Below, in pieces: positions 1 to 64,000 of a stretch of DNA of 64,000 nucleotides (position 1 is the stretch's first letter; each line of letters opens with the position of its first letter). The stretch comes from Spirochaetia bacterium (GTDB taxonomy: Bacteria > Spirochaetota > Spirochaetia > DSM-2461). The stretch spans positions 3,456,001 to 3,520,000 of the forward strand of contig OY764216.1 in assembly GCA_963668315.1 (NCBI GenBank), in the 5' to 3' direction. The translations under genes were made by a program, and so were the position numbers. Under the pieces are notes generated by a model, which saw only the letters and a list, made by a program, of their open reading frames with translations, made no database searches and had not been told where the DNA came from.

Positions 1-236
1 TGGACAAAGCCTTCAATGGTGGTTATTTGACGGCCCATAAGGGAAAAGGCGGGGATAAGGCAGGAGTAGACGGGGTTAATCCCGTCCAGAACAAGGCAGC
101 CCCCGCACTGTCCCTTGCCGCAGCCCGGGTGGACGCCTCTGAGCCCGCAGTCCTCCCGCAGAACGTAGGACAGTTTTTTTCCCGGGGGCACATTGATTTC
201 ACGGGGTTCTCCGTTCAGGGTAAAATTGATGGTCAA
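1..236 (-). CDS. 2Fe-2S subunit of xanthine/CO dehydrogenase family (CoxS-like), partial, runs off the window edge
   Basis: Manual translation from TTG at 236 (overlaps the stop of the upstream gene): MTINFTLNGEPREINVPPG...GCGKGQCGGCLVLDG...SCLIPA...ITTIEGF, which has the CX4CX2C...C ferredoxin motif. Confidence 0.85.
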   Translation of the reverse strand, partial: MTINFTLNGEPREINVPPGKKLSYVLREDCGLRGVHPGCGKGQCGGCLVLDGINPVYSCLIPAFSLMGRQITTIEGFV

Positions 237-2281
237 CTGATTTCATCCTCCGTCAGAAGTCCTTCCTCCAGGGGAAGGGTATAGCCTTTGCGTCCGGAAG
301 CCTGGTAGATGGCGCAGGCAAGGGCAGGGGGGAATAGGCACTGCACCAGACCGTCTATGCCGTGGGATTGACTGCCCGAAGAGATGAAATCCACTTCATA
401 GGAGGGGAAGGGATGCTTTCTCTGCCACTCCTTTCCCAGGGCGTTTTCCATTGCCTGGAAGAGGCCCCTCTCCACGGTGACCCGGGCGGTGGGCTCATCC
501 AGAATCAATCCGCCGTCGATGATGAACCAGACATGCTTGATCTTCAGTTCTTCCGTGGCCTGGTCCAGTTCCACTTCGGTCACGCAGCCTCCCCAGCTTA
601 GACTGTAGAAGGGCGTTCCGTCCATTTTGTTGTTATCCCAACGGGAGTCCTGACAGCTGTAGCGGCGGGTCACATCAAGGGGAAGGGGGTCGCGGAACCG
701 CCTCTTCTGGATCTGATCGCAGCACAGTTCGATAAGCCTGGTTATATGGGAAACACTTCTTCCCGCTGTGAGGGGGCCGCCGTTAAGACGTTCCTGGTCA
801 AATTGGAAAATGACTTTGCCCGGATCTTCCAGGCTCAGCAGGGAAGACGCCTTCTGGGCCCAGCGTTTTTTCATCCTGTCCATGGAGGGGTGGAGGGGGA
901 GGTAGAGGGTCAGCTCGCCTTCCTTGTTCAGGACGGCTCTGACGGTCATGGTGGTCAGATCGGTGTGGTTGTAGAGGAAATCGTTTCCCCCGTAGGCAAG
1001 GGTCAGGGATATCCCCCTCAGAAAGGACTCCCGGTTTTCCACCAGATTCTCCCTCTGGTCCTGTAGGAGCTGGTAGGACATATGCTTTCTGAAAAAATCG
1101 GAATTCCTTTTCAGGTTTTCCATAATCTTGACGAGGGGCGTCGGCTTCGCCAGAGTGCTGGCCCCCAGAAAAAGATTGCCCTTGCGGATTCTGTTATTCA
1201 TTTTCCAGTCATAGGCCGAGAACCCTCCCAGCCGGATGAGGTTGTCCATGAACGTTTCCAGGGCATAATACACGGGTGAGGCATTCATGTCGGCGAAGAA
1301 TCCCCGGGGAGGATTGTTCGTGCGGATGCCTTTGCCCGTAATTTCCAGATGGCGGCACTGGTATACCCCCGTGCAGGCCAGACTCATCCTGTCGATAATC
1401 TCCTGGGTCAGAATGCCGTAGGCCCCCACGTCAATGGCAAAGTCCACTTTCAGCGCCAGCAGATCCCCCTCTGTCGAAAGGGCCCCTTTGATGTAGATCT
1501 CCGATTTCCCCCTCATGGGAGTCAGAATCCCGCTCTCCTGATCGTCCAGGAAAAAGTTGACCGTCCTTTTGGACAGCTGACAGAGCAGAGCCGCATGACA
1601 GGCCGAAACGGAGGTGTACCACAAACGGCTCTCCTGGCTGTTTTCATAGGAGTAGTTCCGGAGGATTATCTGATCCCGGCGGATCTTCAACGCCGAAGCG
1701 GCGTTCCTCCTGAGCAGGGAGGGCCATTGATTCGCCGAGTGAATAACGAAGCGGGAGCCGTCTTTCTGGCAGCTGACCTGGCTGGACAACCGCGTCGTGG
1801 GGGACTGGGCTTCCACCGTGAAGAAATCCTCGTCCTTGATCAGATCGTTCCTGTCGAGGAGTTTTTCCGCCTCACCCCGGAGAAAGTGCCGTTCGTACTG
1901 GACGTTTTCTCCCAGTTCCAGGGAAAGGAGGGGCCTTTCCGGTTCGGGGGTAATGGTTACTTCTATCTGTTCCATCAGCTGGTCGAGAATCTTTTTCCGG
2001 GGAGCTCCCACGAGAAGAATCGGTTCCCCCCGGTAGGTTATCTGCTTGTTCGCCAGGATAGGGAATTCTCCCTGGGGGAACTGGAAGGTCTTATTGCCCG
2101 GTATTCCCGAATAGTCGATGACATAACAGTCTTCAGGGAGCGGGGGAAGGCTGATGCTTTCAATGATTCCCGAAGGGTAGGGAGAGCGGAAGGCCCGGGC
2201 GTAGAGCATGGTTTTGCTGCTTACGTCGTCGGGTTGGCGGATCCTCCCCGAAAGTTTCTCCCGGAAGCGTTTCTCGGCCAT
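233..2281 (-). CDS. Xanthine dehydrogenase family molybdopterin-binding subunit-like protein (divergent)
   Basis: N-terminal hammerhead-like segment (MLYARAFRSPYPSGII...GEPILLV), DVGAYG, TNNPP and EVELD...IDGGLILD segments; lies next to a 2Fe-2S subunit gene. Confidence 0.75.
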   Translation of the reverse strand: MAEKRFREKLSGRIRQPDDVSSKTMLYARAFRSPYPSGIIESISLPPLPEDCYVIDYSGIPGNKTFQFPQGEFPILANKQITYRGEPILLVGAPRKKILDQLMEQIEVTITPEPERPLLSLELGENVQYERHFLRGEAEKLLDRNDLIKDEDFFTVEAQSPTTRLSSQVSCQKDGSRFVIHSANQWPSLLRRNAASALKIRRDQIILRNYSYENSQESRLWYTSVSACHAALLCQLSKRTVNFFLDDQESGILTPMRGKSEIYIKGALSTEGDLLALKVDFAIDVGAYGILTQEIIDRMSLACTGVYQCRHLEITGKGIRTNNPPRGFFADMNASPVYYALETFMDNLIRLGGFSAYDWKMNNRIRKGNLFLGASTLAKPTPLVKIMENLKRNSDFFRKHMSYQLLQDQRENLVENRESFLRGISLTLAYGGNDFLYNHTDLTTMTVRAVLNKEGELTLYLPLHPSMDRMKKRWAQKASSLLSLEDPGKVIFQFDQERLNGGPLTAGRSVSHITRLIELCCDQIQKRRFRDPLPLDVTRRYSCQDSRWDNNKMDGTPFYSLSWGGCVTEVELDQATEELKIKHVWFIIDGGLILDEPTARVTVERGLFQAMENALGKEWQRKHPFPSYEVDFISSGSQSHGIDGLVQCLFPPALACAIYQASGRKGYTLPLEEGLLTEDEIS

Positions 2282-3489
2282 CAGTCGGCTCTCTTGAACT
2301 TTTCAGCCGTTTCCCTGACCGCGTTAATCACCCTCCGCTGCTGTGCCGGTTTTAATCCGGGAAAGAGGGGAAGGGAGAGGGTCCTTTCGTAGAGATCCCG
2401 GGATCGGGGAAAATCATCGTTCCGGAATCCGTAAGTATCCCTGTAATAGGACATCATGTGGAGAGGGCGGTAGTGGACGGAACAGTTGACGCCCCTGTCG
2501 AACAGCTCCTTCAGAAACTCGTCCCGTCCCAGGGTCAGTCTGTCCAGGTTGAGGCGCAGCATATACAAATGCCAGGAGTGGTCGTCCCCTTCGGGGGGAG
2601 TTTCCATGCTGTCCAGGGACGCAAAGGCTTTGCTGTAGGCCGATGCCTGTTCAGCCCGCTCTCGTTTCAGAGCTTCCGCCTTCTTGAGCTGCACCCTTCC
2701 GATGGCCGCCTGGAAATTCGTCAGATTGTATTTGAAACCGGGAGCCTTGATATCGTACTGCCAGGAGAGATGACCCGCCTGCGAGGAGTAGCGGTTCCAC
2801 ACATCCCGGTCTATGCCGTGGAGCCTCATCATGGAGATGCGCTTCTGCAGGTCCTCCCTGTTCACCGTCACCATCCCGCCTTCTCCGGTGGTGATGGTCT
2901 TGTTGGCGTAGAAGGAAAAAGCCCCCCCCGCGCCGATTGTTCCGAGGTATCGGGGAATCTCGTCGTTTTTGAGTTTGTATTTCACGGGAAAAGCGTGGGC
3001 GCAGTCCTCCACCACGGGGACGGAATACTCACGGGATAGCTCCATAATCCTGTTCATATCGCAGGCAAGGCCGGCGAGGTGAACGGGAAGTATCGCTTTG
3101 ATGTTCTTGGGGCTGGCCGATTTGAGGTTTTCTTTCAAAAGACGCTCTATCTCATCGGGATCGATATTCCCCGTCCTTTCGTCGATATCGGCGAAAAGGG
3201 GATGGGCCCCCAGGTAGCGGAGAATCTCCGAGGAGGAGGTAAAGGTGTAGGGCGTGGTGATGACCCAGTCGTTCAAGCCGACTCCGAGGGCTTCCAGTAT
3301 CAGATGGAGAGCCGATGTGGCCGAATTGACGGAAAGGGCGTATTCCGCGCCGGTTACGCGGGAGAACTCTTCCTCGAAGAGGCGGTTCTCACCGCCCGTG
3401 GTAAGCCAGCCGCTTTTCAGGACGCGGTCCACGGCTTTTCTTTCTTTTCTTCCCATGGCGGGTGCTGAAAAGGGTATGGTCTTTTTCAT
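2281..3489 (-). CDS. DegT/DnrJ/EryC1/StrS family PLP-dependent sugar aminotransferase
   Basis: SGWLTTG, NSATSALHL, VEDCAHA and SFYANKTITTGEGG (PLP lysine) motifs. Confidence 0.93.
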   Translation of the reverse strand: MKKTIPFSAPAMGRKERKAVDRVLKSGWLTTGGENRLFEEEFSRVTGAEYALSVNSATSALHLILEALGVGLNDWVITTPYTFTSSSEILRYLGAHPLFADIDERTGNIDPDEIERLLKENLKSASPKNIKAILPVHLAGLACDMNRIMELSREYSVPVVEDCAHAFPVKYKLKNDEIPRYLGTIGAGGAFSFYANKTITTGEGGMVTVNREDLQKRISMMRLHGIDRDVWNRYSSQAGHLSWQYDIKAPGFKYNLTNFQAAIGRVQLKKAEALKRERAEQASAYSKAFASLDSMETPPEGDDHSWHLYMLRLNLDRLTLGRDEFLKELFDRGVNCSVHYRPLHMMSYYRDTYGFRNDDFPRSRDLYERTLSLPLFPGLKPAQQRRVINAVRETAEKFKRAD

Positions 3490-3491
3490 GC

Positions 3492-4973
3492 CTAATACTC
3501 CGGCTCATCCAGGGGATTTCGAACGGAAGGAAAATAATCGCAGAGACAGGAACGGAGGATTTTCCGGTTACGGTAGGCCTCCCGGTCATCTTTCTCAAAA
3601 AAGCAGATGGGGCGCAGCCTGGAAAGGATCTCTTCGGAGGGGGGGTAATGGCCGGGTTTCTGATTGACCCGGAAGACACGCTCCTCTCCGCTGGGAGAAA
3701 GCTCTTCGGTCAGTCTGTCCCAGAGCTGTTCCTCCAGTTTTTCTCCCTCTCTCAAGCCGATATAGGATATCCCGATTTTATCCTCGGAGAATCCGTAGAA
3801 CCGAATCATCTGGCGGGCCATGTCCTCTATGCGCAGGGGAGAACCCATATCCAGCATGTAAAGTCCCCCTTTCAGGCCGTCCCCCGTCGTCTTCAGGATC
3901 AGGGACACCGCTTCCGGTATGGTCATATAAAAGCGGGTCATATCGGGATGGGTAATGGTCACGGGACCGCCCGACATTATCTGCTCCTTGAAGAGGGGGA
4001 CAATGGTTCCCCTCGCTCCCAGTACATTGCCGAAACGGACCACCATATAATCGCAGTCGCGGCTCTTTTTTTCCAGCACGAGCATCTCGGCCAGTTTCTT
4101 GCTGGCCCCGTAGACGCAGCTCGGTTCAACCGCTTTGTCCGTGGAGATGAGGACGAAACGCTTCGTCCCTGCCGCTTCGGCGGCATCGATGAGGTTTTTG
4201 GTCCCGAATACGTTGTTGGAAAGGGCGGCAACGGGATTCTTCTCCATCATGGGCACATGCTTGTGGGCCGCCGTATGGAAGATGAAATCGGCCTTGAGCC
4301 TTCCCAGAATGAAGAAGATGTAGTCCCTGTCCTGGAGCTCGCCGATGACGGGAACAATAATGGCATCCTTGCCGACCCCTCCCGCCTGAAGCCTCTTCAG
4401 TTCCTTTTCCAGTTTGTAGATGCTGTTTTCCCCGTGGCCGAGGAGGTAGATGCGCTCCGCTCCGGCATGGAGCAGCTGTCGGCAGAGTTCGCTGCCGATG
4501 CTGCCGCCCGCTCCCGTGATGAGAACGCGTTTTCCCTTCATATTGCGCAGGGTTTCGGAAAGGTTGATGGACACGGGCGTACGTCCCAGAAGGTCTTCCG
4601 GATCGATATCCCGAGCCTGGACAAGATGGACGTCTCCCGTCACGATGCTGCTTACCGTGGGAAGGATACGGATGCGCCCGATATCCGTTTTGCTCAGCAA
4701 GCTGTGGATGTTGGCAATCTGCTGACGTGTCGCCGAGGGGCAGGCTATGATCACTTCGTCATTGTAGCTGCCTTTCATGAGAGGGATGCATCCGGCAATA
4801 GGGCCCAGGATGGGAATCCCCTCCCACTGGGTGCCTATCTTCTCCTTATTGTCATCCAGGAAAGCGACAATCTCTCGTTCCGGTTCTTTTTCCGCCAGTT
4901 CTCTGGCTATGGCTCTTCCGGCGAATCCGGCGCCCACGATAAATATTCGGCTAGACACTTTCATGATATCCAA
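3492..4973 (-). CDS. Nucleoside-diphosphate sugar 4,6-dehydratase (CapD/PglF-like), lacking the N-terminal membrane domain
   Basis: ITGAGGSIGSEL, AAHKHVP, STDKAV, YGASK and VRFGNVLG motifs. Confidence 0.92.
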   Translation of the reverse strand: MDIMKVSSRIFIVGAGFAGRAIARELAEKEPEREIVAFLDDNKEKIGTQWEGIPILGPIAGCIPLMKGSYNDEVIIACPSATRQQIANIHSLLSKTDIGRIRILPTVSSIVTGDVHLVQARDIDPEDLLGRTPVSINLSETLRNMKGKRVLITGAGGSIGSELCRQLLHAGAERIYLLGHGENSIYKLEKELKRLQAGGVGKDAIIVPVIGELQDRDYIFFILGRLKADFIFHTAAHKHVPMMEKNPVAALSNNVFGTKNLIDAAEAAGTKRFVLISTDKAVEPSCVYGASKKLAEMLVLEKKSRDCDYMVVRFGNVLGARGTIVPLFKEQIMSGGPVTITHPDMTRFYMTIPEAVSLILKTTGDGLKGGLYMLDMGSPLRIEDMARQMIRFYGFSEDKIGISYIGLREGEKLEEQLWDRLTEELSPSGEERVFRVNQKPGHYPPSEEILSRLRPICFFEKDDREAYRNRKILRSCLCDYFPSVRNPLDEPEY

Positions 4974-5058
4974 TATAATATAGGACTATAAAAGAATATT
5001 CCAGAGTAAGGGGAAAATTCTATCCGATTCTTCCCTTTGCTGGTTTCGGGAGTAATAT

Positions 5059-6372
5059 TTGTTTAAAAAAGTTTTATTTACAGCGCTGTTCCTTTCTGTC
5101 TTTCTGGGACTTTACGGTGAGGAATACTTTATTGAGAAGATTGATATTTCCGTAACGGGAATAACAAACGAAAAATCCCTTCTCCGCGTTACGGAGCTTA
5201 AAGAGGGACAGGTCTTCTCATCCCTGAAAGCGATGGATAACGCCTTGACCATCGTCAAGAATGAACTGGATGATACGAGAATCTTTAAAACTGTCGCTAT
5301 TGAGCGGACTATTCTTTCCTCGGAAGGGGAGAGAATTCCGGTTCTCATTACGGTAACCGTAGAGGATTCCTGGAACCTCATCGCCTTGCCCTATCCCAAA
5401 TACGACTCCAACGACGGTTTCGAATTCAGTCTGCGCGCCCGGGATTATAATTTTCTCGGATTAATGGAACCGCTCCGTCTGAACCTGAATTATGCCTATG
5501 ATGAAAATCAGAAACACAATTTCGGAGCCGAATTGACCTATGCGCTGAATTTTCCCATCGGAAAGCATATTTTCAATCTGAGTTACTCCCAGAGTTTCAA
5601 CTACACTCCCGAAGAAAGCTACGGCGATGACTTCTATATGGGGTCGGGGCTCTCTTTCGGAACGTCCATGATTCTTCCCTGGGATATTTATGCCGGAAAT
5701 CATATCCGCTATTCCCTTTCCACATCGGTGAGCAAGGATTATATTCCCTTGAATCAAATCAGCGAATATCGGGATGATGTGGAGCTCGGTTTTTCCCAGG
5801 GCGTCAGTCTGGGCCAGGTAAGCTGGGGCAGTAATAACTACCGTGACGGTATCGCCATGAGCCTCGATAACAGCTGGTCCTATTATATCGATGATGACCG
5901 GGGACCGGAGCAGGCCTGGGACGGCTCTCTGTCGGGGGAGGTCCAATTTCACAGGGATATGTATCCCATGGGATATTCGGGACGGATCGGAGCAGTCCGG
6001 GACCTGAGAGACCGCAGCAATATAGAAGGACCCTTCAGGGGGATCCTGGAGCGGGATGATCTGGAAGCCCGCAGCTATGTCTACTTCAATAACGCCCTCT
6101 ATATTACCGTATGGAATAACAAGGATTTCTGGGAGATCATGGGCGGCCCCTGTCTTGATCTCGGTTATCTCTGGGATGTTCCGGAAGATCAGGATAGAGT
6201 CGTCTGGTCCCTGGCCGTTGACGGTTTGTGCTATCCGGCCTTTGCCAAGAGCTTTCAGGCAAGAATCACCATCGGCATGAGCGGCAACGGTTTTATGGAC
6301 AGCTCGGGCGAAGCCTTTTCCAGGGTGAGAAAGAATCTGGAAATGACCTTCGGACTGGGCAAATTCTACTGA
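5059..6372 (+). CDS. Putative outer-membrane beta-barrel protein with a POTRA-like N-terminus
   Basis: Signal peptide, POTRA-like first ~100 aa, aromatic/Gly-rich alternating strands, and a C-terminal FGLGKFY beta-signal. TTG start. Confidence 0.55.
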   Translation: MFKKVLFTALFLSVFLGLYGEEYFIEKIDISVTGITNEKSLLRVTELKEGQVFSSLKAMDNALTIVKNELDDTRIFKTVAIERTILSSEGERIPVLITVTVEDSWNLIALPYPKYDSNDGFEFSLRARDYNFLGLMEPLRLNLNYAYDENQKHNFGAELTYALNFPIGKHIFNLSYSQSFNYTPEESYGDDFYMGSGLSFGTSMILPWDIYAGNHIRYSLSTSVSKDYIPLNQISEYRDDVELGFSQGVSLGQVSWGSNNYRDGIAMSLDNSWSYYIDDDRGPEQAWDGSLSGEVQFHRDMYPMGYSGRIGAVRDLRDRSNIEGPFRGILERDDLEARSYVYFNNALYITVWNNKDFWEIMGGPCLDLGYLWDVPEDQDRVVWSLAVDGLCYPAFAKSFQARITIGMSGNGFMDSSGEAFSRVRKNLEMTFGLGKFY

Positions 6373-6461
6373 TCTGCCATAGGAAGACTTCAGGGTAAAG
6401 GGACGGAGACCGGTTTATTGAACACAGGGCCGGGATTTTTCTTAAGGAGTAATGGCGCGTC

Positions 6462-7025
6462 ATGTGGGAAAAGATACTTTCATTCATAAAAATCTGGCTC
6501 TCCCGCAGCGGTGATGATACGTTCTGGTCCTGGGTGATCACCTTTACCTATGCCCTTTCCATTATCCTCTCCTTCTATTATACGGGGCGAATCAGGGAGA
6601 AGGGCCCCCTCCGGTTCTTCTGGGTTTTTGTCAGCTTCTTTCTGCTGCTGATGGGAATCAACAAACAGCTTGATGTGCAGATTCTGGTGGGAATGGTCGG
6701 CCGTTTCTGTACTTATCATCTGGGGTTGATGGAGTACAGGCATCTCATCTATTTCGTTTTTTTCCTTGCCATATTCCTGGCCATGCTTACCGGAGGCGTC
6801 ATCCTTTTCATAAAAACGAGATCTGTGATTTTCCGGTCAAAGCTGCCCCTTGCCGGTATTTTCGTGATCATGTTTTTTGTGCTTATCCGCGCCGGATATA
6901 TTCGTATACGCCATGTCCATGGTCTGGAGCTTTTGGGCCTGCTTCTCATCCTGTCCGGTATAATTCTCAATCTCCGGCGGGATTCCCTCGATTCCGGCTC
7001 TGAATGTACCGATTCTTCCTGCTGA
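6462..7025 (+). CDS. Hypothetical integral membrane protein
   Basis: 187 aa with about five hydrophobic helices; AAGGAG RBS upstream. Confidence 0.65.
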   Translation: MWEKILSFIKIWLSRSGDDTFWSWVITFTYALSIILSFYYTGRIREKGPLRFFWVFVSFFLLLMGINKQLDVQILVGMVGRFCTYHLGLMEYRHLIYFVFFLAIFLAMLTGGVILFIKTRSVIFRSKLPLAGIFVIMFFVLIRAGYIRIRHVHGLELLGLLLILSGIILNLRRDSLDSGSECTDSSC

Positions 7026-7041
7026 TTAAACTGACAACCGC

Positions 7042-7070
7042 TTGATCGACTCTGTGGAAAAAGCTATATT
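7042..7070 (+). promoter_or_regulatory. sigma70-like promoter of pgi
   Basis: TTGATC-N17-TATATT. Confidence 0.5.
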
Positions 7071-7113
7071 GTGAGAAACAATTTATTTATTCAGCATACC
7101 ATAGGAGAAAACA

Positions 7114-8685
7114 ATGGGTGTATCCTACAATAACCTGGATAGGGCCGCCGCTTTCGGTGAGCTTTCATCTGCTGCCAAAGTCAATCTTAAAGATAATTTA
7201 ACCGCTAAAAGAATCAAAGAAGCCAATATCGCTGTCGGCGGCGGTCTTACCTATAATTACGCCGCCAAAGCCGTTGATGAGAGTATCGTTGCCATTCTGC
7301 AGAAACTGGCCGATGAGCAGGAGCTGATCGGGAAATACGGGGAGCTCTTGAACGGAGACGTGATCAACGTGGGCGAGGGCCGCAAGGTCATGCATCAGCT
7401 TACCAGAGGCCAGCAGGGATCGGATGTTCTCTTCGATGGAAAAAACCTGAGGGATTTCTACAAGGGGGAGCAGAAGAAAATCTATGATTTTGCTGCCAAA
7501 GTACATGCGGGCGAAATAAAAGGATCCACCGGAAAACCCTTCGATACGGTCTGCCAGATCGGTATCGGAGGAAGCGACCTGGGACCCCGGGCCCTTTACC
7601 TGGCCCTCTCCCACTATGCCGAGCCTATCCTGGATGCCTCCTTTATCTCCAATGTCGATCCCGATGATGCCAACGCCGTTCTCGAGACGGTCGATCTGGA
7701 AACAACCCTCTTTATTCTCGTTTCCAAAAGCGGAACCACCCAGGAAACCCTGGCCAATAAGAATTTTGTCGTGGAAATGTCCAAAAAAGCCGGCATCGAA
7801 GGGTTTGATCCTGCGGGACACCTGATTGCCGTCACCAGCGAAACAAGTCCCCTGGCTTCTTCCGATGATGTTCTGGCCGCTTTCTTTATGGACGATTTCA
7901 TCGGCGGCCGCTACTCTTCCACCAGTGCCGTCGGCGGTGCTGTTCTGGCCCTGGCCTTCGGCAAAGAGGTCTTCGAAGAGTTCCTGTCCGGCGCTGCCGA
8001 AGCGGACAAAGCCGCCCTGGAAAAGGATATCACCAAAAACGCCGCCCTGATGGACGCCATGATCGGCGTTTACGAGCGGAATGTTCTGGGGTTTCCCTCC
8101 ACCGCCGTTCTGCCCTACAGCCAGGCTCTGAACCGTTTTCCCGCCCATCTTCAGCAGCTGGACATGGAAAGCAACGGGAAATGCGTGAACCGGGCAGGGG
8201 AGAGGCTCTCCTATTCGACCGGTCCCGTGATTTTCGGTGAGCCCGGCACAAACGGACAGCACAGCTTTTATCAGCTCCTTCACCAGGGAACGGATATCGT
8301 GCCCCTCCAGTTCATCGGCTTTAAAAACAGCCAGATCGATTTTGACCTGGATTACGAAGGCTCCACCAGCCAGTCCAAGCTCAAGGCTAACCTGATCGCC
8401 CAGATCGTCGCCTTCGCCAAGGGATCGGCCAGCGACAATCCCAACAAGAATTTCGAAGGGGACCGCCCCTCTTCTCTTATCTACGGCGACAAGCTGACTC
8501 CCCGAGCTCTCGGTGCTCTTCTGGCCCATTTTGAGAACAAGGTGATGTTTCAAGGATTCTGCTGGAACCTGAACTCCTTTGATCAGGAAGGCGTTCAGCT
8601 CGGAAAGATTCTGACCAAGCAGGTTCTGGGCGGCGGCGAGATGGATGAAGCCCTCGTCGCTTTGAAAGAGCTGATGGAGATCTGA
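7114..8685 (+). CDS. pgi: Glucose-6-phosphate isomerase
   Basis: GIGGSDLGP, SKSGTTQET, GGRYS, QQLDMESNGK, GTNGQHSFYQL and FDQEGVQLGK motifs. Confidence 0.97.
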   Translation: MGVSYNNLDRAAAFGELSSAAKVNLKDNLTAKRIKEANIAVGGGLTYNYAAKAVDESIVAILQKLADEQELIGKYGELLNGDVINVGEGRKVMHQLTRGQQGSDVLFDGKNLRDFYKGEQKKIYDFAAKVHAGEIKGSTGKPFDTVCQIGIGGSDLGPRALYLALSHYAEPILDASFISNVDPDDANAVLETVDLETTLFILVSKSGTTQETLANKNFVVEMSKKAGIEGFDPAGHLIAVTSETSPLASSDDVLAAFFMDDFIGGRYSSTSAVGGAVLALAFGKEVFEEFLSGAAEADKAALEKDITKNAALMDAMIGVYERNVLGFPSTAVLPYSQALNRFPAHLQQLDMESNGKCVNRAGERLSYSTGPVIFGEPGTNGQHSFYQLLHQGTDIVPLQFIGFKNSQIDFDLDYEGSTSQSKLKANLIAQIVAFAKGSASDNPNKNFEGDRPSSLIYGDKLTPRALGALLAHFENKVMFQGFCWNLNSFDQEGVQLGKILTKQVLGGGEMDEALVALKELMEI

Positions 8686-8689
8686 TCGT

Positions 8690-9487
8690 ACGGACGTTAG
8701 AATCTTCGACATCAAGCGTTACTCCCTTCATGACGGACCGGGTATAAGAACAACCGTTTTCTTCATGGGGTGTCCGCTGAGATGTGACTGGTGCCATAAT
8801 CCGGAAAGCCAGAATTTCGGCACCAGTTATCTGTTCGATCGGGAAAGGTGCGCGCAATGCGGCGCCTGCGGAGGCAGGAGGGACTACGACTGCCTCCGGG
8901 ATGCCCGCAGATCCGTCGGATATGACATGGATGTGGATGAGCTTCTCGATAAACTGGAGAAAGACCGCCTTTTCTATGAGGAAACCGGAGGGGGCGTCAC
9001 TTTCTCCGGGGGCGAACCCCTGGCCCAGCCGGAATCTCTCAAGACCCTGCTGGAAGGGTGCGCGTCCAGGGATATTCCCGCCTGTCTTGATACATCGGGC
9101 TTCTGGAAAAGCGACCGGCCCCTGGCAGAGAGGGAGATTTCCGATCTTGCCGCTCTCTGCGAAAGAATCCTTTTTGATATCAAATCACTCGACCCGGTCA
9201 TCCATAAGAGACATACCGGAGGCGATCTGGAGAGAGTACTGGATACCCTGGATCTCTTCCTTCGTTCCGAAACCCCCGTGGAACTCAGGGTTCCCCTGAT
9301 ACCCGGAGTGAACAGCGAGGAAGAGTGCCAGACCGAAAGGGAGCGTTTCTTTGCCTCCCTGTCGGAAAAATATCCGGGGAAGCCGGATAAAGTCACCTAT
9401 CTGGACTACCATGAAACGGGTCGTCACAAATACACCCAACTGGGGAAGCCTTACCCCATGGATCAGCTTGTTAAGGAGAAATCATGA
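8690..9487 (+). CDS. Glycyl-radical enzyme activating enzyme (radical SAM); start codon uncertain, probably ACG at 8690
   Basis: In-frame IFDIKRYSLHDGPGIRTTVFFMGCPLRCDWCHNPES (CX3CX2C), GGVTFSGGEP and LDTSG. It overlaps the GRE start codon. Confidence 0.9.
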   Translation, partial: TDVRIFDIKRYSLHDGPGIRTTVFFMGCPLRCDWCHNPESQNFGTSYLFDRERCAQCGACGGRRDYDCLRDARRSVGYDMDVDELLDKLEKDRLFYEETGGGVTFSGGEPLAQPESLKTLLEGCASRDIPACLDTSGFWKSDRPLAEREISDLAALCERILFDIKSLDPVIHKRHTGGDLERVLDTLDLFLRSETPVELRVPLIPGVNSEEECQTERERFFASLSEKYPGKPDKVTYLDYHETGRHKYTQLGKPYPMDQLVKEKS

Positions 9488-11853
9488 CCGAAAGAATTGC
9501 CCGTCTGCGGGAACTCAGTTTTCATACGCCCGTTACCATAGATCCGGAAAGGGCCCTTATCGTTACCAGGCATTACAGGGAGAATCTGGGGAAGGATTCC
9601 CTTCCCGTTCTCCGTGCGAAAATGTTCAAGGCCCTTTGTCTGGAAAAAACGATCTACCTGGGAGAGGACGAGCTGATTGTGGGAGAGCGGGGATCTTCGC
9701 CCAAGGCGGTTCCCACCTATCCCGAGCTGACATGCCATTCCATGGAAGATCTCACCCTTCTTAACGGCCGGGATACCAACCCCTATCTGGTTTCCGAGGA
9801 GTGCTTCCGGCTCTATGAAGAGGAAATTATCCCCTTCTGGCAAGGCCGGACCATGAAGGAGAAGATCTTCCAGGTCCTGGAACCGTCCTGGCAGGACGCT
9901 TACGAGGCGGGTATTTTTACCGAATTTATGGAACAGAGAGCCCCCGGACATACCACACTGGACGGGAAGTTCTATGTGAAGGGGATGGCCGGGTTTACGG
10001 AGGATATCCTCCATGAAATCGATAGGATCGATTACAGCCGTCCCGATAGCCTGGAGAGAAAGGATGAGCTTGAAGCCATGCTTATCTCCTGTGAGGCGGT
10101 TATTCTCTTCTCCCGCAGGCATGCGGCTCTGGCTACGGAAAAGGCGGCGGAGGCTCGGGAGAGGGGAGATAAGGCCCGGGTGGACGAACTGGAGGAGATC
10201 GCCGCCGTCTGTTCCCGCGTCCCTGAAAACGCACCGGAAACCTTCCATGAGGCCCTTCAGATGTACTGGTGGATGCATCTGGGCACCATAACCGAGCTTA
10301 ACGGCTGGGACGCCATGAATCCGGGCCATCTCGACCGGTATTTCTACCCCTTTTACAAAAGGGATCTGGAAAGGGGAATCCTGACGAAGGAAAAAGCCCG
10401 GGAACTTCTCTCGGCCTTCTGGATTAAATTCAACAATCATCCCGCCCCTCCCAAAGTCGGCGTGACAGCCAAGGAGAGCGGGACATACAACGATTTTACC
10501 AACATTAACATGGGGGGTGTTCTGGCGGACGGCTCGGACGGGGTGAACGATATCTCCTATCTGATGCTCGAGGTCATGGAGGAGATACACCTGCTCCAGC
10601 CCCAGGGGAACATACAGCTTTCCCGGGTGAACAGCGACCGCTTTCTCAAGGCGGCCTGCCGTGTCATCCGCAAAGGCTACGGTTATCCCAGCATCTTTAA
10701 CTGCGACGGCCTGGTGGAACAGATGCTCCGGGCGGGCAAGGGGCTGGAAGACGCCCGGGACGGGGGAACCTCGGGATGCGTGGAAACGGGAGCCTTCGGC
10801 AAGGAAGCCTATATCCTCACGGGCTATTTCAATGTGCCCAAGATGCTGGAACTGGCCCTGAACAACGGAATCGATCCGGTAACCGGGAAAAAACTTGGCC
10901 CTGCCACAGGTGAGGCATCTTCCCTGAATTCCTTTGACAAACTATATGAAGCCTTTGAAAGGCAGCTGGATCACTTTATCGGAATAAAGTATCAAGGCAA
11001 TCTGGCCATTGAAGCTCTCTTCGCCCGGTACGCGCCGGCGCCTTTTCTTTCCGTACTGGTGGACGACTGCATCAGAAAAGGCAGGGACTATAATGCCGGC
11101 GGTGCCCGGTATAATACGAACTACATACAGTGCGTCGGAATCGGCAGCATCACCGATGCCCTTTCCGCCGTGAAAACCCATGTCTTCACCGACGGGGAGG
11201 GGGGGGACCTCTCATCCCTGATCCGAATGCTTAACAGCGACTGGGAGGGCCATGAGGAGAAACGTCTCGTTTACAGCCGCAGGACCCCCCGTTACGGGAA
11301 TGATGACGACCGGGCTGACGATCTGATGAAGAGGGTTTTTCACTCCCTCTACAAGTCCATAGACGGACGGAAGAATTTGAGGGGAGGCGAGTATCATGTG
11401 GATATGCTTCCCACCACATGCCATATCTATTTCGGGGAGAAAACCGGTGCGACCGCCGACGGAAGGTTTGCCGGTGAACCCCTCTCCGAGGGGATCTCTC
11501 CCGTACAGGGAGCCGACAGGGAAGGGCCCACCGCCGTGGTCAGATCCTGCGGGAAAATGGATCAGGCCCTGACAGGGGGAACCCTTCTGAATATGAAGCT
11601 GCTTCCCGATCTGATCAAGGATGAGGAGGGTATCGATAAGATGGCCCGCCTGGTCAGAACCTACTTCCGTTACGGGGGGCATCATATTCAGTTCAACGTG
11701 GTCAGCCGGGATACCCTCCTGGATGCCAAAGCCCATCCGGAGAAGTATGCCGATCTGATCGTGAGGGTCGCCGGATACAGCGACTACTTCTGCGATATCG
11801 GCCAGGCCCTGCAGGATGAAATCATCAACAGAACATCGCAGGAAAAGATTTGA
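9484..11853 (+). CDS. hypD: Glycyl radical enzyme, trans-4-hydroxy-L-proline dehydratase
   Basis: 789 aa. EFMEQRAPGHT, PAPPKVGVTAKESGTYNDF, the GTSGCVE Cys loop and the RVAGYS Gly loop match my recollection of C. difficile HypD. Confidence 0.88.
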   Translation: MTERIARLRELSFHTPVTIDPERALIVTRHYRENLGKDSLPVLRAKMFKALCLEKTIYLGEDELIVGERGSSPKAVPTYPELTCHSMEDLTLLNGRDTNPYLVSEECFRLYEEEIIPFWQGRTMKEKIFQVLEPSWQDAYEAGIFTEFMEQRAPGHTTLDGKFYVKGMAGFTEDILHEIDRIDYSRPDSLERKDELEAMLISCEAVILFSRRHAALATEKAAEARERGDKARVDELEEIAAVCSRVPENAPETFHEALQMYWWMHLGTITELNGWDAMNPGHLDRYFYPFYKRDLERGILTKEKARELLSAFWIKFNNHPAPPKVGVTAKESGTYNDFTNINMGGVLADGSDGVNDISYLMLEVMEEIHLLQPQGNIQLSRVNSDRFLKAACRVIRKGYGYPSIFNCDGLVEQMLRAGKGLEDARDGGTSGCVETGAFGKEAYILTGYFNVPKMLELALNNGIDPVTGKKLGPATGEASSLNSFDKLYEAFERQLDHFIGIKYQGNLAIEALFARYAPAPFLSVLVDDCIRKGRDYNAGGARYNTNYIQCVGIGSITDALSAVKTHVFTDGEGGDLSSLIRMLNSDWEGHEEKRLVYSRRTPRYGNDDDRADDLMKRVFHSLYKSIDGRKNLRGGEYHVDMLPTTCHIYFGEKTGATADGRFAGEPLSEGISPVQGADREGPTAVVRSCGKMDQALTGGTLLNMKLLPDLIKDEEGIDKMARLVRTYFRYGGHHIQFNVVSRDTLLDAKAHPEKYADLIVRVAGYSDYFCDIGQALQDEIINRTSQEKI

Positions 11854-11869
11854 TCTTTAAAGGAAAGAG

Positions 11870-11914
11870 AACGGGAGGCTTAGTTGGTACGCGGCTAAGC
11901 CTCCCGTTTTTTTT
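11870..11914. terminator. Intrinsic, probably bidirectional, terminator between hypD and umuC
   Basis: AACGGGAGGCTTAG-loop-CTAAGCCTCCCGTT followed by a T-run. Confidence 0.85.
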
Positions 11915-13178
11915 ATTCGGCCTGAACCAGAGGGATTTCCCTCCAGCGGGTCGTATAACAGGGCGAGAGGTAGTCTCTGTTCATCAGATCCGATTTGTCC
12001 TTAAGGCCGGTGGCCGCACTTTGGAGAGACATTTTTCCGAATTTTCCGATGAGTTCCTGCTGAGCCAGATCCATCTTCCTTTTCTTCTCCTCCCGTTTTC
12101 TCTCTTCCTCGGGGAAGAAAAGATCTTCCGAGGGGGATTTCCACGGCTCCAGTCCTCCCAGGTTGACCGCTGTCCGGTTATAGGGGGTCCCGGGAAGGTA
12201 GATCTCTTCGGCCGCCCGGACAGCGGCTTTTATGATATCCGGCGGGTACGCCAGGGGTTTATCGAGGGATAGGCCCCTGTAGGCATGGCGGAAATTCTCC
12301 TTGAAGCGGTTGGTGTTCATACTCACCGCCACCAGGGAGCAGACCGCCTTCTCCCCGGCCAGTTTGCGCGAGGCGGAGAGGGCGTGGCGGGCCACCGCCT
12401 CCCTGACGTCCGCCCAGGCGGCCAGGGGCTTTTTGGTGGTGATGCCGCTGACGATCTCCTTCCGGGGAGGCGGGGCCAGCTCGGCGGAGATCATCGGCTT
12501 TCCCCGCAGTTCCCATACCGTATAGAGGGTGACCACGGTCAGGTTTTTCTTCACCCACCAGTCCTCCTGCCGGGCCAGGTCCCAGGCTGTCTCGATTCCC
12601 TGAGACCGGAGAAATTCCCCCTTGCGCCGGCCGATGCCCCAGACGGAGGAGGCCGGTGTCCGGCGGAGAATCTCCTCTTCCCTTTCCCCGGTCATGATAA
12701 AGAGCCCTTCCGTGTTCTTGCTGTACCGTTCGGCCATTTTCGCCAGCGTTTTGGTGCGCCCTATGCCGATAGAGACGGGGATGCCGGTGCACCGTTCCAC
12801 CTCTTCCTTGAGGGAGGTTATGAGTTTTCCGATCCCCCGGACGGACTCTTCCTCCGGGAAAAAAAGGAAGGCCTCGTCTATGGAGTAGACTTCCAGGGCG
12901 GGAACCTGTCTTCTTACCGTATCCATGATGCGGTTGGAAATATCCTGATAGAGGGCGTAGTTGGAGGAGAATACGGCGGTATTCAGTTTTTCCAGAAAGG
13001 CCCGGTTCTGGTGGTAGGGCGCCCCCCGGGCGATGCCCAGTTTTTTCGCCTCTCCCGACTGGGCGACGATGCAGCCGTCGTTATTGCTCAGCACCACGAT
13101 GGGCCGCCCTTTCAGGTCGGGACGGAAGATCCGCTCGCAGGAGGCGTAGAAGCTGTTGCAGTCGATGAGCCCTACCAT
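11913..13178 (-). CDS. umuC: Y-family DNA polymerase V subunit UmuC
   Basis: DCNSFYASCE, VLSNNDGC, YSIDEAF and C-terminal LSPCYTTRW motifs. Confidence 0.93.
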   Translation of the reverse strand: MVGLIDCNSFYASCERIFRPDLKGRPIVVLSNNDGCIVAQSGEAKKLGIARGAPYHQNRAFLEKLNTAVFSSNYALYQDISNRIMDTVRRQVPALEVYSIDEAFLFFPEEESVRGIGKLITSLKEEVERCTGIPVSIGIGRTKTLAKMAERYSKNTEGLFIMTGEREEEILRRTPASSVWGIGRRKGEFLRSQGIETAWDLARQEDWWVKKNLTVVTLYTVWELRGKPMISAELAPPPRKEIVSGITTKKPLAAWADVREAVARHALSASRKLAGEKAVCSLVAVSMNTNRFKENFRHAYRGLSLDKPLAYPPDIIKAAVRAAEEIYLPGTPYNRTAVNLGGLEPWKSPSEDLFFPEEERKREEKKRKMDLAQQELIGKFGKMSLQSAATGLKDKSDLMNRDYLSPCYTTRWREIPLVQAE

Positions 13179-13660
13179 GCCTCTTCTCCCCGGGAGGTTT
13201 TCCCTCCCGGCTGGGACCGGAAGGATTTGAGGCAGTAGGTCACCACGCCGAAGCAGAAGAGCTCCTCCTCCCCCCTGAGCTCGATATCCTCGTAGTCTAT
13301 ATTGGCCGCTTTCAGTACGACCTTTCCCCCTCCGGGGCGGGACAGGGTTTTGACGGTAAAGCTCCCGTCCAGGGCCGCCACGATCACATCGCCGTCCCGG
13401 GGAAAGAGGGAGCGGTCCACCACGAGGATGTCTCCCGGGGAAATCCCCTTGCCCTCCATGGAGTGGCCCGAGACGCGCAGACAGTAGGTGGCGCTTTTGT
13501 TGCCTACCAGGAGTTCATTGAAATCCAGCCCGTCCTCTTTGTAGTCCGCCGCGGGCGAGGGGAAGCCGCACTTGACCGATTCGGCGAAAAGGGGCACCGA
13601 CAGAAAGGGGCCGTCGGGGGGCGTTTGTATTTTTTTCATGAGAATTTTTCTATCTGTCAT
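13172..13660 (-). CDS. umuD: UmuD (S24 autopeptidase), polymerase V subunit
   Basis: CGFPSP cleavage site, VSGHSM catalytic Ser and TVK catalytic Lys; overlaps the umuC start. Confidence 0.9.
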   Translation of the reverse strand: MTDRKILMKKIQTPPDGPFLSVPLFAESVKCGFPSPAADYKEDGLDFNELLVGNKSATYCLRVSGHSMEGKGISPGDILVVDRSLFPRDGDVIVAALDGSFTVKTLSRPGGGKVVLKAANIDYEDIELRGEEELFCFGVVTYCLKSFRSQPGGKTSRGEEAW

Positions 13661-13697
13661 ACTATACAAATGTAAGGTATGTGATTCGGGAAGTCAA
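13658..13697 (-). promoter_or_regulatory. umuDC promoter with an overlapping palindromic operator candidate
   Basis: Minus strand TTGACT-N17-TACATT; imperfect palindrome CATACtaTACAaaTGTAagGTATG at 13658-13681. Confidence 0.55.
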
Positions 13698-13699
13698 GA

Positions 13700-13839
13700 G
13701 GGAAGGAGCCGAAAGGACAAGGGATCGGAGGGGGCGGAGCCGACGCCGGAGGCGGCCGGAGCGGAGCGCAGCCCGGAGCAGCCCGGTGGCGGCCGACGGA
13801 GGAGGGCGGCATGGCCCCGAAACAGGGCGGCGACCCTTG
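13700..13839. repeat. GC-rich structured intergenic element (REP/MITE-like or structured RNA)
   Basis: Strong G/A bias with repeated GGAGC/CGGAG units, imperfect terminal inverted repeats CAAGGGATCG...CGACCCTTG, and an internal GCCC-cgaaaca-GGGC hairpin. Confidence 0.35.
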
Positions 13840-13865
13840 CACCATTTCTTTGAATCCATTAAAAT
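13837..13865 (+). promoter_or_regulatory. sigma70-like promoter of ileS
   Basis: TTGCAC-N17-TAAAAT. Confidence 0.55.
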
Positions 13866-13907
13866 ATCCAGACAATATTTTTACCCGAGTGGGTTAAGAG
13901 GAACAAG

Positions 13908-16900
13908 ATGTACAAAACGGTTGATCCCAGAGTGAATTTTCCTGCCATGGAAGAGTCCATACTAAAATTCTGGGAAGAAGAGAAGATTTTTGAGAAATCC
14001 CTGGAGACACGAAAGGGGAGCGAGGACTTTGTCTTTTACGACGGCCCTCCCTTTGCGACCGGACTGCCCCATTACGGGCATATTCTGGCGGGGACCATCA
14101 AGGATGTGATCCCCCGTTATCAGACTATGAAGGGAAAGCACGTTTCCCGCCGTTTCGGATGGGACTGCCACGGCCTTCCCGTCGAGTATGAAATGGAAAA
14201 ACAGCTGGGCATCTCCGGTAAAACACAGATCGAAGAGTACGGCGTGGCCAACTTTAACGAGATGTGCCGCTCCATCGTCCTGCGCTATACGGGCGAATGG
14301 CGCGATATCATCACGAGGACGGGCCGGTGGGTCGACTTCGATCACGACTACAAGACCATGGAGCCCGATTACATGGAGTCCATCTGGTGGGTTGTGAAGA
14401 GCCTCTGGGAGAAGGGCCTGATCTACGAAGGCCACTATATCCTGCCTTACTGCCCCCGCTGTTCCACCGTACTGAGCAACCACGAGCTGAATCTGGGCGG
14501 ATACAAGGAAGTACACGATCCGGCCATTACCATACGTTTTAAAGTGAAGGGCACCGAAGACACCTATCTTCTGGCCTGGACAACGACTCCCTGGACGCTG
14601 CCTTCCAACCTGGCCGTCTGTATGGGGCCGGATATCGATTACGTGAAGGTCAAGGACGGGGACGAGTTCTATATCCTGGCCGAATCCCGCCTGGCCGCCT
14701 ACTATAAGGACGAAAACGCCTACGAGATCGTCGAGAAGAAGAAGGGTTCCGAATGGCTGGGCATGAAGTACGAGCCTTTGTTCGACTACTTCGCCGACCG
14801 GGAAGAGCAGGGCGCCTTCCAGGTCTACACCGGCGACCACGTCACAACCGAAGACGGTACGGGCATCGTCCATACCGCCTCCGGCTTCGGTGAGGAGGAC
14901 TACGAAGTCCTGCGTAACACCGAGGTGGAGCCCGCCTGCCCCATAGACGGGGAGTGCCGCTTTACCGCCGAGGTCCCCGACTACCAGGGCCGCTTCGTCA
15001 AGGACTGCGACAAGGATATCATCAACCGCCTCAAGGACGAGGGCAAGCTGGTCAAGAGGGATCAGCTCCTTCACCCCTATCCCCACTGCTGGCGCTGTGA
15101 ATCCCCCCTCATCTACCGGGCCGTCGGTTCCTGGTTCGTGAAAATCGATCCGATCAAGAAGAAGATGATCGACTCGAACAATACGATCCGCTGGGTGCCG
15201 GACCACCTGCAGCAGGGACGCTTCGGCAAGTGGCTGGAGGGCGCCCGGGACTGGGCCATCTCCCGTAACCGCTACTGGGGCAACCCGATCCCCATCTGGT
15301 CCTGTCCCGACTGCGGCGAGAAGGCCTGTATCGGAAGCCGGGCCGAGCTGGAAGAGCTTTCCGGCGTGAAGCTGAACGACCTGCACAAGCATTTCGTGGA
15401 CGAGGTGGAGATCCCCTGTTCCTGCGGCGGCAAAATGAAACGGGTCCCCGAAGTTCTGGACTGCTGGTTCGAGTCGGGCTCCATGCCCTACGCCCAGGTC
15501 CATTACCCCTTTGAGAACAAGGAGTGGTTCGAGGCGAATTTCCCGGCCAACTTCATCGCCGAAGGTCTGGACCAGACCCGGGGCTGGTTCTATACGCTGA
15601 CGATCCTGGCGGCGGCCCTGTTCGACGGGCCGGCCTTCCGGAACGTCATCGTCAACGGGCTGATCCTGGCCGAGGACGGCAAGAAAATGTCCAAGTCCCT
15701 CAGGAACTTCACCGACCCCATGGAGATCATCAATGAGTTCTCCGCCGACGCCATGCGCCTCTACCTGATGAACTCCGCCGCGGTCAAGGCCGAATCTCTC
15801 CGCTTCTCCGACGAAGGGGTCAGGGACGTTCTCAAGGGCATCATCATCCCCCTGTGGAACGCCTACAGCTTTTTCGTCACCTACGCCAATATCGACGGCT
15901 GCACCATCACGGAAGCGGTGACGAATCCCGATAATCCCCTGGACAAATGGCTCCTCTCCGAAACGGAGAAGCTCGTGGCCAACGCCACGGAACAGCTCGA
16001 CGCCTATGACCTGCAGAGGACCATCGACCCGATCGTGGCTTTTATCGACTCCCTGAACAACTGGTATATCCGCCGTTCAAGAAGACGTTTCTGGAAGAGC
16101 GAGAACGACGGGGACAAGGATCAGGCCTATAAGACCCTCTGGCACGCTTTGATTACTCTGGTGAAAGTGGCGGCTCCCTTTATTCCCTTCGTGACCGAAG
16201 AGATCTACAGAAACCTGAAAACCGAGGATATGCCCGAATCGGTCCATCTGGCCCAGTGGCCCGTGGCCGCCGAGGAGAGGCGTGATATCGAGCTGGAAAG
16301 AAAGATGGAACTGACCCGTCAGGCCGTGTCCATGGGCCGGGCCCTCCGGACCCAGCACAAGCTCAAGACCCGCCAGCCCCTGAAGGCCCTTCATCTGGTG
16401 ACCAGAGACAAGGCGGAGAAGACGATTCTCTACGAAATGAGCGAAATCATTGCCGAAGAGCTGAACGTCAAGGAAGTGATCTTCCGTGAGAACGAAGAGG
16501 ATCTGGTCGAATACAACGCCAAGGCGAATTTCAAGGTGCTCGGCCGGGAGCTGGGCAAGGATATGAAAGCCGCCGCCGCCCGCATCGAGCAGCTCTCCGT
16601 TTCGGAGATCACCAGCCTGATGGAAGGGGCCACCCTGAACATCGAGTTTGACGGAAAGGATAAGACGACCCTTGACCTGAACAGCGATTCCATCGTGATC
16701 CAGAGGTCGGAGAAAGAGGGACTCAAGGTCCTGAACGAAGGCTCCCTGACCGTGGCACTCGATCCGGAAATCACCGATGAGCTTCTGAAGGAAGGTATCG
16801 TCCGGGATATCGTGCGGGCCGTTCAGAATCTCAGGAAGGAGTCCGACCTGGATGTGCAGGACAGGATCAATCTGACCCTTATCGGTTCCGATACGGTGAA

Positions 16901-17036
16901 GGATGCGGTGGTCGATTTTGAAGACTACCTGATGCAGGAAACCCTTACCGCCTCCTGGTCCTGGGAAGAGCCCGTTTCCGCCATAGAAGCGGCCGCCGGC
17001 GACGAGAGCGTGAAAATCGGTCTGGCGAAAGCCTAA
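13908..17036 (+). CDS. ileS: Isoleucine--tRNA ligase (long, type 2)
   Basis: DGPPFATGLPHYGH (HIGH), WTTTPWTLPSN, EGLDQTRGWFY and KMSKS motifs; 1042 aa with a long C-terminal domain. Confidence 0.97.
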   Translation: MYKTVDPRVNFPAMEESILKFWEEEKIFEKSLETRKGSEDFVFYDGPPFATGLPHYGHILAGTIKDVIPRYQTMKGKHVSRRFGWDCHGLPVEYEMEKQLGISGKTQIEEYGVANFNEMCRSIVLRYTGEWRDIITRTGRWVDFDHDYKTMEPDYMESIWWVVKSLWEKGLIYEGHYILPYCPRCSTVLSNHELNLGGYKEVHDPAITIRFKVKGTEDTYLLAWTTTPWTLPSNLAVCMGPDIDYVKVKDGDEFYILAESRLAAYYKDENAYEIVEKKKGSEWLGMKYEPLFDYFADREEQGAFQVYTGDHVTTEDGTGIVHTASGFGEEDYEVLRNTEVEPACPIDGECRFTAEVPDYQGRFVKDCDKDIINRLKDEGKLVKRDQLLHPYPHCWRCESPLIYRAVGSWFVKIDPIKKKMIDSNNTIRWVPDHLQQGRFGKWLEGARDWAISRNRYWGNPIPIWSCPDCGEKACIGSRAELEELSGVKLNDLHKHFVDEVEIPCSCGGKMKRVPEVLDCWFESGSMPYAQVHYPFENKEWFEANFPANFIAEGLDQTRGWFYTLTILAAALFDGPAFRNVIVNGLILAEDGKKMSKSLRNFTDPMEIINEFSADAMRLYLMNSAAVKAESLRFSDEGVRDVLKGIIIPLWNAYSFFVTYANIDGCTITEAVTNPDNPLDKWLLSETEKLVANATEQLDAYDLQRTIDPIVAFIDSLNNWYIRRSRRRFWKSENDGDKDQAYKTLWHALITLVKVAAPFIPFVTEEIYRNLKTEDMPESVHLAQWPVAAEERRDIELERKMELTRQAVSMGRALRTQHKLKTRQPLKALHLVTRDKAEKTILYEMSEIIAEELNVKEVIFRENEEDLVEYNAKANFKVLGRELGKDMKAAAARIEQLSVSEITSLMEGATLNIEFDGKDKTTLDLNSDSIVIQRSEKEGLKVLNEGSLTVALDPEITDELLKEGIVRDIVRAVQNLRKESDLDVQDRINLTLIGSDTVKDAVVDFEDYLMQETLTASWSWEEPVSAIEAAAGDESVKIGLAKA

Positions 17037-17042
17037 GGCCTC

Positions 17043-17074
17043 CGGCCGGGCGGATCTCAGGATCCGCCCAGCCG
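17043..17074. terminator. Hairpin between the convergent ileS and AraC genes
   Basis: CGGCCGGGCGGATC-tcag-GATCCGCCCAGCCG. Confidence 0.55.
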
Positions 17075-19309
17075 TTCCTTTGTCCGGTATTCACCGGGCG
17101 TCATCTTTTCAAATTTTCTGAAATACCGCTGGAAACTCTGTATGTTGTTGTAGCCGACTTCCTCCGCTATGGCCGAGAGGGACTCGTTATTCTCACGGAG
17201 CATCTCTTTGGCCTTTTCAATACGTATTCCGTTCAGATAATCGAGTATATTCAGACCGGTGGTCTCCTTGAAAACCCGGCTCAGGTAGGGGTAGCTGATA
17301 TTCAGGTGCTCCGACAGTATGGTCAGATTGATGTTTTCCCTGTGATGGGCATCGAGATAGTCCTTTACCTGGGAGCAGTAGTAGTTGTCATTGCTGCCTT
17401 TCTCTTCCACAAAGGTGAGGATGGCCAGGCAGAGCTGTCTCAGGGAATCTGTCAGCGAGGAGAGACTGTCTGCTTTTTCCGCCATCGGGGAAGAAAGGCC
17501 GGCGCCCCTTTCCCGTAACGGGAATTCCTTGCGGAGCAGGGTTAGCAGCCCTTTGAAATGGGTTTTGACCGCTTCCGGTTCTCCATAGGGAGGATCGGTG
17601 AACCGGGATGTCCATTCCGTGAGCAGGGGTTCCAGTTTCTCCCTTTCCCCGTGAAGCAGGAGCTTCACAAGGGGGGCTTCGAGAGCCTCCGGATAGGGAC
17701 AGGCGGATATGTCCCGTGAGGGGATCTCTCCGGAATCGACCAGTTTCTCTCTTATGCCGTAGAAGCGGCAGATCTCAAAGGCATGCTGTGCGTGGGTAAA
17801 GGTTTCAGGGATTATCTCCTTGTCCGTCCCAATGCGGCTCATGGCGGCGAAGGGGGAGATCTGAAATACTTCGGAGGCAAGGTTGTAGACTTTTTTTATC
17901 GTCTCCTTTACTTCTTCGGGGGTGCGGGCGAAGCAGAAGGCCGCGTATCTGTCGCGGGTGTAATCGAAGAAGAGTCCCTGTCCCAGCTTTCCCAGGTAGG
18001 TGTCCATGGATTCGATGGTCTTGTACCTGTCGTACTTGGACGGATCATCCCCTGCCTTCTTGCTGGTCGAATCCAGGATAAGGAAAGCGAAATAGGGAGC
18101 CTTTATGGAAAAGTTCACCGTCTCCAGCAGTGTCTTGAACTGGGCATAGGAGAATCTGCCGTCGATATAATCGATAAAATAACGGTTTCTGACGGTTTTT
18201 TCGTAAAGATGGACCCTGTCCTCCAGCAGGGCCTTATCCTCTGTCAGACGGCCGAAAATCTGCCTCATGAGAAGAAGCTCATCCTTCGTTTTCGTCTCGT
18301 CGTATTTGTATTCGTTAATGGCGAAATTCTTGATTTTTCCCAGAAGATCGTTAAAGGGGGAGTAGAGAATGTTGGACATGAGAAAAGAGAGGATGATCCC
18401 CAGCACGGTAAGGAGGGCGGAGATCAGGACCACGTAGTTAAGAAAAAAACGGGTGTTCCTGGTCAGCATCTTTCGGGGGATGGTCAGGACATGGCGGTAA
18501 TTGTTATTTTCCCTTACCAGATAGATAAGGCTGTGGTCCGTGTAATAGGAGAAATCCCTGTGAAAGTCCAGAGAGGAGAGGGGGGGGAGTATAGAATCCT
18601 CCGACGGACTCAGAAAAAGATTCCCCTCTTTGTCGGCAATCATGAACTGGACATCGTCAAAATGGTATTGTTCCATCAGCAGCCGGTATAGAGCCTCGTT
18701 GCCTATGTTTATGGCAATAATCTTTCCTTCGTCATTGCCAATGGCCAGGGTAATCACACGGCGGGGTGTCATGAAAATCCCCGAATTGTATATCTCCTTA
18801 TCGGAAAGGTCTGGATCGATGTTCCACCTCTGGGGAAGCCTTAGAACGGTAAAACCTTCGGAAAACCGGGAGAGCCACTGGGTGTCATAGAAATCCTTTC
18901 TCTCGTAATTCCCCGAAACGGAGGTTGCCATGGTATCCGATTCCCTGTCATAGACATAGATCGATTCAATAAAGGGAATCTTGATTTTCGTCCGCATGAG
19001 AGTGTCGTCTAGGTCCCTTATGTTCTGGATGTCTCCGCCGGGCCCCTGCAGCTTTTTAAAGACCCGTACGGCGTTATTCTCGGCGAGCTGGAGCAGTTCG
19101 CTTTCGGCGACCATGAACCGGTCCGAAGAATTATGGGTGAGATTGGTAAGGATGGACTGGTATTCTTCGAAGAAAGCCTGCTGTGATGTCCGCAGGAAAT
19201 TGACATAGAACATCAGACCGAAAATAATAACCGGGAAGAGGGTGAAGCAGAGAAAGGTAATGAGAAAGCGTAAATAGAGTGTGGCGTAACGTTCTTTGGT
19301 TCTAAACAT
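17057..19309 (-). CDS. Membrane-anchored AraC family regulator with an extracytoplasmic sensor domain
   Basis: Two TM helices flank a sensor domain; C-terminal AraC HTH (YLSRVFKETTG...IAEEVGYNNIQSFQRYFRK...TPGEYR). Start set at ATG 19309. Confidence 0.88.
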   Translation of the reverse strand: MFRTKERYATLYLRFLITFLCFTLFPVIIFGLMFYVNFLRTSQQAFFEEYQSILTNLTHNSSDRFMVAESELLQLAENNAVRVFKKLQGPGGDIQNIRDLDDTLMRTKIKIPFIESIYVYDRESDTMATSVSGNYERKDFYDTQWLSRFSEGFTVLRLPQRWNIDPDLSDKEIYNSGIFMTPRRVITLAIGNDEGKIIAINIGNEALYRLLMEQYHFDDVQFMIADKEGNLFLSPSEDSILPPLSSLDFHRDFSYYTDHSLIYLVRENNNYRHVLTIPRKMLTRNTRFFLNYVVLISALLTVLGIILSFLMSNILYSPFNDLLGKIKNFAINEYKYDETKTKDELLLMRQIFGRLTEDKALLEDRVHLYEKTVRNRYFIDYIDGRFSYAQFKTLLETVNFSIKAPYFAFLILDSTSKKAGDDPSKYDRYKTIESMDTYLGKLGQGLFFDYTRDRYAAFCFARTPEEVKETIKKVYNLASEVFQISPFAAMSRIGTDKEIIPETFTHAQHAFEICRFYGIREKLVDSGEIPSRDISACPYPEALEAPLVKLLLHGEREKLEPLLTEWTSRFTDPPYGEPEAVKTHFKGLLTLLRKEFPLRERGAGLSSPMAEKADSLSSLTDSLRQLCLAILTFVEEKGSNDNYYCSQVKDYLDAHHRENINLTILSEHLNISYPYLSRVFKETTGLNILDYLNGIRIEKAKEMLRENNESLSAIAEEVGYNNIQSFQRYFRKFEKMTPGEYRTKERLGGS

Positions 19310-19595
19310 AACTTCCTGGCAGAATAAAATCCGGGAAAATATCGGCACCCGGAATTCATAACATAATAGAACAAAAGAGAGACAAGGCAAAGGAATATTT
19401 TTATGAAATCGGGCATATGTTAAAAAGAAATAGAAAATGATAAAAAATGATAGTCCACTATACAAAAAGTGATAGGGATTTATAAAACAATATAATTTAC
19501 AACTGTCCTTGCCGGTGAGATCATAATATTCAGGTTTTCCCGGCCGGAGAATTATATACGATAAGGTTCCTTATTACTAAACGAAAAGGAGTGCT

Positions 19596-21152
19596 GTGAA
19601 AATGTTCAGCAGGTTAAGATTAGGTTATGTCAAGACTGGTCTTGTAATGATGTGCGCCCTTATGGCTGCCAGCTTATTTGCCAATGGAAGCGAAGAGGTC
19701 GCCGGATCGGCCAACTCTGCCAAAACGAGAAAAATTTCCGTTATGCTTTTCGACCGTGGAAATGTACCCAATGAGGCGGGTACGATACAGGATAATAAAT
19801 GGACCAACTGGATTCATGATCAGATGATGGAGGCCTACAATATCGATGTCTCCTATTTCATCATGCCCCGAAGCGAGGAAATCGCGAAAGTTCCCATTCT
19901 CATGGCGTCCAATTCCGCCCCTGATATAACCTACCACTACGGTACGAATAACATTATCAACTGGTTCAACGACGGGGGGATATATGACCTGAACCCCTAT
20001 CTGTCACAGTACGGTCAGGACATCGTGGCCAATCTGGGCGACGACGTTCTCCTGGACGGCAGAACCACAGAGGGAGAGCAGTACGCCATTCCCACCAAGA
20101 GATCGACAATAACGAAATTCAACGTTTTCATCAGAAAGGACTGGCTGGATAAGCTGGGAATGGACGTTCCCGAAACGGTGGACCAGCTCTACACGGCGCT
20201 CAAGGCTTTCAAGGAAGAGGATCCGGGCCATGTCGGCAAAGACCAGGTCATTCCCTACTGGCCCGGCTATATGACGGAGTACTCCTTTCTTAAGAATACC
20301 GATCCCGCCTCCTATGCCGCCAGCTATGTCAACCACTGGCAGTATCTGGACCCCGGCTACAAAGACTCCCTTGAATGGCAGAACAAGCTCTATAACGAGG
20401 GGCTGATCGATCCCGAGTACTTTACCGACAAGGGTAACGCCCGGCTCAAGGAAGCCTTTGTTACGGGCAAACTCGGCTATTTCGAGCAGAACGTGAATTT
20501 TAACATGAAAACCAACTACGGCTCCCTTCTGAAAAATCTTCAGAAGAACGTGGATGGCGCCGAATTCGTTTCCATCGCCCCCATCCGGAATGTTAACGAC
20601 GGCAAGGTATATAATCCCGTTTATCCTCCCTCCGGCGGTCTTTCCTTCGTTCCCAAATCTTCCAGGAACCCCGAAGCCTGCGTGCAGTACATGAACTTCA
20701 TAGCCGGAGACGGCGGATTCCATGTCTATTTCGGTTTCGAAGGAGAGCATTACAACCTGGTGGACGGCGTTCCCGTGGCTATCGACGGAGATTATAATGC
20801 CCGCGACAAGGACTGGATCAACAACGATCTGGCGCTGACCTTCGGCATGACCGAGGAACTGTTCATCAAATCCGTTGTGAAATCCTTCCCCGGATATGAA
20901 AGCTATGTGGAAGATAACTATGCGAATGCCCTGGCTGGCGTTCATCTCAATGCCGACCACCAGCCCTACGACCAGGAAGTAAACGATCTATCCGCCGCGG
21001 TCAAGAAAGTTCACTCCGATTACCAGGTGAAGCTGATCACATGCAGGCCCGGTGAGTTCGATACCATCTGGAACGAATATCAGGACGAAATGGAAAAGGC
21101 CGGTTCGGACCGGATCATCGAATTAAGAAAGGCCATGTACGGTCTGGATTAA
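19596..21152 (+). CDS. ABC transporter solute-binding protein (LplA-like, oligosaccharide)
   Basis: Signal peptide with ANGSEE; IRKDWLDKLGMDVPETVDQLY motif; permease genes follow. Confidence 0.88.
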   Translation: MKMFSRLRLGYVKTGLVMMCALMAASLFANGSEEVAGSANSAKTRKISVMLFDRGNVPNEAGTIQDNKWTNWIHDQMMEAYNIDVSYFIMPRSEEIAKVPILMASNSAPDITYHYGTNNIINWFNDGGIYDLNPYLSQYGQDIVANLGDDVLLDGRTTEGEQYAIPTKRSTITKFNVFIRKDWLDKLGMDVPETVDQLYTALKAFKEEDPGHVGKDQVIPYWPGYMTEYSFLKNTDPASYAASYVNHWQYLDPGYKDSLEWQNKLYNEGLIDPEYFTDKGNARLKEAFVTGKLGYFEQNVNFNMKTNYGSLLKNLQKNVDGAEFVSIAPIRNVNDGKVYNPVYPPSGGLSFVPKSSRNPEACVQYMNFIAGDGGFHVYFGFEGEHYNLVDGVPVAIDGDYNARDKDWINNDLALTFGMTEELFIKSVVKSFPGYESYVEDNYANALAGVHLNADHQPYDQEVNDLSAAVKKVHSDYQVKLITCRPGEFDTIWNEYQDEMEKAGSDRIIELRKAMYGLD

Positions 21153-21159
21153 TCCAACA

Positions 21160-21186
21160 GGACGGGCGGATGCTTTCCGTCCGTCC
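21160..21186 (+). terminator. Intercistronic stem-loop after the binding-protein gene
   Basis: GGACGGGCGGA-tgctt-TCCGTCCGTCC. Confidence 0.55.
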
Positions 21187-21211
21187 TTACCCGCTTTAGA
21201 GGAGTTCATTA

Positions 21212-22159
21212 ATGAATAGAACCTTAACCGGAGGGGAGGGGATCGAATGGGAAAAAAAGACCCCTTTCTTCTATCTGAAAAGAGACAGCCTGCTCTATCT
21301 GCTTTGTCTGCCCGCCCTCATCTATCTTGTCATCTTCAAGTATATTCCCATGTACGGAATAACCATCGCCTTCAAGGATTACAACCTTTTCAAGGGAATC
21401 CTGGGGAGCGACTGGGCGGGATTCGTCTATTTCCATCAGATTTTCACCGATAGAAATTTCTGGCTGACCGTGAGAAACACCCTGGTCCTGAATCTTCTGG
21501 TGCTGGTCGTTTCCTTTCCCGCCACCATTCTTCTCTCCCTGTTCCTGAATGAGATCAGCAGCAAAATGTACAAACGGGTGGCCCAATCCCTTCTGTACCT
21601 TCCCCATTTCATCTCATGGGTCGTCGTCGCCGGTCTTCTGCAGAACCTTTTTTCCGTCAAATACGGTTCCGTAAACTATCTGCTGACCAATATGGGCATG
21701 CAGCCGGTGCCCTTTATGCTGGAAGAGAACTGGTGGATTTTCACGTATGTTCTCGCCCAGGTATGGAAATCCCTGGGATGGGGGACCATCATCTACCTGG
21801 CCGCCCTGTCCGGGGTCAACGAATCCCTTTACGAATCGGCCTATCTGGACGGCGCTTCCAAGGCCCAGCGGATGTGGTACATCACTCTTCCCTCCATCAA
21901 GCCGACCATTGTTATTATGCTGATTCTTTCCATCAGCAAGATGATGACCATCGGCCTTGACGCGCCCCTGCTCCTGCAGAACGCCAAGGTTCTGGACGTG
22001 GCGGAAGTTATCAGTACCTATGTTTACAAAATGGGACTGGAAAGGGTGCAGTACAGCTTCGCCACGGCCGTCGGACTGTTCCAGTCGCTTATCAACATTA
22101 TTTTACTTGTGCTGGCCAACGGCATCACCCGTGCCATGGGAGAGGAGGGAATCGTATGA
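21212..22159 (+). CDS. Carbohydrate ABC transporter permease (LplB-like)
   Basis: YLPHFISWVVV and EAA loop (YESAYLDGAS). Confidence 0.92.
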   Translation: MNRTLTGGEGIEWEKKTPFFYLKRDSLLYLLCLPALIYLVIFKYIPMYGITIAFKDYNLFKGILGSDWAGFVYFHQIFTDRNFWLTVRNTLVLNLLVLVVSFPATILLSLFLNEISSKMYKRVAQSLLYLPHFISWVVVAGLLQNLFSVKYGSVNYLLTNMGMQPVPFMLEENWWIFTYVLAQVWKSLGWGTIIYLAALSGVNESLYESAYLDGASKAQRMWYITLPSIKPTIVIMLILSISKMMTIGLDAPLLLQNAKVLDVAEVISTYVYKMGLERVQYSFATAVGLFQSLINIILLVLANGITRAMGEEGIV

Positions 22160-23058
22160 CAGGAATGCAAGGAAGAGCCCGGAGTTCCCTGAATGGGGAA
22201 AAAGTGGGATCGGGGCTGAATTATTTTTTCACCACCATCCTGGTTATCGCCTGTGTCTATCCCTTTCTGAATGTTATCGCCTATTCCCTCTCCAGCGGAA
22301 GGGCCATCCTTTCGGGGTGGGTCACATTTCTCCCCCGGGAGTTTCAGCTTGACGCCTATAAGGCTGTGCTGATGAAAAAGAGTATCTGGGATTCCATGGG
22401 GATTACCATATTCGTAACCTTTACCGCCACACTGCTCGGGCTGGTTCTGACGACACTGTCCGCCTACAGCCTTTCCAAGAAAAGGCTCAAGGGACGCTAC
22501 TTTATCTCCCTCCTTTTTCTTTTTACCATGTACTTCAGCGGAGGTATCATTCCCACCTTCATCGTTGTGAAGAACCTGGGCCTGATAAACCGCCTGGGCG
22601 CGCTGATACTTCCCAATGCTTTCAGCGTCTTCAATTTCATCGTCATGAGAACCTTTTTTCAGCAGCTTCCCGAAGAGCTGGAAGAGGCGGCGATTCTCGA
22701 CGGCTGCAATGACCTGGTGGTACTGGTCCGCATCATGCTTCCCCTTTCCATGCCCATCATGGCCACGATCGGGCTTTTCTATGCGGTAGGCCATTGGAAC
22801 GAATACTTCAACAGCATGATGTATATTAACGACCCCTCGAAATTTACTCTGCAGCTGAAACTCAGACAACTCCTTTTCACGGAGGAGCTAGCCCAGATGA
22901 GCGGGAATTTCGATCTAGTGGACGGGAACAATACCAGTATGCCCGAATCGCTTAAAGCCGCTTCCATCGTCATTTCCACCATCCCTATTATCGTTGTATA
23001 TCCCTGGCTGCAGAAGTATTTTGTCAAAGGGGTGATGATCGGTTCCATCAAGGGGTAG
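22156..23058 (+). CDS. Carbohydrate ABC transporter permease (LplC-like)
   Basis: FSGGIIP, EEAAILDG and YPWLQKYFVKGVMIGSIKG motifs. Confidence 0.92.
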   Translation: MTGMQGRARSSLNGEKVGSGLNYFFTTILVIACVYPFLNVIAYSLSSGRAILSGWVTFLPREFQLDAYKAVLMKKSIWDSMGITIFVTFTATLLGLVLTTLSAYSLSKKRLKGRYFISLLFLFTMYFSGGIIPTFIVVKNLGLINRLGALILPNAFSVFNFIVMRTFFQQLPEELEEAAILDGCNDLVVLVRIMLPLSMPIMATIGLFYAVGHWNEYFNSMMYINDPSKFTLQLKLRQLLFTEELAQMSGNFDLVDGNNTSMPESLKAASIVISTIPIIVVYPWLQKYFVKGVMIGSIKG

Positions 23059-23063
23059 AAAAA

Positions 23064-24206
23064 ATGGGTATAGGAGATATCTCAAAGGGAACCATAGTAT
23101 CGAGGAGAGACCCTCTGACCGGAGTGGAAGTAAGGAAGCTGACCGGGGATGAGGGGAATACCATTCATCCCTACTTCACCCAGCCGCTTTTTTCCGGCGA
23201 CGGGCGCTATCTGCTGACCGCTTCGGACCGGACCGGATCATGGCAGCTGTATACGCTGGAAATCAGGACGGGAGACATGGTGCAGCTCACCGACGACAGG
23301 GAGGTGGGATTCCAGTCCGCCCAGTTGGACGGAACGAATTTCATCGCCTATTACTGGAGCGGATCGGTGTTGAAATCGGTGGACTGCCAGACATTGAAAG
23401 GGGATGAGTACTACCGGGTACCCGAGGGGTTTCTGCCGGGAAGCCTTTCCATGACGAGTGACGGGAGATTCATTGATTTCTGCTATTCGGAAAAACTGGC
23501 CCTCAGTACTTATACGGGGAAGCTGTATTCCGATATGAAGGAGACCTTTTTCCGCAGGCCCTCATCCCTGGTCATGAGACTGGGGGTCGGTGATAAATCG
23601 GCTCAGCCTCTCTGGGGAGAAAGACGGTGGATAAGCCATATTATAACTAACCCGGCAGATAACAGGTTCGTCGTCTATAATCATGAAGGCCCATGGCACC
23701 TTCTTCAGAGGACATGGGTGATAAATGCCGACACCCTTGAAAATTACCCGATCGTCGAAACGAAAACACATTTTGAACGGGCCGGCCATGAGTTCTTTAC
23801 CCGGAAGGGAAATATCGTGACCCAGTATGGCTACAGAACATCTCCCGCGGATAAATACTGGAAATGCGCCGATCTCTTTATCAAGCCCGATGGAACCGGA
23901 GAGAGACGGTATGAGTATAAGCCGGGGGCTAAGTCAATGCATGTCCAAGTGAATTCCCGGGAGACCTTGGGAATCGCCGACGGCTATTTTGTCCCGGGGG
24001 GACCGGAGGACGGAAACAATTACATGTCCCTTGTCCGGTATGAAGAGGGACTGGCCAAACAGGAAATGCTCTGTGTTCACGGTACCTCCTGGAAAACGCA
24101 GCATTCCCATCCCCATCCCGTATTCACTCCCGATGACAAGTACGTCATCTTCGGCTCCGATATGGGAGGAAAGAGCAATGTCTATATGGCTCCGGCAGGA
24201 CAATAG
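23064..24206 (+). CDS. Oligogalacturonate lyase family protein (PL22-like beta-propeller)
   Basis: DPLTGVEVRKLT, HPYFT, NHEGPW, GHEFF and HPHPVFTPD motifs. Confidence 0.82.
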   Translation: MGIGDISKGTIVSRRDPLTGVEVRKLTGDEGNTIHPYFTQPLFSGDGRYLLTASDRTGSWQLYTLEIRTGDMVQLTDDREVGFQSAQLDGTNFIAYYWSGSVLKSVDCQTLKGDEYYRVPEGFLPGSLSMTSDGRFIDFCYSEKLALSTYTGKLYSDMKETFFRRPSSLVMRLGVGDKSAQPLWGERRWISHIITNPADNRFVVYNHEGPWHLLQRTWVINADTLENYPIVETKTHFERAGHEFFTRKGNIVTQYGYRTSPADKYWKCADLFIKPDGTGERRYEYKPGAKSMHVQVNSRETLGIADGYFVPGGPEDGNNYMSLVRYEEGLAKQEMLCVHGTSWKTQHSHPHPVFTPDDKYVIFGSDMGGKSNVYMAPAGQ

Positions 24207-24220
24207 GAAAGGGGAATAAT

Positions 24221-26260
24221 ATGAAAATTGATAGAAAAAGAGTCGTTCGCCGTCATAACCCCCGATACAGGGAGATGAATACCCAGGCTCCCCTGAGTGT
24301 GGGAAACGGGGAGTTCGCCTGTTCGGTGGACATAACGGGCCTTCAGAGCCTCTATACCCAGTATGACGAAGTTCCCCTCTGCATACAGAGTCAGTGGGCC
24401 TGGCACTCCTGGAGCCGTACTGAGGCTTTGTCCCCCGACAGGAGCGATCTTGCTCCGGTCATGGTGGAAACTCCCCAGGGGCGAAAGCCCTACTACATCA
24501 GTAACGCCGGACAGGAAGAGGAGTATGACTGGCTGAGAAAAAATCCCCATCGGCCCAACCTGGCAAAACTATCCCTTCGGTATGGAAAGGATTCTGAAAG
24601 CCTTTCTCCTGAGGAGGTAGATCAGGAGTTGGACCTTTATTCGGGAATTATCAGAAGTCGTTTTTCCGACCGGGGTAATGCTTTCTCCGTCAGAACGGCT
24701 TGTCATCCCTACAGGGATATCCTGTGTACGGAAATCACATGCTCCCGGGAAGAGAGCTATACCGTGGGGATCTCTTTTCCCTATGGGGATCCGGGGATCT
24801 CCGGTTCCGACTGGAACAGAGGCACTATCCATAGCACACGTGTGGCAAAGAGGGATAATAACCGACTCATTCTTGAAAGAGTTATGGATAACTGCCGGTA
24901 TTTTGTGAAAATAGACAGTAACGGAACTCTGCTGACCGACGGGATCGGGATGCATGAAATTGTTCTTTCCTTTCCTCAGGGGGGAGAACCCCTGACTATC
25001 ACTTGTTCCTTTTCCCCTGCCATAGATGGCGGGGAGAAAGATTCCGACCGGTCCGTATTTGAGGAAAGCGAAAGACATTGGTCCCGATTTTGGGAAAGGG
25101 GCGGTATCATCGATCTGGGAGATTCAACCGATTCCCGGGCAGGTGAGCTGGAGAGACGGACCATACTTTCCCAGTACCTGACAGCCGTACAATGTTCGGG
25201 CAGTGTCCCTCCCCAGGAGACGGGTCTGACTTGCAACAGCTGGTTCGGTAAGTTTCATCTGGAGATGCACTACTGGCATGCGGCTCATTTTCCCCAGTGG
25301 AACAGGCCCGAGCTGCTGGCCAGAAGTATGCCCTGGTATCTGAATCATAGGGACAGAGCGGAGGAACTTGCCCTATCCCAGGGATTCAAGGGACTCCGCT
25401 GGCCCAAAATGGTAGATTCCTCCGGCTATGACAGCCCTTCAAACATCGCCCCTCTGCTGATATGGCAGCAGCCCCATCCCATCATGTTCGCCGAACTCAT
25501 CTATCGGGCCCGTCCCGATCGGGATGTACTGGATCTGTACGCTCCTCTGGTACAGGGCTCGGCGGAATTTATGGCTGATTTTGCTTCTCCCGACGGGAAG
25601 GGCCGTTATTGCCTGGGGCCGGGTCTCATCCCTGCCCAGGAGAACCATCCTTATAGAATGGCCATGAATCCCACCTTTGAACTGGAGTACTGGAAATTCG
25701 GACTGGAAACCGCCAATCTCTGGAGACAGAGAAGAGGCCTTCCCCCGGAACCCCGGTGGGAGGATATCTGCCGTAATCTGGCCCGGCCGTCATCGGGAGA
25801 GGAGGGTTACTGGGCCCATGAACAGTGTCCCGGGACTTATACAGACTATAATTATGATCACCCCTCCATGATGTGTGCTTTGGGAATGCTGCCGGGAAAA
25901 CTGATTGACAGGTCAGCCATGAAGAGAACCCTTGATTCGGTAAAGAAATATTGGCGCTACGACAGACTGTGGGGATGGGATTTTCCTGTTATGGCCATGA
26001 CGGCCGCACGGCTGGGAGACGCTGAACAGGCGGTGGATTTCCTTCTGGCTCCGGGCGTGAAGAATATCTACCTGCCCAACGGCCATAACCGGCAGGAGGG
26101 GCGTAAAGATCTTCCCCTCTATCTGCCGGGGAACGGCGGGTTTCTCATTGCCATGGGAATGATGGCCGCCGGATGGGACGGCGCCGATGCCGTCTCGCCC
26201 GGTTTCCCGAAAAACAGGAACTGGCAGGTCCTATGGGAGGATATCCTCCCGATCGTTTAG
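24221..26260 (+). CDS. Putative six-hairpin glycoside hydrolase (GH65/GH95-like, specificity unknown)
   Basis: PLSVGNGEFA, PPQETGL..NSWFGKFHLEM, NPTFEL and WGWDFP motifs; lies in a pectin-type operon. Confidence 0.65.
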   Translation: MKIDRKRVVRRHNPRYREMNTQAPLSVGNGEFACSVDITGLQSLYTQYDEVPLCIQSQWAWHSWSRTEALSPDRSDLAPVMVETPQGRKPYYISNAGQEEEYDWLRKNPHRPNLAKLSLRYGKDSESLSPEEVDQELDLYSGIIRSRFSDRGNAFSVRTACHPYRDILCTEITCSREESYTVGISFPYGDPGISGSDWNRGTIHSTRVAKRDNNRLILERVMDNCRYFVKIDSNGTLLTDGIGMHEIVLSFPQGGEPLTITCSFSPAIDGGEKDSDRSVFEESERHWSRFWERGGIIDLGDSTDSRAGELERRTILSQYLTAVQCSGSVPPQETGLTCNSWFGKFHLEMHYWHAAHFPQWNRPELLARSMPWYLNHRDRAEELALSQGFKGLRWPKMVDSSGYDSPSNIAPLLIWQQPHPIMFAELIYRARPDRDVLDLYAPLVQGSAEFMADFASPDGKGRYCLGPGLIPAQENHPYRMAMNPTFELEYWKFGLETANLWRQRRGLPPEPRWEDICRNLARPSSGEEGYWAHEQCPGTYTDYNYDHPSMMCALGMLPGKLIDRSAMKRTLDSVKKYWRYDRLWGWDFPVMAMTAARLGDAEQAVDFLLAPGVKNIYLPNGHNRQEGRKDLPLYLPGNGGFLIAMGMMAAGWDGADAVSPGFPKNRNWQVLWEDILPIV

Positions 26261-26265
26261 GGCTA

Positions 26266-26667
26266 TTACTCTTCAATCCAGGAAACGGAGGGAGGGCTGT
26301 CGTCCAGGGGAAAATAGACGACGGCTCCCTTCTTTCCGGGAAGCCCTTCAAAGGTCAGCCGGATATTCCTTCCGGCGACCACTTGGGATTCGGCCCTGAC
26401 AACGATAGCCTTTTCCCAATCGGAGGCCGTCCCTTTCCAGGCCTTCTGCGCCTCGGAGAATGCGCGCCGGGAATACTCCGAATTCCTGTCTATATCCTGA
26501 TAGCCTCCGGCTTTGATGTCCCGGGACGGTTCGTTGACGGGCATTTCCACCGGCTGAATATTCCCCTTCTCTTTCTGAAAGCTATCTTCCTGCTTGCCGA
26601 AGGAGAACAGGGTAGCAGAGCCCAGCATCAGAAGAAAAATCAGGCATCCGGATTTGAGGCATTCCAT
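26266..26667 (-). CDS. Secreted cystatin-like cysteine protease inhibitor
   Basis: Signal peptide, conserved N-terminal Gly (AGG), helix, then SQVVAG (QxVxG); GGAGG RBS; overlaps the protease 3' end. Confidence 0.72.
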   Translation of the reverse strand: MECLKSGCLIFLLMLGSATLFSFGKQEDSFQKEKGNIQPVEMPVNEPSRDIKAGGYQDIDRNSEYSRRAFSEAQKAWKGTASDWEKAIVVRAESQVVAGRNIRLTFEGLPGKKGAVVYFPLDDSPPSVSWIEE

Positions 26668-28907
26668 GCGCTTCCCTCCTTGTAGCCGACGATCGTCTGG
26701 GCGTGGTTGGTGGTGGACCAGGTGTATCCCGACTGGAAAACATCATTGCTGTCCAGATGGTCGTAGAGGCCGAGGTCGGAAGCGGAACCGTCGCCGGCAT
26801 AAATCCCTGTTGTTACGATGTAGCCCATGGAAAGAAGGCTCTTCAACAGCTGGATATCGGCATCATCTTCAATGGAAAAATATCCGATTTGGTAGTTGTC
26901 CCAGTAGTAATGGCCCACCGTATCGCCTCTGTACTGAACCGCTTCACGCCAGGCCTCTTCCGTGGGCCATGTGGTGGAATCGCCGGTATCGTAGGGCATG
27001 GTATCCCAGGTGGCGCAGCCCTGACGCCGGAGTGTTTCAACGGCGTAAATATAGCTAGATCCGTTGTCAACGCCATTATTGATCTGGTGGTAAATAAAAT
27101 CGGGGCTGAATATTTTATCCAGTGAAGAGTCGGGAGCGCCTCCGCTGGAAAGGCCTAAGGAATCGGAATCCCAGGATACACCGGAAAGGTCCCAGCCGTG
27201 TTCTTTGGCTTCCATGAAGGTATGAATATAGTAAGCCGTGGAAAAGGCTACGCAGGAGCCCTCGCTGCCTTGATTTCCGATGGGAGGGAAGTATTGGGAC
27301 TCGGAGTAGTCCAATTCCAGAGGGAGATCGGCACCGTTGAAGGTCCCACCTCTCGTTGTGGTTTCTGTTTCTATGGAATCCAGGGAATAGACATTCAGCC
27401 ACTCTTCCTCCGTAGGATTGATCCAGCCGGTCCTGTAGCCGCCGGAAGAAAGGACGCCGTTATCATTGTTCTCTGGATTTTTTTTCAGTAAGCTTTTAAT
27501 TTCGTCATCGGATATTTCGGACAAGACCAGAGAGGCGGATTCGCTTAAAGAACGGGATGCGCTAATAGCAGAAAGATCTGTTTCAGATATATTATTTGAA
27601 GTTTCTATTTTGAATATGGAAGAGCTGCCTGCTGAAATAGTTCCCGTCGACGTTGATGTAAGCGTATCCAGTGCGGGATTACTGTAATCATCATAGAGCT
27701 CTACGGAAAAACTATTAATACTGCCTGATGTAGAACCTATATTCTCAGCATAGAGATAAAGATCGTAATCGTTGAGATAGGTTGCGAATTCTGTTATATC
27801 AAGTACTATATCATGGGACGGAAAATCCAAATCTCCACCTGCTGGAATATCGGATGTGTTACGTGTTTCAAAGGTTTTACTCAAGTAAAAATCTTCCGCA
27901 TTGGTGGGTTGCGTAGAAGAAATACCCAAGGTGATTTTCATATCATTTCTGTTTTCATGGGATACATTGAAAACGGCTACAGCCTTTGGTTCATAAACAG
28001 TATCGGCATCGTTGAAATAGAAAAAGACGAACATATTGTTCGCGATCATATCTTCGTAGTCCATCCAGTAATGGCCGTCGGCAATGTTTTCCCAATCTCC
28101 TTTACCCCAGGAATTGACTAATTTAAAGGCTCCGTTTTCAAGGCCGTTACCGCTGCTTACAATAACAACAGCCGTATCATCGGGTAGGGTAACATTATTA
28201 TCTTCATTTAACTCAGGAATGCTGTTTTCAGGATCAATGATAACACCCAGATAATAAATACCAGGAGTAAGGTTGGGACAAGTTAGGTTAATGAATCCCT
28301 CTGTATGGAAATTATTTTCCCCTAGAGAGATAGATGACATATTTACGGAAACTAATTCTACATCGGATGAATTGATATTTCTGTCCGGGGATAAGTAATA
28401 TTTAACAACACAATTGGATGTTGAATTGTTGCCGATATTGTTGATATAGGAAAACAGATCATATTCATCACCGACACTCACTATTGCGTCATCATCAAAA
28501 TAATTGATTCCCATCCATAATTTGTTTCCAGGATACATATCGGGCCTTCCGGAATAAGCGGAAACCGTACCTAAATCACGAGTCCAGGTGCTGTCTGAAA
28601 TATTTCTTACAATAACATGATCACCTAAGGTAAGAGTCACATCTTGAACAGAACCTATACAGGGATTCCATGTATTTCCTCCATCCAATGAATATTCCAT
28701 CTGGGAACTTGTTCCTAATAATTGTTGATTGATAACATCGAGGTAAGGGGTAGATTGAAGTGTCTCGTCAAAAATCGAGTCGAAATCATTCTCAGAATAT
28801 GTAATAACAGTGTCTTCAAAATAATCATTAGTGCCCCCGCCGTCAGGACAGGACACAAACAGCAGCAAAATCAAAAAACTGAAAAAAGAGAAAAGAATCT
28901 TTTTCAT
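26640..28907 (-). CDS. Lipoprotein C1A (papain-like) cysteine protease with permuted catalytic motifs and a CARDB/Ig-like domain
   Basis: Lipobox LFVSC; CARDB-like segment (YYLGVIIDPENSIPELNEDNN); AFKLVNSWG; NQGSEGSCVAF; FSPDFIY; NHAQTIVGY. GGAG RBS before ATG 28907. Confidence 0.85.
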   Translation of the reverse strand: MKKILFSFFSFLILLLFVSCPDGGGTNDYFEDTVITYSENDFDSIFDETLQSTPYLDVINQQLLGTSSQMEYSLDGGNTWNPCIGSVQDVTLTLGDHVIVRNISDSTWTRDLGTVSAYSGRPDMYPGNKLWMGINYFDDDAIVSVGDEYDLFSYINNIGNNSTSNCVVKYYLSPDRNINSSDVELVSVNMSSISLGENNFHTEGFINLTCPNLTPGIYYLGVIIDPENSIPELNEDNNVTLPDDTAVVIVSSGNGLENGAFKLVNSWGKGDWENIADGHYWMDYEDMIANNMFVFFYFNDADTVYEPKAVAVFNVSHENRNDMKITLGISSTQPTNAEDFYLSKTFETRNTSDIPAGGDLDFPSHDIVLDITEFATYLNDYDLYLYAENIGSTSGSINSFSVELYDDYSNPALDTLTSTSTGTISAGSSSIFKIETSNNISETDLSAISASRSLSESASLVLSEISDDEIKSLLKKNPENNDNGVLSSGGYRTGWINPTEEEWLNVYSLDSIETETTTRGGTFNGADLPLELDYSESQYFPPIGNQGSEGSCVAFSTAYYIHTFMEAKEHGWDLSGVSWDSDSLGLSSGGAPDSSLDKIFSPDFIYHQINNGVDNGSSYIYAVETLRRQGCATWDTMPYDTGDSTTWPTEEAWREAVQYRGDTVGHYYWDNYQIGYFSIEDDADIQLLKSLLSMGYIVTTGIYAGDGSASDLGLYDHLDSNDVFQSGYTWSTTNHAQTIVGYKEGSAWNASNPDA

Positions 28908-28995
28908 AGGGACTCCCGAAGTAAAAGTAATATATGTACTATATCCCACTATCGGGCAAATTGCCATGCTTTTCCTTCAGGAGTCCCCGTATGTT

Positions 28996-30333
28996 CTATT
29001 CTTCCTCTTCGCAGTATTCACTCAGGGGAAAGAGCTCGTCTATGAGGACGGGCATGCCCCTTTTGAAGGATTCGTTTGCCGCGCAGCCGACAAGGATCGA
29101 TTTGGCTCCGTCGATGGAACCGGCCGCCGTTTTGAGGGGGTCGTCTCCGGCTCCCATGAAGACATCGCTCAGCAGGCGAAGATCTCCGCCTCCGTGTCCG
29201 CCGGCGCCTTCGTCCCAGGTGATATTCTGGGGTTTGCCCCACAGCTTCTGAAGGGTAATGGTCTCTTTCTGCTTGGGAGCCTTCATATCGTCGGTCATGT
29301 TGAAATCGGGATTGTTCTGGTCAAAGGCCGAGCTGGAGACGTAACCGGTTTCCACGATATCGATTTCTAGGCGGCCCTTGGTGCCGTTGAAGCTGACCCG
29401 GTAACCTTCCCAGGGACAGAAAGCGTTCAGGGCATAGGTCATAACGGTTTTCTTGCTGTATTTTACCACGAGGCTCATGGTATCCTCTATGGAGATGTTA
29501 TGGCCGAAGACGGACTGGTCGCGGATGTAGCCGTCCTCATGCTCCGCCTTCAGGTAGAGCCCCTCCATTTCGCCCCCGTCTTCCATGTCCAGAGCAAAGG
29601 GATCGTTCTTGGCGAATTCACTGCCGTGGCATCTTTCGTAGAATTTAGTTTCCCCTCGGTTTTCGGCGTTTTCCCTTCCGTAGAAAGCCAGACGGCCCAT
29701 TCCGAAAACTTCCGTGGGGTAGTCGTTAAGCCACCAGTTCATCAGATCGAAGTGGTGGGTGGATTTATGGACCATAAGACCGCCGGAATTGTTTTTGTCC
29801 CGGTGCCATCTTCTGAAATAGTCCGCTCCGTGCCTGGTATTCAGGAGCCACTCGAAATGGACGGAAAGCACATCGCCGATCTCGCCGGCTTGGATAAGTT
29901 CCTTCACCTTGGTATTTCGGGGGCTGTAGCGGTAGTTGAATGTTACGATCAGGTCTTTGCCCGTTTTTTCCTTTGTCTTGAAAATCTGGTTCAGTTTTTC
30001 CGCATCGGTGGTAAGGGGTTTTTCCGTGACAACATCGCAGCCCAGTTCCATGGCCCGGCAGATATACTTGTGGTGGGTTCTATCCATGGTGGTCACGATA
30101 ACCTTCTGGGGCTTCTGCTCTTCAATCATCCTGTCGAATTCGCTGCTGTGGTAGGTTTTAACCGGTTTGGCCCCGTATTTTTCCTGGAACTGATTATTGT
30201 ACCAGTCCATTCTCGTCTGGTTGATATCGCAGATTCCGACCAGCTCGGTCGTCTCTTTATAATCCTTCAATATGGCCTGGGAATACATTTTCGATCGGCT
30301 TCCCAGTCCGACGATGACATACTTTGTTTTCAC
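28996..30333 (-). CDS. Gfo/Idh/MocA family oxidoreductase (YteT-like)
   Basis: VGLGSR, EKP, GADYFRRWH, HKSTHHFD and GHGGGD motifs. Confidence 0.88.
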   Translation of the reverse strand: MKTKYVIVGLGSRSKMYSQAILKDYKETTELVGICDINQTRMDWYNNQFQEKYGAKPVKTYHSSEFDRMIEEQKPQKVIVTTMDRTHHKYICRAMELGCDVVTEKPLTTDAEKLNQIFKTKEKTGKDLIVTFNYRYSPRNTKVKELIQAGEIGDVLSVHFEWLLNTRHGADYFRRWHRDKNNSGGLMVHKSTHHFDLMNWWLNDYPTEVFGMGRLAFYGRENAENRGETKFYERCHGSEFAKNDPFALDMEDGGEMEGLYLKAEHEDGYIRDQSVFGHNISIEDTMSLVVKYSKKTVMTYALNAFCPWEGYRVSFNGTKGRLEIDIVETGYVSSSAFDQNNPDFNMTDDMKAPKQKETITLQKLWGKPQNITWDEGAGGHGGGDLRLLSDVFMGAGDDPLKTAAGSIDGAKSILVGCAANESFKRGMPVLIDELFPLSEYCEEEE

Positions 30334-30359
30334 TTCTGACTCCTTCTTAATTATCTTAT

Positions 30360-31337
30360 TTATACCGAATCACCCTGAACGAATTGAGTGGTCAGGGGGA
30401 ATTCCTTACGTAATGCCGTACCGCGGAGTAAATTTTCCAGAATCTCCACGGTCATCTGGCCCAGTTCATCGACGGGCTGTTTGACCGTCGCCAGACTTTT
30501 ATAACCGAATGGGCCGTATCGGTCGCCGTCGAATCCAATGATACCGGCCTGAGCCGGAACATCTATGCCGGACTCGTAAAATGCCTTCATAAGGCCGAAG
30601 GCCATTTTGTCATTGGTGCAGAGGATAAGACTTCTTTTCTCACGGTTCAGGGTAGGGGCAATAAGCTTTCCCCCCTCGTATCCGTTGTTAAAGCTATCTC
30701 CGACGCAGGGGGTAATCTCCCAGGATTTTTCTGAACTTAGCCCGCCGGTAAAGCGGATGAAGCCTTTATAGCGGCCGTCCTGTGTTTTCCCGGGCATGGA
30801 ATTCAAGTAGAGAAAATGGTCATACCGGTTATGAAGGAGACTGAGGGCTTCAAGAACGCCCTTTTCCCGGTCAATGGTGAGAGAGGGAAGTCCTTCGGAG
30901 TAGCCGTCCACCAGCAGTACGGGTTTTTCTATGCCCTTGAGCAGTCTGAATAAATCCTCATTGTCCGGCGGCTGAAGAACAACAAGAGCTTCGGATAAAC
31001 TCAGGAGGGAGGGAAGGGCTTCTTTCAGGGAAGCCTCGGTCAGGTCCGAACAGGACAGAATGGATCTTTTCCCCGTGGCTTCAAGGGATTTCTGAATGGC
31101 ATAAAGTTTATCCGTCTTAATCCCCACGCCCAGTCTTCCCGTTAAGATCCCGATCAGGCCGGTCTTTCCCGTTTTTAAACCGCCGGCAAAGGGATTGGCA
31201 ACATATCCCATCTCATCGGCCGTGTTTTTTATAAGAAGGGCGGATTTTTCCGAGACGCCTTTTTCTCCGTTCAAGGCGCGGCTGACGGTTTTATAGGAGA
31301 ATCCTGTTTTTTCTGCAATGTCTTTTATCGTGATCAT
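30360..31337 (-). CDS. LacI family transcriptional regulator
   Basis: ITIKDIAEKTGFSYKTVSRALN HTH followed by a sugar-binding domain. Confidence 0.93.
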   Translation of the reverse strand: MITIKDIAEKTGFSYKTVSRALNGEKGVSEKSALLIKNTADEMGYVANPFAGGLKTGKTGLIGILTGRLGVGIKTDKLYAIQKSLEATGKRSILSCSDLTEASLKEALPSLLSLSEALVVLQPPDNEDLFRLLKGIEKPVLLVDGYSEGLPSLTIDREKGVLEALSLLHNRYDHFLYLNSMPGKTQDGRYKGFIRFTGGLSSEKSWEITPCVGDSFNNGYEGGKLIAPTLNREKRSLILCTNDKMAFGLMKAFYESGIDVPAQAGIIGFDGDRYGPFGYKSLATVKQPVDELGQMTVEILENLLRGTALRKEFPLTTQFVQGDSV

Positions 31338-31356
31338 AAACGCTTGTACTTACTGA

Positions 31357-31374
31357 TACGTCAACGTTGACGTA
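31357..31374. promoter_or_regulatory. LacI-type operator candidate
   Basis: Perfect palindrome TACGTCAACGTTGACGTA between a minus-strand TTGACA-N17-TATTCT promoter and the lacI-type start. Confidence 0.65.
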
Positions 31375-31498
31375 CTCTGTGGGAAACAGAATAATTCATT
31401 TGCAGTTTCCTGTCAACTCGCCGTTCCTGAGAAAAAAAATAAATAATTTGAAAGTTGTGAGTATAATTTCCTATAATAATAAGCAGAGGTATTTCAAA

Positions 31499-33067
31499 AT
31501 GAAAAGTATCGTAATAAAAATCCTTTTTCTGACCATCGGGTCGGTCCTGGTTATTTCTCTTGCTCTCAGCACCTTTATGATATTTACTTTTATTCAAAAC
31601 AACAATGAAAACATTTCCATACTGGAAGAGAGTCTCAGGGACGATTTTGACAATCTGGTCAAGCTGGAAGTGGAAACGCAGATCTCTCTTCTGGAGAACC
31701 TGCACAAACTCTATCTCGACGGGGAATTTTCCGAAAGGGAGTGGCGAGAGCTTTCTGCCCATCTGTTGAGGGAAGCCCGTTATGACGGGGGCAACTATTT
31801 CTGGGCCGATACTTCCGATGGAACCTGTGTGGTCCTTCTCGGGCGGGATACGGAAGGTACAAACCGTATTAATTCACAGGACAACCGGGGCAATTCCTTC
31901 ATGCGTGATATCATCTCCAACGGTCTGGCCGGCGGGGGCTATTCCGATTATTACTTCCCCCGCGGGGAAGGGGGCGAACCTCTTCCCAAGCGGGCTTATT
32001 CTACCTATTTTGAGCCCCTGGACTGGGTTGTGGGAACGGGTAATTATGTGGATGATATCGATGTGATCATACAGGAAAAAGAGGATAATGTCCTTTCCTA
32101 TCTCAGGGGGCGGATTCTCATGGCCCTGATATTCAACCTCATCTGCCTCGGTGTTATCACGTTTCTCGCCGTATTTCTGGGCAAGCGTCTGGCTCTGCCC
32201 GTCATTAAGGCGACCGAACTGGCCGGTCTTCTCTCCGAGGGGAATCTGCGTGACCGTGTGGAAGGGTCATTCAATAAATCGAAAGATGAGACGGGGCGTC
32301 TTTTTGTGGCTCTGGATAATATGACCGATAATCTCTCCCTGATCATCACTTCCATAAGGGATTCGTCGGAACAGGTGAAGTCCGGTTCCGTGCAAATCTC
32401 CCAGACCACCCAGCAGCTTTCATCGGGGGCCACCGAACAGTCTTCCAGCGTGGAGGAGATCTCTTCGTCCATGGAGGAGCTGACAGCCAATATTCAGCAG
32501 AATACGGCCAATTCGAAGGAAGCGGACAGGATCGCCGTTACCGTGGCGGAAGAGGCGGCCAAGGGCGGAGAGTCGGTGGAAGCAACCGTAGCGGCCATGA
32601 GAAGCATCGCCGAGAAAATTACCGTGATAGAAGATATTGCCAGGAATACGAACATGCTTGCGCTGAATGCCGCCATTGAGGCCGCCAGGGCAGGGGATGC
32701 GGGAAAGGGATTCGCCGTTGTCGCTTCGGAAGTCAGGAAACTGGCGGAAAATTCGGGAAAAGCCGCAAAGGATATTATTGAGATATCCACCACCAGTCTG
32801 GATATCGCGGAACAGGCGGGACAGATTATCGTTGATCTGGTTCCCCAGGTGAGGAAGACATCGGAGCTGATTCAGGAAATCACCACGGCCAGTGAGGAGC
32901 AGTCCCGGGGGGCTGAACAGATAAATGCGGGCATACTGCAACTCGACACGGTCATACAGCAGAATGCCTCCTCATCGGAGGAACTGGCCGCCATGGCGGA
33001 GGAGCTGGAGGGACAGGCTTCCCTTATGCGTGAAAATGTTTCTTTCTTTACCTTGAAGGACGACTGA
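31499..33067 (+). CDS. Methyl-accepting chemotaxis protein with Cache sensor domain
   Basis: TM-Cache-TM-HAMP layout and [38 protein letters not shown] signalling motif. Confidence 0.93.
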
Positions 33068-33097
33068 TTTTAGCGCCAGATGAATTTGTATCGTCCG

Positions 33098-34744
33098 CTA
33101 TACAAGATGGCGGACGATGTAGACAATACTGTCGTTGATCCGGCTGAAATAGGTGATTAGGTCCAGATGCACAGCCGACGTGGCGATAGATTCGGCCAGA
33201 CCTCTGTGCAGACGGTCAATATGGGACTGTTTCAGCTTCTCCTCTTCTTTTTTGCGGTGATCATCCAGAACGGCTCTGATAAACTGATTTCGTCCCTCGC
33301 TCTCTTCCCCCATGGCATTGATTAAATTATCAAAGTTATTGGTGATTTTATCCATGAGATATTCCAGCTCACGGTAGCCTTCTTCGGAAAACATCAGCTT
33401 TTTCTCCACCCTCTTTTCCGCCAGGGCCACAATGTTCTTATCTATGACGTCCCCGATGGATTCCAGTTCGTTTTGAATCCGGATGTAATTCATGCAGAGA
33501 AGGGATTGCTTCCGGGACAGCTCCTCCTGGGAGAGTTTTGCCAGAAAGGTGATGATCTCTCCGTGGAGCATATCCACCTTATTATCCAGTTCAGCTATTT
33601 TTTCCCGGTAGCTCTTGCTGCTGCTTCTGACGGCGGCGCTCATGTTGATTATCATCTCACCCACTATGTGGCTTACCCTGTATATTTCTTTACGTGTCAT
33701 TTCCAGAGCCAGACCCACACTGCGGGAGATAAGTATTTCATCTATATATTTGACGCCGAAAGGTTCCGGCTTATCCTGTTCGGGAAAGAGAAAATTAAAA
33801 AGTTTTATCATAACGGGGAGGCTGGGAATGAGTATGATATGATTTATCAGGGGGATGAAGGTATAGGAAACGGCAATCTGCCGGGCCAGACTTTCCGTAT
33901 TCAGGATTTCCCGGCAGAACCATCGGATCCACCAGATGAACAGATCTTCTCCCCGGAATTGGATCATCAGCAAGAGATAGATCCAGGTTATGGCGAGGAA
34001 CTGGAAGAATACATGGACAAAAGCCGATCTCTTGGCTTCCCGGTTCAGTGTCAGGCTTCCCAGTACCGCCGTTATGCAGGTTCCCACAGCCGCTCCCATA
34101 TTGAGGGGAACGGCCTGTTCCAGGGTTATTGTTCCCGAGACGGCCATGGCTATGGTGATGCTTACCGTGGCACCGGCGGACTGTATGAGCATGGTAAAGG
34201 CAAGTCCGGTCAGAATGCCCCAGAGAGGATGGGCGACTTTTCCCATGAGCTGTATGAAAGGCTGCGAGTTTTTCAAGGGAGCCAGGGAATCGGACATTAT
34301 TTCCAAACCGAGAAAAAGGAGACCGAAAGCGAATAGGGTCACCCCTATATGGTGGTATTTTTTTCTTTTCGCGGCAAACGTGATGGAAAGGCCCGCTACC
34401 AGGAAAAGGGAGGAGAACTTCGTCAGTCCCGGAATGGCTACAAGCTGGGGAAAAAGGGTGGCTCCCAGTTCGGCGCCCAGGGTGACGGTCAGACTTTGCT
34501 GGAAGGTGATGAAACCGGCCCCCACCATGGCCGTCTCCAGGACTGTCGTCGCGGAGGAGGACTGGTTGAGAAGGGTGATTCCCAATCCCGACAGATAACC
34601 CCGAAAGGGACCTTTGGTGAGTTTCATCAGGAATGTTTTCATTCCTCTTCCCGCCATGGCCGTTAGATTACGGTTCATTTCCACCATGGCAAAAAGAAAG
34701 ACAGCCAGCCCGCCCAAGAGGGAAAAGTAATTCCAAACCGTCAT
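33098..34744 (-). CDS. Na/Pi cotransporter family protein with PhoU-like C-terminus
   Basis: QSSSATT and QSAGAT repeats, GAAVGT, and C-terminal LESIGD. Confidence 0.88.
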   Translation of the reverse strand: MTVWNYFSLLGGLAVFLFAMVEMNRNLTAMAGRGMKTFLMKLTKGPFRGYLSGLGITLLNQSSSATTVLETAMVGAGFITFQQSLTVTLGAELGATLFPQLVAIPGLTKFSSLFLVAGLSITFAAKRKKYHHIGVTLFAFGLLFLGLEIMSDSLAPLKNSQPFIQLMGKVAHPLWGILTGLAFTMLIQSAGATVSITIAMAVSGTITLEQAVPLNMGAAVGTCITAVLGSLTLNREAKRSAFVHVFFQFLAITWIYLLLMIQFRGEDLFIWWIRWFCREILNTESLARQIAVSYTFIPLINHIILIPSLPVMIKLFNFLFPEQDKPEPFGVKYIDEILISRSVGLALEMTRKEIYRVSHIVGEMIINMSAAVRSSSKSYREKIAELDNKVDMLHGEIITFLAKLSQEELSRKQSLLCMNYIRIQNELESIGDVIDKNIVALAEKRVEKKLMFSEEGYRELEYLMDKITNNFDNLINAMGEESEGRNQFIRAVLDDHRKKEEEKLKQSHIDRLHRGLAESIATSAVHLDLITYFSRINDSIVYIVRHLV

Positions 34745-34871
34745 AGCGGCTCCTCTTTCTTATACTCTCCTTTAATTATCCGCCTCTTGCGGCGGTCATG
34801 CAAATTTTACTTTTCCGGTCTTGTCAAAAGTGATTTTCAGTTTTATCTTGAATGTTCAAAGGGGAGTACCT

Positions 34872-36407
34872 ATGGCTGTATTGAAAGAATTCAGGGTTGA
34901 TAATTTATTTCAGGATAATATGGTCCTTCAGAGAGATAAGCCTCTGAACATCTGGGGAGAAGGCCCTGAGGGGGAGGAAGTTTCCCTTTTCATTCAGGGT
35001 AAAGAGGGCCGGGCCCCAGTCGTTCGGGGAAAATGGATGATCACCCTTTCCCCCCTTGAAACGTCCTTAGGCGAAGAGATGGTGATCCGCTGCGGAGGGG
35101 GGGAGATAAGGCTTTCCGGGATTCTCGTAGGGGAAGTCTGGCTGGCCGGTGGACAATCCAATATGGAGTTTTTTATCCGCTACGATGAGGAAAAGGAAAC
35201 CCTTCTGCGGGACGGGGAAAATCCCCTGCTCCGCTTTTATGATATCCCCCGTATCTCCTACGAAGGACAGGAGAAAGAGGCCGACTACTCCCTGTACGGA
35301 TTCTGGAGGGTCTGTGACCGGGAGAACCTGGAGTATTTCAGCGCCGTGGGATACTACTTTTCCTCCCTTCTGAACCGTGATCTGAATGTCCCCGTGGGAA
35401 TCATAGGGTGCAACTGGGGCGGTTCCCCTTCCTGCACCTGGATGGACCGGACCTGTCTTCAGGAAGAACCGCTCACAATCTGGCTGGATAATTATGAAAA
35501 GGGTCTAGAAACGCTGGATATGAAATCCTATGAGAAAACCTTCAAAGGCAAAAAGGAAAATTACAGAAACGATCTGTTCGCCGATGAAACCGGGGAGAGA
35601 CTGATGTTCGGCATGTCCGACGGGGAGATGGAGGCGTTTATGGCTTCCCCCGATTACACAGATCAGTTTCCCCCTCCCGGGCCACTTGATCCCCACAGGC
35701 CGGGAGGCCTCTTTGAACATATGCTCTTGCGGGCCGTACCCTTTACCCTCAGGGGCTTTATCTGGTACCAGGGGGAATCGGACGATAAGGTGCCCTCGAT
35801 TTACGATCTGATGATGACTCGCCTTATCAGCTGCTGGCGGGATGCCTGGAAGGAGGAGCTTCCCTTCCTGTATGTTCAGCTGGCTCCCTTCAGAAAATGG
35901 CTGCACTGCCGGGGTAAAGAGTACCCCCTCCTCAGAGAGAAACAGCGGATCGTTTCCCATACTGTTCCACGGGTCTGGATGGCGTCCATCATGGATGGGG
36001 GAATGGAAAAGGATATACATCCCAAGAGAAAGAGACCCGTCGGAGAGAGGCTGGCCCTGCTGGCCGAGGGACATGTCTACGGAAAGGATATCCTCTGTGA
36101 CTCGCCCGAATTCAATCGGGCCGAAATAGGGGAGGACAGGGTGGTCCTGCACTTTGATCATGCTCCCGGCGGGATGGACATCCGGGGGAACTCGGCCTCC
36201 TGCCTGGAGATGACTCTCAAGGGAAAGCCTGTCATTCCCGAGCGTATACTGGCCGGAGATAACCGACTTACCCTTTTCGCGGGGGGCATCGGCGAAGCCG
36301 GCAGAGGAGAGATCAGATTTGCCTGGAAGGATTACTGCGAAGTGAATATTTATAACCGGGCCGGATTGCCTCTGAAGCCCTTTTTCTTCTCATGGGGGGA
36401 AGAATAA
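34872..36407 (+). CDS. Sialate O-acetylesterase (SASA) family carbohydrate esterase
   Basis: GEVWLAGGQSNM, WYQGESD and DIHP motifs. Confidence 0.88.
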   Translation: MAVLKEFRVDNLFQDNMVLQRDKPLNIWGEGPEGEEVSLFIQGKEGRAPVVRGKWMITLSPLETSLGEEMVIRCGGGEIRLSGILVGEVWLAGGQSNMEFFIRYDEEKETLLRDGENPLLRFYDIPRISYEGQEKEADYSLYGFWRVCDRENLEYFSAVGYYFSSLLNRDLNVPVGIIGCNWGGSPSCTWMDRTCLQEEPLTIWLDNYEKGLETLDMKSYEKTFKGKKENYRNDLFADETGERLMFGMSDGEMEAFMASPDYTDQFPPPGPLDPHRPGGLFEHMLLRAVPFTLRGFIWYQGESDDKVPSIYDLMMTRLISCWRDAWKEELPFLYVQLAPFRKWLHCRGKEYPLLREKQRIVSHTVPRVWMASIMDGGMEKDIHPKRKRPVGERLALLAEGHVYGKDILCDSPEFNRAEIGEDRVVLHFDHAPGGMDIRGNSASCLEMTLKGKPVIPERILAGDNRLTLFAGGIGEAGRGEIRFAWKDYCEVNIYNRAGLPLKPFFFSWGEE

Positions 36408-36413
36408 CGCATC

Positions 36414-38723
36414 ATGGGAGCGGCGGAGCAGGGATATGACAGCAGTCTGATTGCCGTTCTCGGTGCGGAAGTCAACGAGTCCTACCAGATGGAGATCTGG
36501 CGCGGAATTACGGAAGAAGCGGAAAAACACGGGAAAAAGCTGGTTTTCTTCATGGGATTCCGTTCGGAAATCCCCGACAGGCAGTCCCACCGATACCCCT
36601 TCTACCGGCTGGCCCGAACGGGGACTTTCGGAGGAATGATCATTATCGCCTCGGCCATCTCCACCTACCTGGAGCCGGAAAGGGTGCGCGGCCTTTTTGA
36701 AGCGGGTCCTCCCATCCCCAAAATCTCCATAGGCCTTCCCATGCCCGGTTCCGGCAGTGTGTGCGTGGACGGTCGGGTGGCCATGGAATCCCTGGCCGAA
36801 CATATGATTGAGAGCCACCGCTTACGCCGTATCGGGCTTATTGCCGGACCCCGGCAGCATCCCGAATCGGAAGACCGCAGAAAAACCCTGGAAAAGGTCT
36901 GCTTGAGAAAGGGGATTCCCCTGGGCGGGGAATCGGTGTATTTCGGAAATTTCGATAAACAATCGGGAAAAGCCGGCGTTGAAGCCCTATGGGAGAGAGG
37001 AGGAAGGATAGACGGACTTTTCTGTCTGAACGACAGAATGGCTCTCGGCGCCATGGAGGAACTTTCCCGCCGGGGAATTTCCGTGCCCCATGATATGCCG
37101 GTCTGCGGGTTTGATGACATAGAGGAATCGCGCTACTGCAATCCTCCCCTGACGACGGTCAGTCAGCCCCTATACGAACTGGGAGCCCGGTCCGTAAAGG
37201 AGTTGTACCGCCTCATGGAAGGGAATGAACCTCGTCATATTTCGCTGGACTGCTCTTTGAGAGTTCGAAAATCCTGCTCCTGCGGTCAGACTTTCCTCCC
37301 CCTTTTGAAGGGGGACCGGAATGTCACCCCCCTGGAAGATCTCCTGGAAGAAGAAACACCCGAATCTTTTCTTTCGGCTCTGGATCGTATCCTCTCTTCC
37401 TCCCTTGTCTCCCCGGAGGAGTTTGATGCTCTGGAAGAGGCTGTGGCCCGGAAAGAGAAGGGTTTGGAGGGAATCGGGAAGGAGTGGCGGGCAGGGCTTC
37501 TCTCCGCCCGCAGAAATATCTGGGAGACCCGCACCCGGGATCTTATCAGCCGGAGGGTGGCCAAAGAGCAGCGCAGCGCCCTTGTACGAAAAGTGAGCAT
37601 CAGCCTTACCGGCTCCTTCGATATACCCGTTCTCTTCAGGAATTTGTCCGAAAGCCTTTTGCAGCTTGGTTTCAGAGAGGCCTATCTAGTCCTTTATCCC
37701 GAGGAACGGCGCAGTATAACCTCACGTCTGGCCTTTGTCCTCCGGGAAGGTGTTTTTGTGGAAGATGTTCATGCCCCCTTTCCCGAAGACCGGATCCTTC
37801 CCGGAGGAGAGGAAGAACTGAACCGGGGAGAAGTCAAATCCTGGATGTTTACCCCCCTTTTCTTTGAGGAGAGCGCCCTGGGCCATCTTCTTCTTCCCGG
37901 AAACCACAGCGATACGGAGATTTACGAATCCCTCACGAAGCTTGTGGCCAGTACCCTCAGGGGGGCTTTTCTGCTGGAAAAGGTACGCCATCATGAACAG
38001 AGCCTTCAGGGCGAGGTCAGGGAGAGGACAAAAGAACTGGTGAGGGCTAATAAAAATCTCCGAAAAGAGATCAGCCGGAGAATCACCCTGGAAGAGGAAG
38101 TGGCCGATATTTCCAAGCATACCATGGAGAGTATCGGCCAGGATTTGCACGATGATCTCTGTCAGCACCTGGCCGGAACGGCTCTTCTGGTCAGTGCCCT
38201 GGGCTATGAAGCGGGAAAAACATCCACAGCGGCGGCGGAAAGGGCCGAAGAGATAAACCGCATGCTCGGCGATTCCATTGACCGGGCAAAGGGGATTGTC
38301 CGGGGGCTGGTGCCTCTGGGAATCAAGGAGGAGGGCCTGACCCGGGCACTGGACACTCTCTGCGGATCCCTTTCCCGGTCCAGCGGCTTATCCATCCGAT
38401 TCTCCGGTGACAGCAGGGCCGATGAACTGGCCCCCGAAAGGGCGGTGGAGCTTTACCGTATTCTGCAGGAAGCGGTGAATAACAGTATTAAGCACTCCGG
38501 AGGAAAGAGCCTGGACCTTATCCTCAAGGTAAAAGAGAGGGGGGACCGGCGTTTCTTTGAGGCATCGGTCAAGGATTACGGGAAAGGAATAGGAGAGGGC
38601 GATGAGACCAAGGGCGGCATGGGGCTTAAAATCATGAAATACCGGGGGAACCGGGCACAGATTCGGGTTGAGATAGGTTCCGGCGGAGAGGGAACAACAG
38701 TCTGGTGCGAGGGAGAGATCTGA
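36414..38723 (+). CDS. Soluble histidine kinase with a LacI-type sugar-binding sensor domain
   Basis: NDRMALG...GFDDI...PPLTTVSQP, then HisKA_3 QDLHDDLCQ and HATPase EAVNNSIKH...GMGL. Confidence 0.85.
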   Translation: MGAAEQGYDSSLIAVLGAEVNESYQMEIWRGITEEAEKHGKKLVFFMGFRSEIPDRQSHRYPFYRLARTGTFGGMIIIASAISTYLEPERVRGLFEAGPPIPKISIGLPMPGSGSVCVDGRVAMESLAEHMIESHRLRRIGLIAGPRQHPESEDRRKTLEKVCLRKGIPLGGESVYFGNFDKQSGKAGVEALWERGGRIDGLFCLNDRMALGAMEELSRRGISVPHDMPVCGFDDIEESRYCNPPLTTVSQPLYELGARSVKELYRLMEGNEPRHISLDCSLRVRKSCSCGQTFLPLLKGDRNVTPLEDLLEEETPESFLSALDRILSSSLVSPEEFDALEEAVARKEKGLEGIGKEWRAGLLSARRNIWETRTRDLISRRVAKEQRSALVRKVSISLTGSFDIPVLFRNLSESLLQLGFREAYLVLYPEERRSITSRLAFVLREGVFVEDVHAPFPEDRILPGGEEELNRGEVKSWMFTPLFFEESALGHLLLPGNHSDTEIYESLTKLVASTLRGAFLLEKVRHHEQSLQGEVRERTKELVRANKNLRKEISRRITLEEEVADISKHTMESIGQDLHDDLCQHLAGTALLVSALGYEAGKTSTAAAERAEEINRMLGDSIDRAKGIVRGLVPLGIKEEGLTRALDTLCGSLSRSSGLSIRFSGDSRADELAPERAVELYRILQEAVNNSIKHSGGKSLDLILKVKERGDRRFFEASVKDYGKGIGEGDETKGGMGLKIMKYRGNRAQIRVEIGSGGEGTTVWCEGEI

Positions 38724-38724
38724 T

Positions 38725-39378
38725 ATGAAGGAAATACGTTTTCTGCTCGTTGATGACCATCCTCTGTTCCGGCAGGGTATGAAGGCGCTCCTCTCCACGG
38801 AAAGGGGATTCATCCTGGGGGGAGAAGCCGGAGACCGGGAAGAGGCTCTGGAGCTTCTGGCACGGGAAAGATTCGATATCGTAACCGTCGATATTACCCT
38901 CAGGGATAGGAACGGACTCGATCTGGTAAGGGAGATCTCCCAATGGGAGGAGAAACCGGCTATCCTCGTACTTTCCATGCACGATGAGTCGGTTTATGCC
39001 CAGAAGGCCCTCGAATCGGGAGCCCTGGGCTATGTGATGAAGTACGCTCCGCCGGAGACCATACTGGGTGCGGTTAAAACCGTGCTTTCCGGGAAAGTCT
39101 ACCTTTCTCAGGAAGTGCAGGAGACCCTTCTCAATGCCCGGTTCGGACAGCCCCGGCAGGGAGAGTACTCATTGATAGACAGGTTGAGTCAGAGGGAGCT
39201 GGAGATACTGCGCTATATCGGGCAGGGTTTCGGGGCATCGGAAATCGCGGAGATACTGAACCTTTCGGTAAAGACCATACATACCTACCGGGATCATCTG
39301 AAGGAGAAGCTGAACGTGGCAAGTTCCACGGAGATCCGCCGTTTTGCCATCAAGTGGTACCAGTCATTGAACAATTAG
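38725..39378 (+). CDS. NarL/LuxR family response regulator
   Basis: LVDDHP, VDITL and LSQRELEIL...LSVKTI motifs. Confidence 0.93.
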   Translation: MKEIRFLLVDDHPLFRQGMKALLSTERGFILGGEAGDREEALELLARERFDIVTVDITLRDRNGLDLVREISQWEEKPAILVLSMHDESVYAQKALESGALGYVMKYAPPETILGAVKTVLSGKVYLSQEVQETLLNARFGQPRQGEYSLIDRLSQRELEILRYIGQGFGASEIAEILNLSVKTIHTYRDHLKEKLNVASSTEIRRFAIKWYQSLNN

Positions 39379-39389
39379 GGAGAGATGTG

Positions 39390-40286
39390 ATGATTCACGG
39401 AGTAGGTAAATTATGCCTGGACAATCTGATATTTGTCGATCATTATCCCGAGAAAAATAGCCTTGTCCATATTATTAAAACAAGGGCTGTTATGGGGGGG
39501 ATGGTCGCCAACGCGTTAAAAGCGGCCGATCTTTTCGATGAACCCACGACACTTTACTCCTATGTGGGACGGGATGAGAGCGGAAAAAACCTGAGGGAAG
39601 CCCTGGGAAAAACGGGGATCAACCGGGACCGCCTGGTCCTCCGGGAAAATACCGATTACAGCAATATCATCGTTCACGGGGAAACCCGGACCATTCTTTC
39701 CTGCCGCGCCAACGGGGAAAGAAAGCGAGCGGAGGATTTCACCGTCTCCTTGGGGAAAGGAGATGTTCTTATCGTGGACGGCACCATTATGGAAGGCCTC
39801 GGATCACTGCTGGAAAGGGCTAAGAAAGAGGGTGCCGCGACCCTGATGGATGTGAGTCCGGCCAATCTTGAAAAAGAGATAGGAGATCTGCTCCCCCATG
39901 TGGATTATCTGATTCCCTCCCTTGACTGGGCCCGGAAGTTTACCGGCCGGGAAAATCCCGACGAAATGGCTCACATCCTGCAGGAAAGGGGAGCCTCCCA
40001 CCTTATCATGACCGACGGGGGAGGGCCTGTCCGATATTACCGTTCCGGGGAGCCCCGGCTCTATTACCCCCGGAAAATCGAGGTGAGAAACAGCAACGGA
40101 GCGGGCGATACTTTTCACGGCGCCTTCTGCGTAGGACTTTCCCGGGGCTGGGACCTGCACCGGGTCATCCTGTTTGCCGTTTCCGCCGCGACCAGCCGCT
40201 GCCTCTGCGAAGATATCGATCATATACCTCCCCTGGAGGATATCCTTCAAGACTCCTCCCTTATCGGATTCAATCCCCCGATATAG
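39390..40286 (+). CDS. PfkB family carbohydrate kinase
   Basis: GGMVAN, VGRDESG and NGAGDTFHGAF motifs. Confidence 0.85.
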   Translation: MIHGVGKLCLDNLIFVDHYPEKNSLVHIIKTRAVMGGMVANALKAADLFDEPTTLYSYVGRDESGKNLREALGKTGINRDRLVLRENTDYSNIIVHGETRTILSCRANGERKRAEDFTVSLGKGDVLIVDGTIMEGLGSLLERAKKEGAATLMDVSPANLEKEIGDLLPHVDYLIPSLDWARKFTGRENPDEMAHILQERGASHLIMTDGGGPVRYYRSGEPRLYYPRKIEVRNSNGAGDTFHGAFCVGLSRGWDLHRVILFAVSAATSRCLCEDIDHIPPLEDILQDSSLIGFNPPI

Positions 40287-40374
40287 GTAGTTTTACCTAT
40301 ACCATTTTCAGACCTAATACCTCTCCCGGAATTTCCCCTTCGGCCCTATAATTTTATGAGTTTTGGAGGTATTT

Positions 40375-41673
40375 ATGGGAAAAGTTAAGAAAACCCTGTT
40401 ATTTTTGGCGGTCCTTTCTTTGTCTGCCGCAGTCATTGCGGCTAATGGAAAGGGAGAAACCGCTTCGGCAGCCGGAGGTTCATCCTTCACATGGTGGGCG
40501 CTTTCCGGAGGCGGCGGAGCCGATGATCCCAGGGAAAATGTCAGAAAAGATATGATTGCCACATATGTGGCAGATCATCCCGATGTCAATGTGGAACTGG
40601 TTATGCTGGAAAATGAGGCTTTCAAGCAGAAGATACAGGTCACCATACAGGCGGGAGATCCGCCGGACCTTTTCCACTCCTGGGGGGGCGGCGTCATGGC
40701 CGAGTATGCCCAGGCCGGCATGCTCCGCGATATCAGCGATATGGTGAAAAACGATCTGGCCGGCAGCATCGGAGCCGGAACCCTGGCCGTGTACAGCTAC
40801 GACGGCAAATATTACGGAGCCCCTTACGATATGGGCGCCATCGGGTTCTGGTACAACAAGGATATCTTTGCCGAAGCGGGCGTTTCCGTTCCCCAGACTT
40901 GGGACGATCTTCTGGCGGCGGTACCCCGTATCAAATCGGCCGGTTACACACCTGTCGCCGTAGGAGCGGGTGACAAATGGCCCGCCCATTACTGGTGGGT
41001 CTACCTGGCCATGAGAATCGGAGGCAAGAGCGCCTTTGACGCCGCCTACGACGGCAGCGGATCCTTTGCCTCTCCCTCCTATGTGGAAGCGGGAGAAAAA
41101 CTCAATGAGCTCATCGCTCTGGAACCCTTCCAGACCGGTTTCCTCGGTTCCTCCTATGACGACGAAGCCGCCCAGATGGGCAACGGCAAAGCCGCCATGG
41201 AATTGATGGGCCAGTGGGCGCCCGCCGTCCAGGTAGCCAATTCTGTCAGCGGCGAAGGTCTCGGCGACTCCCTGGGATGGTTTGCTTTTCCCTCGGTTGC
41301 CGGAGGAAAGGGTAAAGCCACCGATGTCATGGGAGGCGGCGGAGGTTATGTCCTCGGCATCAACGCTCCCGATTCCGCGGTGGACTTCCTCAAGTTCTTT
41401 GTCAACAAAGAGAACAATATGGCCATATCCAAAGTGGAAGGTTCCATTCCTGTCGTGGCCGGCGCCGAAGAAGTTCTCAAGGGCAATGAGAATGCCGTCA
41501 AGATGGTTCAGGCCATCGGCAAGGCTGAATACTATCAGCTCTACTACGATCAGCTGCTGCCCCCCGCTGTGGGAGCCACTCTGAACGATTCCTCCGCCGG
41601 TCTGTTCGCCGGTGTACTTTCTCCCGAGGATATGGCTGAAGCTGTTCAGTCCGCCTGGGAAGCCAACCGTTAA
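40375..41673 (+). CDS. Sugar ABC transporter solute-binding protein
   Basis: Signal peptide with ANGKGE; PPDLFHSWGGG and GKAAMELMGQW motifs. Confidence 0.9.
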   Translation: MGKVKKTLLFLAVLSLSAAVIAANGKGETASAAGGSSFTWWALSGGGGADDPRENVRKDMIATYVADHPDVNVELVMLENEAFKQKIQVTIQAGDPPDLFHSWGGGVMAEYAQAGMLRDISDMVKNDLAGSIGAGTLAVYSYDGKYYGAPYDMGAIGFWYNKDIFAEAGVSVPQTWDDLLAAVPRIKSAGYTPVAVGAGDKWPAHYWWVYLAMRIGGKSAFDAAYDGSGSFASPSYVEAGEKLNELIALEPFQTGFLGSSYDDEAAQMGNGKAAMELMGQWAPAVQVANSVSGEGLGDSLGWFAFPSVAGGKGKATDVMGGGGGYVLGINAPDSAVDFLKFFVNKENNMAISKVEGSIPVVAGAEEVLKGNENAVKMVQAIGKAEYYQLYYDQLLPPAVGATLNDSSAGLFAGVLSPEDMAEAVQSAWEANR

Positions 41674-41679
41674 TATTCA

Positions 41680-41707
41680 GACCGTCTTCCTTCGGGAAGG
41701 CGGTTTT
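41680..41707 (+). terminator. Stem-loop after the binding-protein gene
   Basis: ACCGTCTTCC-TTCG-GGAAGGCGGT followed by Ts. Confidence 0.65.
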
Positions 41708-41730
41708 CTCATCAAACATCTGGTATATAT

Positions 41731-42633
41731 ATGACGACTAACCAAAAAATCCGTACCGAAAAGCTTAAAAAGACAGCTCTGGTGGCGGTTCTTCTGGCTC
41801 CGGCCCTGCTGCTTTTTATTCTGTTTGTGGTGGTACCGGTCATTCAGGCGGGATATTACTCTCTCTACCGCTGGAACGGAATGGGGCCTTTGACTAAATT
41901 TTCAGGGCTGGGCAATTTTACGGCCATTCTCAAGGACAGGGTTTTTCAAATTGCCTTTGTCAATAATCTGAAAGTAATCGGGATATCCCTTTTTATACAG
42001 CTTCCCCTGGCTTTTATGTTCTCCATGCTTCTGGGAAGGAATCTCTTCAGGGGAGAAGCGGTACTGCGGAGTATCATCTTTTTTCCCTATATTCTGGCGG
42101 AGATTGTTTCCGGAATCATCTGGAAATTCATTTACCATCCCGAATTCGGAGTGCCCACGGTACTTTCCAAACTTTTTTTCTCCGGCAGGGAGATTGCTCT
42201 GATGGGGGATCCCTCCACGGCATTCGGGGCCATCCTTCTCGTCATCGTCTGGAAATATCTGGGTTTTCACATGATCATCTATATTGCGGGGCTCCAGGGC
42301 GTGCCGGGAGAGCTGGAAGACGCGGCGGTGGTGGACGGGGCCAATCCCCTTCAGGTCATACGCCACGTGATTATCCCCTGTATGAAAAACAGTTTCATCA
42401 TCTCCATTTTCCTCTCCATCATCGGGGCTTTCAATATCTTCGATGTAGTCTGGGCCCTGGGGCAGGGGGGACCGGTTCACAGTTCGGAAACTCTGGTTAC
42501 CTATCTCTATAATTTCGGATTCAAAAGATTTTCCTTCGGATACGGCAGCGCCGTTGCGGTGATTCTCTTTCTGGTCTGCTTTATTTTTAATCTGGTTTAC
42601 CAGCGCTTTATCGTAAAAGAGGAGAATCTGTGA
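41731..42633 (+). CDS. Sugar ABC transporter permease
   Basis: EAA loop LEDAAVVDGA; multiple TM helices. Confidence 0.92.
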   Translation: MTTNQKIRTEKLKKTALVAVLLAPALLLFILFVVVPVIQAGYYSLYRWNGMGPLTKFSGLGNFTAILKDRVFQIAFVNNLKVIGISLFIQLPLAFMFSMLLGRNLFRGEAVLRSIIFFPYILAEIVSGIIWKFIYHPEFGVPTVLSKLFFSGREIALMGDPSTAFGAILLVIVWKYLGFHMIIYIAGLQGVPGELEDAAVVDGANPLQVIRHVIIPCMKNSFIISIFLSIIGAFNIFDVVWALGQGGPVHSSETLVTYLYNFGFKRFSFGYGSAVAVILFLVCFIFNLVYQRFIVKEENL

Positions 42634-43457
42634 TGGATCGGAGTCATAAAAATTTCAGAATAATCGCCGGTCTGATCAGCGCGGTGATCTTTTTCTTTCC
42701 CATCTATGTGGTCGTTTTCGGCGGACTCAAAACGAACGGGCAGCTGGTGAATGACCCCTTCGGCCTGCCCCGGCCCTTTGTTTTCGAAGCCTACCGGCTC
42801 ATTCTTCTGAAGAGCAGGGCCTTTTGGGTTTTTCTGGGCAATTCGGTGATCATCGCCGCTGCGGTCATCATCATCACCCTGATCAGCACCATTATGGCGT
42901 CCCTGGCTTTATCGCGCCTTCAGTTCAGGGGAAGGGATTTTTTCTACAATCTGTTTATAGCGGGCATGCTGTTTCCCATCACCGTGGCCATTCTGCCTCT
43001 CTATCTTCAGCTGCGTGATCTTGGCTTACTAGGTACCCGGCTGGGCATCATACTGGCTCAGTCGGCATTCAGCCTTCCCATGGGGATTTTCATTACCACG
43101 GGTTTTTTCAAGGATATCCCCCACGACCTGCAGGATGCGGTCAGTATCGACGGGGGCGGTTTTTTCACCTTCGGCTTCCGCATCGTCCTCCCTCTGTCGA
43201 CTCCCGTACTGTCCACGGTGACCATCATCACCCTGATCCAGAGCTGGAATCAGTTTCTCATGCCCCTTCTGGTTCTGAACAACCCGGATAAGTTCACCAT
43301 TCCCCTGGGCATCATGCAGTTCCAGGGTCAATTCACCACGAACTGGAATCAGATCATGTCCTTTATTACCATTGCCCTGCTGCCCATGACGCTTTTCTAC
43401 ATCTTTCTGCAGCGGTATATCGTGGCCGGTCTGACCGCCGGAGCGGTGAAAGGGTAG
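42630..43457 (+). CDS. Sugar ABC transporter permease
   Basis: LQDAVSIDG, WNQFL and GLTAGAVKG motifs. Confidence 0.92.
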   Translation: MMDRSHKNFRIIAGLISAVIFFFPIYVVVFGGLKTNGQLVNDPFGLPRPFVFEAYRLILLKSRAFWVFLGNSVIIAAAVIIITLISTIMASLALSRLQFRGRDFFYNLFIAGMLFPITVAILPLYLQLRDLGLLGTRLGIILAQSAFSLPMGIFITTGFFKDIPHDLQDAVSIDGGGFFTFGFRIVLPLSTPVLSTVTIITLIQSWNQFLMPLLVLNNPDKFTIPLGIMQFQGQFTTNWNQIMSFITIALLPMTLFYIFLQRYIVAGLTAGAVKG

Positions 43458-43458
43458 A

Positions 43459-45798
43459 ATGATGCGGGACAAGGCGAAGAAACTGCTGGCACAGATGACC
43501 CTCAGGGAGAAAATCGCCCAGCTCCATTCCATCTGGCTCTATATGGAGGGAGAGGATATCTGCGTGAAATCCATCTCCGGCATGGAAAACAGCGTGGGGG
43601 CGGCCGAATTATATGAGGAACTGAAATTCGGCATGGGACAGATAACCCGTCCTCTGGGAAGCCAGGAGATAGATCCGGTTCTGGGAGTGCGCAATCTCAA
43701 CCGCATACAGAAATATCTTGTGGAGGGTACCAGACTGGGAATTCCCGCTCTGCCCCATGAGGAGTGTCTTTCCGGGCTGATGGCCCGGGGGGGGACGATA
43801 TTTCCGGCGGGGATTAATAACGGCGCCACCTGGGATCCTGAACTTATGGAAAAGATCGGGAAGGCCATCGGGGATGAGCTTTACTCCGTGGGTTCCCGCC
43901 AGGGACTGGCTCCTGTCCTTGATGTCTGCCGCGACGCCCGCTGGGGCAGAACGGAGGAAACCTACGGCGAAGACCCTTATCTGGCCGGCAGAATGGCCAC
44001 GGCCTATGTGAAGGGACTGCAGGATGAATCGCGGCCTCTTCTCGCCACCCTCAAGCACTACGCGGGACACTCTTTCGGAGAGGGGGGACGAAATCACGCC
44101 CCCGTTCGTGTGGGTGACAGGGAATTGAATGATCTCTTCCTATTTCCCTTCGAAATGGCCGTGAAGTACGGGAAGGCCCGGTCAGTTATGCCCGCCTACC
44201 ATGATATAGACGGCGAACCGCTCCATCAGTCCCGCCGCTATCTGAATGACCTGCTCAGGGAGCGCTGGGGTTTCGAAGGTATAATCGTTTCAGACTACGA
44301 AGGGCTGATCCAGCTTATCACCGATCATCATGTTCAGCCGGACAAGGCCTCCGCGGCCGCCGCATCCCTCCGGGCCGGGGTTGATGTGGAACTGCCGGGA
44401 AACACCCTTTTCGCAGAGGGTATTGTCAAGGCTTTGGACAGGGGATTGCTTGAGCCAGAAGTCGTGGATGAAGCGGTTCTCCGCCATCTGACGGAGAAAT
44501 ACCGTCTGGGTTTATTTGAGAATCCCTATACCCGGGAAGATTCCATAACGCTTCAGTCAGATAAAACGGTCGCTCTGGCGGCGGAAGGGGCGGAGAAATC
44601 TCTGGTTCTTCTGAGAAACGACGGTATTCTCCCCCTGGGGGGAGACGAGAAAATCGCCCTCATCGGCCCTCTGGCAGACGAGCCCATGGCCATGATGGGG
44701 GGCTATGCCTTTCCCGTACATCTGATTGTTTCGGAAAAGCGGGAGGGCAACTCCCATGTAAAAACCCTGAGGGAATCTCTCGGGGCGGCCTATGGGGATA
44801 AGCTCTCCTACAGCAAAGGCTGCGATATACTGACGCGCCGTCCGGATAAACCGGCTGTTTTTCCCGGCGATGTGCCCATGGATGGAAGAGAACAGGCCGA
44901 TTATATCAGCTATGATATGCACGGTTTCATTGAGGCCCTGGACTGCGCCCGGAAAGCGGAAAAGATTGTCCTGGCCGTAGGTGATCTGGCGGGGCTCTTT
45001 CAGAGCGGTACGGTGGGGGAAGGCTCCGACGTGAGTTCCCTCGTCCTTCCCGGTGTTCAACAGCAGCTGGTGGAAGCGGTTCTCGAACTGGGCAAGCCGA
45101 CTGTCATCGTTCTTATCTCAGGCAGACCCTATCATCTGGAAGGGGCCGACAGAAAATGCGGCGCCCTTCTGCAGGCCTGGCTTCCCGGTCAGGAGGGCGG
45201 GCCGGCCGTGGCAAAGGCTCTTCTGGGAAAAATCAATCCGGGGGGAAAGCTTCCCCTCTCCTTTCCCAGGGAGGCGGGGAGCATGCCCTTCTATTACAAC
45301 CATAAGATGAAGTGCGCCGGAACTCCCATCCAGAGGGATTTCGGAGCGGAGTACCCCTTCGGTTTCGGTCTCTCTTATACGAATTTCACTCTGAGCGACA
45401 TACGTATGGAGAAGAGGGAGTACGATACGGAGGACAGGGTGAAGCTGGAGCTGAATGTCTCCAATACGGGATCGGTTGCCGGGGATGAAGTCATACAGGT
45501 TTATGTGAGGGACAGGGTGGCCCGGTTCGTGCGTCCCCTGAAGGAGCTGAAGGCGTTTCACAGGACGACGCTGTCTCCCGGTGAGACTAAGAAACTTACG
45601 ATTGAGATTCCCACCGATCTCCTCAGTTATACCGTTGAGTACGGGAAAAGAGTTGTGGAACCGGGAGAGTTTGTCGTCATGGTCGGAACCAGTTCGGCCC
45701 ATCTTTCCGGGGAGTTTGTCATCAATCTGAAAGGAAATTTGCGGATCCTGGACCGGCAATGGAATATGGAAAGTTCGGTCATTGAAAAAAAAGGATAG
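43459..45798 (+). CDS. GH3 glycosidase (beta-xylosidase/beta-glucosidase type)
   Basis: RWGRTEETYGEDP, KHYAG, VSDY nucleophile, PFGFGLSYT and a C-terminal Fn3-like domain. Confidence 0.92.
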   Translation: MMRDKAKKLLAQMTLREKIAQLHSIWLYMEGEDICVKSISGMENSVGAAELYEELKFGMGQITRPLGSQEIDPVLGVRNLNRIQKYLVEGTRLGIPALPHEECLSGLMARGGTIFPAGINNGATWDPELMEKIGKAIGDELYSVGSRQGLAPVLDVCRDARWGRTEETYGEDPYLAGRMATAYVKGLQDESRPLLATLKHYAGHSFGEGGRNHAPVRVGDRELNDLFLFPFEMAVKYGKARSVMPAYHDIDGEPLHQSRRYLNDLLRERWGFEGIIVSDYEGLIQLITDHHVQPDKASAAAASLRAGVDVELPGNTLFAEGIVKALDRGLLEPEVVDEAVLRHLTEKYRLGLFENPYTREDSITLQSDKTVALAAEGAEKSLVLLRNDGILPLGGDEKIALIGPLADEPMAMMGGYAFPVHLIVSEKREGNSHVKTLRESLGAAYGDKLSYSKGCDILTRRPDKPAVFPGDVPMDGREQADYISYDMHGFIEALDCARKAEKIVLAVGDLAGLFQSGTVGEGSDVSSLVLPGVQQQLVEAVLELGKPTVIVLISGRPYHLEGADRKCGALLQAWLPGQEGGPAVAKALLGKINPGGKLPLSFPREAGSMPFYYNHKMKCAGTPIQRDFGAEYPFGFGLSYTNFTLSDIRMEKREYDTEDRVKLELNVSNTGSVAGDEVIQVYVRDRVARFVRPLKELKAFHRTTLSPGETKKLTIEIPTDLLSYTVEYGKRVVEPGEFVVMVGTSSAHLSGEFVINLKGNLRILDRQWNMESSVIEKKG

Positions 45799-45818
45799 AA
45801 CCGCCCTGCTTATGCAGC

Positions 45819-45845
45819 GCTCCCCCCAGGGGGAGCTTTTTTTTT
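45819..45845 (+). terminator. Intrinsic terminator
   Basis: GCTCCCC-cca-GGGGGAGC followed by a run of 9 T. Confidence 0.8.
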
Positions 45846-45849
45846 GCCC

Positions 45850-45894
45850 TTGACAAGGAGGAAAAGTATGATAGTATAACTGGTAATTACCGGT
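45850..45894 (+). promoter_or_regulatory. Promoter plus GntR-type operator candidate
   Basis: TTGACA, extended -10 TGnTAGTAT, then near-palindrome ACTGGTAATTACCGGT. Confidence 0.5.
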
Positions 45895-45931
45895 ATCTAT
45901 TGCTGTCGTTAAAGACATCAGAAAGGAACAC

Positions 45932-47002
45932 ATGGATTTCGATTATATCAAACTGAAGACAGAGCTGTTATCACTTATTCAGAAGGGAACCTATCCTTCC
46001 GGTTCTTCCATCCCTTCGGAAAGGGAACTCTGCCTGAAATATGAAACCAGCAGAACCACGGTAAGGCGAGCCATCAATGATCTTGTTGAAGAACGTCATC
46101 TCGTCAGAAGGCCGGGGAAGGGGACATTTGTTTCTGAAGAGACCCATGGGGCAGCGGAAAGTACCGATACCATTCTTTTTCTGCGCTGCATGCATTCTGC
46201 CTCATTTCTCAGTGATGACGTTATCTATCCCCTCGTTCTTGCCGGGGTGGAGGAGAGCGCCGCGAAATCGGGGTACCGCTGTCTTGTCAGGAGCATTAAC
46301 GAAAATGAACCCGACTATGACGGCCTTAACACGTTCAAAGGGAAGATCGACGGCATCATCTGCGGGGAACTGCACAGTCCGGAATTCTACCAATATCTGA
46401 CATCCTTTCACCTTCCTCTCGTGCTGACCAGCCCGTCCCTCGAGGCGGAAAAGGCGGATATGGTCCTGATAGACAACAGGACGGGCGCCCGAAGGGCTGT
46501 TCAGCGGCTTATCGGAGAGGGCCATAGGCGGATCGCCATGATTGGGGGTTCGGAGACGAGTCTACCCGCCCGGGAGAGAAAGGAAGGGTTTATGCAGGCC
46601 ATGGATGAGGCGGGGCTGGATGTGGACGAGAGATTGATAGTGAGCACCCATTGGCTTCAGTCCGACGGTTACGACAGCTTCATTAAGCTCTGGGAAGCCC
46701 CCGAAAGACCGACGGCCCTTTTCGCCGCATCCGATCTGCTGGCTTTGGGAGTTTTCAACGGGGCGGCCCAATGGGGAGTCTCCATACCGGAAGAGCTGTC
46801 CCTTATCGGATTTGACGGGATACCTCTGGTCAGCCAGCTCAGGCCGGCGTTAACGACAATGGATGTGCGTGCCCGGGAGATGGGAGAAACATCGTTCCGG
46901 CTTTTTCTGGAGCAAAGGAAGGAACGGCGGGATTACCATGTGAAAGTTACCATACCCGTGGAAATTGCGGAAGGGGAATCGATCGGCCCCTGCAGAGAAT
47001 AG
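45932..47002 (+). CDS. GntR-HTH / LacI-effector hybrid regulator (AraR type)
   Basis: PSERELC...SRTTVRRAI...GKGTFV followed by a sugar-binding domain. Confidence 0.88.
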   Translation: MDFDYIKLKTELLSLIQKGTYPSGSSIPSERELCLKYETSRTTVRRAINDLVEERHLVRRPGKGTFVSEETHGAAESTDTILFLRCMHSASFLSDDVIYPLVLAGVEESAAKSGYRCLVRSINENEPDYDGLNTFKGKIDGIICGELHSPEFYQYLTSFHLPLVLTSPSLEAEKADMVLIDNRTGARRAVQRLIGEGHRRIAMIGGSETSLPARERKEGFMQAMDEAGLDVDERLIVSTHWLQSDGYDSFIKLWEAPERPTALFAASDLLALGVFNGAAQWGVSIPEELSLIGFDGIPLVSQLRPALTTMDVRAREMGETSFRLFLEQRKERRDYHVKVTIPVEIAEGESIGPCRE

Positions 47003-47056
47003 GATCGGCCCGAATCGGAATTATATGTTTTGTAAACAGTCATGAGGAGAAAAAAG

Positions 47057-49003
47057 ATGAAAGAGAGTAGCTCTGAATTTGAAAAGATTGATGTGAAAGA
47101 CGTCCACATTACCGGCGGACTGCTGGCTCACAAATATCAGACGGTTATAGAAAATGTCATACCCTACCAGTGGCTCGCCCTGAACGATGAAGTCGAAGAT
47201 GCCGATCCCAGTCATGCTCTGGCCAATTTCCGAATTGCTGCCGGATGGGAAGACGGTGAGTTCGCCGGAATGGTATTTCAGGACAGTGATGTGGCCAAAT
47301 GGCTGGAGGCCGTGGCTTACCAACTGGCAGTCACACCCGATGACGAATTAAAAGGGAAGGCCGACGGCGTCATTGATATCATTGCCCAGGCCCAGGAAGA
47401 GAACGGCTACCTCAACACTTATTTTCAGCTGAAAGAGCCCGAAGCAAAATGGACCAATCTCACCGAGTGTCATGAACTATATTGCGCCGGACATATGCTG
47501 GAGGCGGCGGTGGCGTATTACGAAGCCACGGGAGAGAGAAAGCTTCTGGACGTTATGGTTAAATACGTGGATCTGATAGATTCTCTTTTCGGAAGGGAAG
47601 AGAGCAAAATCCACGGTTATCCGGGACACCAGGAAATTGAGCTGGCCCTGATGCGGCTCTATGGTATAACGGGAAATGACAGACATCTGAAACTGGCATC
47701 CTATTTTATCGACGAAAGAGGAACGGAACCGAATTTCTTTACCAGGGAGATTGAGAGAAGAGCCGGTAAGACCCACTGGCCGAATTTTCATGAAAATAAC
47801 CACCTTGATTATAACCAGGCCCATCTCCCTGTCCGGGACCAGAAAGTTGCTGTCGGCCATGCCGTAAGAGCCGTCTATATGTATTCCGCCATGGCGGATA
47901 TTGCCCGGGAACGGGATGATGCCGCCCTGGCCGAAGCCTGCCGTACACTTTGGGCCAATGTCACGGAGAAGCAGATGTACATAACGGGGGGAATCGGCTC
48001 CAGCGATTTCCAGGAAGCCTTTACCATCGATTACGATATTCCCAACGACAGGGCATATAATGAAACCTGCGCTTCCATCGGGCTGATGTTCTGGGCTCAG
48101 AGAATGATTATGCTGGACGGAGACGCCCGTTATGCCGATGTGATGGAACGGGCCTTCTATAACGGGATCCTGAGCGGTATGTCTGAGGACGGGAAGAAAT
48201 TTTTCTATGTGAATCCCCTGGAAGTAGTCCCCTCCGTATGCGATAAAAGAGATGATATGAAACATGTGGAGCCGGTCAGGCAGAAGTGGTTTACCTGCGC
48301 CTGCTGTCCACCCAATATCGCCCGCCTGCTTGCTTCCCTGGGGCAGTATATCTACCTTAAGAGCAAGGACAGTCTCTGGGTCAATCTTTACGGCGACAGT
48401 CGGGTGAAAGTCTCTTTGGGGGGCACGGCCGTCCTCTTTGAGCAGAAGGGTAACTACCCCTGGGACGGCAATGTTCATATGTCCCTTTCCATGGAGGATG
48501 AGGCTGATTTTACCCTGAAAATCCGCATTCCCCAATGGTGCGGAAACGACTGGACTCTGACCGTCAACGGGGAAGCCTTCCCGGGAGTTCCGGAGAAAGG
48601 ATATGTGGAAATCAAACGAATCTGGAAAAACGGTGATTCCCTCGCCCTTTCCCTGGAAATGAAAGAAAAACGTATCTATACCAATAGCAATGTCGGTGCA
48701 AATGCCGGCAAGGTCGCTCTGATGAAAGGTCCGGTCGTATATTGTCTGGAAGAAGCGGACAACGGCAGTCATCTCTCTTCCCTGATTCTGCGTAAGGACG
48801 GCCCTATTTCATCCCGGTTCAGGGGTGATCTTCTGGGCGGCGTGAATGTCCTTACGGCCGAAGGCTTCAGGGAAAGGTCCGTGAGCGGACGTCTGTACGG
48901 CGAAAGGAGACCGGAAAGAGAAGAGGCGGAAATGCATTTCATACCCTATTTCGCCTGGAATAACCGCGGTAAGGGCGAGCTTCTGGTCTGGGTAAGGGAG
49001 TAG
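47057..49003 (+). CDS. GH127 beta-L-arabinofuranosidase family protein
   Basis: FQDSDVAKW, HELYCAGH, GHQEIELAL, GHAVRA, ETCAS and CACCPPN motifs. Confidence 0.92.
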   Translation: MKESSSEFEKIDVKDVHITGGLLAHKYQTVIENVIPYQWLALNDEVEDADPSHALANFRIAAGWEDGEFAGMVFQDSDVAKWLEAVAYQLAVTPDDELKGKADGVIDIIAQAQEENGYLNTYFQLKEPEAKWTNLTECHELYCAGHMLEAAVAYYEATGERKLLDVMVKYVDLIDSLFGREESKIHGYPGHQEIELALMRLYGITGNDRHLKLASYFIDERGTEPNFFTREIERRAGKTHWPNFHENNHLDYNQAHLPVRDQKVAVGHAVRAVYMYSAMADIARERDDAALAEACRTLWANVTEKQMYITGGIGSSDFQEAFTIDYDIPNDRAYNETCASIGLMFWAQRMIMLDGDARYADVMERAFYNGILSGMSEDGKKFFYVNPLEVVPSVCDKRDDMKHVEPVRQKWFTCACCPPNIARLLASLGQYIYLKSKDSLWVNLYGDSRVKVSLGGTAVLFEQKGNYPWDGNVHMSLSMEDEADFTLKIRIPQWCGNDWTLTVNGEAFPGVPEKGYVEIKRIWKNGDSLALSLEMKEKRIYTNSNVGANAGKVALMKGPVVYCLEEADNGSHLSSLILRKDGPISSRFRGDLLGGVNVLTAEGFRERSVSGRLYGERRPEREEAEMHFIPYFAWNNRGKGELLVWVRE

Positions 49004-49013
49004 GGAGCCCAAA

Positions 49014-49042
49014 TTGACATTATCGGGGATATGTTGTATTAT
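49014..49042 (+). promoter_or_regulatory. sigma70 promoter
   Basis: TTGACA-N17-TATTAT. Confidence 0.7.
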
Positions 49043-49070
49043 CCCCTTCCATTGTATGCGTTTAGCATAC

Positions 49071-49120
49071 CGAGCCGGTTATTAGGCACCCCCGCTCGTT
49101 AAAAATTAAAACTAAGGAGG
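49071..49120 (+). ncRNA. preQ1-I-like riboswitch (variant)
   Basis: CGAGC/GCTCG stem, GGTT..TTAG..ACC loop and A-rich tail AAAACTAA running into the GGAGG RBS; upstream of a queuosine-precursor transporter. Confidence 0.65.
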
Positions 49121-49127
49121 GACAGTC

Positions 49128-49853
49128 ATGTCCAAAAAAACATTCAGTTTTCTGGAACCGGTAATCGCCGGTTTCGTCGGTTTGCTCATCGTATCCAACA
49201 TCGTTTCCCAGAAATATTTCGATACGGAATTTCTGGGAATGATCTGGTCTATGGATATGGGAACGCTGCTTCTATTTCCCCTGCTTTATATTTTCGGTGA
49301 CATTCTGGTGGAAGTATGGGGATATCATACGTCAAGAAGGGTTATCTGGTACGGCTTCGGTTTTAATATCCTGGCGGCCTGTATCTTTATTGCCGCGGTG
49401 AAAATCCCCCACAGCGATTATTTCACCTATCAGGACTCCTTTGCCATGGTCCTCGGCTCCACCCCCGGCCTTGTCGCCGCCTCCATGGCCGGATACTGGC
49501 TGGGAAGTTTCGCCAACTCCCTGGTCATGGCCCGGATGAAAGAGTGGATGGTAAAATGGGATCCCGAGCACAAGTGGCTCCCCCTGAGAACAATCACCTC
49601 CACCATCGTGGGCGAGCTGCTCGATACGACCGCTTTCGTTAGCATAGGGGTTATCGTTGGCGTTTTCCCCGTGGAGCTTCTCCTTTCCCTTATCGTTACG
49701 CAGTGGCTTCTTAAGACCGTAATAGAAGTCGTGATGACTCCCGTCACGGTACTTATCGTGAAAAAACTGAAATCCTGGGAACACCAGGACGTCATCGGCA
49801 CCGAAAGCTACAGTCCCTTCGCTTTTTTCAAGGGCAACAAGGAAAGCGCCTAG
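49128..49853 (+). CDS. Queuosine precursor transporter (VUT/YhhQ family)
   Basis: FPLLYIFGDILVEVWG and LRTITSTIVGELLDT motifs; preQ1-like leader. Confidence 0.88.
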   Translation: MSKKTFSFLEPVIAGFVGLLIVSNIVSQKYFDTEFLGMIWSMDMGTLLLFPLLYIFGDILVEVWGYHTSRRVIWYGFGFNILAACIFIAAVKIPHSDYFTYQDSFAMVLGSTPGLVAASMAGYWLGSFANSLVMARMKEWMVKWDPEHKWLPLRTITSTIVGELLDTTAFVSIGVIVGVFPVELLLSLIVTQWLLKTVIEVVMTPVTVLIVKKLKSWEHQDVIGTESYSPFAFFKGNKESA

Positions 49854-49854
49854 C

Positions 49855-51021
49855 CTAACAGAGGGCCCCGTAGACCACCGAGCGTATGCGGGGCTGGTGA
49901 ATCTCTTCCCGGTTGGGAAAAAGCTGCTGCATATACACGATGGAGAGCTGTTCATCCGGATCGATGAGAACAAACGTCCCCAGATAACCGGACCAGCCGA
50001 ACTCTCCCGGATTGGTGTTTATGCCCCCCCTGCCTCTGTCAATCGCCGTTCTGACACCGTATCCGTAACCGTAGCCCGAGAGATAGGCCCAGTTGTAGTC
50101 CTGACGCATCTCTTCCGTCAGGATATTGGTACGCATCATATCTATGGTATTGCCGGCCAGGTAACGCCGTCCGTCTGCGATGCCCCCTTGCGCCATCATG
50201 GAGGCGAATTTCTGATAATCTCCCAGGGTTGACAGCAATCCGGCACCGCCGATGGCAGGCCAGTTCTCGCCGTAATAGGTGAAGTCTCCGTCGGTACTGG
50301 GATAATACTGGCCGGCCTCGTCTTTTTTGAAATAGGCGCAGAGCCGGCTGTCCTCCTTATCGGCGAAGCGGAAAAAGGAGTTTTCCATTCCCAGGGGACG
50401 GAATATCTCATCCTGAAGAAAATCTTCAAAGGGTTTATCCGCCAGGACTTCAATTAACGCGCCCAGAACGTCATGGCTTGTCCCGTACCGCCATCTGGTA
50501 CCCGGCTCGAAAGCCAGGGGGGCTTCGGATAAAGCCGCCGTATAGTCTCTCAGAGTGATTATCCGGCCCGATTGCGCTTCTTCCCGGAGTCTCTTTATTT
50601 TTTCCCCAGCGATTCGACCGGCTCCGGCGTCGTCGTCCCCGTAGCATAAGCCGCTGGTCATTCCGAAGAGATCTTTTATCCTGATGGGATTCCGGGCTTT
50701 CTCCCTGGTGAGAAGTCCGTTGGGAGTGGGGCGCAGAACCGTCATGTCTTTGAATTCGGCCAGATAATCGGAAAGGGGATCCCCCATCAGGAATTTCCCC
50801 CTTTCATAAAGCATCAGAGCCGCGGCGGCGGTAATCACCTTCGTCATGGAATACACCCGGAAAAGGGTGCCCCCGTCCATGGGAATTTTCAGTTCCCGGT
50901 CGCGATAGCCGAAGCACCGGTCATAAACGGTTTCTCCCCTGTGAACGACAGAGCAGGAACATCCCCTGGGACCGTCCTTCAAAAAGGAAGACAGAAGATC
51001 ATCCATTCTCTTCTCAAGCAT
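49855..51021 (-). CDS. Serine hydrolase, beta-lactamase-related esterase family
   Basis: SMTK (SxxK), PLAFEPGTRWRYG and FGWSG motifs. Confidence 0.88.
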   Translation of the reverse strand: MLEKRMDDLLSSFLKDGPRGCSCSVVHRGETVYDRCFGYRDRELKIPMDGGTLFRVYSMTKVITAAAALMLYERGKFLMGDPLSDYLAEFKDMTVLRPTPNGLLTREKARNPIRIKDLFGMTSGLCYGDDDAGAGRIAGEKIKRLREEAQSGRIITLRDYTAALSEAPLAFEPGTRWRYGTSHDVLGALIEVLADKPFEDFLQDEIFRPLGMENSFFRFADKEDSRLCAYFKKDEAGQYYPSTDGDFTYYGENWPAIGGAGLLSTLGDYQKFASMMAQGGIADGRRYLAGNTIDMMRTNILTEEMRQDYNWAYLSGYGYGYGVRTAIDRGRGGINTNPGEFGWSGYLGTFVLIDPDEQLSIVYMQQLFPNREEIHQPRIRSVVYGALC

Positions 51022-51092
51022 AACAAACTCCCATATGATTATACATTATGGATAATAATATATAATCATATTTTTCTGTTGTATAGCTTTTT

Positions 51093-52211
51093 TTAGAGGA
51101 TGATCAGTTCGTATTCCCTTTTTCCCAGACCGATTTTCTCCCCGTGCTCGAGGCAGGTTTTCCAGTCCGTATCGGGATGGGTCATGCAGAAATGATCGCC
51201 CCCTTCTTCTGAGGGATTCGCATGAATTTGATCGTCCAGAATGCTGCTGCCGATGACGGGCATTTTGTTGGAAAGGTCGGCGCAGGCCTTGTCCAGCGCC
51301 ACGGGATCAAAGGAGGCCAGCATACCCACATCGGGAATGATGGGGATATCGTTTTCCGAATGGCAGTCACAGTTGGGCGATACATCGCATATAAGGGAGA
51401 TGTGAAAGCAGGGACGGTCTTGGCAGACGGCCAGGCTGTATTCGGCCATTTTCCTGTTCAGATTCGTTACGGTAGTCCCGAAATCGGTGACGACGGCGTC
51501 TTTGGGGCAGACGCTCAGACATCTCCCGCAGCCTACGCATTTGTTCTGGTCTATGGTGGCGATCCTGTTTTCGATAACCGGCGCATTGTGGGCGCAGATT
51601 TTCAGACAGGCGCCGCATCCGATGCATTTCTCTTCCATGACCCGGGGCTTACCTTCGCTGTGCTGCTCCATTTTTCCGGCCCGGGATCCGCAGCCCATGC
51701 CGATGTTTTTTATTGTTCCGCCGAAGCCGGTCATCTCATGTCCCTTGAAATGGGTAAGGGAGATAAACACATCGGCGTCCATGATGGCATGTCCAATGCG
51801 GGCCTCCTTCACGTACTCCCCGTTAAGGGGAACAAGGGTTTCGTCTGTTCCCTTAAGCCCGTCGGCGATAATGACATGGCAGCCGGTCTGCAGAGGGGAG
51901 AATCCGTTGACATAGGCCGTTTCCATATGATCGATGGCATTTTTACGGCTTCCCACATACAAGGTATTGCAGTCGGTCAGAAAGGGCTTTCCCCCCAGTT
52001 CCTTTACGTAATCGGCAACTACCTTCGCATAGTTCGGTCTGAGAAAGGCAAGATTTCCGTACTCTCCGAAATGGATTTTAATGGCGGCGTACTTATCGGT
52101 GAAATCAATGGTATCCATTCCCGCTTCTTTGATAAGCCGCTTTAATTTCTGAAGAAGGTTTTCCCTCATTGTTGTTTTAAAAGTGGTAAAATAAACCTGT
52201 GAACCGGACAT
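51093..52211 (-). CDS. DUF362 family Fe-S protein
   Basis: KIHFGE, HFKGH and KNIGMG motifs; two CxxCxxCxxxC ferredoxin motifs; SPNCDC. Confidence 0.85.
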   Translation of the reverse strand: MSGSQVYFTTFKTTMRENLLQKLKRLIKEAGMDTIDFTDKYAAIKIHFGEYGNLAFLRPNYAKVVADYVKELGGKPFLTDCNTLYVGSRKNAIDHMETAYVNGFSPLQTGCHVIIADGLKGTDETLVPLNGEYVKEARIGHAIMDADVFISLTHFKGHEMTGFGGTIKNIGMGCGSRAGKMEQHSEGKPRVMEEKCIGCGACLKICAHNAPVIENRIATIDQNKCVGCGRCLSVCPKDAVVTDFGTTVTNLNRKMAEYSLAVCQDRPCFHISLICDVSPNCDCHSENDIPIIPDVGMLASFDPVALDKACADLSNKMPVIGSSILDDQIHANPSEEGGDHFCMTHPDTDWKTCLEHGEKIGLGKREYELIIL

Positions 52212-52307
52212 AACTGTCTCCTCATTTTAAGATGCCCTATTTACACTATAAATCGTAAATAGGGTCAAGGGATAAAAGTGATAAATCAGGAATTGCTCCC
52301 TGTGGCT

Positions 52308-54524
52308 TTACTGGTTAAAACCATGTCTGACGATGGTAAAGTCGCCAAGGGGAAAATCTTTTTTCTCCGTTTCCGTGCTTATATGGCCCTCCCGGGATGA
52401 GATTTTGACAAGGGTATATTTCCCCTCCCGGTAATTGAAGGTTAATCCGTCGTCGAAATATAAGGTCCTTTCCCTGTCCGGGCCGCTGTATATATGCAGT
52501 TCCGGTGCCGCATAACTGCCTCCCAGATGCTGCGCGGGCCTGTCCCGCAGCAGTATGGATCCCTCCCGGACAAAGAGGGGCAGTTTTTCAAGGGGAGCCT
52601 CAATCACCCGGTATCCCCCCTGGTAAATCTGATCCGTTTCCACATCGTACCATCGGCCTTCGGGAAAATATACCATACGGTGGCGCGCTCCCCTGTGAAG
52701 AACCGGTGCGGCCAGGAGGTCCTCTCCTATGAAGAACTGATCGTCCATATTGAGAATCTCTCCCTCCCCGCCGCCGTGATAGCACATGGGCCTCAAGACG
52801 GGATCACCCTTGACGGAGCTGTTATGGAAAAGCTGATACAGTTCGCTGATGAGGGAATAACGAAGCTTGATCGCCTTTTTAACGGCCTTTTCCGTTTCGG
52901 CGCCGAAGGCCCAGGGTTCCTGATGGAGGGAATTGATGGAACTGTGATTGCGGCAGAGGGGATAACAGACGCCCAGCTGGCTCCAACGGATAAGAAGCTC
53001 CGGTTCCCCGTCTCCGACGAATCCCCCTATGTCGGAACCGACAAAGGTAAAACCGCTCAGTCCCAGATTCAGGAGCATGGGAATGCTGGCGGCCATATGC
53101 TCCCATAAAGACGTATTGTCTCCCGTCCACAGGGCGGCATAGCGCTGCGTGCCGGGGGAGGCGGAACGGGTCAGGACAAAGGGCCGCTTGCGGTTACTGC
53201 CCTCAGAAGAAGGGCACAGGGCTTCATAGGTCGCCTTCCCGTGATAATGGCCGTAAAGGTTATGGGTCTCCTTCTGGAGGCGTATTTCCCCGCTGTCCGT
53301 CCTCTGGCGGCACTCTTCGGGAACCGTTTTGGATGGGTTCGACATATCGGCCGGTTCATTCATATCATTCCAGATCCCCTCCACGCCGAGCTCCTCCAGG
53401 CCTTTAACAAATGTACCCCACCATGCCCGTACTTCTTCCCTGAGAAAATCGGGGAAAAAACTCTCTCCGGGCCAGACCTGGCCGATATAATCTTTCCCCC
53501 GGGAATCTTTGATGAAGTAATCCTTTTGGCGCCCCTGGTCGCAGAGGGCGTATCCATTTTCGACCTTTACACCCGGATCGATGATGACGACCAGTTTGAA
53601 GTTCATCTTCTTCAGTTTTTCAATCATTCCTCTGAAATCGGGGAAAGCCCGGGGATCCTGGGTGAACACTTTATAGTGGTCCATGTAGTCAATATCCAGG
53701 TAAATGACATCGGCGGGTATCTTTCTTTCCCGGAACTCCCTGGCCAGTTCCAGAACCTCGGCGGCCGTTTTATAGGACCAGCGGCACTGCTGGTATCCCA
53801 GAAAATCCCGCCGGGGCAGGGGCATCCGCCCGGTGAGCTGTCCGTAGGAGCGCACAATCTCCCCGAGACTCCTTCCGTAGATAAAAAAGTAATCCGGAAG
53901 GCCGCCGTCGGCTTTAAAGGTCAGATCGGCGGAATATTTGCCGAAGTCGAAGGAATTCCGGTAGGAAAGGTGGTGATATATGCCGTAGAAATGTTTTCCG
54001 TCCGTACCGATGTAGAAAGGAATGTTGGTATGATAGGCTTTCTGCGCCGCCGTATGGACGGGGGAGACGCCCAGAACATCGGTATTCCAGTTCTCCGTTT
54101 CCCTTCCCAGCAGATTCAAAGTGCCGTATTTCTCGCCCAGACCGTAGAAGGCCGTTTCCCACTCGATCTTCCTCTTCATGATATGGGCATATATTTTCCC
54201 CCTCTCCCTGTTGAGGATATCATACTCCTGCTCTTCCACCTCTCTGTCGTCATCGACGGCGGAATAAAGGATGGGGCCGGCATCTTCTACGATAGGACGG
54301 CCCGAGAGATCCCTTATGGAAACCTGTCCGTCGTCGCCTATCTTAACGGAAAAATCGGGAAACTGAAGAATCGGTTTATCCGCCCGGTGGGTGGTAGGCT
54401 GCAGTTCGGAACTGAAGCTGTCGGTGATATCCTCCGGCTGTTCCCCGTAGGTAAATCGCAGGATTCTCTCTGAATAGGACCGGATGGTCAAATCGTGTGA
54501 AGGGGTGATTTTATTCTTTTCCAT
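52308..54524 (-). CDS. GH31 alpha-glucosidase
   Basis: GYQQCRWSY, LDIDYM, WNDMNEP nucleophile and WTGDN motifs. Confidence 0.92.
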   Translation of the reverse strand: MEKNKITPSHDLTIRSYSERILRFTYGEQPEDITDSFSSELQPTTHRADKPILQFPDFSVKIGDDGQVSIRDLSGRPIVEDAGPILYSAVDDDREVEEQEYDILNRERGKIYAHIMKRKIEWETAFYGLGEKYGTLNLLGRETENWNTDVLGVSPVHTAAQKAYHTNIPFYIGTDGKHFYGIYHHLSYRNSFDFGKYSADLTFKADGGLPDYFFIYGRSLGEIVRSYGQLTGRMPLPRRDFLGYQQCRWSYKTAAEVLELAREFRERKIPADVIYLDIDYMDHYKVFTQDPRAFPDFRGMIEKLKKMNFKLVVIIDPGVKVENGYALCDQGRQKDYFIKDSRGKDYIGQVWPGESFFPDFLREEVRAWWGTFVKGLEELGVEGIWNDMNEPADMSNPSKTVPEECRQRTDSGEIRLQKETHNLYGHYHGKATYEALCPSSEGSNRKRPFVLTRSASPGTQRYAALWTGDNTSLWEHMAASIPMLLNLGLSGFTFVGSDIGGFVGDGEPELLIRWSQLGVCYPLCRNHSSINSLHQEPWAFGAETEKAVKKAIKLRYSLISELYQLFHNSSVKGDPVLRPMCYHGGGEGEILNMDDQFFIGEDLLAAPVLHRGARHRMVYFPEGRWYDVETDQIYQGGYRVIEAPLEKLPLFVREGSILLRDRPAQHLGGSYAAPELHIYSGPDRERTLYFDDGLTFNYREGKYTLVKISSREGHISTETEKKDFPLGDFTIVRHGFNQ

Positions 54525-54665
54525 ATCAACTATTATAACCTTAAAGTAGAGAAAAATACACCATTTCATTAATGTAGCTTTTTCATTAATGAAGATAAGA
54601 AGCCTACAAGGGCTAAAACATTTCAATATAAGAAATAAAACTGTTTTCCTGTCAAAGGGAAAGTT

Positions 54666-54681
54666 TGGTATAGTTTTTGCA
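54666..54681 (+). promoter_or_regulatory. sigma54 (-24/-12) promoter candidate
   Basis: TGGTATAGTTTTTGCA (GG-N10-GC) upstream of the amt fusion. Confidence 0.6.
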
Positions 54682-54734
54682 ATAATGTATAAAAGTTAAA
54701 AAAAAGGCGTTTGTCTTCAATCGCGGAGAACAAA

Positions 54735-56693
54735 ATGAAAATTAAATCGGCAGTATTTCTCTTCCTTCTTTCTCTGTCACAGGTATTTTCCCAGGAAAGT
54801 GTTGATATGGTCGGCCACGGAAAAAACATCAGTGATATTCTCTGGGTCCTGGTCGCCGCCATATTGGTCTTTCTCATGCAGGCGGGATTTATGGCTCTGG
54901 AAACCGGTTTGTCCCGGGCGAAAAATTCGATCAATGTGGCCATAAAAAACGTGACGGACTTTATCTTTTCCGTGGCCGCCTTCTGGTTTATCGGTTACGG
55001 AATCATGTTCGGCCGATCTTTTAGAGGAGTCGTGGGAATCTCCGATTTTTTCACATCCTTCGATGAGGATAACTGGAAAGCCACTTTCTTTGTGTTCCAG
55101 GCCGTCTTCGTGGGGACCGCCGCCACCATCGATTCGGGAGTTATCGCGGAAAGGGCCAAATTCGGAACCTACCTATTAATGTCATTCATCACATCCGCCG
55201 TTATCTATCCCGTTTTCGGTCACTGGGCCTGGGGCGGACTTTTCTATGAGGATCAGGCCGGATGGCTCCAGAAGCTGGGTTTTCTGGATTTTGCCGGTTC
55301 CAGCGTCGTTCATTCCATAGGAGGGTGGGTGGGCCTCGCCGGCGCCATCGTGATAGGCCCCCGGATGGGACGGTTCGCCGCCGACGGCACTCCCCAGAAG
55401 ATACAGGGCCATAATATCGTTTTTGCCTATCTGGGGACTTTTATCCTGTTTTTCGGATGGTTCGGATTCAATGCGGGAAGTTCTCTGGGTGCCCATCCCT
55501 ATGTGGCCAATATTGTTCTGAACACCATGGTTTCCGCTTCCTTCGGCGGAATAGCGGCCATGTTCCTCAGCCTTTTTCTCAGCAGGAGCCGCCTTCCCGA
55601 ACCGGAGATGATTATCAACGGCATCATTGCCGGGCTGGTAGCCGTCACGGCGGGCTGTGCCTATGTCGGTACGGTCGCAGCCATGCTGATCGGGACGGGC
55701 GCGGGCTTCACCGTCTACTTCGGAACGGAGTTTCTTGAAAAGCGCGGCATAGATGATGTGGTATCCGCCGTTCCTGTCCATGCCTTCTCGGGAGTCTGGG
55801 GGACCATGGCAACGGGGATTTTCATTAAGAGTTCCCATCTCGCCGAAACCGGTATGAGCCGGCTGAAGCTGGTGGAGGTGCAGGCTCTGGGCGTGGTCAT
55901 CTGTTTCATCTGGGGATTCGGCATTTCCCTGATAATCCTGAAAATCATTAAGAAGTTCGTTCCCGTCCGCGTTTCTGAGGAGCATGAGAAGATCGGCTTG
56001 AATATCGCGGAACACGGATCAAGCTCCAGTATTCTCGAATTATCCAACTCGATGAGGAGCATCATTGAAAATGCCCAGTTAGGAACACTCAATAAGCTGG
56101 AGACCGAGGTCGGGACGGAAATAGGGGATTTGACAAATTACTTCAACGTCATGGTCGACCGGCTGAAGGAGAAAGAGGAGATCGCCGACAAGGCACTCGA
56201 GTCCTTGCGGTATATTTCGGTGAGGGACGGACTGACAAAGGTCTATAACAAGAAGTATATAAGCAATTTCCTCAAGGAGGAAGTTTCCCGGAGTCATCGG
56301 TACGGAAACAAGGTATCCGTCATTCTTTATGACATCGATTTCTTCAAGAGCATCAATGACAATTACGGCCATCAGGTGGGAGACTATGTCCTGGTACGAA
56401 TTTCCGAAATGCTGAAAAATAATCTGCGAGAGACAGATATACTCGGCCGATACGGCGGGGAGGAGTTTCTTGTCATTCTGCCTGAGACTGATTTAAACGA
56501 CGCCTATCTCCTGGCCGACCGACTGAGGGAAAGCCTTTATCATATCGAATGGGATTTCGACAGGACAAGGAAGCTTACCCTCAGCGGAGGCGTGGTGGAG
56601 AACATAGGGGAAGACTCGGAGCGGATGGTCGGCCGGGCTGACGAGCTCCTCTATGTGGCGAAAGAGAAGGGGAGGAACAGGATCGAGAAATAA
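54735..56693 (+). CDS. amt: Ammonium transporter fused to a GGDEF diguanylate cyclase domain
   Basis: MQAGF, AER, DFAGS, VVH, GWFGFN and PVH motifs; C-terminal DGLT...RETD..GRYGGEEF. Confidence 0.9.
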   Translation: MKIKSAVFLFLLSLSQVFSQESVDMVGHGKNISDILWVLVAAILVFLMQAGFMALETGLSRAKNSINVAIKNVTDFIFSVAAFWFIGYGIMFGRSFRGVVGISDFFTSFDEDNWKATFFVFQAVFVGTAATIDSGVIAERAKFGTYLLMSFITSAVIYPVFGHWAWGGLFYEDQAGWLQKLGFLDFAGSSVVHSIGGWVGLAGAIVIGPRMGRFAADGTPQKIQGHNIVFAYLGTFILFFGWFGFNAGSSLGAHPYVANIVLNTMVSASFGGIAAMFLSLFLSRSRLPEPEMIINGIIAGLVAVTAGCAYVGTVAAMLIGTGAGFTVYFGTEFLEKRGIDDVVSAVPVHAFSGVWGTMATGIFIKSSHLAETGMSRLKLVEVQALGVVICFIWGFGISLIILKIIKKFVPVRVSEEHEKIGLNIAEHGSSSSILELSNSMRSIIENAQLGTLNKLETEVGTEIGDLTNYFNVMVDRLKEKEEIADKALESLRYISVRDGLTKVYNKKYISNFLKEEVSRSHRYGNKVSVILYDIDFFKSINDNYGHQVGDYVLVRISEMLKNNLRETDILGRYGGEEFLVILPETDLNDAYLLADRLRESLYHIEWDFDRTRKLTLSGGVVENIGEDSERMVGRADELLYVAKEKGRNRIEK

Positions 56694-56702
56694 GGGGTCT
56701 TC

Positions 56703-57686
56703 CTATTTCACCTCCCGTTTCGATTCTCCTGTGTTGTAAAAATCCTTCAGTCCCTGCAGGCTCTCCTCCACCATCTCCCTGACGGCGGAATCGGTATAGA
56801 AAGCCATATGCTGGGTCATGGTGACATTGGGGAACTGACGCAGGTAGGCCATGCCCCTGTTGGCAATAATTTCCGTTCTCCTGTCCAGATGGTATATTCC
56901 CTCTTCCTGTTCTATCACGTCCAGCCCCAGGGAACTGATTTTCCGGCTTTCGATTCCTTCGATTACCGCTTCAATATCGATAAGGTCACCCCGGGCGGTA
57001 TTTATCAGCACCACGCCGTCCTTCATCCGCTCAAGGGTTTCTCTGTTGATCACATGGTGGGTTTCCGGCGTCAGAGGGATATGGAGAGTAATCACATCGC
57101 TCTCACTCAGCAGCTGATCGAGTGCCACATGTGTGGCCTTTTCTTCCAGGGAAGGATTTTCCCTTCGGCCGTGAACAAGAATCCGGCAGCCGAAACCCTG
57201 CAGGCAGTCGATGACCGAAGCCCCGATTTTTCCGTTTCCCCAGACTCCTACCGTAAGGTTCCTCATCTCCCGCCCCTGCAGTCCCGCCAGAGAGTAATCG
57301 TTCACATTCCCCCGGAATAACGCCGCCTTATAGTGCCTCAGAGCCATAAGCATATGCATTACGGTAAACTCCGCCACCCCGTTGGGGGCATAATGGGAAT
57401 TGGCAATTCCGATTCCCAGTTCCCCGGCCGCCTGTACGTCTATGTGGTTGAAACCGATGGTTCTGGTGGAGACATAACCTATGGCGAAGCTCTTCAGTTT
57501 TTCCAGAATCTCCCGGTTGATATGGCTGTGGCCCAGGACGGTTATTCCGTCGCTTCCCTTCAAGCTTTCAATATTATCAATAGTTAAATTCTCATGGACG
57601 TATTCAATTTCCAGATCCATGGAATCGCTTAGTTCCTTAAAGTAGGGCAATTCATCGGGACGGACTTCAAAGGCAGTAATTTTCAT
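56703..57686 (-). CDS. D-isomer-specific 2-hydroxyacid dehydrogenase (D-LDH-like)
   Basis: GNGKIG, LINTARG, LDVIEQE and HMAFYT motifs. Confidence 0.88.
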   Translation of the reverse strand: MKITAFEVRPDELPYFKELSDSMDLEIEYVHENLTIDNIESLKGSDGITVLGHSHINREILEKLKSFAIGYVSTRTIGFNHIDVQAAGELGIGIANSHYAPNGVAEFTVMHMLMALRHYKAALFRGNVNDYSLAGLQGREMRNLTVGVWGNGKIGASVIDCLQGFGCRILVHGRRENPSLEEKATHVALDQLLSESDVITLHIPLTPETHHVINRETLERMKDGVVLINTARGDLIDIEAVIEGIESRKISSLGLDVIEQEEGIYHLDRRTEIIANRGMAYLRQFPNVTMTQHMAFYTDSAVREMVEESLQGLKDFYNTGESKREVK

Positions 57687-57833
57687 GAGTATCTCCTGAT
57701 TTCGATTATGAAATTGAGGCGCATGGGGTGCGCCATGGGGGCATCCTATATCATATTGAAATTATAATCAACTAAATGTATAATATTCTACATATTGTGA
57801 AATATTAAGATGATTTTCCATTAAGGACCATTT

Positions 57834-58469
57834 ATGAAACGAGAAACGATGCTGGAGCAATTATCCCGGCTGGCCGAAGGTCTGTCGCAGACGTTCGGCA
57901 GTTCCTGCGAGACGGTCATCCATGATATGGATAACCGCAAGGAATCCATACTATCCATAAACAACGGCCATGTCACGGGACGTTCCGTGGGGGATCCCTT
58001 CAATATTCTGGGAAAACCCAAGGAGATCAGCGAGTTTATGAAAAACAAGACCGATCTGATAAACTGCCTGGGAAAGACGGAAGACGGACGGGTGATTAAA
58101 AGCTCCACCTTCCAGTTCATCGGTGATGACTTCCATTTCTCCCTGGGAATCAATTATGACCTGACTCTGCTCTCCCTGGCGGAGAAGGCGATAAAGGACA
58201 TCTCCACCGTATCGGTTGACCTGGAAGAGAAGCTGAACGAATCGGAATCAGGCAGCCTTGAACAGATTTTCCAGGACTGTCTGGACAGGATGGGAAAGCC
58301 CCTGATCATGTTCAACCGGGAAGACCGGAAGCGCATGATCGGTTATCTCCATGAGAAGAAGGCCTTTACCATACAGAAGAGTATTCCCCAGGTTTCGGAA
58401 AAACTGGGGATCTCACGGCATACGGTCTATAATTATCTTAATCAGCTGAGCTCCAGAGCCCCCGTGTAG
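57834..58469 (+). CDS. YheO/DauR-like PAS-HTH transcriptional regulator
   Basis: CETVIHD, NGHVTGRSVG, IKSST and LGISRHTVYNYL motifs. Confidence 0.85.
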   Translation: MKRETMLEQLSRLAEGLSQTFGSSCETVIHDMDNRKESILSINNGHVTGRSVGDPFNILGKPKEISEFMKNKTDLINCLGKTEDGRVIKSSTFQFIGDDFHFSLGINYDLTLLSLAEKAIKDISTVSVDLEEKLNESESGSLEQIFQDCLDRMGKPLIMFNREDRKRMIGYLHEKKAFTIQKSIPQVSEKLGISRHTVYNYLNQLSSRAPV

Positions 58470-60364
58470 AGCTGGTAGTACTCTCCTTTCTTCCCTATGA
58501 GCTCCTCGTGGTTTCCCCGTTCTATGATGCGGCCCTGTTCCAGTACGATTATGGCGTCGGCATTCTTGATGGTGGACAGCCTGTGAGCTATGACGAAGAC
58601 GGTTCTGCCCTTCATCAGGGCGTCCATCCCTTCCTGCACGATTTTCTCCGTACGCGTATCGATGGAGCTGGTGGCTTCGTCAAGGATCATGACGGGAGGA
58701 TCGGCCACGGCGGCCCTGGCTATGGAGAGCAGCTGCCTCTGTCCCTGGGACATGCCGTTGCCTCCGGCCTTCAGTTCTGTCTGATATCCCTGGGGCAGCA
58801 TCATGATAAAGTCGTGGGCATTGGCCAGTCTGGCCGCCTCGATACACTCCTCGTCGGTGGCGTCGAGCCTACCGTAGCGAATGTTCTCCATGACGGTACC
58901 GGTGAACAGGTTGACGTCCTGCAGAACGATCCCCAGGGAACGGCGCAGGTCGTTTTTCCTGATTTTCCCTATATTGATGCCGTCATAGCGGATTTTCCCG
59001 TCCGAGATATCGTAGAAACGGTTGATCAGATTGGTAATGGTGGTTTTTCCCGCTCCCGTAGAGCCGACCAGGGCGATTTTCTCTCCCGCTTTGGCATCAA
59101 GGCTCACCTCCCTGAGAATCGGTTTGTCCGGTGAGTAGGAAAAGTTGACCCTTTCCAGCTCCACCTCTCCCTTGAGCATCTGATAGGTCAGATTCCCGTC
59201 TCCGTGGGGATGCTTCCAGGCCCAGTGTTCCGTCCGCTCATCCGTCTCGACCCAGGCGCTCTTCACTTCTTTCATGTTCACCAGAGTCACGTATCCTTTG
59301 TCCTCCTCCGGTTCCTGATCCATCAGGTGGAATATCCTCTTGGCACCGGCGAAGGCCATGATGACCGCATTCATCTGCTGGGAGACCTGAGCCATGGGCA
59401 TGATGAAACTGCGGGACAGCTGCAGAAAGGAGGCGATGACTCCCAGGGAAAGGGCACTGAAACCTGTCAGGGACAGATTGGGGACGCGGCTTATGGCCAG
59501 AAATCCCCCCACGATCGCGACAAGCACATACAGGTAGTAGCCGAAATTATTCATGGCCGGCATAAGGACGTTGGCGTAGCCGTTGGCCTTCCTGGCATGG
59601 GAATAGAGCATTTCGTTCTTCTCGTTGAAATCCCTGTTGACCGCTTCTTCATGGTTAAACACTTTCACCACTTTCAGTCCGCTGATCATCTCTTCTATGT
59701 ATCCGTTCACATCTCCCAGAGATTCCTGCTGGCGCACAAAGTAGTGTCCGCTTTTCTTCACAATCAGCCGGGCGACAAAGAGAATGAAGAATACGACAAT
59801 CAGTGTAAAGAGGGAGAGCCAGACGCTCAGGTAGAGCATAGAGGCGAACACCGTGATAATCGTGACCAGCGAAGAGAAAAGCTGGGGCAGGCTCTGGGTG
59901 AGCATCTGCCTCAGGGTGTCCGCGTCGTTGGTAAAACGGCTCATCATGTCCCCGTGGCTGTGGGTATCGAAATATTTAATGGGAAGCTTCTGCATTTTGG
60001 CGAACATGGTATCACGGATTTTTTTCAGGGTGCCCTGGGCGATGGTAACCATAAGGCGGTTGTAGAGCAGGGTGCTGAGCACTCCGGAGACATAGATGCA
60101 CGCCATGACGGACAGAGCTTTGAAAAGGCCGGCATAGGAGGGATCTCTCTGCCCCAGGAGAGGAACGATGTAGTCGTCTATCAGCATTTTGAGAAAGAGG
60201 CTGGAAGCGGCCGATGCGGCTGCCCCGAGGATGATACAGATCACCACGATGACAAGCAGAAGGGGATAATCCCGCATATAGCGGAATACGCGAAGCATGG
60301 TCTCCCTGTCGGCTTTGGGCCGGGCGGAACCGGGCTTTTGAACTTTGGTTTCTTTCTGGGCCAT
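58442..60364 (-). CDS. ABC exporter ATP-binding/permease subunit
   Basis: TMD plus GSTGAGKT, SQGQRQ, DEATS and AHRLST motifs. Confidence 0.93.
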   Translation of the reverse strand: MAQKETKVQKPGSARPKADRETMLRVFRYMRDYPLLLVIVVICIILGAAASAASSLFLKMLIDDYIVPLLGQRDPSYAGLFKALSVMACIYVSGVLSTLLYNRLMVTIAQGTLKKIRDTMFAKMQKLPIKYFDTHSHGDMMSRFTNDADTLRQMLTQSLPQLFSSLVTIITVFASMLYLSVWLSLFTLIVVFFILFVARLIVKKSGHYFVRQQESLGDVNGYIEEMISGLKVVKVFNHEEAVNRDFNEKNEMLYSHARKANGYANVLMPAMNNFGYYLYVLVAIVGGFLAISRVPNLSLTGFSALSLGVIASFLQLSRSFIMPMAQVSQQMNAVIMAFAGAKRIFHLMDQEPEEDKGYVTLVNMKEVKSAWVETDERTEHWAWKHPHGDGNLTYQMLKGEVELERVNFSYSPDKPILREVSLDAKAGEKIALVGSTGAGKTTITNLINRFYDISDGKIRYDGINIGKIRKNDLRRSLGIVLQDVNLFTGTVMENIRYGRLDATDEECIEAARLANAHDFIMMLPQGYQTELKAGGNGMSQGQRQLLSIARAAVADPPVMILDEATSSIDTRTEKIVQEGMDALMKGRTVFVIAHRLSTIKNADAIIVLEQGRIIERGNHEELIGKKGEYYQLYTGALELS

Positions 60365-60367
60365 GGT

Positions 60368-62107
60368 CTATTCTCCTTTCCTCTGGGACTCGTATACTTC
60401 ACGGTAGATGGGCGAGTTCTCCATCAATTCCTCATGGGTTCCCGAGGCGGTGATCATCCCGTCATTCAGGACGATGATGAGATCGGAATCCCTGACCGAA
60501 TCGATCCGCTGGGCGATGATGATCTTTGTCGTATCCGGAAGATCCTGCCTGAAGGAATCTCTTATCCTCCGGTCCGTTTTCGTATCCACGGCGCTGGTGG
60601 AATCGTCAAGGATCAGGACTTTCGGTTTCTTCAGCAGAGCCCTGGCGATGGTGATGCGCTGCTTCTGGCCGCCGGAAACATTGGTGCCGCCCCGTTCAAT
60701 CGGGGTGTCGTATCCTTCGGGATATTCGGAAATGAACCCGTGGGCCTGGGCCTGTCTGCTGTGTTTTTCGATCTCCCCGTCGCTGGCGTTTTCATCGCCC
60801 CAGAGAAGATTGCTTTTTATCGTGCCCGAGAAGAGATCGTTTTTCTGGAGCACCACGGACACGGCGTCGCGGAGTGTCTTCAGGTCGTAATTCCGGACAT
60901 CTATTCCGCCGATTTCCACTCTTCCCCCGGTCACATCGTAGAGGCGGGGGATCAGCTGGACCAGACTGCTTTTGGAGGAACCGGTTCCCCCCAGGATTCC
61001 GACGGTCTGGCCCGATTCGATCTTCAGATTGATATGGGACAGGACGGGCTTTTCCGCATCCTTATAATAGGAAAAGGATACATCTTTGAATTCCACCGTA
61101 CCGGACGGAACGGAAAGAACGGGATTCTCTCCATTCTGAAGATCACTCTCTTCGTCGAGGACTTCGACGATCCTCTCCGCCGAGGCGCGGGAAATCGTGA
61201 TCATCACGATAACCATGGATACCATCATCAGGCTCATGAGAATCTGCATGGAGTAGGTTATCAGGCTCATGAGCTGCCCCGTGCTCAACCCCAGGGCGGG
61301 ATTGTTGCCGCTGGCGATTATCCGGTGGGAGCCGAACCAGGACAGGAGTATCATGGTCGTATAGACCAGGAACTGCACCAAAGGCATATTCAAGGCCAGC
61401 CTTTTTTCGGCTTTGGAGAAGTCCTCGTAGATTTCCCGGGAACGGACGCGGAATTTTTCCGTTTCGTGATCTTCCCTCAGGAACGATTTGACGACCCGCA
61501 CGCCCGCCAGATTCTCCTGTACGATGCTGTTCAATTTGTCATAGGTTCGGAAGACCCGGACAAAAATGGGATGCACCGTGGTCATGATGAAATAGAGGGC
61601 GATCCCCAGGACAGGGATGGCGGCCAGGTAGATAAGGGAGAGCTGACTGTCTATGGACATGGCGGCCGCCAGGGCGAAAATCAGCATGATGGGGCTTCTT
61701 ATGGCCATCCGGATAATCATCTGAAAGGCGTTCTGCAGGTTGGTGACATCCGTTGTGAGCCTTGTTATCAGGCTTGATGATGAAAACTTGTCTATGTTGG
61801 AAAAGGAGAAACGCTGCACGTTCTGAAACATATCCTTCCTCAGGTTCTTGGCGAAACCGGCCGAGGCATTGGCCGCTTTATAACCGGCCATCACGCCGCC
61901 CCAGAGGGAGACCGAAGCCGCCGCCACAAGGATAAGCCCCGTAATGAGAACAATCCTCATATTGCCCTGTTCAATGCCGTAATCCAGCAGAAAAGCCATG
62001 ACGAAGGGGATGGAAACCTCCATGATTACCTCCACGACGACATAGACCGGCGTAAGTATGGTGTCCCTTTTGTATTCCCTCAGACTGGAAAATAATCTCT
62101 TAAGCAT
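60368..62107 (-). CDS. ABC exporter ATP-binding/permease subunit with degenerate catalytic residues
   Basis: GGTGSSKS, SGGQKQ, LDDSTS (E to D) and AQR (H to Q); typical of heterodimeric exporters. Confidence 0.93.
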   Translation of the reverse strand: MLKRLFSSLREYKRDTILTPVYVVVEVIMEVSIPFVMAFLLDYGIEQGNMRIVLITGLILVAAASVSLWGGVMAGYKAANASAGFAKNLRKDMFQNVQRFSFSNIDKFSSSSLITRLTTDVTNLQNAFQMIIRMAIRSPIMLIFALAAAMSIDSQLSLIYLAAIPVLGIALYFIMTTVHPIFVRVFRTYDKLNSIVQENLAGVRVVKSFLREDHETEKFRVRSREIYEDFSKAEKRLALNMPLVQFLVYTTMILLSWFGSHRIIASGNNPALGLSTGQLMSLITYSMQILMSLMMVSMVIVMITISRASAERIVEVLDEESDLQNGENPVLSVPSGTVEFKDVSFSYYKDAEKPVLSHINLKIESGQTVGILGGTGSSKSSLVQLIPRLYDVTGGRVEIGGIDVRNYDLKTLRDAVSVVLQKNDLFSGTIKSNLLWGDENASDGEIEKHSRQAQAHGFISEYPEGYDTPIERGGTNVSGGQKQRITIARALLKKPKVLILDDSTSAVDTKTDRRIRDSFRQDLPDTTKIIIAQRIDSVRDSDLIIVLNDGMITASGTHEELMENSPIYREVYESQRKGE

Positions 62108-62115
62108 ATTCCCTC

Positions 62116-62553
62116 CTAATTCTCTTCCAGATTTTTTCTGACCCGGTCCAGATAGTTCAGAAATATTCCTATTTCCTCCTCGCTGAAACCCTTCATAATC
62201 GTCGATTCCACCCTGTTTATGTCCTTGTGGACCTCCTCATGGATCAGCAGGGCCTCTTCCGTCAGCTGAAGACGTTTCAGCCGGGCGTCATGCTCCACGG
62301 GTAGTCTGACAAGAAGACCTTTCTCCTCCATAAGGGAAAGGATACGCGAAGCGGTGGAACGGGTTATGGAAAGTTCCCTTTCCACGTCTTTCTGGAAGAT
62401 TTCCTTTGCTGAATTTCTCGCGAGAAATCCGATGATCCATCCGTTGGTTCCTGTAATCCGCTGTGCTTTCTGGGGCCCTTCCGACTCATCAATTCTTCTT
62501 TTAATCAGATGGGACAGGGAGATAATCATCCGTCCCAGGCGTATTTTTTCCAT
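62116..62553 (-). CDS. MarR family transcriptional regulator
   Basis: QKDVERELSITRSTASRIL..MEEKG...DARLK. Confidence 0.88.
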   Translation of the reverse strand: MEKIRLGRMIISLSHLIKRRIDESEGPQKAQRITGTNGWIIGFLARNSAKEIFQKDVERELSITRSTASRILSLMEEKGLLVRLPVEHDARLKRLQLTEEALLIHEEVHKDINRVESTIMKGFSEEEIGIFLNYLDRVRKNLEEN

Positions 62554-62563
62554 GGCGGCCTCG

Positions 62564-62598
62564 ATTGTTGCAAATACAACTGTTTTATATACAACAAT
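62564..62598. promoter_or_regulatory. MarR operator candidate (tandem GTT-N8-AAC palindromes)
   Basis: ATTGTTGCAAATACAACTGTTTTATATACAACAAT immediately upstream of the marR-type gene. Confidence 0.5.
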
Positions 62599-62825
62599 AA
62601 TTATTTTTTCCGGGAAGGTCAATCATTTTCGGGAAATACATTCTTTAGCCCTTGCGGCAAAGGGGCATCCCTGCGAAAATAAAAGGCAGGGGTAATAAAT
62701 GCAAAATCTTTTAAACCAGATCTTGACTTCTCCCCTATAATTGTTGATAACTGATGCGGAATGTTAAATAGCAGGATTTTCCGCTAAACGCATCTTTTTA
62801 ATAATACAGAAGGTGGTTTTATCCT

Positions 62826-64000
62826 ATGAGCAGTGATAAAGTCTGGAACAGCTGGAGCAGCAGGAAATCATCCGATTTGTACGGAGTCAATGAGTGGGGA
62901 GCCGGTTATTTCGGTGTTAACGAAGGGGGAGATCTCTGTATCGAAACGGAGATGGGCAAGGATCGCATTTCCATTCCCTTCAGGGAGATTATATCCGGCA
63001 TAACAGAAAGAGGCATGGAGCTTCCCGTTCTTCTTCGGATAGAAAATTTTCTCGATTCCCGCATATCCCTATTGAATGAAGCTTTTCGCAAGGCGATAAG
63101 GGAACAGAATTACCGCAGCGTATACCGGGGTATCTTTCCCATAAAAGTAAATCAGCAGGAGCAGGTACTCCACGAAATAGTCCGGGCCGGAGCCCAGTAT
63201 CATCACGGCCTGGAAGCGGGCAGCAAGGCCGAACTGATTGCCGCCCTTTCGGTCATGGAGGACAGGGAATCCTGTCTGATCTGCAACGGTTATAAGGATG
63301 AGGAATTCATCGATCTTGCCCTGCAGGCGACCCGGATGGGCTACAAGGTTTTTCTTGTGCTGGAGATGCCCGGAGAACTCGATCTGATTCTCGAGAGGAG
63401 CCGCGCCCTGGGCATCGAACCCAACCTGGGCGTCCGTTTCAAGGTTTCCGCCCAGGCGGGGGGACACTGGAGCGAATCGGGCGGGGACAGAAGTCTCTTT
63501 GGCCTGACCAGCACCCAGATCATCGATGCCGTGGACAGCCTCAAGCAGAGCGACTGCCTTTCCTGTCTCAAGCTCCTCCATTTCCACCTGGGCTCCCAGA
63601 TCCCCAATATCCGGGATATCCGTCAATCCGTCCTGGAAGCGGCCCGCCTATACGGAGGACTGGTGGGAGAGGGCGCCCCCATGGGGTATTTCGATATGGG
63701 CGGCGGTCTGGCCGTTGATTACGACGGATCCCTGACCAACTACACCCACAGCCGCAACTATACCCTCGACGAGTACGCCAGCGATATCATCGACGTTCTC
63801 ATGGGGGTCTTCGAAGAGGAGAAGATAGAACATCCGGTGCTGCTGACCGAATCGGGAAGGGCGACCGTCGCCTACTATTCCGTTCTCCTTGTCAATGTTC
63901 TGGACGTGACCAAATTCGAACCGGCCGTTCTGCCGGAAAGCTATCCCGAGGACACCCCCGAACTGATTCTCAATATGGTGGAAATGCTCGAAAACATGAC
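62826..64000 (+). CDS. speA: Biosynthetic arginine decarboxylase, partial (runs off the window)
   Basis: Manual translation: WGAGYF, FPIKVNQQ (PLP Lys), GLEAGSKAEL, CNGYKD, HFHLGSQI, DMGGGLAVDYDGS and ESGRA. Confidence 0.93.
   Translation, partial: MSSDKVWNSWSSRKSSDLYGVNEWGAGYFGVNEGGDLCIETEMGKDRISIPFREIISGITERGMELPVLLRIENFLDSRISLLNEAFRKAIREQNYRSVYRGIFPIKVNQQEQVLHEIVRAGAQYHHGLEAGSKAELIAALSVMEDRESCLICNGYKDEEFIDLALQATRMGYKVFLVLEMPGELDLILERSRALGIEPNLGVRFKVSAQAGGHWSESGGDRSLFGLTSTQIIDAVDSLKQSDCLSCLKLLHFHLGSQIPNIRDIRQSVLEAARLYGGLVGEGAPMGYFDMGGGLAVDYDGSLTNYTHSRNYTLDEYASDIIDVLMGVFEEEKIEHPVLLTESGRATVAYYSVLLVNVLDVTKFEPAVLPESYPEDTPELILNMVEMLENM

Follow-up and report, generated by a model that had tools for sequence, protein, structure and literature searches.

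The window, the whole stretch of 64,000 nucleotides analyzed here, carries on its reverse strand a gene for a C1A-type cysteine protease with a lipoprotein-type signal and, directly downstream and overlapping it by 28 nt, a gene for a cystatin-type inhibitor (Table 1). The protease gene translates without interruption, as the first-pass annotation had described; a longer form of 775 aa starts from an upstream ATG, while the lipoprotein-type signal begins at 28907. The lipobox rule was applied to the sequence LFVS-C, with Cys20 as the putative lipidation site. Matches to the small beta-rich stalk domain start at query residues 47-56 in many homologues, and the Pfam scan of the protease gave no match for this region.

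Table 1. Features of the protease and inhibitor genes; positions refer to the window.
Feature	Position	Strand	Basis
Circularly permuted C1A-type cysteine protease lipoprotein, 755 aa (P0001)	26640..28907	-	translation, homologues, model
Signal peptide, lipobox-like LFVS-C, Cys20 (putative lipidation)	28848..28907	-	sequence; crude pattern
Small beta-rich stalk domain, ~aa 50-120, common to many relatives	28548..28760	-	homologue matches
CARDB (Ig-like) stalk domain, aa 143-239	28191..28481	-	PF07705, E 2e-8, above cut-off
Relocated Asn segment ("light chain" equivalent), aa 259-298, with Asn265 and Trp267	28014..28133	-	profile, model
Asn265 codon	28115-28113	-	
Beta-sandwich domain, ~aa 306-435, PLAT/P-domain-like	27603..27992	-	VIA; reversed HSP
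Linker, aa 436-458, old C-terminus to old N-terminus; candidate processing region	27534..27602	-	inferred
Internal propeptide-like segment, aa 459-525, GTG(W/L)xPP	27333..27533	-	alignment to N-terminal segment of canonical relatives
Cys-His half ("heavy chain" equivalent), aa 528-755	26643..27326	-	cathepsin L heavy chain alignment; invariant residues
Gln546 codon	27272-27270	-	
Cys552 codon	27254-27252	-	
His735 codon	26705-26703	-	
Cystatin-type inhibitor gene, 133 aa, signal peptide, AGG (53-55), QVVAG (95-99)	26266..26667	-	profile, model

The unusual order of residues reported for this protein was recovered on translation: AFKLVNSWG places Asn265 ahead of Gln546, Cys552 and His735, TGWINP lies at 493-498 after the beta-rich domain, LPLELDY begins at 528, and the chain stops 20 residues past His735, NSWG occurring once only in the 755 residues. 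The Gln, Cys, His and Asn(-Ser-Trp-Gly) of C1A enzymes are therefore all present, but in the order Asn-Gln-Cys-His instead of Gln-Cys-His-Asn, so we file the protein as a permuted C1A variant and not as an ordinary member; likewise, a segment homologous to the C1A propeptide is present but internal, not N-terminal. Close relatives usually begin with the signal and propeptide, continue through Gln/Cys...His, the loop and the Asn segment to the beta-sandwich, and end in C-terminal accessory domains; this protein begins with the lipid anchor and Ig-like stalk, continues through the Asn segment, beta-sandwich and linker to the propeptide, and stops after Gln/Cys...His. In most of the bins covering codons 1-450 the GC3 of the gene is 0.24-0.42, rising to 0.54-0.76 in codons 451-750.

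Homologues in permuted and usual order

Homologues sharing the permuted order, for which the first-pass annotation had proposed a search, were found in at least four phyla (192 fetched sequences). In the first search the order was permuted in 111 of the 120 proteins among the matches listed, query included, and canonical in nine; a second search added 116 new identifiers, 41 permuted and 56 canonical. Permuted proteins stop 9-22 residues after the His in 188 of 189 scored cases (33 in the remaining one), while the His-to-Asn spacing of canonical proteins is 28-30 residues in all 89 scored. The 101 close relatives in the usual order share 36-44% identity with the protease in each half, the halves matching in reversed order, and BLASTP against canonical relatives returned two HSPs in that reversed order. 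As read from these sequences, the rotated unit is the propeptide, the Cys-His half, the Asn segment and the beta-sandwich, opened in the His-Asn loop; the beta-sandwich is included since in canonical relatives it comes immediately behind NSWG. An assembly artefact or one-off chimera, to which the shift in GC3 within the gene might point, has next to no probability, since the same order is common to the 192 homologues; this conservation refutes it. Moreover, in one sample, possibly the source of the window, contigs from three runs span 26000-29200 unbroken and without differences, and contigs of a second sample cover parts of the gene only. Two candidate split forms, one with the Cys-His half only (P0163) and one with the Asn half only (P0225), were set aside since they look like fragments or a frameshift.

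The two reversed Peptidase_C1 matches predicted beforehand did not materialize: Pfam PF00112 gave a single weak match at 528-625 (E 0.011; 16.3 bits, below the cut-off of 20.7). The same profile was passed by four of the six permuted full-core relatives scanned (P0003, P0088, P0095 and P0103), each match reaching no further than profile position 176-178 of 220. Searched by itself, the 46-aa Asn segment matched no Pfam family, and it reached only E 0.31 against xylellain. A profile built from 107 permuted proteins, in contrast to the single segment, matched with its N-terminal part the C-terminal Asn segments of xylellain (3ois 250-279) and Lpg2622 (6a0n 287-336), and with its later part the N-terminus of mature cathepsins; procathepsin K was found at E 1e-6.

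The sub-threshold Pfam score would also suit a derivative that is catalytically dead or works with a dyad only, its NSWG segment being structural or serving another role, as in an adhesin or binding protein, and papain-like dyad enzymes lacking a third residue exist, as described in the accessible text of PMC10318531. We consider this reading extremely improbable: Asn265, Gln546, Cys552 and His735 are invariant in all 185 permuted sequences past a length filter that dropped seven of the 192 (122 effective sequences at 80% identity), with Trp267 kept in 181, and the next gene position is occupied by two unrelated families of C1A inhibitors (see below).

Annotation pipelines mostly miss the permuted family, most members being named hypothetical or after their stalk domains. 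NCBIfam held no family for either the protease or the cystatin; the protease sequence was absent from the ESM Atlas, where the nearest clusters are called "hypothetical" or "C1 family peptidase" (0.93) and do not indicate the order; Foldseek against viral models gave no full-length permuted match (best TMq 0.28), and our literature search found no permuted C1A enzyme.

Rooted trees nest the canonical sister family inside the permuted group with support of 80-93 (eight distant canonical outgroups) or 83-86 (five), from sequences thinned from 198 to 68 and 48 and with long outgroup branches; an AU test did not reject a single permuted clade (p 0.31). The tree is compatible with more than one direction and number of rotation events; a return of the closest "canonical" family to the usual order through a second rotation is one possibility.

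Modelled fold of the protease

AlphaFold models residues 251-755 as one unit (pLDDT 92, pTM 0.93; 90.5-92.0 in pLDDT over five models), and the top Foldseek matches are C1A enzymes. The best structural match is xylellain (VIA Z 16.3, rmsd 3.0, 203 aligned); the beta-sandwich resembles a PLAT/C2-type domain (Z 7.0, rmsd 3.0, 95 aligned) and furin 485-574 (Z 5.7, rmsd 3.1, 87 aligned). The structural aligners are sequential only and could not display the Asn strand, which in the model forms strands at E9-15 and E29-33. As modelled, the Asn segment appears to fold back in cis and complete the catalytic domain, with Trp267 placed next to Gln546 at the active site by the complex model described below.

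The first-pass annotation had also raised an active site formed in trans between subunits, with the Asn segment and beta-sandwich swapped within an oligomer. A linker of ~23 residues in the permuted chain could permit such a swap; nevertheless, the confident modelling of a monomer as one unit favours assembly in cis, and we regard the swap as very unlikely. Mean-field covariation over 185 sequences gave no clear pair between the Asn and His strands, the signal being noisy and the key columns invariant; the inter-segment pairs I288-D682 (rank 2) and V264-I543 (rank 16) ranked high in this noisy analysis and are not counted as evidence.

The catalytic Asn of two-chain cathepsin L is held by its light chain. 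The 175-aa heavy chain (1ICF, chain A, 1-175) matches model residues 278-501 end to end (Z 13.5, rmsd 2.6, 170 aligned), and the break therefore lies in the same His-Asn loop; however, cathepsin L acquires its break by cleavage of a canonical precursor after translation, whereas the permuted gene itself specifies it, with the Asn piece at the front. That the chain is a natural circular permutant opened in this loop, as first proposed from the sequence, is supported by family conservation, the reversed HSPs, the AlphaFold model and the complex model given below.

Structurally, the propeptide-like segment also corresponds to N-terminal regions in xylellain and procathepsin X. Both of its ends are tethered, the model shows it well ordered, and its GTG/PP/W residues are conserved; xylellain, the closest structure, is aligned from its N-terminal region and keeps an occluding N-terminal segment. 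These features would fit a permuted, active, single-chain enzyme in which the internal segment acts as a permanent regulatory lid, moved aside or only nicked and not excised. We hold this to be rather unlikely: the loop that ends the segment just before LP (517-523; model 267-273), ahead of Leu528, is disordered (pLDDT <50) and varies in length, as at usual maturation sites, and C1A propeptides are normally removed according to the accessible text of PMC10380794.

The overlapping cystatin-type gene

The first-pass annotation did not list the overlapping gene. Its product was below the Pfam Cystatin cut-off, as were the other single cystatin-type proteins, while a family profile reached solved cystatins at E 2.5e-8. 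The model (pLDDT 85) has the cystatin fold, a helix across an antiparallel sheet, and its top VIA matches are cystatins (Z 10.4, 9.5 and 9.2), among them cystatin F (Z 10.4, rmsd 5.1, 84 aligned) and the cystatin chain of 1yvb (Z 9.5, rmsd 2.5, 82 aligned). The N-terminal Gly and the QxVxG hairpin of I25 inhibitors are both present: over 13 sequences Gly54, Ala98 and Gly99 are invariant and Gln95 and Val97 are kept in at least 90%. Pro-Trp in the second hairpin is the mark of type 2, eukaryotic cystatins; here the hairpin reads FPL or YKDL without Pro-Trp, and the protein is therefore called cystatin-type and not filed as a type 2 cystatin. The terminator scan found none directly after the gene.

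A cystatin-type gene lies directly downstream in 14 of 40 permuted loci (this one included; one is cut by a contig end), counts that leave out four loci missed by the motif patterns (L051, L057, L065 and L073) as well as loci from two other retrievals. An intact cystatin is missing from the other 26, including all Riflebacteria and Thermotogota loci; one locus (L025) has a broken cystatin copy directly downstream of its permuted protease, and another (L026) has a chagasin I42 gene in that position instead (Pfam E 6e-19). No cystatin neighbour was seen among 36 canonical loci, 11 of them without downstream DNA; a weak cystatin-HMM match at one of the canonical loci (L079) was a DUF4168 protein and was rejected.

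A complex of the cystatin with the two "mature" protease pieces was modelled with a score of 0.92 (best control 0.00), above a mark that 116 of 157 solved complexes attain, as do 2 of 215 mismatched pairs; this job, with three chains and its own alignments, is unlike those on which the tool was calibrated, and the pass may reflect memorization, given the likeness of the complex to papain-cystatin pairs of solved structure. Between runs, at least 77% of contacts agree, with partner pLDDT of at least 85. Ala98 of the cystatin contacts Trp267 and Gln546, and Ala53 contacts Cys552 and His735; Asn265 is not among the listed interface residues. The modelled contacts suggest that the inhibitor probably keeps the protease of the overlapping gene in check.

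Proposed activation in place and relation to known enzymes

We consider it highly probable that the locus encodes an active natural circular permutant of C1A type that is two-chain, lipid-tethered and cystatin-controlled. The predicted product is a zymogen that is exported and carries a lipid on Cys20. Its internal propeptide would be freed or removed by a cut in the flexible loop preceding Leu528, probably together with another near the 436-458 linker; the two chains left would associate non-covalently as in mature cathepsin L, but in the opposite order. Since the lipid anchor and the Asn segment would belong to one chain, the enzyme, once activated, would stay on the membrane at the tip of its stalk, whereas the same cut would release a canonical zymogen anchored at its N-terminus; activation without release is thus a possible selective reason for the rotation. 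The exported cystatin would bind the active-site cleft and control the cell's own enzyme, whose likely role would be surface or periplasmic breakdown of proteins and peptides for nutrition. Using a crude pattern, lipobox-like N-termini were found in 84 of 136 permuted and 3 of 59 canonical proteins starting with Met; since 52 of the 136 are unmatched (many of them partial or very long), the tether argument is a trend.

The canonical sisters (P0104, P0107, P0110, P0111 and P0115) are multidomain C1 peptidases, some named "C1 family peptidase", from Bacteroidota, Ignavibacteriota, Calditrichota, Bathyarchaeia and Thermoplasmata. They share with the permuted protease the propeptide, both catalytic segments, the beta-sandwich and the catalytic residues, but their accessory domains are C-terminal, while those of the permuted enzyme are N-terminal on a lipoprotein stalk. 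The bacterial C1A enzymes xylellain (3OIS) and Lpg2622 (6A0N) are single-domain, in canonical order and ~21% identical to it. Natural permutations of the papain-like fold include C92/YiiX, C97/PPPDE, LRAT and LupA, with the Cys helix moved behind the His, and OTU-type enzymes with a permuted strand beta3 and rearranged strands, both unlike the present case; for cluster I (papain, C1) the accessible text of PMC10318531 describes all core elements as retained and reports no permutation. The His-before-Cys order of permuted NlpC/P60 and PPPDE enzymes does not apply here either, Cys552 preceding His735.

Few protease families have been studied as thoroughly as C1A, and a 2023 survey, in its accessible part, calls its structure-function relations "more or less completely solved" while leaving multidomain prokaryotic members unanalysed (PMC10380794). 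On balance we are inclined to see here a widespread, undescribed papain-family lineage with the cathepsin L heavy/light break set in the gene, chains swapped, activation without loss of the anchor and, in spirochaetes, its own co-translated cystatin or chagasin. The inhibitor resembles bacterial cystatins/stefins (I25) in its N-terminal Gly, QxVxG and fold. The accessible text of PMC2784779 judges bacterial cystatins unlikely to regulate the bacteria's own proteases, unlike what the 14 loci with an overlapping or following cystatin gene suggest; own-enzyme control, if true, would contradict the published view that they target host enzymes, and the conserved gene pair makes it testable. Similarly, a permutant with close unpermuted sisters (~40% identity) allows a direct test of chain order on folding, zymogen control and anchoring. 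A sigma-70-like site was noted at 28967-28938, in a promoter scan that found 10 sites against 4.6 expected.

Layout of P0001 and conservation of its permuted order

Translation of the gene for P0001, the C1A-type (papain-family) protease under study, confirmed the first-pass annotation in that all four catalytic residues lie in one uninterrupted frame in the order Asn265, Gln546, Cys552 and His735, with no second NSWG after the His: the stop codon comes 20 residues past His735, and NSWG occurs once in the protein. The two reversed Peptidase_C1 matches that had been expected were not seen; Pfam gave one weak match (residues 528-625, E 0.011).

Features of P0001 and of the adjoining gene (aa, P0001 residues)
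Feature	Position	Strand	Detail
P0001 protease ORF	window 26640-28907	minus	single open frame, 755 aa
Lipoprotein-type signal	Cys20		N-terminus, from sequence
Small beta domain, unnamed			between signal and CARDB
CARDB domain	aa 143-239		Pfam, E 2e-8
AFKLVNSWG	Asn265		after CARDB
TGWINP	aa 493-498		
LPLELDY	from aa 528		
Gln546, Cys552, His735			after LPLELDY
Cystatin-type gene	window 26667-26266	minus	133-aa ORF; signal peptide, AGG, QVVAG

P0001 is the sole copy found in a search of its own genome. We used residues 255-755 as query against 8000 scored candidates, which gave 372 proteins at E <= 0.001, and order was called for each fetched protein from the relative order of its two BLAST halves. 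Among the 120 listed of these 372 (query included), 111 were permuted (Asn segment first) and 9 canonical (Asn segment last). From a 50%-cluster library 116 new identifiers yielded 41 permuted and 56 canonical proteins, 17 matching neither half and 2 matching one; 77 proteins from 76 of 80 loci (the remaining four were missed by the motif patterns and are outside the locus counts) comprised 40 permuted, 36 canonical and 1 fragment. The totals, 192 permuted and 101 canonical rows, come from overlapping sets rather than distinct genes, thinning at 75% identity leaving 118 and 80; homologues sharing the order, which the earlier annotation had proposed to look for, are numerous. Permuted loci belong to Spirochaetota, Riflebacteria, Thermotogota and one Cloacimonadota bin, the rows closest to P0001 being Spirochaetaceae; canonical loci come from Bacteroidota, Ignavibacteriota, Calditrichota, Bathyarchaeia, Thermoplasmata and others.

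Misassembly had been raised as a concern; contigs from three runs on a single sample, which may be where the window comes from, span positions 26000-29200 in one piece with zero differences, and contigs of a second sample cover only parts of this interval. After a length filter had removed 7 permuted rows, the 185 left all keep Asn265, Gln546, Cys552 and His735, and 181 keep Trp267; in the other four it is replaced, the permuted relative P0224 having NSFG instead of NSWG. Covariation analysis of the permuted rows was too noisy to inform. The permuted order is a family trait, real and conserved, not an accident.

In the literature searched, from which most subscription journals fell outside, we found no paper on a permuted C1A enzyme. 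The accessible part of one report describes permutations for C92, C97, LRAT, LupA and OTU-type enzymes and none for C1 (PMC10318531); in the OTU-type enzymes the permuted strand still bears the third catalytic residue. The accessible part of a C1A survey makes no mention of permutation, multidomain prokaryotic C1A proteins being left unanalysed (PMC10380794).

The rotated unit and its predicted structure

Canonical relatives aligned with P0001 by BLAST in two segments of reversed order; in the canonical relative P0111, residues 62-291 correspond to P0001 490-742 (43%) and 283-449 to 234-409 (39%). These proteins run from a signal through propeptide, Cys...His, loop, NSWG and beta-sandwich to accessory domains. 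Their His-Asn spacing is 28-30 residues in all 89 scored rows, and permuted chains end 9-22 residues past the His in 188 of 189 scored. Together with the reversed segments, both spacings place the opening of the unit in the His-Asn loop, as had been proposed, and the canonical layout likewise upholds the view that the propeptide-like segment is now internal. A linker at about 436-458 appears to join the beta-sandwich to the propeptide, closing the rotated unit. In permuted relatives above the Pfam cut-off the Peptidase_C1 match stops at profile position 176-178 of 220; in xylellain and Lpg2622 the Asn segment at the C-terminus is matched by early positions of a profile of 107 permuted proteins, whose later positions match the start of mature cathepsins.

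An AlphaFold2 model of residues 251-755 (pLDDT 92.0, pTM 0.93) has its sole inner low-confidence stretch at 517-523, directly ahead of Leu528. Its best structural matches were C1A zymogens and xylellain, the latter (Z 16.3, rmsd 3.0, 203 aligned) aligning from within the pro-like segment onward. Residues 528-751 match two-chain cathepsin L over the full 175 residues of its heavy chain (1icf_A; Z 13.5, rmsd 2.6), and therefore the gene-encoded break of P0001 corresponds to the loop cut in cathepsin L, whose light chain holds the Asn; the same loop is broken there by a post-translational cut, and in P0001 by gene order. The middle domain resembles PLAT/P-domain beta-sandwiches (Z 5.7-7.0, too low for a family name).

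Evolution and composition of the protease gene

When the collinear half was used for an unrooted tree (198 rows, the canonical sample being biased toward proteins closest to the query), one branch with support 99 parted permuted from canonical proteins in one change, and one rotation event is the simplest reading. When distant outgroups were used the canonical sisters nested inside the permuted group with moderate support, so that a rotation may have been followed by reversion to the canonical order, although with these outgroups the AU test did not reject one clade of all permuted proteins (p 0.31). Related spirochaetes also carry another, distant family of canonical C1A proteins (loci L085-L091, e.g. 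L087 and L089), which served only as outgroup and extends ~200-320 residues past its NSW motif.

GC3 of the protease gene is 0.24-0.42 in 8 of 9 50-codon bins to codon 450 (window 28907-27558) and 0.54-0.76 over codons 451-750 (27557-26643), near that of the flanking genes (0.60-0.69); the switch adjoins the permutation linker, and identity to the closest relative, P0002, is greater past residue 500. The 5' half was possibly swapped by recent recombination.

The downstream inhibitor gene and a proposed mechanism

The cystatin gene overlaps the final 28 nt of the protease gene, identically in the related loci L002 and L004, and its start codon (window 26667-26665) is formed from the protease codons Ala747-Trp748; the conserved tail Trp may thus partly result from translational coupling. 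A profile of 13 such downstream proteins matches solved cystatins (best E 2.5e-8), and the modelled product has cystatins as top matches (Z 10.4, rmsd 5.1, 84 aligned; Z 9.5, rmsd 2.5, 82 aligned). Of the 40 permuted loci, 14, including that of P0001, have such a gene directly 3' of the protease; 12 of these were in the profile training set and two are new (L003 and the contig-cut L009). Locus L025 has a broken copy after the protease (4782-5341), interrupted after ~55 residues, and the sequence beyond it is unrelated and may belong to an insertion element; in L026 a chagasin (I42, E 6e-19), encoded as a lipoprotein directly 3' of the permuted protease (5481-5915), takes its place. In L002 (2020-5494) two tandem permuted protease genes without the CARDB stalk precede one cystatin gene. 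No cystatin-type gene was found downstream in the Riflebacteria or Thermotogota loci examined, nor at 36 canonical loci, 11 of which have no downstream DNA. The sequence comparisons establish the rotation, the conserved catalytic set and the conserved inhibitor neighbour; bacterial cystatins are judged unlikely regulators of the bacteria's own proteases in PMC2784779.

We modelled the cystatin with P0001 255-438 and 526-755 folded as separate chains. The complex scored 0.92, and the highest-scoring of three controls 0.00 (116 of 157 solved pairs and 2 of 215 mismatched pairs reach the score mark), runs sharing at least 77% of contacts with partner pLDDT of at least 85; because papain-cystatin complexes are already solved, the score may stem from resemblance to them and not from binding between these two proteins. 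Cystatin Ala98 touches Trp267 of the first piece and Gln546 of the second, Ala53 touches Cys552 and His735, and Val96 touches His735; these contacts to both pieces would put the NSWG segment at the active site. The models predict cis assembly of a complete active site accepting a cystatin. The permuted enzyme is very probably active.

We propose that P0001 would be exported and lipidated, and held as a zymogen by its internal propeptide; a cut ahead of Leu528, and probably another near the linker, would then yield a two-chain enzyme. In an N-anchored canonical zymogen the propeptide cut would release the enzyme, whereas the permuted form would stay anchored through its Asn chain. Permuted proteins carry their accessory domains at the N-terminus, with a median of 346 residues ahead of the Asn segment, and canonical ones carry them at the C-terminus, with a median of 492 past the beta-sandwich. 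Among proteins beginning with Met, 84 of 136 permuted and 3 of 59 canonical ones match a crude lipobox pattern, in rows related to each other and some of them partial; these trends suggest that the permuted order is kept because the Asn chain holds the cut enzyme on its anchor.

A link between the role of the protease and the flanking sugar-use genes is unlikely. Convergent with the cystatin gene is a 679-aa glycoside hydrolase (window 24221-26260) with a GH95/GH65-like catalytic domain (Pfam E 2e-6), which ends an ABC sugar-transporter cluster (19596-24206).

Follow-up and report, generated by a model that had tools for sequence, protein, structure and literature searches.

Two overlapping genes on the minus strand of a spirochaete genome encode a predicted protease of the papain family (C1A) and a predicted cystatin. 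The window, which is the whole stretch of DNA that was analysed, is 64,000 nucleotides long, and in genome G000 these two genes are the only matches to the cystatin and protease profiles. The features of the locus are listed below, each with the evidence from which it was read.

26266-26667 (-): cystatin gene, I25-type, predicted exported, single domain, 133 amino acids (profile, model)
26305-26313 (-): second hairpin FPL (F119-P-L121), at the PW position of plant cystatins (alignment to VWVKPW)
26371-26385 (-): first hairpin QVVAG (QxVxG; Q95-G99) (family alignment, model)
26503-26508 (-): N-terminal trunk G54-G55 (family alignment)
26675-26681 (-): Shine-Dalgarno sequence for the cystatin gene (AAGGAGG), 7 nt upstream of its ATG (sequence)
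26640-28907 (-): circularly permuted C1A (papain-family) peptidase, predicted lipoprotein, 755 amino acids (sequence, Pfam, model)
26643-27326 (-): papain core, running from the start of the mature enzyme up to the His strand, with Gln546, Cys552 and His735 (structural alignment)
27327-27542 (-): former N-terminal propeptide, now internal, residues ~456-527 (alignments, zymogen structures)
27672-28001 (-): beta-sandwich domain, residues ~303-412 (follows the papain domain in normal-order relatives)
28008-28136 (-): displaced C-terminal papain piece with Asn265 (NSWG), residues 258-300 (aligns to the post-His part of the normal-order homologue P0081)
28191-28481 (-): CARDB (Ig-like) spacer, residues 143-239 (Pfam PF07705, E 2e-8)
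28848-28907 (-): signal peptide and lipobox (LFVS-C20) (sequence)

The preliminary description of this DNA had placed the start of the cystatin gene 28 nt inside the 3' end of the protease gene and had given it a GGAGG ribosome-binding site of its own. Both readings are borne out by the ORF coordinates and by the AAGGAGG. This element and the cystatin ATG are spelled by the conserved K-E-G-x-x-W codons of the protease. The 28-nt overlap and its junction are repeated in genomes G001 and G005, and the same Shine-Dalgarno arrangement within protease codons is found in loci L002 and L003. Differences between the cystatin gene and its G001 homologue are distributed 28/30/52 over the three codon positions, and 20 of 45 conserved residues are encoded by a different codon. 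Because the differences concentrate at third positions, the 133-residue ORF is a real gene. A promoter and terminator scan returned 10 promoter-like sites (4.6 expected) and 3 terminators (3.1 expected), none of them diagnostic. Sugar-utilisation genes flank the locus; they are not common to the G001 and G005 loci, so the flanking genes give no clue to the substrate.

The smaller protein consists of an N-terminal hydrophobic signal, a low-complexity linker and a cystatin domain from about residue 50, and the exported-type protein with a GG, a helix and QVVAG that had been described can be read in this ORF. Searched by itself, the sequence scores 13.6 bits (E 0.086), under the 22.2 that Pfam requires of a cystatin, PF00031 is matched at E<=0.1 by 7 of the 20 family members, single-sequence searches find one relative, and NCBIfam holds no model that matches either the cystatin or the protease. 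A profile made from 20 homologues, taken from loci beside the protease, retrieves cystatins first from the PDB, with potato multicystatin at E 2e-11 and sialostatin L2, stefin A and cystatin C also among the matches. The structure model (pLDDT 87.5) shows a helix and a curved antiparallel beta-sheet. VIA-align places it closest to cystatin F (Z 10.1, rmsd 4.1, 83 aligned), chain 1yvb_I (Z 9.1, rmsd 2.6, 82 aligned) and cystatin E/M (Z 8.9); the top rows of a Foldseek search are likewise cystatins, none of which reached E 0.001. Matches in the ESM Atlas are cystatin clusters with scores under 0.9, to be taken as a lead, and a search of 1.84 billion representatives gave 3011 matches at E<=0.001, with multi-cystatin proteins that lack genomic context at the top. 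Since the single sequence lies below the Pfam cut-off, the I25 assignment rests on profile and fold, which agree that 26266-26667 (-) is a predicted cystatin gene, as the preliminary description had proposed. A beta-barrel of the staphostatin or potempin type was considered for the inhibitor and rejected, the model being a helix and curved sheet like those of cystatins.

Conservation within the family of 20 is concentrated in the two elements with which cystatins contact papains. The first trunk glycine (G54) is invariant, and the GG pair is present in 15 members. The first hairpin reads QVVAG in 13, QIVAG in 4 and QVIAG, QVVSG and KTVAG in one each, so that Q-x-[VI]-x-G is kept in 19 of 20; in the model, two strands meet in a turn at QVVAG. 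The second hairpin varies, being mostly DL or xP, and PW occurs in none of the 20. PW in this hairpin is the motif of type 2 and plant cystatins, and stefins also lack it. That the second loop reads FPL instead of PW had been noted before and is confirmed at F119-P-L121; a second hairpin that lacks PW and is poorly conserved is a counterpoint to reading the protein as an inhibitor. According to the accessible text of PMC7863939, cystatins block papain by the trunk and first hairpin, while the second loop aids binding and does not block the catalytic pair.

The larger protein is predicted to be a proteolytic enzyme with the papain fold and intact C1A catalytic motifs. The model of residues 251-755 (pLDDT 90.3, pTM 0.92) matches xylellain best (Z 16.0, rmsd 3.1, 203 aligned), and procathepsins follow at Z 13-14. 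Residues 1-175 of the cathepsin L heavy chain (1icf_A) align over their full length with residues 528-751 (Z 13.5, rmsd 2.6). The motif QGSEGSC holds Q546 and C552, and NHA holds H735, 20 residues from the end of the protease. These three residues and N265 are invariant in 37 and in 53 aligned permuted homologues, and N265, S266, W267 and G268 are invariant in 37 of 37 aligned homologues. The beta-sandwich, which comes after the NSWG piece, was matched no better than at Z 5-6.6, by PLAT/C2-like, CBM and furin P-domain structures. The CARDB spacer is accessory: other homologues carry different domains or none at that place. As to substrate, the simplest guess is that the enzyme degrades nutrient proteins at the cell surface.

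The order of these parts sets the enzyme apart. Catalytic residues follow one another as Asn265, Cys552 and His735, and the elements run Asn, propeptide, Cys, His, in place of the typical C1A order of propeptide, Cys, His, Asn. Compared with P0081, the protease aligns in two swapped blocks (E 4e-48 and 5e-34): P0081 residues 22-287 match protease residues 458-744, and 266-483 match 224-455. The cut therefore lies in the His-Asn loop. Residues ~456-527 align to the N-terminus of P0081, to the pro-region of procerain B (E 4.7e-5) and to zymogen structures, so the propeptide is now internal. Normal-order relatives are 37-38% identical to the permuted protease, and among the 120 homologues listed of 155 found, 76 were typed as permuted, 41 as normal-order and 3 as untypable. 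The protease is a true circular permutant of C1A, a permuted variant rather than a typical member. The earlier reading of a permuted lipoprotein papain is thus upheld by the lipobox Cys20, by NSWG standing before QGSEGSC and NHA, and by the swapped blocks.

Permutation goes together with the mode of membrane attachment. By a simple regex pattern, applied to groups that also differ in taxonomy and leaving out 12 permuted and 13 normal-order proteins with no recognisable signal, a lipobox is present in 61 of the 64 signal-bearing permuted homologues, compared with 0 of 28 (strict) or 4 of 28 (loose) of the normal-order ones. The other three permuted proteins also show a Cys after a hydrophobic stretch. 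A C-terminal hydrophobic helix is found in 15 of 41 normal-order homologues versus 0 of 76 permuted ones, and 7 normal-order homologues bear a type IX secretion tail. These sequence patterns suggest that permutation tracks a switch from C-terminal to N-terminal lipid anchoring, in almost perfect coincidence. A papain of normal order lipidated at its N-terminus would lose its anchor, because the propeptide cut removes the N-terminus. Permutation puts the anchor on the Asn chain instead, and removal of the prosegment would therefore leave a tethered two-chain enzyme. We put the chance that propeptide removal does yield such an enzyme at roughly even or slightly better.

A different course for the activation step is that the cystatin inhibits the protease as proposed below and the internal prosegment is reversibly displaced without being cut, the permutation being a neutral product of tandem duplication. 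Tandem copies do exist, in G001, and permutation usually arises by way of them. Xylellain, the best structural match, is aligned from its residue 27 and so includes part of the prosegment, and the model packs the prosegment with high confidence. Against this stand the near-perfect coincidence of permutation with the change of anchoring terminus and a low-confidence, variable loop in the model at residues 516-522, directly before the mature start. Displacement without cutting is doubtful on this balance, and it concerns the activation step alone, being compatible with inhibition of the protease by the cystatin.

The pairing of the two genes recurs across Spirochaetia. A cystatin match is found in 23 of 401 Spirochaetia genomes, and in 20 of the 23 the gene adjoins a C1A gene on the same strand at -86 to +23 nt, counts that include kin, which are not independent. 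Ten of the 23 cystatins belonged to the training set of the profile; outside it, 10 of 13 adjoin a C1A gene. The C1A neighbour is permuted in 13 of the 20 linked cases and of normal order in 7, the latter being C1A-Fn3-type proteins (Pfam E 2e-11 or better) at gaps of -14 to +15 nt, with the cystatin upstream in 5 and downstream in 2. The cystatin also lies beside normal-order C1A genes in both orders, so it goes with the papain domain rather than with any one accessory domain or gene order. A cystatin specific to the permuted enzyme was likewise rejected on these 7 genomes. Across 15 linked pairs, sequence divergence of the cystatins correlates with that of the proteases (Mantel rho 0.47, p 0.016), a result for which shared descent alone could suffice.

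The association is conserved and not obligatory. Three of the 23 cystatins stand alone in genomes with a C1A gene elsewhere (G073, G099 and G323), to which other searches add G008 (QVVDG) and G416. The 24 genomes with the permuted enzyme have an adjacent cystatin in 13 and one elsewhere in 3, and 8 gave no match among the 12 candidates scored per genome, many of the assemblies being incomplete; in these 8 the readable catalytic motifs are mostly intact. A second count draws on loci L001-L179, in which 161 close-family protease ORFs form 114 clusters at 90% identity. Among 56 permuted clusters (including L162 and L167, typed merely by ending after the His strand and perhaps truncated normal-order genes), 20 have a cystatin directly downstream, one is the first of a tandem pair that is then followed by a cystatin, 29 have none although 600 nt or more could be read downstream, and 6 end too soon for a call. 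A neighbouring cystatin is thus missing from 29 of the 50 permuted clusters whose downstream DNA is long enough. Downstream of normal-order clusters a cystatin was found in 0 of 58, of which 31 have enough downstream DNA. In a quick tree a branch with support 98 sets all cystatin-linked rows apart, together with 17 unlinked rows, among which are the Riflebacteria enzymes; Thermotogota enzymes fall outside that branch and none of them is cystatin-linked. The co-occurrence of protease and inhibitor anticipated for this locus therefore holds, with the refinement that it is neither obligatory nor tied to the permuted enzyme alone.

Beyond the spirochaetes, cystatin matches occur in 17 of the 301 genomes that share a phylum with a Bacteroidales genome, and in 1 of 104 from another phylum. 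Peptidase_C1 was found in none of the 40 ORFs scanned beside these cystatins (78 were listed, within ~1.5 kb, the third-phylum locus included), and a general linkage of bacterial cystatins to papains is unsupported by these ORFs.

These patterns bear on what the cystatin inhibits. It could be a defence against foreign papains, those of protists, animal hosts or competitors, that merely shares a cassette with the protease. Cystatins are broad C1A inhibitors, the accessible text of PMC2784779 argues for host targets, the scanned neighbour ORFs of the Bacteroidota homologues contain no C1A gene, and five spirochaete copies stand alone. This account nevertheless leaves unexplained why 20 of the 23 cystatin genes overlap or adjoin a C1A gene, belonging to one of two subfamilies and lying on either side, and we consider it improbable. 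Alternatively, the fold of the cystatin may serve as a binding module, the protein being a helper in folding, export or maturation of the protease or a stable subunit with no inhibitory role; this would explain the tight linkage equally well and could draw on the divergent second hairpin and on cystatin-like domains proposed as packaging modules in bacterial toxin systems (PMC12419801, accessible text), but it too has little to recommend it, since the only conserved positions are the active-site-blocking trunk Gly and QxVxG, and the many permuted proteases without a cystatin neighbour show that none is required for folding.

The reading that we favour is that the cystatin inhibits the protease encoded beside it as a cognate module that protects the cell's own envelope. 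On motifs, models, recurrent gene linkage and analogy with known operons this is likely. Both genes would be co-translated, with the ribosome site of the second inside the last codons of the first, and both proteins would be exported, the protease as a lipid-anchored zymogen. In this zymogen the lipid anchor would be followed by the spacer, the Asn strands, the beta-sandwich, the propeptide and the Cys/His core. Excision of the internal propeptide would then produce two chains, with the Cys/His chain staying on the lipid-anchored Asn chain, as in two-chain cathepsin L. Permutation would in this way let an N-terminally lipidated papain become active without leaving the membrane. Any enzyme that became active too soon or at the wrong site would be stopped by the cystatin, whose Gly trunk and QVVAG hairpin would lodge in its cleft. 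Precedents for pairing an inhibitor gene with an exported protease are described in the accessible texts of PMC3462683 and PMC9890683. A lipobox-like Cys is present, as judged by eye, in 16 of the 20 cystatin family members and missing from the one described here; with a predicted lipobox on the protease and none on this cystatin, the two proteins may occupy different compartments. Three complex predictions of the pair, run without folded controls and with a protease chain that kept the prosegment, which would cover its cleft, scored 0.69, 0.00 and 0.04 against a mark of 0.32 and are given no weight in either direction.

A comparison with known systems, drawn from the accessible portions of the papers cited, shows which parts are familiar. 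The protein encoded at 26266-26667 (-) shares with cystatins (I25; PF00031; PMC2784779) the fold, the trunk Gly, QxVxG, the small single domain and the signal peptide; it differs in having neither PW nor disulfides and in that its gene adjoins a C1A peptidase gene of the same genome. The staphopain/staphostatin (C47), SpeB/Spi (C10), Bfp/Bfi and Btp/Bti pairs also join an exported papain-fold protease to a small co-encoded inhibitor, and in the Bacteroides pairs Bfp/Bfi and Btp/Bti both partners are exported and often lipoproteins (PMC3462683; PMC7863939). In the KLIKK/potempin system of Tannerella forsythia, a small exported inhibitor gene stands beside each protease gene and shields the cell surface; potempins are beta-barrels directed against serine and metallopeptidases, with genes upstream, whereas here a cystatin lies downstream of a cysteine peptidase (PMC9890683). 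Unlike those of the staphopain, SpeB and Bacteroides pairs, the present protease is C1A and permuted, and a cystatin takes the place of a staphostatin-type beta-barrel or of a propeptide homologue such as Spi.

On the protease side, xylellain (3ois), Cwp84 (4ci7), Lpg2622 (6a0n) and two-chain cathepsin L (1icf) have the papain fold, the Gln/Cys/His/Asn set and the prosegment in common with the enzyme described here (Z 11-16). All four are of normal order, while here the Asn strands and beta-sandwich precede the propeptide. Circular permutation of papain-like folds is known from NlpC/P60-LRAT, PPPDE, OTU and LupA, and in OTU-type domains the third catalytic residue is likewise on the permuted strand; the commonly recognised permutations shift the Cys helix, unlike the one in this C1A enzyme (PMC10318531, accessible text). 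That 2023 classification of papain-like proteins describes the cathepsin cluster as canonical, and its accessible text mentions no permuted C1A family with an internal propeptide. A 2023 survey of papains by Kordis and Turk (PMC10380794) leaves out multidomain prokaryotic C1A proteins, and permutation is never mentioned in the part available.

Kordis and Turk reported cystatins and stefins from bacteria in 2009, with stefins only for Spirochaetes, and held that bacterial cystatins are unlikely to regulate bacterial cysteine proteases and have hosts as their targets; the word "operon" is absent from the accessible main text (PMC2784779). More recent accounts of cystatin-like folds concern toxin systems and, in their accessible parts, not a cystatin/C1A pairing (PMC12419801; bioRxiv 10.64898/2026.10.19.760177). 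We found no description of a cystatin paired with a C1A enzyme of the same organism or of a permuted C1A protease, in a literature whose subscription papers, supplements and MEROPS pages were mostly beyond reach and may hold a prior mention. The parts and the principle of protease-inhibitor operons are thus known, and it is the cystatin/C1A combination and the C1A permutation that were not found in print.

Papains held in check by cystatins, an inhibitor type familiar from animals and plants, are the textbook eukaryotic system. The overlapping cystatin and C1A genes of Spirochaetia contradict, for this lineage, the host-only view in the accessible text of PMC2784779, and it is likely that bacteria use cystatins to restrain their own proteases and not just those of a host. 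The fuller claim, that spirochaete cystatins are cognate inhibitors of their own C1A enzymes and form the first bacterial papain/cystatin operons, with a permutant that is active as a tethered two-chain enzyme, stands in our estimate at an even chance. The question of cystatin and C1A enzyme is testable with two small recombinant proteins. This C1A permutant is cut at the very loop that parts the heavy from the light chain in cathepsin L, and it offers a testable reason for a circular permutation: an activated zymogen would be kept on its N-terminal lipid anchor.

Measured against its closest relative, the homologue P0004, the circularly permuted C1A protease of the window has diverged unevenly along its chain. 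Identity is 92% in the signal, falls to 50-60% mid-protein and returns to 86% in the Cys/His core. Because identity to P0004 drops in the middle, the sequence suggests either a mosaic gene whose middle has been exchanged or a middle under relaxed constraint.

Window 27500-28850 (-), residues about 27-455: diverged middle of the protease, by identity to P0004

A sugar ABC transporter, an oligogalacturonate lyase-like gene and a GH95-like hydrolase form a cluster (19596-26260, +) that converges on the cystatin gene and ends 5 nt from its stop. Upstream of the protease gene lie a Gfo/Idh/MocA oxidoreductase and a LacI regulator. In genome G001, one cystatin follows two tandem permuted proteases, both devoid of CARDB (L021 3896-7651), and the methyl-accepting chemotaxis gene directly upstream of them resembles that at window 31367-33067.

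The same cystatin family also enters a second pairing in several Spirochaetia families, where it abuts or overlaps C1A peptidases of normal order (propeptide, Cys, His, Asn), several of which carry Fn3 domains. Riflebacteria and Mesotoga/Kosmotogaceae encode permuted C1A proteins that reach about 2000 aa and carry long arrays of repeats in their N-terminal part; one genome among the Riflebacteria has four of the permuted proteins. No cystatin neighbours these big genes at the loci listed, and five whole genomes bearing such proteins gave no cystatin match.

L194, L195, L196, L198, L201, L202, L203: normal-order C1A peptidase with cystatin
L033, L035, L036, L039, L024, L043, L045 and L046, L047, L114 and kin: big permuted C1A proteins
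L247 1-1764; L250 1-1761: stefin-like gene after subtilase (S8)

Cystatin-like genes also occur in other gene neighbourhoods. Two genomes from the Bacteroidota sample each have a signal-less stefin-like gene about 300-380 nt 3' of a subtilase gene. Exported forms occupy a conserved place after the Leu/Phe-tRNA protein transferase gene (L237, L238, L240, L244), with an ArsA ATPase gene next in two of the four. Finally, a lipoprotein cystatin homologue in genome G008 stands alone (L184 1426-1806); it reads QVVDG, its N-terminal Gly trunk is weakened, and it is possibly decaying or retargeted.
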